Below the pieces are notes generated by a model. That model worked only from the letters and a program-made list of their open reading frames with translations, was not told where the DNA came from and ran no database searches. Made by a program: the position numbers and the translations under genes. Shown in pieces: positions 1 through 64,000 of a DNA stretch of 64,000 bases (within the stretch, counting starts at the first letter, position 1; each line of letters opens with the position of its first letter). The DNA is from Macrostomum hystrix (Eukaryota; Animalia; Platyhelminthes): NCBI GenBank assembly GCA_950097015.1, contig CATNEN010000014.1, positions 1,860,001 through 1,924,000 on the forward strand, given 5' to 3'.

Positions 1-90
1 GGTGGTGGGTACAGGGGTGTTGAGTGGGTGGTGGGTGCAGAGTTTTGAGTGGGTGGTGGGTGCAGGGTGTTGAGTGGGTGGTGGGTATGG
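1..90. repeat. Degenerate G-rich ~25-bp tandem repeat (GGGTGGTGGGTGCAGGGTGTTGAGT)
   Basis: About 3.5 visible units at the window edge. Confidence 0.6.
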
Positions 91-281
91 TTTCGATACA
101 TGAAGGTCAGTGTATCGAAACCAGAGCAGATCACTTGGGCTGCGGAGAAATGACTAAATGAACCCCAAACCCTCTGCTGAACTTTGAACGCAACTCATTA
201 GAACCCATTGCTGATCCAGAGAGCGAGGTGTCAACTATTGGAGACAAATCACTTTTCCTGATGTGGGATTTCAGTCCTCAC

Positions 282-2951
282 CAGGCTGCCGGCCTCCGTC
301 CGTCGGGCGAAGCTGATGAGGCTCTCGCCCTGCCTGGCCACGCGCACGCGGCACCAGCTGCTGACTAGCTGGTCCACCAGGAAGTAGTCAGCCGCAGCCA
401 CGGCCGCCCACAGTCCCGGCCGGAAGTCCTCGCAAACCGCCCGCACAGCGGCGGCCTCCGCGGATTCCCCATCCGGTGACGGAGGCTCCGGCGACTCGGG
501 CGGCTGGGCTCCGCAGCGCAGCAGGGCCCGCACCAGCTCTGTGAGGTTTCGGCGGAGCGCCAGCTTCAACGGCGTGTCGCCGCCGACATCTTCGCGGCAG
601 ACGTCGACCCGGAAGTTCGACAGAGCGTAGACGAACGGCGCGTAGGCGGCCTCGTTCTCCGGGCTGGCGGTGGTGACGGCCAAGTGGACGTAGTTGATGC
701 CGAAGCCAGTGTCAATCACCGTCACCGACTCGCGGAGGCAGTAGACGGCGTGGTAGAGCGCCGGCAGGTTGCCGAAGACAATGGCACGATAGACGCGGGA
801 GTTGGTGAACTCCTTGCTGAACAGATCCAGGCTGAAGGTGCCCACAGCGCCAGCGCCGGATGGGGACTCGGCGTCCTCTTCGCGTGGGAAAATAGGAGAG
901 CATTAAATAAGGGATCAATGTCTCTCACCTGTCTTATCTCTCACCTGTCTCATCTCTCACCTGTCTCATCTCTCACCTGTCTCATCTCTCACCTGTCTCA
1001 TCTCTCACCTGTCTCATCTCTCACCTGTCTCATCTCTCACCTGTCTCATCCCTCACCTGTCTCATCTCTCACCTGTCTCATCCTTCACCTGTCTCATATC
1101 TCACCTGTCTCATCTCTCACCTGTCTCATCTCTCACCTGTCTCATCTCTCACCTGTCTCATCTCTCACCTGTCTCATCTCTCACCTGTCTCATCTCTCAC
1201 CTGTCTCATCTCTCACCTGTCTAATCTCTCACCTGTCTTATCTCTCACCTGTCTCATCTCTCGCCTATCTTATCTCTCACCTGTCTCATCTCTCACCTGT
1301 CTCATCCCTCACCTGTCTCATCTCTCACCCGTCTCATCTCTCACCTGTCTCATCCTTCACCTGTCTCATATCTCACCTGTCTCATCTCTCACCTGTCTCA
1401 TCTCTCACCCGTCTCATCTCTCACCTGTCTCATCTCTCACCCGTCTCATCTCTCACCTGTCTCATCTCTCACCTGTCTCATCTGTCACCTGTCTCATCTC
1501 TCACCCGTCTCATCTCTCACCTGTCTCATCCCTCACCTGTCTCATATCTCACCTGTCTCATCTCTCACCTGTCTCATCTCTCACCTGTCTCATCTCTCAC
1601 CTGTCTCATCCCTCACCTGTCTCATCTCTCACCCGTCTCATCTCTCACCTGTCTAATCTCTTACCTGTCTTATCTCTCACCTGTCTCATCTCTCACCTGT
1701 CTCATCTCTCACCTGTCTCATCCCTCACCTGTCTCATCTCTCACCTGTCTCATCCTTCACCTGTCTCATATCTCACCTGTCTCATCTCTCACCTGTCTCA
1801 TCTCTCACCTGTCTCATCTCTCACCTGTCTCATCTCTCACCTGTCTCATCTCTCACCTGTCTCATCTCTCACCTGTCTCATCTCTCACCTGTCTAATCTC
1901 TCACCTGTCTTATCTCTCACCTGTCTCATCTCTCGCCTATCTTATCTCTCACCTGTCTCATCTCTCACCTGTCTCATCCCTCACCTGTCTCATCTCTCAC
2001 CCGTCTCATCTCTCACCTGTCTCATCCTTCACCTGTCTCATATCTCACCTGTCTCATCTCTCACCTGTCTCATCTCTCACCCGTCTCATCTCTCACCTGT
2101 CTCATCTCTCACCCGTCTCATCTCTCACCTGTCTCATCTCTCACCTGTCTCATCTGTCACCTGTCTCATCTCTCACCCGTCTCATCTCTCACCTGTCTCA
2201 TCCCTCACCTGTCTCATATCTCACCTGTCTCATCTCTCACCTGTCTCATCTCTCACCTGTCTCATCTCTCACCTGTCTCATCCCTCACCTGTCTCATCTC
2301 TCACCCGTCTCATCTCTCACCTGTCTAATCTCTTACCTGTCTCATCTCTCACCTGTCTCATCTCTCACCTGTCTCATCTCTCACCTGTCTCATCTCTCAC
2401 CTGTCTCATCTCTTACCTGTATTATCTCTTACCTGTCTCATCTCACACTTATCTTATCTCTCACCTGTCTCATTTCTCACCTGACTTATCTCTCACCTGA
2501 CTTATCTCTCACCTGACTTATCTCTCATCTGACTTATCTCTCACCTGACTTATCTCTCACTTGTCTCATCTCTCATCTGTCTCATTTCTCACCTGACTTA
2601 TCTCTCACCTGTCTCATTTCTCACCTGACTTATCTCTCACCTGTCTCATTTCTCACCTGACTTATCTCTCACCATCTAATCATCTCATCCACGAGCCTCA
2701 CCTGCGTCATTGGCGAAGCTGTCCGAGCAGCAGCAGGCGTCATTCTCGTCTTCCTCTTCGCCGAAGTCGTCGTCGGTGTCGCCGCGGCTAGGACTATACT
2801 CGCGGTCTGTGGACTGGGACTGGCTGGACAGGCGGGCCAGGGCTCTGTGGGCCATGCCTGCAACTCGCTCAGACCTGGGTGGCCCGTGCGCTAGTCCCAA
2901 ATCTATGCTTCTAAACTGCTCAAGTGGGCCTTCCCAAGAGTCCCAGATCAT
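282..2951 (-). CDS. Ankyrin-repeat protein, 5' part (exons ~2702-2951 and 282-877; gene continues left of the window)
   Basis: Exon 282-877 encodes ankyrin-like helices (INYVHLAV..., GGDTPLKLALRRNLTELVRALLRCGA) and ends at a GTGAG donor. Exon 2702-2951 ends GCAG|GTGAG in phase 1 and joins AAG|AG-GAC in frame. The start Met (2951) is uncertain. Confidence 0.6.
919..2672. repeat. Minisatellite, 16-bp unit TCTCTCACCTGTCTCA (~110 copies), intron of the ankyrin gene
   Basis: Direct periodicity; explains ORF 684..2516. Confidence 0.97.
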
Positions 2952-3649
2952 CTCCGGCGAGGATCTCGGCGGCGATTGGCCATCCGCCCCCTGCTTGGGC
3001 AAGAAAGCAGCCGCGAGCCCCGGCTTTCTCCCCGTCCCCTGCAGCTCACGTTCTCAATCCGGGGCGGAGATGCCTGAGAAGGAAAGGCAGAAAGCTGCCT
3101 CAGTGAGGGAGAGGGAAGGAGAATTTGAGGACAGGTGAGGCAAAGCTGAGCTCAATCGAGCTCAAGAGTGCGAAAGCGACGATGCGCGGCGGCGAGAGTC
3201 GGGCCAAACACAATTTGAGCTGCGGCAGCAGCAGCTGGCATCGCGCCGTTGTACCCCGACAGTGCATAATTAACCTGGACAGATTTATGCAAGGCGAAAG
3301 GCAGCCTCTCTGTACGCGAGATCAATCAAGAATTCGCTAACTTCCTGCCGTTGCTCAACTGGCCGGCACGATTCGCTCTTTCATTTCCGTCTTCTCACAG
3401 CTGAAATCTCGAGACAGTCAACTTCTAAACTTTGTTTTCACAGCCAGCAAGATTCTCATTAGATAGTAAATCCTGGCGAGCCTGTTTGAGCGCCCGCTGG
3501 GAGAAAAACAAACCCGACATCTCAGGGTGGCCTCGCAAAATGACACGCGCACTTGAAGATGAGCACGAAGAGCACGGCAGCGATCATTAGCGCCAGCGAC
3601 GCTCAGACGCTCTGCGACTGCAGCAGCCTCTGACAGGGCCTAAACTATG

Positions 3650-4515
3650 GCAGAGAGCAGATCTGATGGATGGGAGAGAGCAGATCTGATGGATGGGAGA
3701 GTGAATCTGAGGGATGGCAGAGAGCGGATCTGAAGGATAGGAGAGAGCAGATCTGATGGATGGCAGAGAGCGGATCTGATGGATGGGAGAGTGAATCTGA
3801 GGGATGGCAGAGAGCGGATCTGAAGGATGGGAGAGAGCAGATCTGATGGATCGGAGAGTGAATCTGAGGGATGGCAGAGAGCGGATCTGAAGGATGGCAG
3901 AGAGCGGATCTGAAGGATGGGAGAGTGTGAATCTGAAGGATGGGAGAGAGTGAATCTGAAGGATGGGAGAGAGTGAATCTGAAGGATGGGAGAGAGTGGA
4001 TCTGAAAGATGGGAGAGAGTGGATATGAGGGATGGGAGAGAGCGGATCTGAAGGATGGGAGAGAGCGGATCTGAAGGATGGGAGAGAGCGGATCTGAGGG
4101 ATGGGAGAGAGTGAATCTGAAGGATGGGAGAGAGTGGATCTGAAGGATGGGAGAGAGTGGATATGAGGGATGGGAAAGAGCGGATCTGAGGGATGGGAGA
4201 GAGTGAATCTGAAGGATGGGATAGAGCGGATCTGAGGGATGGGAGAGAGCGGATCTGAAGGATGGGATAGAGCGGATCTGAGGGATGGGAGAGAGCGGAT
4301 CTGATGGATGGGAGAGAGCGGATCTGAAGGATGGGAGAGAGCGGATCTGAGGGATGGGAGAGAGTGAATCTGAAGGATGGGAGAGAGTGAATCTGAAGGA
4401 TGGGAGAGAGTGAATCTGAAGGATGGGAGAAAGCAGATCTGAAGGATGGGAGAAAGCGGATCTGAGGGATGGGAGAAAGCGGATCTGAGGGATGGGAGAG
4501 AGCAGATCTGAGGGA
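3650..4515. repeat. Minisatellite, 23-bp unit GAGAGCGGATCTGAAGGATGGGA
   Basis: Direct periodicity. Confidence 0.95.
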
Positions 4516-4821
4516 TGGGAAGTGCATGTCAGGCCATTGTGCGTTTTCCATATGAGCTATAATTTTGTCAGGTGCAGCGACAATTCAGAATTGCAACACA
4601 GATCAACTAATTGTGCAGCCAACAAAGATTCATTGGAAATTATGCGAAGAAACAATGCCACCCGGCTTTTAGTTGATCCAATTGTTCTCGCTAACGGCGA
4701 ATAGTAATTACGGGGATTACAGGAACTCCTTGACAGTCGACTTTCGCAATTTTCACTTTGAACTTCTTCAAGCAGCTGCAGGTGACCCCGAGATGGCGAA
4801 GTGACCACGACTGAGATAGTT

Positions 4822-5305
4822 CTCCTGTCTAATCTCACGAATCTCCTGTCTAATCTCACGAATCTCCTGTCTAATCTCACGAAAATTTTATCTAATCTCA
4901 CGAATCTTCAGTCTAATCTCACGAATCTCCTGTCTAATCTCACGAATCTCCTGTCTAATCTCACGAATCTCCTATCTAATCTCACGAATCTCCTGTCTAA
5001 TCTCAGGAATATCTTATCCAATTTCAGGAATCTCTTATCCAATTTCAGGAATCTCTTATCTAATCTCACGAATATTTTATCTAATCTCATGAATATATTA
5101 TCTAATCTCAGGAATCTATTATCCAATTTCAGGAATCTCTTATCTAATCTCACGAATATTTTATCTAATCTCAGGAATATCCTATCCAATCTTTGGAATC
5201 TCTTAAATAATCTCAGGAATCTGTTATCTAATCTCACGAATCTCCTATCAAATCTCACGAATCTGTTATCTCATCTCACGAATCTCCTATCAAATCTCAC
5301 GAATT
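4822..5305. repeat. 21-bp degenerate tandem repeat CTGTCTAATCTCACGAATCTC
   Basis: Heptad periodicity (LSNLTNL on +, RFVRLDR on -). Confidence 0.9.
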
Positions 5306-6179
5306 TTATCTTATCCCAGGAATCCCATTTCCCATCTCACTGTTCCTTCCATCCAACCTCAAGGGAAAGGAGGCGAGACGGCGAAGTCTCCAGTCGAAAA
5401 TTTGCTTTTAAAAAGCGGCAGAGTTCACAGACAGCACAGCGCATGTAAAATATATTATAAGCAATGTTTCAAAAGGCGGCAGTCGCAGTTAGTCCTGAAT
5501 AAACATGAGTATACAGACTTGGGTGAGTTCAAACAGCTCAGAGTAGACACAGCAGTTCAACTAGCAGTCTCTTATTAACAATGGGTGTTTTTTGTAAAAA
5601 TGTTTCTAAAGACAGCAGGATTATGATAAAGCACATCTGAATTTGCACTACTAACAGTAGCTTATTCTTCAGAAAATTCGGCAAATTAGAGTTATTTGCA
5701 AATAATAATTGAACTACTAACAGTAGTTTAAAAATATTTTAAACTAATTCAGAGACAAAAACACGTATTGATTGCACTACTAACAGTAGTTTACCCCTAT
5801 ATTTATTTAGTTATTGCAGTTTTTTATTTGTGGAATTTAAAAGCTGGTGAAAAAAATCTAACATTGCACCGGCGGCAAATAATCTATGAATACAGAAGTG
5901 AATTGCGCACAATATGACCGACTTGGCACTCTTATAGAAGTAGAAAACGGTGCCAGCTCAGTTTGTTGTTTCTGCCAGTGTGGGACAAATCCTTTCTAAG
6001 CTGCGGCGATAGGGGGGTGGGTGAAATCCCAAATTTACGGGATTAATGGCTACTGAATTTGTTATAAAACACCACTTGACTTACTGCGCAGTTTGAGAAG
6101 GATCGACATTGAACAATTTTGGGATTCACAAAATTTGGAGAGTTGATTAAAGAAACCTGCTGCGGAAAGAGTTACAGAA

Positions 6180-6760
6180 AGAGACGGAGAGTGACAAGAA
6201 GATTTGGAGAGTTACAGGAAGATCAGCAGAGTGACAAGAAGATCAGCAGAGTGACAAGAAGATCAGCAGAGTGACAATAACATCTGAAGAGTGACAAGAA
6301 CAGTAGAAGAGTGACAATAATATCTGGAGAGTGACAAGAATACCTGGAGAGTGACAGAATACATGGAGAGTGACAAGAATACCTGGAGAGTGACAAGAAT
6401 ACCTGGAGAGTGACAAGAATACCTGGAGAGTGACAAGAATACCTGGAGAGTGACAGAATACCTGGAGAGTGACAAGAATACCTGGAGAGTGACAAGAATA
6501 CCTGGAGAGTGACAAGAATACCTGGAGAGTGACAAGAATACCTGGAGAGTGACAAGAATACCTGGAGAGTGACAAGAATACCTGGAGAGTGACAAGAATA
6601 CCTGGAGAGTGACAAGAATACCTGGAGAGTGACAAGAATACCTGGAGAGTGACAAGAATACCTTGAGAGTGACAAGAACATCTGAAGAGTGACAAGAAGA
6701 TCTGAAGAGTGACAAGAAGATCTACCTGGGAGTGACAGAAATATAGGGAGAGTGACAAGG
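6180..6760. repeat. Minisatellite, 20-bp unit GAGAGTGACAAGAATACCTG
   Basis: Direct periodicity. Confidence 0.95.
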
Positions 6761-7367
6761 GCGGGAAGGACCCATCGACACGCAGCCAGAAAGGACGCTT
6801 AAAAAGTCGGCAATTGAAAGTAAGCGAACTGAATGAGCAGTCAGTGAGTTCCTTTTTGCTGGAGCATAGAACAAGAAGCACAGCAAATCATAATACCGAC
6901 ACAGCAGCTGAACAGATAAAAAATCACGGGTCGTGCATTTGTTTAAACTGGCAGAACACACAAATGAAATTGCCAATATATTTCTGCTCATGAGAATCTG
7001 AGATATGCAGTTAGTTAACAAGCAACCGCAAGCAGGAAACAATCATTGAGCCACGGGCAGAGCCACAGCGGCAAAGTCCGGTTAAGCACAAGAGACAGCA
7101 GAACAAGCATGCAAATCAGATATTCGCTGCATACTACTGCAAACAAAGAAAGTACGGGTAGTATAGTATGATGATGCGTGAGCTGCTTGAATTTACAATG
7201 CCTGCCCGCGTTTCATTCGAATTTTATAAAAAAGAAAGCGCAGTCACATAAAGCAAAGCTGTTTTATAGATTTCGATAAATAACTGCAAGCAGAGAGATC
7301 AACAGACAGCAGCAGATATGACCGGGCAGGCAGGCCCACATTAGATTTCACATTGAGATTGAGGGGG

Positions 7368-19167
<11,800 letters not shown>

Positions 19168-19177
19168 CTTCAGGATG

Positions 19178-20040
19178 TATGTCCTGTCCCATATTGTGTC
19201 TGTCCTGTCCCATATTGTGTCTGTCCTGTTCCAGATTGTGTCTGTCCTGTCCCATATTGTGTCTGTCCTGTTCCAGATTGTGTCTGTCCTGTCCCATATT
19301 GTGTCTGTCCTGTCCCAGATTGTGTCTGTCCTGTCCCATATTGTGTCTGTCCAGTCCCAGATGTGTCTGTCCTGTCTCAGATTGTGTCTGTCCTGTCCCA
19401 GATGTGCCTGTCCTGTCTCAGATTGTGTCTGTCCTGTCCCAGATGTGCCTGTCCTGTCTCAGATTGTCTGTACTGTTCCAGATTGTCTGTACTGTTCCAG
19501 ATTGTCTGTCCTGTCTCAGATTGTGTCTGTCCTGTCCCAGATGTGCCTGTCCTGTCCCATATTGTGTCTGTCCTGTCCCATATTGTGTCTGTCCTGTCCC
19601 AGATTGTGTCTGTCCTGTCCCATATTGTGTCTGTCCTGTCTCAGGTTGTGTCTGTCCTGTCTCAGGTTGTGTCTGTCCTGTCTCAGGTTGTGTCTGTCCT
19701 GTCTCAGATTGTTTGTCCTGTCTCAGGTTGTGTCTGTCCTGTCTCAGGTTGTGTCTGTCCTGTCCCATATTGTGTCTGTCCTGTCTCAGGTTGTGTTTGT
19801 CCTGTCTCAGGTTGTGTCTGTCCTGTCTCAGGTTGTGTCTGTCCTGTCTCAGGTTGTGTCTGTCCTGTCTCAGGTTGTGTCTGTCCTGTCTCAGGTTGTC
19901 TGTCCTGTCTCAGGTTGTCTGTCCTGTCTCAGGTTGTGTCTGTCCTGTCTCAGGTTGTCTGTCCTGTCTCAGGTTGTCTGTCCTGTCTCAGGTTGTGTCT
20001 GTCCTGTCTCAGGTTGTGTCTGTCCTGTCTCAGATTGTGC
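19178..20040. repeat. Minisatellite, 21-bp unit GTCCTGTCTCAGGTTGTGTCT (with 19-bp variants)
   Basis: Direct periodicity. Confidence 0.95.
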
Positions 20041-20484
20041 CAGAATATAGAACACAGATGTCGCACAAGGACAGTGCAGCCAAAGTCAGTGGATTTAGAG
20101 CAAAGCTAGACTTTTTAAATTTCAGTTTACCTGCTAAACCAGTGGCTAGCTGGGCACCCGTTGGCAATGGTATTGGGGCTTCAGAGAGTTCTAAATGCAT
20201 AAATACAAGGGCACAGCATTGGGCGGTTGGGGCAGAGACAGTCCAAACACAGCAGGCCGGCACTCACGCACGCACAATGCATGATACCAGCAGATTGGGC
20301 GATACTTAGCAACAGCAGGGCAGAGAAACGAAGGAAGGCAGAACTGAAACTGTGCGATCCGGCTGAAGCAGCAACTGCTGCAAGCAAGGCAGCGCATGCC
20401 AGGGCTGGTTGCCTGGCACAAACTGACTGCTTGCCGCAGCCCTCACACCCACGCTTCATCCGAATGACTTTTTCATAGCATTTT

Positions 20485-22510
20485 CTTTCTTATCTGTCTA
20501 CTTCCCCGGCACCAGTTTCTCATCTGTCCACTTCCCCGGCATCAGTTTCTCATCTGTCCACTTCCCCGGCATCAGTTTCTCATCTGTCTACTTCCCCGGC
20601 ATCAGTTTCTCATCTGTCCACTTCCCCGGCATCAGTTTCTCATCTGTCCACTTCCCCGGCATCAGTTTCTCATCTGTCTACTTCCCCGGCATCAGTTTCT
20701 CATCTGTCCACTTCCCCGGCATCAGTTTCTCATCTGTCCACTTCCCCGGCACCAGTTTCTCATCTGTCTACTTCCCCGGCATCAGTTTCTCATCTGTCTA
20801 CTTCCCCGGCACCAGTTTCTCATCTGTCCACTTCCCCGGCACCAGTTTCTCATCTGTCTACTTCCCCGGCACCAGTTTCTTATCTGTCTACTTCCCCGCC
20901 AACAGTTTCTCATCTGTCCACTTCCCCGGCATCAGTTTCTCATCTGTCTACTTCCCCGGCATCAGTTTCTCATCTGTCTACTTCCCCGGCACCAGTTTCT
21001 CATCTGTCTACTTCCCCGGCACCAGTTTCTCATCTGTCTACTTCCCCGGCATCAGTTTCTCATCTGTCCACTTCCCCGGCACCAGTTTCTCATCTGTCTA
21101 CTTCCCCGCCAACAGTTTCTCATCTGTCTACTTCCTCGGCATCAGTTTCTCATCTGTCCACTTCCCCGGCACCAGTTTCTCATCTGTCTACTTCCCCGCC
21201 AACAGTTTCTCATCTGTCTACTTCCCCGGCATCAGTTTCTAATCTGTCCACTTCCCCGGCACCAGTTTCTCATCTGTCTACTTCCCCGCCAACAGTTTCT
21301 CATCTGTCTACTTCCCCGGCACCAGTTTCTCATCTGTCTACTTCCCCGGCATCAGTTTCTCATCTGTCCACTTCCCCGGCACCAGTTTCTCATCTGTCTA
21401 CTTCCCCGCCAACAGTTTCTCATCTGTCTACTTCCTCGGCATCAGTTTCTCATCTGTCCACTTCCCCGGCACCAGTTTCTCATCTGTCTACTTCCCCGGC
21501 ATCAGTTTCTCATCTGTCTACTTCCCCGGCATCAGTTTCTCATCTGTCCACTTCCCCGGCATCAGTTTCTCATCTGTCTACTTCCCCGGCATCAGTTTCT
21601 CATCTGTCTACTTCCCCGGCATCAGTTTCTCATCTGTCCACTTCCCCGGCATCAGTTTCTCATCTGTCTACTTCCCCGGCATCAGTTTCTCATCTGTCCA
21701 CTTCCCCGGCATCAGTTTCTCATCTGTCCACTTCCCCGGCACCAGTTTCTCATCTGTCTACTTCCCCGGCATCAGTTTCTCATCTGTCTACTTCCCCGGC
21801 ACCAGTTTCTCATCTGTCCACTTCCCCGGCACCAGTTTCTCATCTGTCTACTTCCCCGGCACCAGTTTCTTATCTGTCTACTTCCCCGCCAACAGTTTCT
21901 CATCTGTCCACTTCCCCGGCATCAGTTTCTCATCTGTCTACTTCCCCGGCATCAGTTTCTCATCTGTCTACTTCCCCGGCACCAGTTTCTCATCTGTCTA
22001 CTTCCCCGGCACCAGTTTCTCATCTGTCTACTTCCCCGGCATCAGTTTCTCATCTGTCCACTTCCCCGGCACCAGTTTCTCATCTGTCTACTTCCCCGCC
22101 AACAGTTTCTCATCTGTCTACTTCCTCGGCATCAGTTTCTCATCTGTCCACTTCCCCGGCACCAGTTTCTCATCTGTCTACTTCCCCGCCAACAGTTTCT
22201 CATCTGTCTACTTCCCCGGCATCAGTTTCTCATCTGTCCACTTCCCCGGCACCAGTTTCTCATCTGTCTACTTCCCCGCCAACAGTTTCTCATCTGCCTA
22301 CTTCCCCGCCAACAGTTTCTCATCTGTCTACTTCCCCGCCAACAGTTTCTCATCTGTCCACTTCCCCGGCACCAGTTTCTCATCTGTCCACTTCCCCGGC
22401 ACCAGTTTCTCATCTGTCCACTTCCCCGGCACCAGTTTCTCATCTGTCCACTTCCCCGGCATCAGTTTCTCATCTGTCCACTTCCCCGGCACCAGTTTCT
22501 CATCTTTCTA
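20485..22510. repeat. Minisatellite, 30-bp unit CATCTGTCCACTTCCCCGGCATCAGTTTCT (~67 copies)
   Basis: Direct periodicity, two units per 60-nt line. Confidence 0.97.
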
Positions 22511-22929
22511 CTTCCGTCTACTTCTCTTTTTTCATTTTACTAATCTCTTTCTCATTTAATTCTGACTCCAATCACCCAGCTGTGACCAATCTCTAATGGC
22601 CGCTGCAAAAACTCGCTTCCGTGTACTTTTGAATCCGGCAAAGTCACCCTCACATTTTCCGCTCTCGCGTGTTGCTAGTTGACCCGCCACCGGGACTGGC
22701 TGTAGCGGGCAAACATGACCCAGCCTGATTGATTCTCTCAGCTGCTGGCACCCAGCTAGCAAACTGCCTGCTAGATTTGGCCCCGCTGAACTTTTCAGAC
22801 ACAGAGACAGCACTAGAGGGGCTGGCTAATAAAAATGCATCCAAACTTTAGATAAGCCAATGAAATATAGGGTTTAGGAGTATCTGATTTCCCTCTTGAA
22901 TCAGAAGGGACAAAGGGGGAGAAGTCAGA

Positions 22930-23810
22930 CAGAGGAAGAATCAGAGGGTGAGAATCAGAGGGTGAGAATCAGAGGGTGAGAATCAGAGGGGGAGTATTTG
23001 AGGGGGGAGAATCTGAGGTTGAGAATGTGAGAGTGAGAATGAGGTTGCGAATTTGAGAGGGCAGTATCTGAGGGGGAGTATCTGACTGTGAGAATCTGAG
23101 GGTGAGAATCAGAGGGTGAGAATCTGAGGGTGAGAATCAGAGGGGGAGTATCTGAGGGGGGAGTATCTGAGGTGGGAGAATCTGAGGTTAAGAATGTGAG
23201 AGTGAGAATGAGGTTGCGAATTTGAGAGGGCAGTATCTGAGGGGGAGTATCTGACTGTGAGAATCTGAGGGTGAGTATGTGAGAGTGAGAATCTGAGAGT
23301 GAGAATCTGAGAGTGAGAATCTGAGAATGAGAATATGAGAATGAGAATCTGAGAGTGAGAATCTGAGGGTGAGTATGTGAGAGTGAGAATCTGAGAGTGA
23401 GCATCTGAGAGTGAGAATCGGAGGGTGAGAATCTGAGGGTGAGAATCTGAGGTTGAGAATTTGAGAGGGCAGTATCTGAGGGGAGAGAATCTGAGGGTGA
23501 GAATCTGAGGGTGAGAATCTTAGGATGAGTATGTGAGAGTGAGAATCTGAGAGTGAGAATCTGAGAATGAGAATATGAGAATGAGAATCTGAGAGTGAGA
23601 ATCGGATGGTGAGAATCTGAGGGTGAGAATCTGAGGTTGAGAATTTGAGAGGGCAGTATCTGAGGGGAGAGAATCTGAGGGTGAGAATCTGAGGGTGAGA
23701 ATCTGAGAATGAGAATCTGAGAATGAGAATCTGAGAGTGAGAATCGGAGGGCAAGTATCTGAGGGTGGAATCGGAGGTTCAGAATGAGAGCAGAGAGAAT
23801 CAGAGGGGGG
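22930..23810. repeat. Minisatellite, 14-bp unit GAGAATCTGAGGGT
   Basis: Direct periodicity. Confidence 0.92.
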
Positions 23811-23828
23811 AGCGAAACGACTGCTCAC

Positions 23829-24089
23829 CGGTGTGAAGGCATGACCAGCGGAGCCACGCCTGTCCTCGGCGCCGATGAGCAGCCTGGCGGTGGCAGCGTT
23901 GGCCGTGGACGCGGCTGGCCAGGCGGGGCGGTCGGCCAGTTTCGAGTTGGCTGCGGCGGCTGTGGCGGTGGTCGCTGGCCTGGCGCTGTCAGCCGGCGCA
24001 GAATCGTCGATCGCGGACTCGTTGGACAGCAGCTGGTACTCGGAGGCCGAGGACTGCTCCACCTTCTTGGGCTGCAATTGCACCGACAT
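23829..24089 (-). CDS. Putative upstream coding exon of the LNX gene (87 codons, low-complexity Ala/Ser-rich)
   Basis: ATG at 24089 and a CCG|GTGAG donor in phase 0, compatible with the phase-0 acceptor CTGAAG|TTG at 19167. No recognisable domain. Confidence 0.4.
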
Positions 24090-24144
24090 TCAAAGGTGAG
24101 CACCAACCATCTGCAACATTCGATTATCAACTAACTTTAGTACA

Positions 24145-24355
24145 CTCATCTTCAATCCTGACTGTACTCAACTTCAACCCTGACTGTACTCAACTTCAAC
24201 CCTGACTGTACTCATCTTCAATCCTGACTGTACTCAACTGCAATCCTGAGTGTACTCAACTGCAATCCTGACTGTGCTCAACTGCAATCCTGACTGTGCT
24301 CAACTGCAATCCTGACTGTGCTCAACTGCAATCCTGACTGTGCTCAAACTTCAAT
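24145..24355. repeat. Minisatellite, 22-bp unit CTGACTGTACTCAACTTCAATC
   Basis: Direct periodicity. Confidence 0.9.
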
Positions 24356-25219
24356 CTCTGATTCACCTGAGCACCGAATAAGGGCTCCTAGGAGTAATTT
24401 TACCTGGCCGGAGCTGCTTAGCCTTTCTGCAACAAATTCTCTCCAGCGCAGCATTGACCCGACTCAATCGTGGATTTTTCGCGTTTCTTAGAAAAAATCT
24501 AAACTAGAGACGCAGAAAGGTATTCCCGGGACATTTTTATGACCAGGCAAACTTCGCCACCCACACTAGAAAGAAGAGCCTGGCAGATAGTGAGCAGTTA
24601 TTCGTATTGAGCACACTCGCAACCTGAGAAGAAAGTACACTCGTACACTAGCCTCCACAAAGAAACATTCCCAATGGGAATTAATTTGAGCCGCTGACTC
24701 AGAACTTGGACAAGCGTTTAAAGAAATCTCGAAGCTACAGGTATCGATTTTAACCTGCCCAATGCCCAATTCTATTTTTAACTCTAAATTTGAGCTAATT
24801 AAACTCGAGGATAGGTGATGCGACTGCTCCAAGAACCTCATTAATAATCTCCCCATAGCCTGTGAGCACAGCAGATACACCCCATATCCTTATTAACTGG
24901 GGAGGTTAAACAGGATAGCATTGCGGATTCAAAGACTAGAGTAAATGAAAAATAATTCACTAAACGTCTGCTATAAGTAGCAATCAGAGACTTTTGCTAA
25001 AAAAATAAGTGAAGTCAACAAAATTTCGTCCACAAAAGACTTTAGGGTCGCGGCACCGCGAGCCGGCAATAATTGCGACACACACTTTTACTTGAATAAT
25101 GAGGCGAACAATACAATGCCAAATTCGATAAAAAAAGTAAGCTTGGACAACTTCCCATCTTGTGGTGTCTTGAGATCTACTCTAAGCTACGAATCCTAAC
25201 AAACATACCCAAGCCTTAC

Positions 25220-25650
25220 CAGTCCGAAAAATCCCATTACAAGCCTCATCAATCTTCATCAATCTTAAAAATCCCATTACAAGCTTCATCAATCTGAAAA
25301 ACCCCACTCCAAGCCTCAACAATCTGAAAAATCCCATTACAAGCTTCACAAATCTATAAAAATCCCTTTAAAAGCTTCACCAACCTAAAAAATCCCATTA
25401 CAAGCCTCATCAATAAAAAAATCCCTTTACAAGCTTCACCAATCTAAAAAATCCCATTACAAGCTTCACCAACCAAAAAATCCCATTACAAGCTTCACCA
25501 ACCAAAAAAATCCCATTACAAGCTTCACCAATCTAAAAAATCCCACACGAAGCCTCATCAATCTAAAAAATTCCACTCGAAGCCTCATCAATCAAAAAAT
25601 CCCATTACAAGCCTTATCAATCTAAAAAATCCCACTCCAAGCTTCACCAA
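25220..25650. repeat. Degenerate ~29-30-bp repeat AAAAATCCCATTACAAGCTTCACCAATCT (downstream of the NOB1 stop)
   Basis: Direct periodicity. Confidence 0.88.
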
Positions 25651-25708
25651 TCTTGAACAGCATCCAATAGGCTCTCTATAAAGTTCAAAATCCCCTGCAA
25701 GCTTTGCT

Positions 25709-28066
25709 TCACTTCCGTCGCGACTTCCGGCCAGAGCCAGTGCGCCTGGCGCTCTCGTTGGGATTTCGGCGCGACCAGTGCGGCAGGCCGCCCCTGATGC
25801 CGAGCACGGCGGCCCTGCTAGACAGGTCATGCTGGGCGAACAGCTGCCCGGAGGCCGGGCCGCATTCGGCTTCGGCAGCGAACGGGTTGGCCTTGTGCAG
25901 CGTCTTCTTGCTTGGCCGCTGCTGGGGCACCCGCTGCCACTCGCAGACGACCGGGTCCAGGCTGTGCTTGCCGCCGCGTGGCCTCGGCAGAGAATAGCGG
26001 GTGCCTGGCGGGGTGCGGGCAATGTCCGACTAGTGGGGAGTCTGGTAAGGGAAATTTCCTGGGGAGGAAAATGTCATAGGTAGGGAAATTTCCTGGGGAG
26101 GGAAATGCCCTGGTTAGGGAAATGTCCTAGGGAGGGAAATGCCCTGGTTAGGGAAATGTCCTAGGGAGGGAAATGTCATAGGTAGAGAAATTTCCTGGGG
26201 AAGGAAAAAAATGTACAGGGGAGGGAAATGTCCTAGGGAGGGAAATGTCCTGGGGAGGGAAACGTCATAGGTAGGGAAATGTCATAGGTAGGGAAATGTC
26301 ATAGGTAGGGAAATTTCATAGGTAGGGAAATGTCATAGGTAGGGAAATTTCCTGGGGAGGGAAACGTCATAGGTAGGGAAATGTCATAGGTAGGGAAATG
26401 TCATAGGTAGGGAAATGTCATAGGTAGGGAAATTTCCTGGGGAGGGAATTGTCCTGGGGAGGGAATTGTCCTGGGGAGGGAATTGTCCTGGGGAGTGAAT
26501 TGTCCTGGGGAGGGAATTGTCCTGGGGAGAGAAATGTCCTGGGGAGGGAAATGTCATAGGTAGGGAAATGTCATAGGTAGGGAAATGTCATAGGTAGGGA
26601 AATTTCCTGGGGAGGGAATTGTCCTGGGGAGGGAATTGTCCTGGGGAGGGAAATGTCCTGGGGAGGGAAATGTACAGGGGAGGGAAATGTCCTTGGGTGG
26701 GAAATGTCCTGGGGAGGGAAATGTCCTGGGGAGGGAAATGTCCTGGGGAGGGAAATGTCCTGGGGAGGGAAATGTACAGGGGAGGGAAATGTCCTTGGGT
26801 GGGAAATGTCCTGGGGAGGGAAATGTCCTGGGGAGGGAAATGTCCTGCAGTGGGAAATTTAACAATGTTTCATACCAGGAAATGTGTAGGAAATGTCTTG
26901 GCGGGAATGTGTCTGGGACTGTCTGTAAGAATTTTTATTTTCACAAAATGCTCCGCTGATGCCTCAGGTCCATGGCTTACCTTTCAGTCTATACTGGTAA
27001 TTTTTCTTAAAGAACAGCCTGAGCTGCCCTGTTGCATTGTCCAATTGTGCGCTGATCCTCTGCAGCGTGGCGTGACCGCACGAGGGGCAGAACCGCCGGT
27101 CCGGTCTGAGGCAGCGCTTGTAGCAGCCGGCGCACCAGAGGACGTGAGTTCGAATCTCGGAGATGAGGCGGCCCTGGCAGGACAGGATGGGAATGCCCAG
27201 CCTGGCGCAGACATTCTGTACAGCGAAATCCGTGCTGGCGCAGGCCACCTGGCACTTCTCCGACTCGGAGGTGTGCACCACAGAGCCGTTGCCAAGGACG
27301 CTAGCTAGATTGTCCTTGGTTACCCAGCCGGACTCTTCGTCTTCATCTTCGCCTTCTGATGTGTCGGCATCTTCAGCTGACATCTCTTCCTCCTGGAGAC
27401 GACGCGAGGGAAAAAACCTGTCGATCCAATCAGCAGCCACTATCAAGCTTCTCGACTGAGCACCAATCACTACAGCTGCCACTATCTAGCTTCTCGACTG
27501 AGCACCAATCACTACAGCTCCCGCTATCTAGCTTCTCGACTGAGCACCAATCACTACAGCTCCCGCTATCTAGCTTCTCGACTGAGCACCAATCACTACA
27601 GCTGCCACTATCTAGCTTCTCGACTGAGCACCAATCACTACAGCTGCCGCTATCTAGCTTCTCGACTGAGCACCAATTACAGCAGGGTTCTCACCTCAGT
27701 CGCTTCGGGCTTGTCTCCTGAAGACGTGCCCTCCATCTCCGTCTTGTCCGCCAGCTCCCTGGGCACAGCCGGACAGCCCAGCTCGTCCATCAACTGCAGC
27801 GCCAGTGCCACGATGCCAACATCGGCCATAGACAGCACGCAGAAGTCGCCGGACGCCTTGGCGGCGGTCAGCACCCGCTTGACGTGCATCTCGGAGGGCT
27901 CACGCACCCTGACAGGCTCTGGCAGCAGCTCCAGCCTGAGGCGGGCATTCTGGTCCTTCACCTCGGCCAGGACCTCCGGCGTGGTGTGGAACTGGCCACC
28001 GAGGCTGGGCAAATCATTGCATGCGATGGCAGCTCCAGCATCTAGGATCACGTGATCTACCACCAT
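25709..28066 (-). CDS. NOB1: NOB1 20S pre-rRNA endonuclease (PIN domain + Zn ribbon); exons 27695-28066, 26981-27392, 25709-26004 (359 aa)
   Basis: PIN motifs HVILDAGA, TTPEVLAEVKD, SGDFCVLSMADV and CASTDFAVQNV; GWVT motif; Zn ribbon CAGC..FCPSCG; C-terminal GTRYSLPRPRGGK. Junction phases 0 and 1 are consistent. Confidence 0.95.
26045..26860. repeat. G-run minisatellite, 17-bp unit GGGGAGGGAAATGTCCT (NOB1 intron 2)
   Basis: Direct periodicity, with a variant ATAGGTAGGGAAATGTC. Confidence 0.95.
27425..27680. repeat. Minisatellite, 42-bp unit (NOB1 intron 1)
   Basis: About 6 copies of CCGCTATCTAGCTTCTCGACTGAGCACCAATCACTACAGCTG. Confidence 0.93.
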
Positions 28067-29293
28067 GGCCTCTGCAGACTGGTGGTTGAGGGGTGGGTGA
28101 GACTGTTTATTCACAGTATGCAAATGGCTGTAAAAAGACACTAAAATAGACCCTACTTCAACTTTAATTATATGGTGCTTGTCCTCCGACCTCCCAATGT
28201 GGTACTTACAATGAAACCATAACATATTATGACTAGCAGGCCTGGGACTAATTGGCTAAGTGACTAAAAAAGCACTTATCTAAAACTTGAACTCTATATG
28301 TAACCCTACTACCCTTTTCCTTTTCAAACTAAACTGGCCAGAATGCCCAGAAAAAAATAAGAGACAATCAGAGTCTAATCAACTCAAATAAGTGAGCCGT
28401 ACCCCATTTGACATTACGACTGTGAATGGATTGACTAGATTTAAAATGTAAGAATATAAGCTTGCAAAAAGGTTTTAATCTATCCTAGCTAAACTTCATC
28501 TGCACAGTTAGGTTAAGGGGATGAGACTAAATTTGCCTGAAATCCACTAGTCTAACTCATACAATGCATTAACTGTTTTTCTAGGAAATGTTTCACACCA
28601 ATTCAGTTTTCAGAAAAAATGTGCCTTTTTTGCAAGCATTGGCCTGGTATGCTGTTTGGTTCTGTCATACGAGTTTATCAAGACTCCAATACTACAATAA
28701 CATTGTTTAATACATTTTTACATTGTAAAATGTATGAACATGTACATCGATTTACTCTTATTCTGCATATAAATTAAACTTTTTGTAATTGATATAATTA
28801 ATGTAATTTACATACATGATAAAAAGAAATAAATATTACTAAAAAATTATCATAGAATTACTGATTAGTGTAATAAGCAATACATTTGCTTCTGTAAACA
28901 AAAATGTGAATATGATTAATTAATTAAGACAGAAAATGTGTTTAAAAAATAATTGATTTCCAATCAGATATAAATACAGTCTTGTAAAACACTTTAATTT
29001 GTAAATCAGCACAGTAAGTTTGGTATACACTATGCTCTAACTCATGTTTAGCTTTTCAGGCTAATGCATTTAACCATTTATTAACATGGACACGTTAGTG
29101 TATTTTTTTCTTATGAGCATTATATTGCAAATACCCTAGTTTTTTTTGAAGAAAACAATTACATTCACAGTGGCAGTTTCTATATGTCAGCATTAGTCCT
29201 GTGTGAAGTAAATAGAAAATACAAATAAAGCATAATACATTTGCCGACACTTTAGCAGACAGCTTTTATCAGATAATATTATAGGAATAAAAT

Positions 29294-29573
29294 CATACAT
29301 GCGCAACCTCCCAAATCTTAGCTGGCTGTGCGACTTAGTTTTTGCTCTCATTTGTGACTTAGTTCATTTCATTGCTCTATTTACGACTTAGTTTGCTCTC
29401 ATTTGCTCTCTTTTTCTCTCCCCTTTTTCCTTTTCTTCACGCCTTCCTTTTTTGTCCCTTGGTCCCCCCTTTGATTTTTTTGCGCTTGGTCTATTTTTTT
29501 TGTGACTTACCTTGCTTGGCCCTCGTTTCACCCGGCTGGTTCGGCCGGGTCAGCTGGGTGTTGTGCATGTATG
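29294..29573. mobile_element. MITE (~280 bp, 14-bp TIR CATACATGCGCAAC, 8-bp TSD AATAAAAT); hAT- or P-superfamily-like
   Basis: TIRs with one mismatch, identical 8-bp flanks, and a second copy at 50601. Confidence 0.88.
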
Positions 29574-29924
29574 AATAAAATTATAATTTTGGCTTAGGTA
29601 ATGATGCATTTTTAGTATAGACAATGCTGCTTATGCACAGTTCTTGATTTGCTGATTAACTTTTTTCAGTCTCAAAGACAATATACAAATGCTAAAAAGA
29701 AACTATAGCTAACTTTAAAAAACTAAAGCTATAAGGGTTGTCAGAAAAGTTCAGTGTATTGGGGCAGAGCATAGCTCCAAAGCTAGCTGATTGAAAATGG
29801 CTTTTGCTATAGACATTTTTGAACTCAATGATTTTCCCACATCAGTTTTATGTTCATAAATCATTTCTGGCTTGCATAGCATGGAGTTTCTATGGCACCC
29901 TGAGTTGTGAGAAAGTTTTTCAAA

Positions 29925-30420
29925 TCATGTCAAGCAAGTGGTGATCAAGATTCAAGCTTTGTGCAGGGGCATTCACCAATAAAAATATTAGAAGAAATGA
30001 AACAAACCCTGGAAGACTCAGGCCTATCATATGAGACAATTCACTGCTAGGTTGTTGCCATTCAAAATTGCAAGAAAGACCTAGAACATGAAGATGAGCA
30101 ATGTGTTAGAAGGTCAAAAAGTGCTCAGACTGACAACCTGGTAAGTTAGGTGGAGGCAGCTAATGTTGCTGGATTGGCAGTTGACCACATGGCAGCTGTC
30201 TAACATCAAGGGATGTCCAATGACTCAATCCATCCACAAGATCTTGGTTGAGGACCTTGGCATGGGCAAGATTTGTGGGTCCCACATCTCCTTACCAATG
30301 ATCAGTGAGGTTGGCAGGTTGTCATCTGCACATCAAAACTTGCAATGGCATTGACAAAAGGTTTTGGCATTCCTACAAAGGATTGCTGCCCACAATAAAA
30401 CATTCATGAGAGATAGAGTG
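29925..30420 (+). pseudogene. Decayed mariner (Tc1/mariner) transposase N-terminal relic
   Basis: Frameshifted or stopped fragments GHSPIKILEEMKQTLEDSGLSYETIHC* (HTH), SIHKILVEDLGMGKIC and FLQRIAAHNKT resemble mariner GKSP..IH..L..VYG...SY.TV.RW, VHRILHEDLGMRK and FL.RIVTGDET. Confidence 0.7.
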
Positions 30421-31826
30421 CCATATGGTGAAGGCCAGATTCTTCACATCTCCAGAAGGCATCAGTTAGGAGCATCAGTTAGCTCAAGGTCATGCATGTG
30501 ACCTTCAACTGGCAAAGTCTACTGTCTGACCCCATAGTCAGGAAGGTGGCACCGCATGAGCCAGAATAAATTTTGGAGGCACAATCTGTGCACCATCTGT
30601 GCATCATAAATTCGCCATTTGTGCACTATCTATGTGCCGTCTATGCACCATCTGTGCGCTGTCTATGGGCTATTTCTGTCCCCGAACCCTGACACTACAC
30701 AGAAAAGCACCTATTGTTAACCCTAAGGTGATTATCTCCAAAACTACTAGTCCAATTTGGTAGAAATTCGACATGGTATCATATCTCGGTTGCTGTATGG
30801 AGAATATAGTGTCGACACTCCATGCTTGTTTAATTTTATAGAATTTTTTATTCATCTGATATCAATCTGAATATTCAGCAGGAAACCATAACATGGTGAA
30901 ACTTTGGCTTGAAAGTTCTGCTGAATCATGCCTAAGCTACACTCTTCCATAAAGTATTTTGTATAAATCAAATTCATTTCTTGACATGTTTAATAAGTGA
31001 CTGACCATACCTTAAGGCTTTCTGAACATAAATTTATAAAATAGGTTTACCCATAAACATTATGTGTGGAAAAACTGATTGAATAATACTTTTTGTTGGT
31101 TATAGGCCCTAAGAGATTTAATTTAACTACCTAATATAGTTTATGCTGTCAATTAAATAAAAAAGATGTAGGGGCCTAACATAACAACAAAAATTAATCA
31201 TAAATTATTGAATAAACTTTTAATTAGGCCTAATAAAGAATGACACAGTTGGCATAAAGACGATGCGAAATAATGTTGTTGTTAAAGGGCCTTGTCCAAT
31301 CTGGACTGCAGGTCAGCCCTTGTGGGGGCTCTACTGCTGTATATATTTTCTTGTATTAAAACATTTCTATTAAAATATAAATATAAAAGTAAAAAATAGA
31401 AATTTAGAATTTTAAAATTTTTAGAAGGTCCGAAGTTTTGGTTTAATAAAAATAAAAGAAATAGATCGAGTGAAATTTTGCGATAGGTAAATCAGGTAAC
31501 TAGGCAATGAATATTTGGGCACTGAGCCATGGCGAAATAATGTTATAACTAAAATAAAATATGACTGGCTTGCTGATATTGCGAAACAAACGGCAACATT
31601 TTCAACTCTAGACTGCAGACTGAATCCTGAAGATTAGACTGAAATATGTGTAATGAGTAAGTAAAGTAATAGAATAAAATCATTTTAAAGTGATAAAGAG
31701 GGATTCATACTTCATAAGTGTGAATAATTTTATGCGTCTCTCACTAGTAGCTTGCTATTAAAAATTCGTTTAGTTGAATCTAAAAATAAGCATGACAAAG
31801 GCATCGAAATTTTCTTTTATGTCGAA

Positions 31827-33282
31827 CGTCCTATTTTCCAGTACCAGTAACAGTACCAGTACCGGAAAAAATAAAAGTTAAAACAAATGGTCGTAACATC
31901 GAAAAATATTAATTGCCATGGCTGTAGATGAAGCACGTGCAATTTCAGCTTCCTACAGCATCCAGCGCCGGAGCAGTGGACCCTTAAAGTGCGTCTCCCC
32001 ACCCCAGCCATAGAAGCCTCTGTTACTAAGGTCATGAGGACCCTTATTGCGCCAGCATGACTGGTCAGGGGCAACTAATAACCATCAGAGCATCAATTGC
32101 CATGGCTGTAGATGAAGCACGTGCAATTTCAGCTTCCTACAGCATCCAGCGCCGGAGCAGTGGACCCTTAAAGTGCGTCTCCCCACCCCAGCCATAGAAG
32201 CCTCTGTTACTAAGGTCATGAGGACCCTTATTGCGCCAGCATGACTGGTCAGGGGCAACTAATAACCATCAGAGCATCAATTGCCATGGCTGTAGATGAA
32301 GCACGTGCAATTTCAGCTTCCTACAGCATCCAGCGCCGGAGCAGTGGACCCTTAAAGTGCGTCTCCCCACCCCAGCCATAGAAGCCTCTGTTACTAAGGT
32401 CATGAGGACCCTTATTGCGCCAGCATGACTGGTCAGGGGCAACTAATAACCATCAGAGCATCAATTGCCATGGCTGTAGATGAAGCACGTGCAATTTCAG
32501 CTTCCTACAGCATCCAGCGCCGGAGCAGTGGACCCTTAAAGTGCGTCTCCCCACCCCAGCCATAGAAGCCTCTGTTACTAAGGTCATGAGGACCCTTATT
32601 GCGCCAGCATGAAATTGCACGTGCTTCATCTACAGCCATGGCAATTGATGCTCTGATGGTTATTAGTTGCCCCTGACCAGTCATGCTGGCGCAATAAGGG
32701 TCCTCATGACCTTAGTAACAGAGGCTTCTATGGCTGGGGTGGGGAGACGCACTTTAAGGGTCCACTGCTCCGGCGCTGGATGCTGTAGGAAGCTGAAATT
32801 GCACGTGCTTCATCTACAGCCATGGCAATTGATGCTCTGATGGTTATTAGTTGCCCCTGACCAGTCATGCTGGCGCAATAAGGGTCCTCATGACCTTAGT
32901 AACAGAGGCTTCTATGGCTGGGGTGGGGAGACGCACTTTAAGGGTCCACTGCTCCGGCGCTGGATGCTGTAGGAAGCTGAAATTGCACGTGCTTCATCTA
33001 CAGCCATGGCAATTGATGCTCTGATGGTTATTAGTTGCCCCTGACCAGTCATGCTGGCGCAATAAGGGTCCTCATGACCTTAGTAACAGAGGCTTCTATG
33101 GCTGGGGTGGGGAGACGCACTTTAAGGGTCCACTGCTCCGGCGCTGGATGCTGTAGGAAGCTGAAATTGCACGTGCTTCATCTACAGCCATGGCAATTAA
33201 TATTTTTCGATGTTACGACCATTTGTTTTAACTTTTATTTTTTCCGGTACTGGTACTGTTACTGGTACTGGAAAATAGGACG
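31827..33282. mobile_element. Foldback-type palindromic element: ~674-bp inverted arms (85-bp unique end + 184-bp tandem units) around a 110-bp spacer; 9-bp near-TSD
   Basis: 31826-32499 is the reverse complement of 32610-33283. Units start at 31911, 32095, 32279 and 32463. Flanks are TATGTCGAA (31818-31826) and TATGTCAAA (33283-33291). Confidence 0.75.
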
Positions 33283-35324
33283 TATGTCAAAGACATGTTT
33301 TCCGGATTTTTACCGGATTACCATATTTTATATGTTCCTTTTTCTGTGAATATATTGTGGTTTGTATATTTCTGTTAATATTTTTGCTATTATCATAGTA
33401 ACTATAAAGCTGCCTACCTTTGCTTACTTTTCGTTATTTATGATTGTTTCGCTTTTTTAAAAGTTTAACTTTCTATTTTCTACGAAATGTTTCTCACCGA
33501 TTCGGTTTTCAGAATAACCTTTTTGCAAACATCGGACCAGTCTTACGAGTTAACATAAAAGTTATTATGTCCACAGCAGCCGTGCATGTACTCAAAACTC
33601 AGGTAAACGGCTGCTGTGCATTCAAAGCTCTCCAATTGCAAACCCACTTGTTTGCTATGATTTCATAACAAAAGAATTTACAAATGTAATATTTAAACAT
33701 CAACTTCTTTTCTTTCCAAATTAGGCAAATTCATGTTTTTAAAGAAAAAATGTTTCTTTAAATACTTTTAATCCAGACAACATCTTGCAATATTTTACGA
33801 GTGTGCCATATCAGATTGATGCCAAACTTGTTTTGGGCGAAATGGTCATGGCCGAAAATGATTATGGCCGATATGACTGGTGCTATATTGTGTGCAATAT
33901 GGCCTGTGTTGCATTTATTGCAGAAAATTATACATTGACTAGATGAGTGTTAGCATTTTAGCATTAGCACCTATTCTCAATGTATCTGTCAAAAGTATTA
34001 TTTCAAATTTTAAATATCATTCATATATTGACTGTTCTTACACACTTATAATATATACTTATAAAAATCCTATAAGCCTTTCAAGATTTGCTAAAATCAA
34101 TATGATGACAAAGTGTCTAAAAAAGACTTTGTCATTAAGAGGAATGTGTCCACAAACCAATAGAATAGATACAAAGAAGGACATCATTTTCTGAGTTAAT
34201 AAGGCAGTTTACTCCCGTTTTATTTCAATTTTTTCTAAAACAGAATGTAGCTATATTTGTTTTAATAAAGAAGCCAAGTTTTTTTAATAATAAACTAATG
34301 ATGCTTATGTTCACTTTTTACTTTCTAGTGGTGTCAAGATTTAGATGATTTGTTGTATACTTTTTTATTTTCATGCAGAAACATAAGCACTTTTGTAACT
34401 GTTGTTCTTTATATAGAGAGAATTTTTAAAGCGATGCAATTCCCATCAGCACATCTTAATGAAACCAAAAAGTACATTGTTTTCCCCTTCTACTGTACTG
34501 ATTTTCGGGATTTGTCTTGATCTTTTGTTCAATAGGAACATTTAGTCAAAATAATATATAAGTACTTGTACTAAGAAAAAACCATCCTACCTAGTCTCTT
34601 CTCTGCTCCCTTGTTCTTCATACCTCGTTCCAATCCTGTGAGTTTAGTTGGAATCCAAACCAAATCTAGAAAACCCAAGGTTAGAACCCAATTGACTCTG
34701 GAAAACATATTGGCTTTAACTTACATTTAACTTGATACCAGAAATATATTTAAAGAGAAACATCCTGCCTTCCTTTTGGTGGAATATCCCTCCTCACTGG
34801 ATCAACAAATAAAATGGACTTTAAGAGATAGCACTTATATTTGGGAAGACTTCTCTCAACATCCCCTATTTATTTAACATTCTTGTGATTGCTTAATCTT
34901 TGAACTTATAAATAGATTGACCATCATGGAGAGTGCACACCAGAAAAAAGTATTGTCATTCCTATGCCTCATTTAATTTCTGAAACTTAAGCAATTCTGG
35001 TTTCAGATTCGAAAGATTACTTACAGTAGCACAGTTGGAAACGCCAAGACAAAAGCACAAAATAATTTAAATTTTAAAGTTAATTTACATTAATTTTGGT
35101 TAATTTTTATATGAATAATAGAGAAATTAATTGCGACCATGGTAGGAAAATAGTCGTTTTAAGTTTTTTTCATTTTCACTTGCAACCTTTCGCAAGCAAA
35201 CTAGAGTGAATCAAAATCTTGCTATCTATAATGCTTCTCAATGGAAACTATTATTTTTTAACAGTACAAGTTCTTGCAAGCCCTCACAACACATTGTAGC
35301 TGAGCCCACTGGCCTAGTGCTCAA

Positions 35325-35687
35325 ATGCCCACAGACTCAGAGGAAGAGTACAGCACGGTGGTGCGCAGCCGGCTAAAGCTGAAACTCGGCGACTCCGGCG
35401 TTGAGAGCTCAGGAAAGAAGAAAAGCAAGAAAAAGAAGAAGGACAAGAAGCGCAAGGAGAAGGCTAGCAAGGAGCTGGAGGAGCAGCGGCAGCAGCAGCC
35501 AGAGCTGGAAGTTGACACCAGAACAGCAGCCGAGAAGGCCCAAGCCAGGGTGCTGGAGGCCCGCATGGCCGAGCAGCTGATGAAGCGGGCAGAGAAGTCG
35601 CACAAAGAGCGCATAATGGAGTTCAACGCCAAGCTGGAGAACTGCTCTGAGCACTTCGACATACCGAAGATCTCCTGGACCAAGTAG
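35325..35687 (+). CDS. FAM32A: FAM32A-like splicing-associated protein (intronless, 120 aa)
   Basis: LKLK, Lys-rich tract, RTAAEKA, and C-terminal SHKERIMEFNAKLENCSEHFDIPKISWTK matching the FAM32 signature (HYDIPKVSWTK). AATAAA at 35763. Confidence 0.93.
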   Translation: MPTDSEEEYSTVVRSRLKLKLGDSGVESSGKKKSKKKKKDKKRKEKASKELEEQRQQQPELEVDTRTAAEKAQARVLEARMAEQLMKRAEKSHKERIMEFNAKLENCSEHFDIPKISWTK

Positions 35688-35762
35688 GGCGTGCGTCCAA
35701 AGGCTTACTCAAACTGTGTCTTTTTTACAATGGCAATTGTGAACTTTATGCATTATAATTAT

Positions 35763-35768
35763 AATAAA
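35763..35768 (+). terminator. Polyadenylation signal of FAM32A
   Basis: AATAAA 76 nt after the stop codon, followed by T-rich sequence. Confidence 0.55.
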
Positions 35769-36059
35769 CATTTTCACCACCACTCGTTTCTACTTCAAAC
35801 AGTTTAAGCGTGTTTTTACCCTTTTTGCTGTTTCATTTTTTATGTTTGTATTGAGACACTTTTGTTCTTAAACTATATAAATTACAATTGCTGTGTTTGT
35901 TGATTAAATAAATTTAACATGAAAAATCGCGTTGTTAAATAGTTGCGCGTGTCTGTAAATCATTATTCACGAGATCCTGCAATCAAAAGTTAAAAGTTTA
36001 ATAACTTCTGTGCATTTTGCTTCTGTGCCAGTTTATTTCAGTAAAAGATGGGCTGGTCT

Positions 36060-38070
36060 TGAAGGTGGGTTTGTGGATAGATGAGGTAGATGGTGTGTGG
36101 ATAGATGAGGTAGATGGTGTGGTGTGTGGATAGATGAGGTAGATGGTGTGTGGATAGATGAGATAGATGGTGTGGTGTGTGGATAGATGAGGTTGATGGT
36201 GTGGTGTGTGGATGGATGAGGTTGATGGTGGTGTGTGGATAGATGAGGTTGATGGTGGTGTGTGGATGGATGAGGTTGATGGTGTGGTGTGTGGATAGTT
36301 GAGGTTGATGGTGTTGTGTGGATAGATGAGGTTGATGGTGTGGTGTGTGGATGGATGAGGTTGATGGTGGTGTGTGGATGGATGAGGTTGATGGTGTGGT
36401 GTGTGGATAGATGAGGTTGATGGTGTGGTGTGTGGATGGATGAGGTTGATGGTGGTGTGTGGATAGATGAGGTTGATGGTGTGGTGTGTGGATAGATGAG
36501 GTTGATGGTGGTGTGTGGATAGATGAGGTTGATGGTGTGGTGTGTGGATAGATGAGGTTGATGGTGGTGTGTGGATGGATGAGGTTGATGGTGGTGTGTG
36601 GATAGATGAGGTTGATGGTGGTGTGTGGATGGATGAGGTTGATGGTGGTGTGTGGATAGATGAGGTTGATGGTGGTGTGTGGATAGATGAGGTTGATGGT
36701 GTGGTGTGTGGATGGATGAGGTTGATGGTGGTGTGTGGATAGATGAGGTTGATGGTGGTGTGTGGATGGATGAGGTTGATGGTGGTGTGTGGATAGATGA
36801 GGTTGATGGTGTGGTGTGTGGATAGATGAGGTTGATGGTGGTGTGTGGATAGATGAGGTTGATGGTGTGGTGTGTGGATAGATGAGGTTGATGGTGGTGT
36901 GTGGATGGATGAGGTTGATGGTGGTGTGTGGATAGATGAGGTTGATGGTGGTGTGTGGATAGATGAGGTTGATGGTGTGGTGTGTGGATGGATGAGGTTG
37001 ATGGTGGTGTGTGGATAGATGAGGTTGATGGTGGTGTGTGGATGGATGAGGTTGATGGTGGTGTGTGGATAGATGAGGTTGATGGTGGTGTGTGGATAGA
37101 TGAGGTTGATGGTGTGGTGTGTGGATGGATGAGGTTGATGGTGGTGTGTGGATGGATGAGGTTGATGGTGTGGTGTGTGGATAGTTGAGGTTGATGGTGT
37201 TGTGTGGATAGATGAGGTTGATGGTGTGGTGTGTGGATGGATGAGGTTGATGGTGTGGTGTGTGGATGGATGAGGTTGATGGTGGTGTGTGGATAGATGA
37301 GGTTGATGGTGGTGTGTGGATAGATGAGGTTGATGGTGTGGTGTGTGGATAGATGAGGTTGATGGTGTGGTGTGTGGATGGATGAGGTTGATGGTGGTGT
37401 GTGGATAGATGAGGTTGATGGTGTGGTGTGTGGATGGATGAGGTTGATGGTGGTGTGTGGATGGATGAGGTTGATGGTGGTGTGTGGATGGATGAGGTTG
37501 ATGGTGTGGTGTGTGGATAGTTGAGGTTGATGGTGTTGTGTGGATAGATGAGGTTGATGGTGTGGTGTGTGGATGGATGAGGTTGATGGTGTGGTGTGTG
37601 GATGGATGAGGTTGATGGTGGTGTGTGGATAGATGAGGTTGATGGTGGTGTGTGGATAGATGAGGTTGATGGTGTGGTGTGTGGATAGATGAGGTTGATG
37701 GTGTGGTGTGTGGATGGATGAGGTTGATGGTGTGGTGTGTGGATAGATGAGGTTGATGGTGTGGTGTGTGGATGGATGAGGTTGATGGTGGTGTGTGGAT
37801 AGATGAGGTTGATGGTGGTGTGTGGATAGATGAGGTTGATGGTGTGGTGTGTGGATAGATGAGGTTGATGGTGGTGTGTGGATAGATGAGGTTGATGGTG
37901 TGGTGTGTGGATAGATGAGGTAGATGGTGTTGTGTGTGGATAGATGAGGTTGATGGTGTGGTGTGTGGATAGATGAGGTTGATGGTGTGGTGTGTGGATA
38001 GATGAGGTAGATGGTGTGGTGTGTGGATAGATGAGGTAGATGGTGTGGTGTGTGGATAGATGAGGTAGAT
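36060..38070. repeat. Minisatellite, 26/29-bp unit GATGAGGTTGATGGT(GTG)GTGTGTGGATA
   Basis: Direct periodicity. Confidence 0.96.
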
Positions 38071-39021
38071 TTTTATTAATCTCTATCAGTGTCGTGTCTC
38101 AGCAGGCCCTACGAGTCTCTCGTCCCAATCTCTCTACATTATTGTAGGTCGTTTGTCTCTATCAAGCTTTAATGTCTATCATGGTCTGTTGTCTTTTATT
38201 GTCTCCTACTTTCCTTTAATTGTTCTCTTCTTTTCTTTCAGTCCCTTGTCTATATCGGACTAAGGCTCATGCATGCCTCATTGATCTTCATGATTTTAGA
38301 TTGCACACAGATTGAGGCACAATGGCCTAGTCGCGGTGCCTTCAAGCAGTAGCTGCATTCTGAAAGCTGAACAACAAGGGCTGTTCAGGGCTGTTGTGAT
38401 TGCTGTTCTGTTGATTGCAAGGGCTGGGTGTGCGTGCGTGTGTCTGTGGCACAATCCTTATCTCACCTAGTGGCTGTCGTCAGTGTTTTCTCTGCTTGTA
38501 GCTGCAGTGTGTCGGACAGATCTGGGTTGCCACCAAGGCCATCCGATGCACCGGGCCAGCCAATGGGAGGCCGTCACCCCAGAGCCGAGCTGTGCGCATT
38601 GTATCTGGGCCTGTGAGAACTGCGGGCCCGTCACGCCTGGTTTATCAGGCCGCACCCGCCCGCTGGGCTGCAGGAAAGCCGCCAGGACCCGCACGTTGCC
38701 AGGTTGTTCGCTGCCAATTCAGGTAAACTGATTCTACCAACTGTTTATAGGCGGAAGACAATTAGATACTCTTTGGCTTCTCTTCCTGTTGCTTGAAGCC
38801 CGCGAAAGCTGTCTCGAATGTTTTATTAATTTTCTGCTTTTTTGTTATGTTCAACTGGCCAGTTAGGCAGCATTAGCATAACGCATGAGAGCCAGCGCCA
38901 AGCATAAAATTGATTTCCTCTCGCCTCTACACTCCGCTTTGGTAGCCCTATCCACCCCAACTGACCGGGCCGCTGCCCTGTACTCAACCGACCAACCAAC
39001 CGGGGACTTGCCGGGCCGCAG

Positions 39022-39028
39022 TATAAAA
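39022..39028 (+). promoter_or_regulatory. TATA box of USP gene 1
   Basis: TATAAAA in a GC-rich context ~100 nt upstream of ATG 39125. Confidence 0.55.
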
Positions 39029-39124
39029 AGCTCAACTGGCCCCGGCCCTGCATCTCATCCACCGCCCAGTCTCCGCTGTCCCTCTGACTTCCGCGTACAC
39101 TGAGCAATAGAAATCCTCTCAAAA

Positions 39125-40115
39125 ATGACATCCCCAGTGCAATCCTACATCGACTCAAACGCGTCAATGTCTTCCCCCGGAGGCGGCCGCAAGATCATGA
39201 TCCCGCTGGACGGGTCCAGCCACGCCGAGGAGGCCTTCCGCTTCTACATGGAGAACATTCGTCACGACGGCGACCAGCTGGTGATTGCGCACATCGTCGA
39301 GCCGCCCTCGCTGCCCTCCTTCTCGCTGCGCAGCGGCTTCAATGTGCCCACTGACGAATGGCGCAACATCATCATGGACAGCGGCAAGAAGGCCGCCGCC
39401 ATGGAGCAGGAGATCGCGTACAGGGCCGCCCAGAACAAGATGAAGGTGATCGCAGCCAGCCAGGTTCCTTGTCAACTCAGCCTCTCATTAAACCCGCCTG
39501 TATCCACTCCTGCATGCAGATGGACTTCATAAGGGGGTCGGTGGCAGAGCGGTTAACGCGTTTACCTCACGCACCAAGGTCCCTGAGCTCGATTCCGCGG
39601 CGAGACCACATTTATGTGGGGCGCAGCCGCGGAGAGAAGGCTTGGAGGCTTGTCGGGCAATTGACGCCCCTGAGGACCAACTTAAAAGGCACAGTGAAGT
39701 GTACACTGCCTGACGATGAGAAAGTCAAGGGCAGATGTACACACCTGTGTGAGTGTGTGTCTGCGTACAGTATCTGTGTGCGTGTGTGCTCAGGAGTCAG
39801 CGAAATAGGCAGAATTGCCTCCTGCGGGTCTAGTGTTAAATTATGTGCTATTATTATTATTATTAGATGGACTTCATTGCCGAGACGAGCAAGAAGCCGG
39901 GCGAAGCTCTGGTGGACCTCGCGTGGCGCACCAACTGCCACATGATCGTCATTGGCAGCCGTGGCCAGGGCGACGTCAGGCGCGCCTTCCTGGGCTCCGT
40001 GTCCGACTACATCCTGCACAACAGCCGGCTGCCCGTGACCGTGGTGCCCGCGAAGCGCCGCTTCAGCACCAGCGGCCCGGCCTCAGGACGTGCAAGCTTC
40101 AGCGAGGCCTCCTGA
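39125..40115 (+). CDS. Universal stress protein (USP/UspA family) paralog 1; exons 39125-39445 and 39867-40115
   Basis: KIMIPLDGSSHAEEAF (beta1 motif), VIAHIVEPP, and MIVIGSRGQGDVRRAFLGSVSDYILHNSRLPVTVVP with an intact G-2x-G-9x-GS motif. Phase-0 intron at the same position as in paralog 2. Confidence 0.92.
39531..39864 (+). mobile_element. tRNA-derived SINE, copy 1 (13-bp TSD AGATGGACTTCAT)
   Basis: A-box TGGCAGAGCGG, B-box-like AGCTCGATTCC, shared body and (ATT)n tail. TSD at 39518-39530 and 39865-39877. Homologous to the copies at 55.4 kb and 56.6 kb. Confidence 0.88.
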
Positions 40116-41004
40116 AGCGGCAAACAGAACATTGATTTGACCATTCTGAGCGCTTGAAAAATTCACTGAACTGATTTCAGGCCGCGGTTAAGCTGCTTGT
40201 TTGGCGACTTCATTTCATTTTTAGTATAACTAGCAAAGTAGGCCGTCATTACTTATCGATCGAAAAAATTAATTAGGAAAGTTATTAAAACTACTAGGAT
40301 GCTTTCAGTAAGAAAATGTGGCTCTCTCTTATGATTGGTTAGGGCCAAAAATAACCTCTGTCTCTGAATGTACTTGGACATGAACATTCGCTCATTCCCC
40401 CTAAAGACAGCCACCTCACTCCAGTTTCTCCGATATAATTGGCTAAAAATAGCACTTTTTGGCTCCTCTCTCCAATTAATGTACACACAAAGCAAAATCA
40501 ACTAGCCTATTTTTAAGTCCTTTGGGTTTAACAAATAATTTAGCGACAGTATTCATGCAATCCATATTTTCCATTCAAAGCTCTGTTATTTGTTCTTGTC
40601 AACCAGACAGAGAATGTTCATGGTGTACAAACAGTAGCTGACTCATCTTATTCTTTGCTAATTCCTAGGGAGTGCAATTTTCCATGGCCATCGCATGCTA
40701 GCCTTCAACCCTATTTAGCTGTAGTATTCGATGTCGCATCTCACCTGTCATTTTTGATCATTAAAGATTTAGCTAGCTACAATTTTTTATAACTCGCGAC
40801 TATCATTTACTAAAGAAACTCGAACCTTAGCTACATCAGTTTACCCTCAATAAAAGTACTTTGAAGACTTGAGAACTGAAAATAAAAAGCACTGCTCGTC
40901 TGAAGTCATCAAAAAACCTTTCAAACATGAATAAATCCCATTTCAACTCGGCGCAGTTTTCTGATCAGTAATTAAATACTGGCATAATTTGCGACAAGTT
41001 CAAA

Positions 41005-41805
41005 AGCCAAGGATCAGGATGGCTGCAGTGACCAGCTGAAGGATCAGGATGGCTGCAGTGACCAGCTGAAGGATCAGGATGGCTGCAGTGACCAGCTGGA
41101 AGATCAGGATGACTGCAGTGACCAGCTGGAAGATCAGGATGACTGCAGTGACCAGCTGGAAGATCAGGATGGCTGCAGTGACCAGCTGAAGGATCAGGAT
41201 GGCTGCAGTGACCAGCTGAAGGATCAGGATGGCTGCAGTGACCAGCTGAAGGATCAGGATGGCTGCAGTGACCAGCTGAAGGATCAGGATGGCTGCAGTG
41301 ACCAGCTGAAGGATCAGGATGGCTGCAGTGACCAGCTGAAGGATCAGGATGGCTGCAGTGACCAGCTGAAGGATCAGGATGGCTGCAGTGACCAGCTGAA
41401 GGATCAGGATGGCTGCAGTGACCAGCTGAAGGATCAAGATGGCTGCAGTGACCAGCTGAAGTATCAGGATGGCTGCAGTGACCAGCTGAAGGATCAGGAT
41501 GGCTGCAGTGACCAGCTGAAGGATCAGGATGGCTGCAGTGATCAGCAGAAGGGGATCGGGATGACTACAGTGATCAGCAGAAGGGTATCGGGATGACTGC
41601 AGTGACCAGCTGAAGGATCAGGATGACTGCAGTGATCAGCAGAAGGGGGATCGGGATGACTACAGTGATCAGCAGAAGGGGATCGGGATGACTGCAGCGA
41701 CCAGCAGAAGGGGATCGGGATGACTACAGTGATCAGCAGAAGGGGATCGGGATGACTGCAGCGACTAGCAGAAGGGGATCAGGATGACTGCAGTGACCTA
41801 CAATA
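41005..41805. repeat. Minisatellite, 30-bp unit GGATCAGGATGGCTGCAGTGACCAGCTGAA between the USP genes
   Basis: Direct periodicity. Confidence 0.95.
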
Positions 41806-42169
41806 GGGAACGCAATCAACAGTTATAGTGATAAGGTGTAAGTTACACATGTTGTAGCTAAGCCGCATTGATTTGCTCGTTAGCTGTTTAACCGGTTTCT
41901 AAGAATTGTTGTCGTTCCTTGAACTTTGGCCAGACGCGAACTGAATTTGTCTATGGTAAAAATTGCAGCCAAGTGCATTTTTACAGTCTCGATCGCGATA
42001 TACTGCAGAAGTTAGCATTGCAGAATACGTGCATTGGGTGCGCCGGATTGTGGGCAAGATTAATAAGCTTCGAGCAGTCACCGCCGGCACAAATCGAAAA
42101 TAAAACCAGTAAGTGACTTAAGACTGATATTAATAAGTTGCTTTCAAAATGTTCAGCACCACCATGTTA

Positions 42170-42470
42170 ATCTCACCTCATTCCCATTCTCTGACCCCCA
42201 CCTCATTCCCATTCTCTGATCCCCGCCTCATTCCCCATTTTCTTATCCCAACCCCATTCCCCATTCTCTGACCCCCACCTCATTCCCCGTTCTCTGATCC
42301 CCGCCTCATTCCCTATTTTCTTATCCCAACCCCATTCCCCATTCTCTGATCCCAACCCCATTCCAAATTCACTGATCCCACACCTCACTCCCCATTCTCT
42401 GATCCCCACCCCATTCACCATACTCTGATCCCCACCTCATCCCCATTCTCTGATCCCCTATAATCCCTAT
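42170..42470. repeat. Degenerate pyrimidine-rich repeat CCCATTCTCTGATCCCC.. immediately upstream of the USP2 ATG
   Basis: Direct periodicity, degenerate. Confidence 0.8.
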
Positions 42471-42491
42471 TTTTCGATCCCCGCTAGCAGC

Positions 42492-45400
42492 ATGGCATCG
42501 CGAGCAAGCTCCACGGTGATCAACCGTCGAGTTCTGATAGCTCTGGACGGTTCGCAGCGCTCTGAGCACGCCTTCAACTGGTACCTGGCCAACCTCAGGC
42601 GCGATGGCGACCTGGTGGTCGCCGCTCACGTGTTGGAGCCGCCATCGCTGCCATCTTTCTCGCTTAAGAACGGCTTCAATGTGCCGGCCAACGACTGGCG
42701 CGACATCATCTTGGAGAACGGCCGGAAGGCCAAGGAGTTGGAGGAGGAATTCCTTGTCAGGGCTAGCAATCTCAAGCTCAAGGTGAATTGTTATCATAAG
42801 GGCTGCTGAACCTGGCCAGCCCATGTACTTTTCCCGTGGACGGGCGACGCTAAAATTCATAAGTCCACAGCTCTAACCTCAGTCTTTGCATGCTCCGCTT
42901 CAATCCCACTCTACAATTCCACTCTGCAATCCCACTCTGCAATCCCACTCTGCAATCCCACTCTGCAATCCCACTCTGAAATCCCACTCTGCAATTCCAC
43001 TCTGCAATCCCACTCTGCAATCCCACTCTGCAATCCCACTCTGAAATCCCACTCTGCAATCCCACTCGGCAATCCCACTCTGCAATTCCACTCTGCAATC
43101 CCACTCGGCAATCCCACTCTGCAATCCCACTCGGCAATCCCACTCTGCAATCCCACTCGGCAATCCCACTCTGCAATCCCACTCTGCAATCCCACTCTGC
43201 AATCCCACTCTGCAATCCCACTCTGCAATCCCACTCCTTTCTCACCATACTCTCATTCCAATGTTTCACCGAAATCGTATACTGATTCTAAAACTGTAGT
43301 GATCTCACTCCCATCTCATCCTGTAATCCCACCCCAATATCATCCTGTGATCCCACTCCCATCTTATCCCGTAATCTCATTCCAATCTCATCCCAATCTC
43401 ATCCCGTAATCTCACCCCAAACTCATTCCGTAATCTCACTCCAATCTCATTCTGTAATCTAACTCCAATCTCATCCCGTAATCTCATTCCAATCTCATCC
43501 CAATCTTATTCCGTAATCTCACTCCAATCTCATTCTGTAATCTCACTCCAATCTCATTCCGTAATCCCACTCCCATCTCATTCCGTAATCTCACTCCCAT
43601 CTCATTCCGTAATCTCACTCCCATCTCATTCCGTAATCTCACTCCCATCTCATTCCGTAATCTCACTCCAATCTCATTCTGTAATCTCACTCCAATCTCA
43701 TTCTGTAATCTCACTCCAATCTCATTCCGTAATCTTACTCCAATCTCATTCCGTAATCTCACTCCAATCTCATTCCGTAATCTCACTCCCATCTCATTCC
43801 GTAATCTCACTCCAATCTCATTCCGTAATCTCACTCCAATCTCATTCCGTAATCCCACTCCCATCTCATTCCGTAATCTCACTCCCATCTCATTCCGTAA
43901 TCTCACTCCCATCTCATTCCGTAATCTCACTCCCATCTCATTCCGTAATCTCACTCCAATCTCATTCCGTAATCTCACTCCAATCTCATTCTGTAATCTC
44001 ACTCCAATCTCATTCTGTAATCTCACTCCAATCTCATTCCGTAATCTTACTCCAATCTCATTCCGTAATCTCACTCCAATCTCATTCCGTAATCTCACTC
44101 CAATCTCATTCCGTAATCTCACTCCCATCTCATTCCGTAATCTCACTCCAATCTCATTCTGTAATCTCACTCCAATCTCATTCTGTAATCTCACTCCAAT
44201 CTCATTCCGTAATCTTACTCCAATCTCATTCCGTAATCTCACTCCCATCTCATTCCGTAATCTCACTCCAATCTCATTCCGTAATCTCACTCCAATCTCA
44301 TTCCGTAATCCCACTCCCATCTCATTCCGTAATCTCACTCCCATCTCATTCCGTAATCTCACTCCCATCTCATTCCGTAATCTCACTCCCATCTCATTCC
44401 GTAATCTCACTCCAATCTCATTCTGTAATCTCACTCCAATCTCATTCTGTAATCTCACTCCAATCTCATTCCGTAATCTCACTCCAATCTCATTCCGTAA
44501 TCTTACTCCAATCTCATTCCGTAATCTCACTCCAATCTCATTCCGTAATCTCACTCCCATCTCATTCCGTAATCTCACTCCAATCTCATTCCGTAATCTC
44601 ACTCCAATCTCATTCCGTAATCTCACTCCCATCTCATTCTGTAATCTCACTCCCATCTCATTCTGTAATATCACTCCAAACTCATCGTGTAATCTCACAC
44701 CGTAATCTGACACAGATCTTCAACTGTAATACTGTAATGATTTCACGCAACAATCTCAGCCTGAAACTATATCGGTTAGACTCTCAGCAGTGTCCTATGC
44801 TCTAGATTAGCAGCCCCAATCACACAGTTGGTTGTGGGTCACCTGATTTCGCTAATTCTCTCACACGCCATAGAAACTGGGGCTTTTCCTGTGTACAGGT
44901 GCAAACGTTCCTATGCACGAGCTGTTTATTTAAACAAGTGTTTCAAAAGATTTAGCCTCAGATACCAATGCAAAACATGTTTAATGCGTATCACAAGCAC
45001 TGACTAGCCCTTAAACTCTGAACTGTTATCTGAGCTGGGCTGTCTGTAGTATATTGCCTCTTATCTCACAGCTACTCACAGTTCAGAGTATCATTTTACA
45101 CAGCACACTGTATACAAATACATGTACATTTGGATATGCAGTCTGCTGTGTGTTTACAGTTAGGGCCTGAAATCAGTTTTTAGTGAGCCGCTTGAATGAA
45201 CTACAGATCTGGGTTCATGTTCTCTCACATAAGCCAATGGGTCATTGTATTCGTAGTATAGGATGACTACCTAATGGTGATTAGAGTGATGGATTAGTGA
45301 CTACCTGATGGTGATTAGAGTGATGGATTAGTGACTACCTGATGGTGATTAGAGTGAGGGATTAGTGACTACCTGATGGTGATTAGAGTGAGGGATTAGT

Positions 45401-45986
45401 GACTACCTGATGGTGATTAGAGTGAGGGATTAGTGACTACCTGATGGTGATTAGAGTGAGGGATTAGTGACTACCTGATGGTGATTAGAGTGAGGGATTA
45501 GTGACTACCTGATGGTGATTAGAGTGAGGGATTAGTGACTACCTGATGGTGATTAGAGTGAGGGATTAGTGACTACCTGATGGTGATTAGAGTGATGGAT
45601 TAGTGACTACCTGATGGTGATTAGAGTGAGGTAGTGACTATCCAATTTGGTCAAACGGTAGTCCGAGAGGGGATACATGACCATCCGGTCACTCGATGGG
45701 ATGTGGGTGATTGCTAGTGGGTCAGCTTCCGAGCCATATTTATCCCTGTATTTCCGGCCTCCTATTCCAGCTGGAATTCATTGCCGAAAGCCACAAGCGG
45801 CCCGGGGAGGCGCTGACGGACATCGCTTGGCGCACCGGTTGCGACCTGGTTGTCATAGCAACACGTGGCCTCAACGACATCAAACGCGCCTTCCTAGGCT
45901 CGGTGTCGGATTATGTGCTGCGGCATAGCCAGTTGCCCGTGTGCATTGTGCCCGACACTGCGGCTGCTGATGAGGCGCACAAGTGA
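42492..45986 (+). CDS. Universal stress protein paralog 2; exons 42492-42782 and 45771-45986
   Basis: RVLIALDGSQRSEHAF, AAHVLEPPSLPSFSL and VVIATRGLNDIKRAFLGSVSDYVLRHSQLPVCIVP. AAG|GTGAAT ... TTCCAG|CTG junction in phase 0. Confidence 0.92.
42900..43235. repeat. Minisatellite, 13-bp unit GCAATCCCACTCT (USP2 intron)
   Basis: Direct periodicity. Confidence 0.95.
43300..44710. repeat. Minisatellite, 24-bp unit CTCCAATCTCATTCCGTAATCTCA (USP2 intron)
   Basis: Direct periodicity; explains the 409-aa GVRLRNEI ORF. Confidence 0.96.
45270..45640. repeat. Minisatellite, 34-bp unit CTACCTGATGGTGATTAGAGTGAGGGATTAGTGA (USP2 intron)
   Basis: Direct periodicity. Confidence 0.95.
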
Positions 45987-46139
45987 CTGAGCAATGCGAC
46001 AGTTCCCGATTGGGAAATAACAATTTCAGTTCTGGAAATCCATCATTTTTCTGTCATGCACACTCACTGACAAACAATAAACAGCACAGATTTTGTGCCG
46101 ATCTCACATTTATTGCGGCCTTTGCCTAGAAACATAAAA

Positions 46140-47040
46140 GCAGAGCTGACACAGTGGCTGACAGACACAGATGGAGCTGACACAGTGGCTGACAGACACA
46201 GATGGAACTGACACAGTGGCTGACAGACACATATGGAACTGACACAGTGGCTGACAGACACAGATGGAACTGACACAGTGGCTGACAGACACATATGGAA
46301 CTGACACAGTGGCTGACAGACACAGATGGAACTGACACAGTAGCTGACAGACACAGATGGAACTGACACAGTAGCTGACAGACACAGATGGAACTGACAC
46401 AGCAGCTGACAGACACAGATGGAACTGACACAGCAGCTGACAGACACAGATTGAACTGACACAGCAGCTGACAGACACAGATGGAACTGACACAGCAGCT
46501 GACAGACACAGATGGAACTGACGCAGAAGCTGACAGACACAGATGGAACTGACACAGCAGCTGACAGACACAGATGGAACTGACGCAGAAGCTGACAGAC
46601 ACAGATGGAACTGACACAGTGGCTGACAGACACAGATGGAACTGACACAGTGGCTGACAGACACATATGGAACTGACACAGTGGCTGACAGACACATATG
46701 GAACTGACACAGTGGCTGACAGACACATATGGAACTGACACAGTGGCTGACAGACACAGATGGAACTGACACAGTGGCTTACAGACACAGATTGAACTGA
46801 CACAGTGGCTTACAGACACATATGGAACTGACACAGTGGCTGACAGACACAGATTGAACTGACACAGTGGCTGACAGACACAGATGGAACTGACACAGTG
46901 GCTGACAGACACATATGGAACTGACACAGTGGCTGACAGACACAGATGGAACTGACACAGTGGCTGACAGACACATATGGAACTGACACAGTGGCTGACA
47001 GACACAGATGGAACAGACACAGCAGCTGACAGACACTTCC
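46140..47040. repeat. Minisatellite, 31-bp unit GGAACTGACACAGTGGCTGACAGACACAGAT between the convergent USP2 and SKP1 ends
   Basis: Direct periodicity. Confidence 0.96.
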
Positions 47041-47810
47041 AGATAAAATAACAAAGGCTGAACTACTTCAAGCGGGTTAGTTTTTATTTTAGGAAAATTG
47101 GAGGTACAGGTCATGCTTAGATGAGTTGTATTTAGGAGGGATGGGTTGCAAGTGGTAGCTACAAAATCGCGGCTCAGACGCGGGGAGAGCTTTGAAAAAA
47201 GTGGATCTTTATATAAAAAACGGCTGAAGAACAAGAGCTTACTTAACAAGTAGCTTCTTTGTACACCCGCTAGCAAAGAAAGATATAATTACGCGGTAGA
47301 TACTACTACTGAATGGTATTCTTGTTGAAAAGAAATTTGCGTAGTTGAACAGGACAGGATAAAAGCAATCTTCAAGTACTAGCCTCATCTATATCTTATA
47401 ATTTTAACGACGAGATTTAAAAGTTATTAGGAAATGGAAATTAGGAGTCGAGAAGCGCAGATACCCTCACACTACTGAATACATAAGTAGTAGAAATGAG
47501 TTTTGGGTAGCAGAGATAAGCACAATTTTTTTGAGATCACACTTTTGTTGTCATTTAACAAACATGAATCATTTTGTGTGCGGGGCAATTTAAAATAAGC
47601 CGTTGCGTACTATACTACTCACTGCCCTCTAGTCAAGCTAATGTACACTGCCATCTCTACAAGCAGCTCCAGCATCAGCCGGAAGGTCCCAAGAAAGGCC
47701 GTCTACTCATTAAACAGTGTCAAATTGATAGATTTTGATCTCTCAAACATCTATCAAGCATCTCGGATCCGCCATTTCAATGTTACACTGAGAGGGCGTG
47801 GGCTCGAGCC

Positions 47811-48771
47811 TCACTTCTCCTCGCACCACTCGTTCTCCTTGCGCACCCGCTCCAGCTCCTCGGGCGTGAAGTCGCATTTGATGTTGAAGGTCTTGCGGAT
47901 CTCCTCCGGGCTCTTGCCCTTGATCATGTTCGCCACCGTCTTGCAGGCCACGTCCAACAGCCCCTTGATGTCCAAGTAGTTCGCGGCCAGGATGATCTCA
48001 AACAGAGTGCCCTGGTCCACCTGCGGATGGGGACAGCGGAGCGATGCTGAGCTCTTCTATGCCCCAACCCAGCTTAACTGCTCACGGAAACACCACTCGA
48101 AATCCCACAATTTCATCTGACTATGTGAAATCCCACAGTCTCAACTGACTAGTTGAAATCCCAAAATTTCATCTGACTAGTTGAAATCACATCTGACTGG
48201 CTGAAATCCTACAATCACACCTATGTGAAATCCTACAATCACACCAATGTGAAATCCTACAATCACACCTATGTGAAATCCTACAATCACACCTATGTGA
48301 AATCCTACAATCACACCAATGTGAAATCCTACAATCACACCTATGTGAAATTCTATAATCAAACCTAGCTATTTGAAATCCTGGTCGGACTAACGAAGAT
48401 ACGGAAACTAGGTTAATTAGCTGTCGAATAATTTTTTTACTAGTTAGAACCCCAGAACTAGTCAATTATAGTTAATTAAGGTGGCTTCGCACCTTAAGAA
48501 ACTCCTGATCCCAGGTGGGAATGTCGTCAGTGCGTCGCTCCTTGTACTCATCCTCCTCAACAGGCGGCGGGTCGTCCTTGTGGTAGGTGCACCAGGCGAT
48601 CACCTTCTTGAGGATGGCGGCATTGACATTGGGCAGGGGGACTTCCTCGTCGCCCTCACTCGACACAGACATGTCCTCCAGCATAGTCTTGATGGTGCCG
48701 GACTGCTTGGCGATCTCAATATCGACCTCGAAGATTTCACTGTCGCTAGACTGCAGCTTGATGTTCGGCAT
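47811..48771 (-). CDS. SKP1: SKP1 (SCF ubiquitin-ligase adaptor); exons 48493-48771 and 47811-48020 (162 aa)
   Basis: [42 protein letters not shown]|[55 protein letters not shown] is canonical SKP1. Confidence 0.98.
48110..48365. repeat. Minisatellite, 24-bp unit GTGAAATCCTACAATCACACCTAT (SKP1 intron)
   Basis: Direct periodicity. Confidence 0.92.
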
Positions 48772-50600
48772 GGTTGCGAGTCAGTCCTTGCTCTGCAAAG
48801 ATCTCGATTCGCAGTTCTTCAATTTCACAATTGAAAATAGAATATTACAAATGAAAAGAATATTGTATGGAAAAATGTACTGTATACACTATCAATCATA
48901 GCCCACAATGGAACTAGACTAGACAATATTTTTTATATAATAATACTTGTGCTTTTTAGCAACTAGCTACATTAATATTGTTGTCTAGATTCTCATCTTA
49001 TAACATTGATTTCTTACAGTATCTTTTGAACCAAAACATGGCAAGGCCAGACTATCATGCTGATTCTGACCATCAGAAATCATCTAATGGCTATTAGAAC
49101 TAACACCCATCACAGTGCCTCAATTCTGCTATCAATTTCACAATTATCAGCATCGCATATCATTTGGAGTAGTGGTATTAATTAAGCAAGATGCCATAAG
49201 GATAGGCTGGGCATTATTGACATGGCACCATGTGGATAATTCTAGAATTATTGGCACAGGTATCAGGTATGTCATCATCATCATCCATGGGTCAAGAGGT
49301 ACATAATCTAAGGCGTATAGCAGAATATGCAAATAAAACAATCAGTACTCTTATGTTTAGAATACACAAAGAACATGACAATGATAAATGCTACTATTTT
49401 GTTGTGCACCTAATTATTAATTTATTGCCTAGGCTATGGGTATAATATAGGCAATATAACTAGCTAATTAGGTCTTTATTTCATATTAAAGATAGCTAGC
49501 CTATATATGATATTGGCTAACCTACTATACAATGCAGTACATATTGTAATCAGAGACAAACATGAAAAAATAGCCTCTTTCTTAGAAATTGTTTTCCAAA
49601 AAAGAAATACTTAAATGTTAAAATGCACCACTTTTGTTTTAATGCACCATTGGTTTTAATGCAATTGAGATAGGGCTACGTTTATTTTCTTTGAAATATG
49701 TTACTTTTTGTTTGAATACACTTTGATTTGTTAAAATACACCAAATTTTTTTATGCACTGAATGCAGCAAAATAAAAAAATTATAATGAAGTGGAGAAGG
49801 GGAGTGAAAAAACAGTATAAATACATGAGTGAAAGGGAGAAGAAATTAACCCTCGTTTGAGACTGTGTTCAGAATAAAGAAAGCTTGAATCTTGAAGTGT
49901 TTGTGTTGAAATTATTTGAAAGAGACATTGTAAAAGAGAAGTAAACAGAGTAAAGGAGAGCTGTAAATCTAGATCCACTGGTAAAGCCCAGGATGGACTG
50001 AAGATTTGAATGAAGATTGAATGAAGAGTACTTGAAAAGTGATAAAGACAGATAAAGACTGATAAAGAGTACTTATAGAAATAATACAGTAAAGTTATAA
50101 GTAAAAAGTGAATATAGAGGATAGATACCTGCCATATTGAATGTATAATGCTACGAGATTAAATACATAAACATTACCAATTAAATTTGAAATAAGAAAG
50201 TGCATAAAGCAAATAATTAAAAACATTCATAACATTGATATAAAGACAGTATTCAAATAAAGTGTATAAGCACTACAACAAACTTTGGAGATAACTATTA
50301 TAAAATAACCCTGCAACAACTTGGTGGCATTATTAGAATTGAGTTTAGTAAGAAACTAGCAAGTTTTGCCCCCCTTTAGGGAGCAGAAATATTTTTAATT
50401 CGTCTTGTATATACTCTTTAGCAGCTGTATTTTCAGCTTTTTTAAGATCCACCAATTGACAAAAATCCGACCATTGACAATGATCCCACAGTTGAAAATG
50501 ATCCCACAGTTGACAATGATCTCCAGCACAACTATATCTCTGTGAACAAATAAATTCTAATCAAAATATAATATTATATAACTATTCCCACCTTTACTAA

Positions 50601-50881
50601 CATACATGCGCAACCTCCCAAATCTTAGCTGGCCTTGCGACTTAGTTTTTGCTCTCATTTGCGACTTAGTTCGTTTCATTGCTCTATTTACGACTTAGTT
50701 TGCTCTCATTTGCTCTATTTTTCTCTCCCCCTTTTCCTTTTCTTCACGCCTTCCTTTTTTGTCCCTTGGTCCCCCCTTTGATTTTTTTGCGCTTGGTCAA
50801 TTGGTTTTTGCGACTTACCTTGCTTGGCCCTTGTTTCACCCGGCCGATTTGGCCGGGTCGGCCAGGTGTTGCTCATGTATG
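50601..50881. mobile_element. MITE, second copy (8-bp TSD TTTACTAA)
   Basis: Same TIR and body as 29294-29573, with a different 8-bp TSD at 50593-50600 and 50882-50889. Confidence 0.88.
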
Positions 50882-52383
50882 TTTACTAAGGTGCCGCATT
50901 AAAGTCTCAACAATACTAAAATAATTTAAACAGCCCATTTCACGGCTCTCTTTATTGCAAATCAGGAAATCAAAATTAGTTTTACGAAAAAAATCTTAAT
51001 TTAAACAAATAAGGAAGTTTTTTCTTATTCCACATATTCCTGAAAAGTACTGCAAAGCCCTACGACACACTAATGCACCACATTTATAATAGTTTTATTG
51101 AAGTGAAGAAACTTGAGGAGGGACACAAAGAGCTGCATAAATAAATGTGTGAGAGGGAGTAAAAATTTAACATTTTTGTCTTGTGAGAACAACATTTAGA
51201 ATAGTGAATAGTGAAAATTTTGAAATAGCAAAGTTTTTGCCTTAAAGATATATCAAGAGACATTGAGAAAGAGAAGTAAGTAAAGTGAAAGGAAAGCTGT
51301 AACCCTAGATCCACTGGTAAGCCCATGATGGACTGTTCAGAATAATTGTAGATTGATTAGGCCCTATACTTAATAAGACTAAATAAAGATTAATAAAGAG
51401 CAATAAAGACAGATAAATAGCACTAACGACTGATAAAGAGTATTTACAGAAATACTAAAGTAAAATTAAAAGTTCAAATAAATAGAAAGGATAAATATTG
51501 GACATACTAAACATATAGGCCTAATGCAACCATATCAGATACATAACACTACTAATTTGAAATTGAAATAAAAAGCATATAAAGTAAACAACTAAAGACA
51601 ATAATAAGATAGGCCTAGTCATAAGATAATTTCTGAATTAAGTCTCAAAAAACATGTTCATTAGAACAGCCCTAGAACACATGTACAATGTACTAGGCCT
51701 ACAGCTAGCCTTTTCAGTTTTTTATGAACTTGTCATCTATTTTATATATTCAACAAAAAACACCTGCAGGGCTATGTCATTCATTTGGTTTATGATCATT
51801 CTTGTACCTGCACTTTGGTTTGTGATCCTCATATTATTTTCAATATCAGTTATTAGGCTTGCTCATAAGAACCTATAAATTGATAATTGGTGCTTATTTT
51901 AATATCATTAAAAATGATTGTGAACTGAAGGTAGGGGGGTTTCAGTGTTATAATCAATGATCCTAAACTGTTCAATGATCAAGGAAAAGGATCATACATC
52001 CTATAAATCCATGTTGGTTTACAATCATTAAATGGCAGAAATAGGCCTATATGTAATTGATTGTAAACGGAATGTAAGAGGGTTTTGCATTGAATAGTGG
52101 TGGTTAGGCCTATTAAATGTTTTGCATTGCAATGCAGTGTTTTGAATTAAATACCCTAATTGCAATCTAAGTGCAAAATACCTTCAGTTTAGCATTTAGG
52201 ATCATATAAAAGAAAAACTTACATGTTAATGATCATAAACTAAAGCTGAAGGAGTGGTAGCATTTAATAGGATTTTTAATTTAATTTTAACAATAAATTA
52301 AATTTTCAAATTAAAGAATGATTCTATTTTACTGATTTGTAATCAGTAACTTAAGTTAATACACTGATAATGATAGGCCCCCT

Positions 52384-52541
52384 AAAGTATGATTTGTTTG
52401 TTGCATCCTCCACAAGTGGATCCACAAGTGATCCAATACCCATTTCCAACGTCAAAAGTATGTCAAATAAAGTATGATTTGTTTGTTGCATCCTCCACAA
52501 GTGGATCCACAAGTGATCCAATACCCATTTCCAACGTCAAA
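52384..52541. repeat. Two-copy tandem duplication, period 85 bp
   Basis: AAAGTATGATTTGTTTGTTGCATCC...CCAACGTCAAAA starts at 52384 and 52469. Confidence 0.9.
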
Positions 52542-54944
52542 ATGTTTTTCCACATACATAATAGCGGCAATCTGCCATGACAAGTAGTGGACTTAGATTA
52601 TAGAGCCAATCTTGATTATTTAAGAAACTCTATATTTAAGAAACTATTAGGCCTAGTTCTTCAGACACACAAATTAGTCAATTAATTTTTCAGATTTTTT
52701 TATTGTTTAGAAAAAGCACACTTTAAATGAGAATATCTGAAAAAGTACTTGACTAATTTGTGTGTCTGAGGTGTCATTGTGTAGCAGGGACATGCGTCAA
52801 GCAGTTGTAGCAGTATCTGGTGAAATAATTGACCCATGCAGTTGAGGCAGAAATAGGATTATAAGACGCATCTGAAAATGCCGTCAGTGAACACTTTATG
52901 CCCCTGAACTTTAATAATACTAATTTTCATCACCCCGCACTTGAAGGTTACGAACAAGATAAAAAAATAATTAAACGCGGGAAAGTTCATGATCGCCAAA
53001 GTTTCTTCAGTAGCAAATCATTGACGAAACTATTCGTCCCGCAATTTTTTTAAAGCATAGCTCGGCGTCAGAGTCGGACACACACTCTGGTTCGAGAGTT
53101 CGTGTTTTTGTTTTAATTTTCGCTTAAGACTTCGTGAAAAATGTCTGTCGGAAAATGTCTGTCGGGGGGGGGAACCCATACTATTTGGTTTTTTGGTTCT
53201 TTAACTTGTCGATATTTTATACCACAACAGAACACTCTCATTTTAAAGGCCTAAAAATAAATAATATTTTAGCTACAAAAACAGTATGTTTAGTTTGTAG
53301 CAAATTTGAAAATAATAAAATTGTTTAAGCATGATGTTATAATTACTTAATGTTTAAACTTAGACATTTACAGGAAACGTAAAATAAAATACTGCATGTT
53401 GATTATGCATGCACAGTAACATTATTTGCATATTCCAAATTTTAAATTATCAAGTGTTGTAGCCTACGAAGCGTTTTTCTATTAAAAAGTATTAAGATAA
53501 TTTACGTATTAAGTCATTTAGTGTGAAACTTTGAGTCCCAGCTTAATGACCTCAAGTTCGTATTCTATTTTTTATAGTAAATTATTTTTTGTCGACATCT
53601 GAAGAAAAATAGTGAACTCACATCTTATTATTGTTTTTTAATTGAAGCGAATGCTGCATAAATTCAATTGAGGACAGGTTATACTTAAGCATACATGGAA
53701 AAGCTTAAGGAGCTCATGACAAATCAGGTAACTATTTTTTACATGTAGATGACTTAAATTATAAAGCCAATCTTGATTATTTAAGAAACTCTATATTTAA
53801 GAAACTATTAGTTCTTGGTTTTTTGGTTTATCTGACTAAACTCAGTCGTGATAGTGAAGGAATTAGGAATTATGTAACTAGCTATAGCATAAACATGCAT
53901 GACGATTCTATTAAATCACATGTGCACTATCGCCTTCAGTGACAATTGATTTTCTTGGAAGCACTTTTAGTCTCAAATTATGAATTGACGAATAAGGCAG
54001 GGCTGCTTTGTTCACATATCTACAATAATTTTTAATGGATTAACCAGTAGCAGAGAGAGTACAGATAAAAGAAGCTAGATAGCCATAATTGCTTTGAGAC
54101 TATTATATCCATTACTTTCTTATAGATACATAATTTCTAATTCTAATTTTGTTTATAAACCTTTGGTATTGGTTGAAACATTTGTTTAGTCCAGAACCCT
54201 ATGTATGAGTATTAAGTATAGTTGGTACCTGCTACTTTGAGCTACATTAGTTTTTTGTGTTTTTTCTCCCTTTTTAAACTCTTATAATAAACTTTATTAT
54301 TGAGTGGCCTTTGTGTGATTAAATAGTGTTTTTCTTAAAAGCTTTGTATATCTAGTCATGATCTATGTATTCACTAAACTCTAGCTTAAATAATTATTCT
54401 AGTGAAATTATGTCATTTTTCTAGATAGATTTAATTATTGGTTGAAGTAAGTTGCGATTGTTTTATTTTTAATGCTACTGCTTTTAGATTGTTTTCTTTT
54501 CTTATTATTTGCTGTATAATTTCTTTGTGTGAGCTAGGAGACAATAGGTATGAAAAAATTAAACTGTTGAAAATGAGAAACATTTTACCTATTTACTCAA
54601 AATTCATATTTTAGAGTCGCAAAGGCAACAATTCAGCAGATTCAATATGTGGTGCATCAGTAAATCTGTCAGCCATGATGTGCGACCCAGCTGTGGCAAG
54701 ATTTCAGGTTGCAAATTCAGTTTGTTGTTTTTATAATGCCTTTTCTAATGTCTAATTAATTAGTATATCAACTGATACAAGGGCTTCTTAATTATCACCA
54801 TGATTTAAAAAATGCAACATTTTATTTGAAATCTGTTACTACTTAACCTTGAATTTTGATAGAGTAAGAATTATTATTTGCATAGCATTGTTGGAATTCA
54901 ACTTGCTTGCACCACACCTGCAGCAGGCGCATACCCAGCTAGGA

Positions 54945-57900
54945 ATGTTCACACACGACCCGGCGCTGGATCGGGAGCTGCTTGACAGCATCGATCAGGC
55001 CTATTTTGATACAGATCAGGACTCCAGCAGGTTAGAGATTCTGGTAAGCATCCGGTGCTATGTTTTGTATGTTTCATTTCAATATTATGTTTGTTTAACA
55101 TCTGAATCAATTCTTGTTCGATAAGCTACTTTACTCAACCAACTCAACCTCAGAAATTCATAGAGACCTCGGACTCAGCCGCAGACACTGAGGGCATGCG
55201 GCTGAAGATGGAGCAGCTGAAGCGGCAGCACAAGGCGGTTGCTAAGCGAGTCTCCGAGCTGGTGCTGCAGAAGCACCCTGACTATGCCCAGGAGCTGCAG
55301 CGGGTCATGCAGTTGCAGCGTTCGCTGTTAGAGGCCTTCAAAATTTCTAAAGCAGCCCGAATGTAAGACACGCCGCACCTTAACTGCTTTTTAGCGTGAT
55401 TTCTCACCGAATCTCCCAAATCCCACTCATCCTCAATGTCTCTCCCCAGGGGGGTCGGTGGCAGAGCGGTTATCGCGTTTGCCTCTCGCACCACGGTCCC
55501 TAAGTTCGATTCCACGGCGAGGCCACATTTATTTGGGGCGCAGCCGCGGAGAGAAGGCTTGGGGGCTTGTCGTGCAATTTACGCCCTTGAGGGCCAACCT
55601 CCAACAGGCACAGTGAAAGTGTACACTGCCTGACGATGAGAAAGTCCGGGGAAGATGTACACACCTGTGTGAGCGTATGCCTGCGTACAGTATCTGTGTG
55701 CGTGTGTGCTCAGGAGTCAGCGAAATGGGCAGAATGGCCTCCTCGCTGGCTGCGGGTCTAGTGTCACTAAATGATGTGCCACTTCCCGCAGCCCTCCTGC
55801 AATTATTATTATTATTATTATTGTCTCTCCCAAGTCCCAACCGACTCCCATCTCTCTGGCACTCATCCCCAATGTCACTCCCAACCGACTCCCATCTCTC
55901 TGGCACTCATCCCCAATGTCACTCCCAACCGACTCCCATCTCTCTGGCACTCGTCCCCAATGTCACTCCCAACCGACTCCCATCTCTCTGGCACTCATCC
56001 CCAATGTCACTCCCAACCGACTCCCATCTCTCTGGCACTCGTCCCCAATGTCACTCCCAACCGACTCCCATCTCTCTGGCACTCGTCCCCAATGTCACTC
56101 CCAACCGACTCCCATCTCTCTGGCACTCATCCCCAATGTCACTCCATTGCTCGCAGGTCTCTCCGCACCGCGGCGCACACGAACCTGCACTCCTCGGTGA
56201 AGGTGCTGCTTTTCCGGCGTCGCCAGCAGCGCCTGCAGTCTTTGCAGGCCACGCTGGACCAGACTCGGGCATTGTGCGACGCGGACAAGCGGCTGAAGGA
56301 GCTCCTAGAGGAGGAGAACTTTGCCGCCGCAATTCAGCTGTGCCAGGAGTGCCAGCGAGCGGCGGCTCTGCCGATGTACCGCGGCCTGGCCTGCGTCCGC
56401 GAGCTGGCTGCCAAGCTGCAGGACACGGCGGTGATGACGGAGGAGAGCCTGGACCAGGCCATGTGCCGCATGGCTGCTGCTGGCTTCAACTTCACCCTGT
56501 ACGACCGGATACAGAAGGCCTACTGGTGAGGCTTGACTTGTCACTGCTGCCTCACCTGATGATCCCACAGCCTCCTCACCATCTCATCTTGTCCTGTCTT
56601 CCTTCATACTCTCTGCCTTTCTCTTGTCTTCTTTTCACATCATTTGGTGACACTTGACCCGCAGCCAGCGAGGAGGCCATTCTGCCCATTTCGCTGACTC
56701 CTGAGCACACACGCACACAGATACTGTACGCAGGCACACGCTCACACAGGTGTGTACATCTGCCCTGACTTTCTCATCGTCAGGCAGTGTACACTTTCAC
56801 TGTGCCTTGGAGGTTGGCCCTCAAGGGCGTAAATTGCACTACAAGCCCCCAAGCCTTCTCTCCGCGGCTGCGCCCCAAATAAATGTGGCCTCTCTGCCAC
56901 CTACCCCCCTTCCTATCCTCCCTTTCTCCTATTTCCTTAATCCACCCTCCCCAATCCGCTCTCTGTAAACGCCTCTAATCCTGTCTCCGTTATCCCGTCT
57001 CCCTTATCCTGACTTGCCTAATCCCCTTTCTCTAATACCCTCTCTCTAATCCACTCCCTAATCCTCTCTCCCTAATCCACTCTCCCTAATCCACTCTCAC
57101 TAATCCACTCTCCCTAATCCACTCTCACTAATCCACTCTCCCTAATCCACTCTCCCTAATCCACTCTCACTAATCCACACTCCCTAATCCACTCTCACTA
57201 ATCCACTCTCACTAATCCACTCTCACTAATCCACTCTCCCTAATCCACTCTCACTAATCCACACTCCCTAATCCACTCTCACTAATCCACTCTCACTAAT
57301 CCACTCTCACTAATCCACTTTCTCTAAACCCTAATCCAACCTCACTAAATAATCCAATCTCTCTAATCCCGTCTCCCTAATACACTCTCCCTTATCTGCT
57401 CTCCCTAATAATACAGTCTCTAATCCCATTTTTCTAACCCTATCTCCCTAATCAACTTCCCTGATCCCTTTTCACAATTCACTATCCAAAATGTCCTACT
57501 ATACCGCTTTCTTCCTTCCATATATTTAATTTTTATTCGTACCTTTTTTTCTTCTCCGCATTTCTCCACACATCCTCTAAGCCTCTTAAAGCGCCCGAAG
57601 TCGATTGGCGAGCTTTAGCCAGTGAGTGCTTTTGGCAGGATTGGATGAACTTTGTATAAGCTCATATATCTCCCTGTATTTGTGGGCCAGTTATCTAGAA
57701 AACAAACTGTTCTACTCACAGTAGCACATTTCGTATTTTATTACCATTACTTTACACCTGCCGTGTGCATTCATCGCTAACAAAGTGCACTTCAATATCT
57801 CGCAGCCTGCTGGGTAAGTCGCAGTCCGCATTCGACCAGCTGCACATGCACTTTACCAGCACCCTGCACAATGCGGCCTTCCAAATTGTCCTCGGCTACA

Positions 57901-59146
57901 CACAGCTGGGCAGCTCCACAGCCACCGAGAACTTTCAGCGGCAGCAGTACCAGCAGCTCTGCTCTGTGAGTCCGGTTTTCTGAGTCCACTGCCGACCCTG
58001 ATCCTCACAGCTTTGGGTAGAGTTATCCCTGATCCTCACAGCTTTGGGTAGAGTTATCCCAGATCCTCACAGCTTTGGGTAGAGTTATCCCTGATCCTCA
58101 CAGCTTTGGGTAGAGTTATCCCAGATCCTCACAGCTTTGGGTAGAGTTATCCCAGATCCTCACAGCTTTGGGTAGAGTTATCCCAGGTCCTCACAGCTTT
58201 GGGTAGAGTTATCCCTCAACCTCACAGCTTTGGGTAGAGTTATCCCAGATCCTCACAGTTTTAAGTAGAGTTATCCCACATCCTCACAGCTTTGGGTAGA
58301 GTTATCCCAGATCCTCACAGTTTTGGGTAGAGTTATCCCAGATCCTCACAGCTTTGGGTAGAGTTATGCCAGATCCTCACAGCTTTGGGTAGAGTTATCC
58401 CAGATCCTCACAGTTTTGGGTAGAGTTATCCCACATCCTCACAGCTTTGGGTAGAGTTATCCCAGATCCTCACAGCTTTGGGTAGAGTTATCCCAGATCC
58501 TCACAGTTTTGGGTAGAGTTATCCCTCAACCTCACAGCTTTGGGTAGAGTTATCCCAGATCCTCACAGTTTTGGGTAGAGTTATCCCACATCCTCACAGC
58601 TTTGGGTAGAGTTATCCCTGATCCTCACAGTTTTGGGTAGAGTTATCCCAGATCCTCACAGCTTTGGGTAGAGTTATCCCAGATCCTCACAGTTTTGGGT
58701 AGAGTTATCCCAGATCCTCACAGCTTTGGGTAGAGTTATCCCAGATCCTCACAGTTTTGGGTAGAGTTATCCCAGATCCTCACAGTTTTGGGTAGAGTTA
58801 TCCCACATCCTCACAGTTTTGGGTAGAGTTATCCCAGGTCCTCACAGCTTTGGGTAGAGTTATCCCACATCCTCACAGCTTTGGGTAGAGTTATCCCACA
58901 TCCTCACAGCTTTGGGTAGAGTTATCCCACATCCTCACAGCTTTGGGTAGAGTTATCCCAGATTCACATTTGTATTCCCCATATTGTCTAGACTGTATAG
59001 AATCCTGACAAACGCATCCTTTATTTGTATTTTGTTGCCTAGCAACTGCCGCCCGAGTTGTACCTGCCCTGTCTGTCCGACCTGTGCCGGGCGGTCTGGG
59101 AGATCTTGAAAAACTTCTACCAGGTGCTGCAGTATCACCACTCTGC

Positions 59147-59177
<31 letters not shown>

Positions 59178-62100
59178 TCGGCCACCTACCTGTCGCAGAA
59201 GCTGGCCCAGGCTCCCGCCAAGCTGTGGCAGGATGTGCAGAGCAAAATCCGCGTCTACCTGCAATGCTCTGGGGGCGCCAGCCTGCACCGCAGCCTGCGC
59301 TTCGAACAGGCCATCCGGATGCTGCACCTGGTGAACCGCCTGGTGTCAGTCGGCCAGGAGTTCTGCGGGGCGGCGTCCCAGTCGCTGCAGGAGTCGATCC
59401 GGAATCAGATTCTGGCATTCTTCCGCGCCTACCACAGCGGCCGCATGGAGACGCTGCGGATGTTCCTGGAGAACGAGGCCTGGCAGCCAGTGCCTGTGAA
59501 GGCCAGCTTCTGCCTGGCCGACTTACATGAGTTCCGGCCGTTCCGCGCGCGCCTACTCCAGGCCGCCCGGCTGCGACAGCTGCGGACTCCGGCAGCTGGC
59601 GGCCTGGCCGGCTCCGACGCCTCCGACGCCGCCTCCGGCTCTTCGTCGACAACTTTCTTCGACCGACTGGACGAGAATCCGTTCGACTTCACGGCTGAGG
59701 AGGACAGCGTGGAGGACTTCTTTGCCACTCCGGTAGGCTAGGAGTCTTTCCCAAATCCCAACTGATCTCCCAAATCCCAACTGATCTCCCAAATCCCAAC
59801 CAATCTCGCAAATCCCAACTGATCTCCCAAATCCCAACTGATCTCCCAAATCCCAACTGATCTCCCAAATCCCAACTGATCTCCCAAATCCTAACCAATC
59901 TCCCAAATCCCAAACAATCTCCCAAAATCCAACTGATCTCCTAAATCCCAACAGATCTTAAGAATCCCAACTGATCTCCCTAAATCCCAACAGAACTCCC
60001 AAACCCTAACTGATCTCCCAAATTCGAACCAATCGCCCAAATCCCGTCAAGGAGGCTGTCATCTCTTCGGACGCTGCGGCTGCCGATAATGACACCAGTC
60101 GGCGTCGATCTTCAACGGCCGCGGACGAGGACGAGGAGGACGACGCTGACGATCAGCGCCTGCGTGCGCATCACATTGACGAGGACACCGGAAGGCCGGT
60201 CATCCTGCCGGTGGCGACAGGAGCGGCTGGGCAGGCTCAGGAGGGCCACACGGCGGCCTCGTCGCTGATCACGATGACGTCATCGGGTTCGCCGCGTGTT
60301 GCCGGCTCCGCGGCTTTGTCCGCTCTGGCCAATGGTCGAGGTAAAAACAAAGAGATTTCTAATAAGATGACGATGCATTTATGTTGCTAAAAATAAGATA
60401 GTTACTCTCGCTGTTTACCTTGCTTGCTCAATTTTGTAACCATCTGTCAGGCTCCGGTCAGATCGCCCAGCTGCACCAGCAGAGCAGGCCGGCCTCGGCT
60501 GGGCCCCTGGTTACCAACACCTTGCTGGAAGTGTTGCGCTTAATGGGCCGCTACACACAGATGATCCACCTGCTGCGCCCCATCGCCTTCGACGTGGCCC
60601 TGCGCATGACCCAGCTGTCCGAGTACTATCTGTACACCGTGTACTGGTTCTTCGCCCGGGACAATGTGAGAACTGTGGCAGCTGCCTTTCTCACCTCCTT
60701 TTGGTGGCATTCTTTGCTGTCTATCTTTCTCCCCCCTCTTCTGTCTGTCTTTCTCCCCCTCTTCTGTCTGTCTTTCTCCCCCTCTTCTGTCTGTCTTTCT
60801 CCCCCTCTTCTGTCTGTCTTTCTACCCCTCTTCTGTCTGTCTTTCTCCCCCTCTTCTGTCTGTCTTTCTCCCCCCTTTTCTGTCTGTCTTTCTCCCCCTC
60901 TTCTGTCTGTCTTTCTCCCCCCTTTTCTGTCTGTCTTTCTCCCCCTCTTCTGTCTGTCTTTCTCCCCCTCTTCTGTCTGTCTTTCTCCCCCCTTTTCTGT
61001 CTGTCTTTCTCCCCCTCTTCTGTCTGTCTTTCTCCCCCTCTTCTGTCTGTCTTTCTCCCCCTCTTCTGTCTGTCTTTCTCCCCCTCTTCTGTCTGTCTTT
61101 CTCCCCCCTTTTCTGTCTGTCTTTCTCCCCCTCTTCTGTCTGTCTTTCTCCCCCTCTTCTGTCTGTCTTTCTCACCCCTTTTCTGTCTGTCTTACAATTC
61201 TGTTCTTATGTGCGATAGACCTGTTCTAATGTGGGATTTTGCTGTTTTAATGTGGCATTTACCTGTTATGTGGGATCTCAATTCACCTGTGGGATCTCAA
61301 TTCACCTGTGGGATCTGTGCTTCTGTTACGCAGTCAGGTTGCCATTTCTAAGCCTTAGTCCTGATGAGCAAAGCTCAAGTTCTCCCAAAGTACAGCTCGT
61401 TGCCTTTGCTTTTGTAAATTGTCGACCACCCCAGCTGCCCACCTGAGATCTCACCAGAGCATCTGAGCAGGGGATCTCTCTTATATACCTATTTTTTAAT
61501 TAACTGGACTTGTCTGACCGCCCGCCTGCCTCCGGGGCAGCTGCTGGACGGAGCTGCCAACCCTCATTATCGGCACCCTGGGCGCTACCGACATTCTCCC
61601 ACCCCAACTCCCTGGGACCCCTTCAGCCCCAGAAATCTGGGGATCAGGACGAGGCATCCTCGCTTCCTTCCACGAAGGCCATCCTTAATAAGAATCTGGC
61701 CGCGCAGTTAAAGTGTGTTTATCCCCCCCGGACTCAGCTTGTGGGATCTGAATTTTCTCAGAATTGTATCTGCACATTTCTCATTAACTGACAGCCAGCT
61801 CCCTGGCCTCTGCATCTCGATCAGCTTCCCTGGCCTCATTAACAGATAAACTGAGGCCCGGCCAGCCGCCCATCGCCTTTGTAGCTGCGTCTTTTATTAA
61901 TTGAAAAAAATATCTGCGCTTCTCAGCAGCTTCTCAGCAGCCTGTGTCAGCAACAGCTCGAACTGGGTGTGTGGGTGTGCTCAAAGTGTGCTCCAATTAG
62001 TTTCCTGTTTGGGAGAGTGAGATCTGCTGCCATTTTGTGCCTCTTCTGTTCAATGCATCGGCCTCCCGGAAACCCTCTGCTGTCCGCAGTTCTTTTATAT

Positions 62101-64000
62101 CACTCTCTGCAACTCCCCAATGCCCTCTCCTCCTCTCTCCCCTCTCCTCCTCTCTGCCCTCTCCTCCTCTCTGCCCTCTCCCCCTCTCTGCCCTCTCCCC
62201 CTCTCTGCCCTCTCCCCCTCTCTTCCCTCTTCCCCTCTCTGCGCTCTCCCCATCTGCCCTCTCCCCCTCTCTGCCCTCTCCCCCTCTCTGCCCTCTCCTC
62301 CTCTCTGCCCTCTCCCCCTCTCTGCCCTCTCCACTCTCTGCCCTCTCCCCCTCTCTGCCCTCTCCCCCTCTCTGCCCTCTCCACTCTCTGCCCTCTCTCC
62401 CCCATCTGCCATACCCCTTCTATTTCTGCCTGCCCTTCTCACCTCAGATATTTTAATCAAGTACTTTTGTACTGCACTGGCTTGTCCTGCACTAAGCGTT
62501 AATTCCCGACATACTATCTATCCATCAGCTGTATAAAAAGAAAATCTACTTTAGCTGGAAAATTCGGTCGTTGCCAGCCTCTTAGCCATGTAATTAGCGA
62601 CTTGTCTGGCTTCCGACAAGCAACAGACTTTTACAGGAACCGACAGAATCTAAGATTTCACCCACCTGAGAATAGCTAATTCTGCCGCAATCGCCAGATC
62701 GAGCTGGTCCAGACCTGCCTGACATCGAAGCTGAGCAACTGCCTGCTGCGCATTGGTGACCAGCTCATCCAGCATGCCCGCCTGGAGGAGGACGCCGACA
62801 ACGCCGCATCTGGTCCCAACTCTGCCGCTGCCGGTCTTGTCTCAGCGGCTGCTCAGGCTGTGAGTCTATCGGTGCTCAGTCTGTGATTCTATGGGTGCTC
62901 AGTCTTTGAGTCTATTAGTGCTCAGTCTGTGAGTCTATGAGTGCTCAGTCTGTGATTCTATGGGTGCTCAGTCTGTGAGTCAATGGGTGCTCAGTCTGTG
63001 AGTCTATGAGTGCTCAGTCTGTGATTCTATGGGTGCTCAGTCTTTGAGTCTATTAGTGCTCAGTCTGAGTATATGGGTGCTCAGTCTGTGAGTCTATGGG
63101 TGCTCAGTCTGTGAGTCTATGGGTGCTCAGTCTGTGAGTCTATGGGTGCTCAGTCAGTGAGTCTATGAGTGCTCAGTCTGTGAGGCTATCGATACTCAGG
63201 CTGAGTCTATGGGTGCTCTAACTACCTTCCACTCGACGCAGGAGCGTTTTCTTCTCCCCGCGCGTCCCCAACTGGCCAGCCAGCAGCAGCAGCAGCACAG
63301 CCACCTGGCAGCCCGCATCGTGTCAGTGGAGTCGGCAGCCTACCTGGCTGAGCAGATCGAGTCCCTGCTTGTGCCGTACCTGGAGGCGCAGCTGCCGCAC
63401 GAGAAGCGACCATTCCTCGCTGCCTTCGTGTCTCACACGCTCTCCGCTGTTGGCGACCTGCGCGCTCCGGCGGCCTGCGCGGTGGCCGCCACCGGCCTGC
63501 GACTGGAACCGGTTCAAACCGGTATGACCGGCCCACAGGTGAACTGGGACGTGCGCGAGATTCTGTCGGAGCACAGCGCCTACGTGGACCTGCTGCTGTG
63601 CGAGCTGGCCAGATTCAGCGACTGTCTGGACCGGGCCGCTGCCGTGCTGGGCGGCAGCCTCCCCTGCGACTGGGCCGCCCGCCTGTGGCACTACGCCCTG
63701 CTGGTTGCCAGCCAGTGCCTTGTCGAAGGCTTCTCAGCCGCCAGGCGTTGCTCAAACGAGGGCCGCGCGCTCATGCAGCTGGACTTTCAGCACTTCCTGG
63801 TTGGCGCTGAGCGGCTGTCGGGGCTCCGGCCCGTGCCGCATCGGGACTATGTGGACCAGTTCATCAAGGCCTACTACCTGCCTGAGAGCGAGCTGCAGGA
63901 CTGGCTGCGTGACCGGCGCGACTACACGGCCAGGCAGAAGGCCGGCCTGCTGGCCTGCCTGGCCCACCTCAGCCGCAAAACCCGGCAGCGGCTGCTGGCC
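54945..64000 (+). CDS. VPS50: VPS50/syndetin (EARP complex subunit), 3' end beyond the window. Exons 54945(start uncertain)-55043, 55154-55362, 56157-56525, 57806-57965, 59043-59732, 60052-60340, 60451-60665, 62698-62859, 63242->64000
   Basis: Phase-consistent junctions. Motifs LLGKSQSAFDQLHMHF, YLPCLSDLCRAVWE, ENEAWQPVPV, TNTLLEVLRLMGRY, NWDVREILSEHSAYVD and CSNEGRALMQLDFQHF..KAYYL match recalled VPS50/CCDC132. Confidence 0.95.
55448..55822 (+). mobile_element. tRNA-derived SINE, copy 2 (VPS50 intron)
   Basis: A-box TGGCAGAGCGG, B-box AGTTCGATTCC and (ATT)n tail. TSD TGTCTCTCCC at 55437-55446 and 55822-55831. Confidence 0.88.
55826..56145. repeat. Minisatellite, 44-bp unit (VPS50 intron)
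   Basis: About 7 copies of CCAACCGACTCCCATCTCTCTGGCACTCATCCCCAATGTCACTC. Confidence 0.95.
56638..56910 (-). mobile_element. tRNA-derived SINE, copy 3 (inverted; tRNA head internally deleted at a GAG microhomology)
   Basis: Reverse complement of the copy 2 body, for example GACCCGCAGCCAGCGAGGAGGCCATTCTGCCCATTTCGCTGAC and GTGTACATCTGCCCTGACTTTCTCATCGTCAGGCAGTGTACAC. Confidence 0.85.
57040..57420. repeat. Minisatellite, 14-bp unit CTAATCCACTCTC(C/A) (VPS50 intron)
   Basis: Direct periodicity. Confidence 0.92.
57990..58965. repeat. Minisatellite, 31-bp unit GATCCTCACAGCTTTGGGTAGAGTTATCCCA (VPS50 intron)
   Basis: Direct periodicity. Confidence 0.96.
59151..59177 (+). repeat. (CAG)9 poly-Gln tract inside a VPS50 exon
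   Basis: Pure CAG run encoding Q9. Confidence 0.9.
59745..60045. repeat. Minisatellite, 19-bp unit CAAATCCCAACTGATCTCC (VPS50 intron)
   Basis: Direct periodicity. Confidence 0.93.
60715..61195. repeat. Polypyrimidine minisatellite, 23/24-bp unit TCTGTCTGTCTTTCTCCCCCTCT (VPS50 intron)
   Basis: Direct periodicity. Confidence 0.95.
62125..62400. repeat. Polypyrimidine minisatellite, 17-bp unit CCCTCTCTGCCCTCTCC (VPS50 intron)
   Basis: Direct periodicity. Confidence 0.92.
62860..63220. repeat. Minisatellite, 23-bp unit GTGAGTCTATGGGTGCTCAGTCT (last visible VPS50 intron)
   Basis: Direct periodicity starting at the splice donor. Confidence 0.93.

Follow-up and report, generated by a model that had tools for sequence, protein, structure and literature searches.

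A SINE insertion with a target-site duplication across the 3' splice site of a universal stress protein gene in Macrostomum hystrix

The stretch of Macrostomum hystrix DNA analysed here, referred to below as the window, is 64 kb long and includes a two-exon universal stress protein (USP) gene, USP1, whose intron lies in phase 0 (Table 1). The exons of USP1 were used as separate Pfam queries, and both matched the Usp family (PF00582) above the curated cut-off, exon 1 with E=5e-7 over profile positions 3-48 and exon 2 with E=1e-14 over profile positions 87-141. Exon 2, read from 39867 (MDFIAETSKKPGEALVDLAWRTNCHMIVIGSRGQGDVRRAFLGSVS..., translated MDFIAETS...), contains the ATP-binding motif G-2x-G-9x-G(S/T) in the form GSRGQGDVRRAFLGS. 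When 39445 is joined to 39867 the predicted protein reads ...NKMK/MDFIAET (junctions are marked with a slash throughout), as in the Macrostomum lignano protein P0001 (...KKMK/MDYIVEA).

The USP locus is unusually rich in tandem arrays. A G/T-rich minisatellite of 2 kb (36059-38070; 27/56-nt unit, about 72 copies, 92% matches) is found about 1 kb upstream of USP1 and accounts for the GC skew of 0.98 in the bin at that position, and the spacers around the USP genes contain minisatellites at 41009-41798, 42174-42458 and 46146-47036, with 30-, 26/78- and 31-nt units. Elsewhere in the window, an ORF at 35325-35684 (+) matched Pfam FAM32A, and an ORF at 7371-8543 (-) that is probably an exon of a larger gene contained two PDZ domains.

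Table 1. Positions in the window of the features discussed; putative splice signals are listed with the candidate acceptor to which they would belong.
Feature	Position	Strand	Remarks
USP1 exon 1	39125..39445	+	107 codons, ATG to ...AAQNKMK (translation), then donor AAG/GTGATC
Ancestral USP1 intron (reconstructed), 74 nt	39446..39519	+	Donor AAG/GTGATC; ends in proximal acceptor CAG
Proximal candidate acceptor	AG 39518-19		Branch point: strict yUnAy consensus CTCAT, A at 39487, 32 nt upstream; tract -20 to -3: native C/T-rich, 67% pyrimidine; last three intron bases CAG; AG-free zone 39480-39517; intron made 74 nt
Target-site duplication (TSD), upstream copy	39518..39530	+	Acceptor AG plus ATGGACTTCAT
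SINE, sense orientation, 334 nt	39531..39864	+	Box A/B-like head, body common to two other copies, (ATT)5 tail at 39850-39864
Distal candidate acceptor	AG 39865-66		Branch point: relaxed motif UUAU only (4/5 match), A at 39843, 23 nt upstream; tract -20 to -3: U-rich ATT tail, 67% pyrimidine, 61% U; last three intron bases UAG; AG-free zone 39834-39864; intron made 421 nt
TSD, downstream copy	39865..39877	+	Its AG is the distal candidate acceptor
USP1 exon 2	39867..40115	+	82 codons plus stop (40113-40115)
TGA closing the proximal-acceptor frame	39943..39945	+	In the last exon
USP2 exon 1	42492..42782	+	Ends ...NLKLK, then GTGAAT; Pfam Usp match
USP2 exon 2	45771..45986	+	LEFIAES...; Pfam Usp match
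SINE copy 2, full	55450..55824	+	88.2% identity to USP1 SINE (BLASTN), (ATT)8 tail, own flanking duplication
SINE copy 3, rearranged	56636..56908	-	88.0% identity to USP1 SINE (BLASTN); head mostly deleted, no ATT tail

The element between the candidate acceptors of USP1 is short, non-coding and dispersed, and has box A/B-like motifs, a simple-repeat tail and flanking direct repeats, all of which identify it as a SINE. Its head, which starts GGGGTCGGTGGCAGAGCGGTTAACGCG..., includes a box A-like sequence (TGGCAGAGCGG) matching TRGCNNAGTGG at 10 of 11 positions and a box B-like sequence (GCTCGATTCC) matching the box B consensus GGTTCGANNCC, both at the level of motifs. A search of the element for a tRNA using ARAGORN and Rfam (E<=1) returned no match, and the fold of the head was no better than that of shuffled sequences. 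The A/B-box promoter motifs are the one feature that suggests a tRNA-type origin.

Three copies belonging to this SINE family were found in the window, and the copy in USP1 is about 88% identical to each of the other two. The box B of copy 2, GTTCGATTCC, is closer to the consensus than that of the USP1 copy. Copy 2 is also flanked by a duplication of its own, TGTCTCTCCC(C/A)AG, of 10-13 bp, and the SINE thus generates duplications of about 13 bp. Copies 2 and 3, which are in opposite orientation, 0.8 kb apart and about 3% mutually different, bracket a tandem array with a 44-nt unit (55835-56145). Ten long ORFs in the window were scanned for a reverse transcriptase belonging to a partner LINE, and none was found among them.

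A paralogue, USP2, is located 2.4 kb downstream of USP1. The intron of USP2 is at the same codon and in the same phase as that of USP1, but is 2988 nt long and consists almost entirely of minisatellite arrays (42901-44713 and 45264-45631, with 13-, 24/48/72- and 34-nt units). An ORF of 409 aa within this intron (43484-44713, -) with a weak match to DUF1016_N sits in a minisatellite and was rejected as spurious. A word-based protein search using exon 1 of USP1 (74-236 aa) retrieved only two proteins, both from M. lignano, namely P0001 (78% identity) and P0002 (68% identity). The corresponding genomic loci, L001 for P0001 and L002/L003 for P0002, have an intron at the USP1 codon, with the junctions AAG/GTAATT ... 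CGCCAAG/ATGGACTACATC in L001 and AAG/GTGCCG ... CCCCTCAG/ATGGAGTTCATC in L003. The intron position of USP1 is thus common to USP2, L001 and L003. The L001 and L003 introns do not contain the SINE and each has one AG/ATGGA junction. As the M. lignano homologues have an intron here and are free of the SINE, the intron position is older than the SINE.

The M. lignano locus L001 is the closest to USP1, with nucleotide identities of 83.7% in exon 1 and 81.6% in exon 2 compared with about 74% to USP2, and a downstream Skp1 neighbour is common to L001 and the USP locus. Synonymous divergence (dS) between the two species is about 0.5. The Skp1 homologue, downstream of the USP pair at 47811-48773 (-), has two alignable blocks with 82-91% nucleotide identity to L001, and there is one USP gene in front of Skp1 in M. 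lignano and two in M. hystrix. The intron of the M. lignano gene for P0002 is filled by a GGAATCCGGGACTTC-like tandem repeat (L003 5255-5680). Growth of the intron at this position has taken a different route in each gene copy.

Exactly two copies of the 13-mer AGATGGACTTCAT are present in the window, and they directly adjoin the SINE, one at each end. The repeat is exactly 13 nt in length, as the bases outside the copies are unlike (c/t before, a/t after). Deletion of the SINE together with one 13-mer leaves an intact gene with a 74-nt intron, which places the staggered nicks of retroposition 2 nt into the intron and 11 nt into the exon, counted from their border. 'Landed in the exon' and 'landed in the acceptor' are consequently two wordings of one event. 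Because the SINE-free homologues have a single AG/ATGGA junction at the conserved intron position, the 13-mer is a TSD that straddles the acceptor and comprises its AG and 11 exon bases, and an ancestral intron of 74 nt ending at 39519 is supported. The original prediction had described the duplicated 13-mer as the acceptor AG plus the first 11 coding nucleotides on either side of the SINE, had given the ancestral intron this same length and end, and had placed the intron of the paralogue USP2 at the matching codon (K/LEFIAES). The exact positions of the 13-mers were recovered here, the intron coordinates agree, and the introns of both USP2 (...LKLK/LEFIAES) and the M. lignano genes are at the matching codon. 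The SINE-free relatives were examined for a pair of 13-mers, and the M. lignano homologues were found to have one AG/ATGGAC or AG/ATGGAG junction, not two, an outcome that favours the prediction.

That the two 13-mers are a chance repeat or an assembly artefact, and not a TSD, is scarcely credible. Chance repetition is a general possibility, and in shuffled sequences a 13-mer with at most one mismatch was matched a mean of 0.24 times per window. However, the copies here adjoin the exact ends of a member of a repeat family, the other full copy of which also has a flanking duplication of 10-13 bp, and removal of the SINE and one copy leaves the gene intact with its intron at the conserved position.

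USP1 therefore has two candidate acceptors, the proximal and distal AG of Table 1, which are 347 nt apart. Both had been predicted at this spacing, and both AG dinucleotides are present in the sequence. A further 27 AG dinucleotides lie between them, and the distal AG would as a result be unreachable by scanning from the old branch point and needs a branch point of its own. Judged by these sequence signals, the proximal acceptor is apparently no weaker than the distal one. The longer intron would be ordinary in length, given that mean intron lengths in Macrostomum genomes are 558-1114 nt (PMC10468722).

Pairing of the old pyrimidine tract with the G-rich head of the SINE in a hairpin was predicted (-25.8 kcal/mol, z=-2.0), and the fold of the whole intron was not unusual (z=-1.2). 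Masking of the proximal site by RNA structure was considered and rejected, with an unpaired probability of 0.31 at that site compared to 0.34 in a SINE-free reconstruction.

The predicted products of the two acceptors differ. Only the exact distal AG would restore the USP frame, as upstream of it the exon 2 frame contains a stop (TAG, 39864-66) that bars any acceptor further upstream from doing so. From the proximal AG, the frame starting at 39520 is open for 141 codons, passing through the SINE, and is shifted when it re-enters exon 2 (347 mod 3 = 2). The product would consist of the N-terminal half of the USP and 141 further residues, and would have no ATP-binding motif. Since its stop is in the last exon, exon-junction-dependent decay is not expected. 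These products are in line with the original prediction, in which the distal AG gives an intact USP with the SINE held in the intron and the proximal AG gives a product open through the SINE with 141 residues, a stop ending at 39945, no ATP-binding motif and no obvious susceptibility to exon-junction-dependent decay. The product made by joining 39445 to 39867 is predicted to be in frame, translation from the proximal AG agrees in each respect, and the position of the stop bears out the last point. Searches with the tail of 141 aa gave neither a Pfam match nor a relative among recorded proteins of 107-341 aa.

An equally open frame through the SINE was seen in just 0.2% of mononucleotide shuffles, and selection for an open frame was considered as a possible cause. 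It was rejected because the equivalent frame in SINE copy 2 is nearly open too, with a single stop. The open frame is thus a trait of the SINE family and not a sign of a selected exonised product.

There is no stop and no frameshift in USP1 exon 2, whose dN/dS relative to M. lignano L001 was 0.226, compared with 0.185 in exon 1. Exon 2 is therefore without relaxed constraint, though the insertion may be too young for constraint to decide. When the differences in exon 2 were polarised on the dN/dS alignment with L003 and USP2 as outgroups, five lineage-private replacements were found in M. hystrix and five in M. lignano. The SINE in USP1 has several private indels and 15 private substitutions in 249 comparable columns (6%), compared to 3 and 5 in the other copies. 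If all of this divergence had arisen after insertion, about 8 extra replacements would be expected in a neutral exon 2, and no excess was seen (Poisson P about 0.01 for <=5 replacements when 13 are expected, a value that assumes that all SINE-private changes are post-insertion). The 6% private divergence may instead represent a subfamily difference rather than age, and the perfect TSD (13/13) and pure (ATT)5 tail suggest that the insertion is young. With a young insertion, an intact exon 2 says nothing about acceptor use. Two conditions would fairly account for this: a young insertion, or continued selection on exon 2, for which the distal acceptor would be needed.

We favour an explanation in which the SINE has been intronised through use of the distal AG, with some leakage to the proximal AG, and put its probability at roughly 55%. 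The main rival is a disruptive insertion, in which the proximal acceptor wins and all of the mRNA includes the SINE and the frameshift, making USP1 a young loss-of-function allele that is tolerated through its paralogues. This is possible, though the less probable of the two. The proximal site retains a strict branch point together with its tract and CAG, its intron would be the shorter one, and the distal branch point is a match at only four of five positions. The perfect TSD and tail would also fit an event so recent that exon 2 has had no time to decay, and the paralogue USP2 is close by and could cover the function. Against disruption, exon 2 has no excess of changes and no indel, though the SINE carries several private indels and its 6% of private substitutions, and native exon extends for just 11 nt beyond the proximal AG.

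A regulated alternative 3' splice-site switch, in which the ratio of the two acceptors depends on stress and the isoform with the SINE-encoded tail is functional, appears very unlikely. The presence of one donor with two plausible competing acceptors would suit a switch, as would the 141-codon open frame of the proximal product with its stop in the last exon. However, as the single stop in copy 2 indicates, the open frame is a property of the family, and the tail has neither a Pfam match nor a relative among the recorded proteins in the size range searched. The proximal product also has no ATP-binding motif, and there is no evidence of conservation. Equally speculative is a broader proposal in which the 3' end of the SINE would be a portable 3' splice-site module, such that copies with an AG-bearing TSD are spliced out, and in which both acceptors of USP1 would be used at a stress-responsive ratio to yield a SINE-tailed USP isoform; this we regard as improbable.

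The favoured course of events is as follows. A SINE with a tRNA-type promoter was copied into USP1, probably by LINE-type machinery via target-primed reverse transcription. The two staggered nicks, 13 bp apart, were made 2 nt upstream of the border between intron 1 and exon 2 and 11 nt inside exon 2, and gap filling then duplicated the AG and ATGGACTTCAT on either side of the SINE. The 3' end of the SINE, which directly precedes the downstream copy, would give the distal acceptor a branch point near the consensus, a U-rich (ATT)5 tract free of AG, and UAG. Splicing of the unchanged donor at 39446 to the distal AG would remove a 421-nt intron and restore the original mRNA exactly, and we infer that distal splicing is what would keep USP1 functional, the SINE having become part of the intron. 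Neither the old acceptor nor its native branch point was altered by the insertion, and the old acceptor probably still captures part of the transcripts. Such transcripts would encode the N-terminal half of the USP followed by 141 mostly junk residues, and would be expected to escape exon-junction-dependent decay.

The consequences depend on the acceptor used. If it is the distal acceptor, a retroposon hit on an exon border would have been neutralised at once, as the duplication carries the splice site along, and the whole element would have been added to the intron's length. Should the proximal site prevail, this is an ordinary gene-disrupting insertion. Intron growth or gain from mobile elements has so far been described chiefly for DNA transposons of protists and algae. 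No account of TSD-duplicated acceptors in Macrostomum came up in literature searches.

Several features of the locus are found in known systems. In introner elements and other transposon-derived introns, the TSD supplies a splice site, and in the Micromonas introner family IE1 the 3' AG is co-opted from the TSD (both reviewed in PMC11282704). As with introners, the duplicated target in USP1 gives an AG beside the end of the element, and splicing at the predicted distal site would leave one TSD copy and restore the message. Unlike introners, which are DNA transposons, the element in USP1 is a retroposon, and no new intron would be gained. Instead, an existing intron would go from 74 to 421 nt with its donor unchanged, through a distal site that is itself predicted.

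Sorek in 2002 and Lev-Maor in 2003 reportedly described exonisation in which the poly-T of an antisense Alu provides a new 3' splice site with its pyrimidine tract. The likeness to USP1 is that the simple-sequence end of a SINE forms the U-rich tract before an AG. The differences are that the tract in USP1 is the sense-strand (ATT)n tail, that both the AG and the exon come from the gene itself, through the duplication, and that, provided the proximal site is not used, the SINE would be intronised and not exonised.

Human Alu elements have also inserted into splice acceptors, an example being NF1 c.1642-1_1642 (PMC3219598). In such cases, as in the reading favoured here, a retroelement arrived at an intron/exon border by target-primed reverse transcription, with a TSD spanning the acceptor. 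The human insertions came to notice through splicing defects in cDNA sequenced from patients, whereas USP1 may survive its insertion, and the allele is that of the reference genome of the species. The USP1 locus combines features of introners and of the NF1 Alu insertion, in that the TSD of a retroposon has duplicated an existing acceptor, and it could have lengthened an intron in this way without cost.
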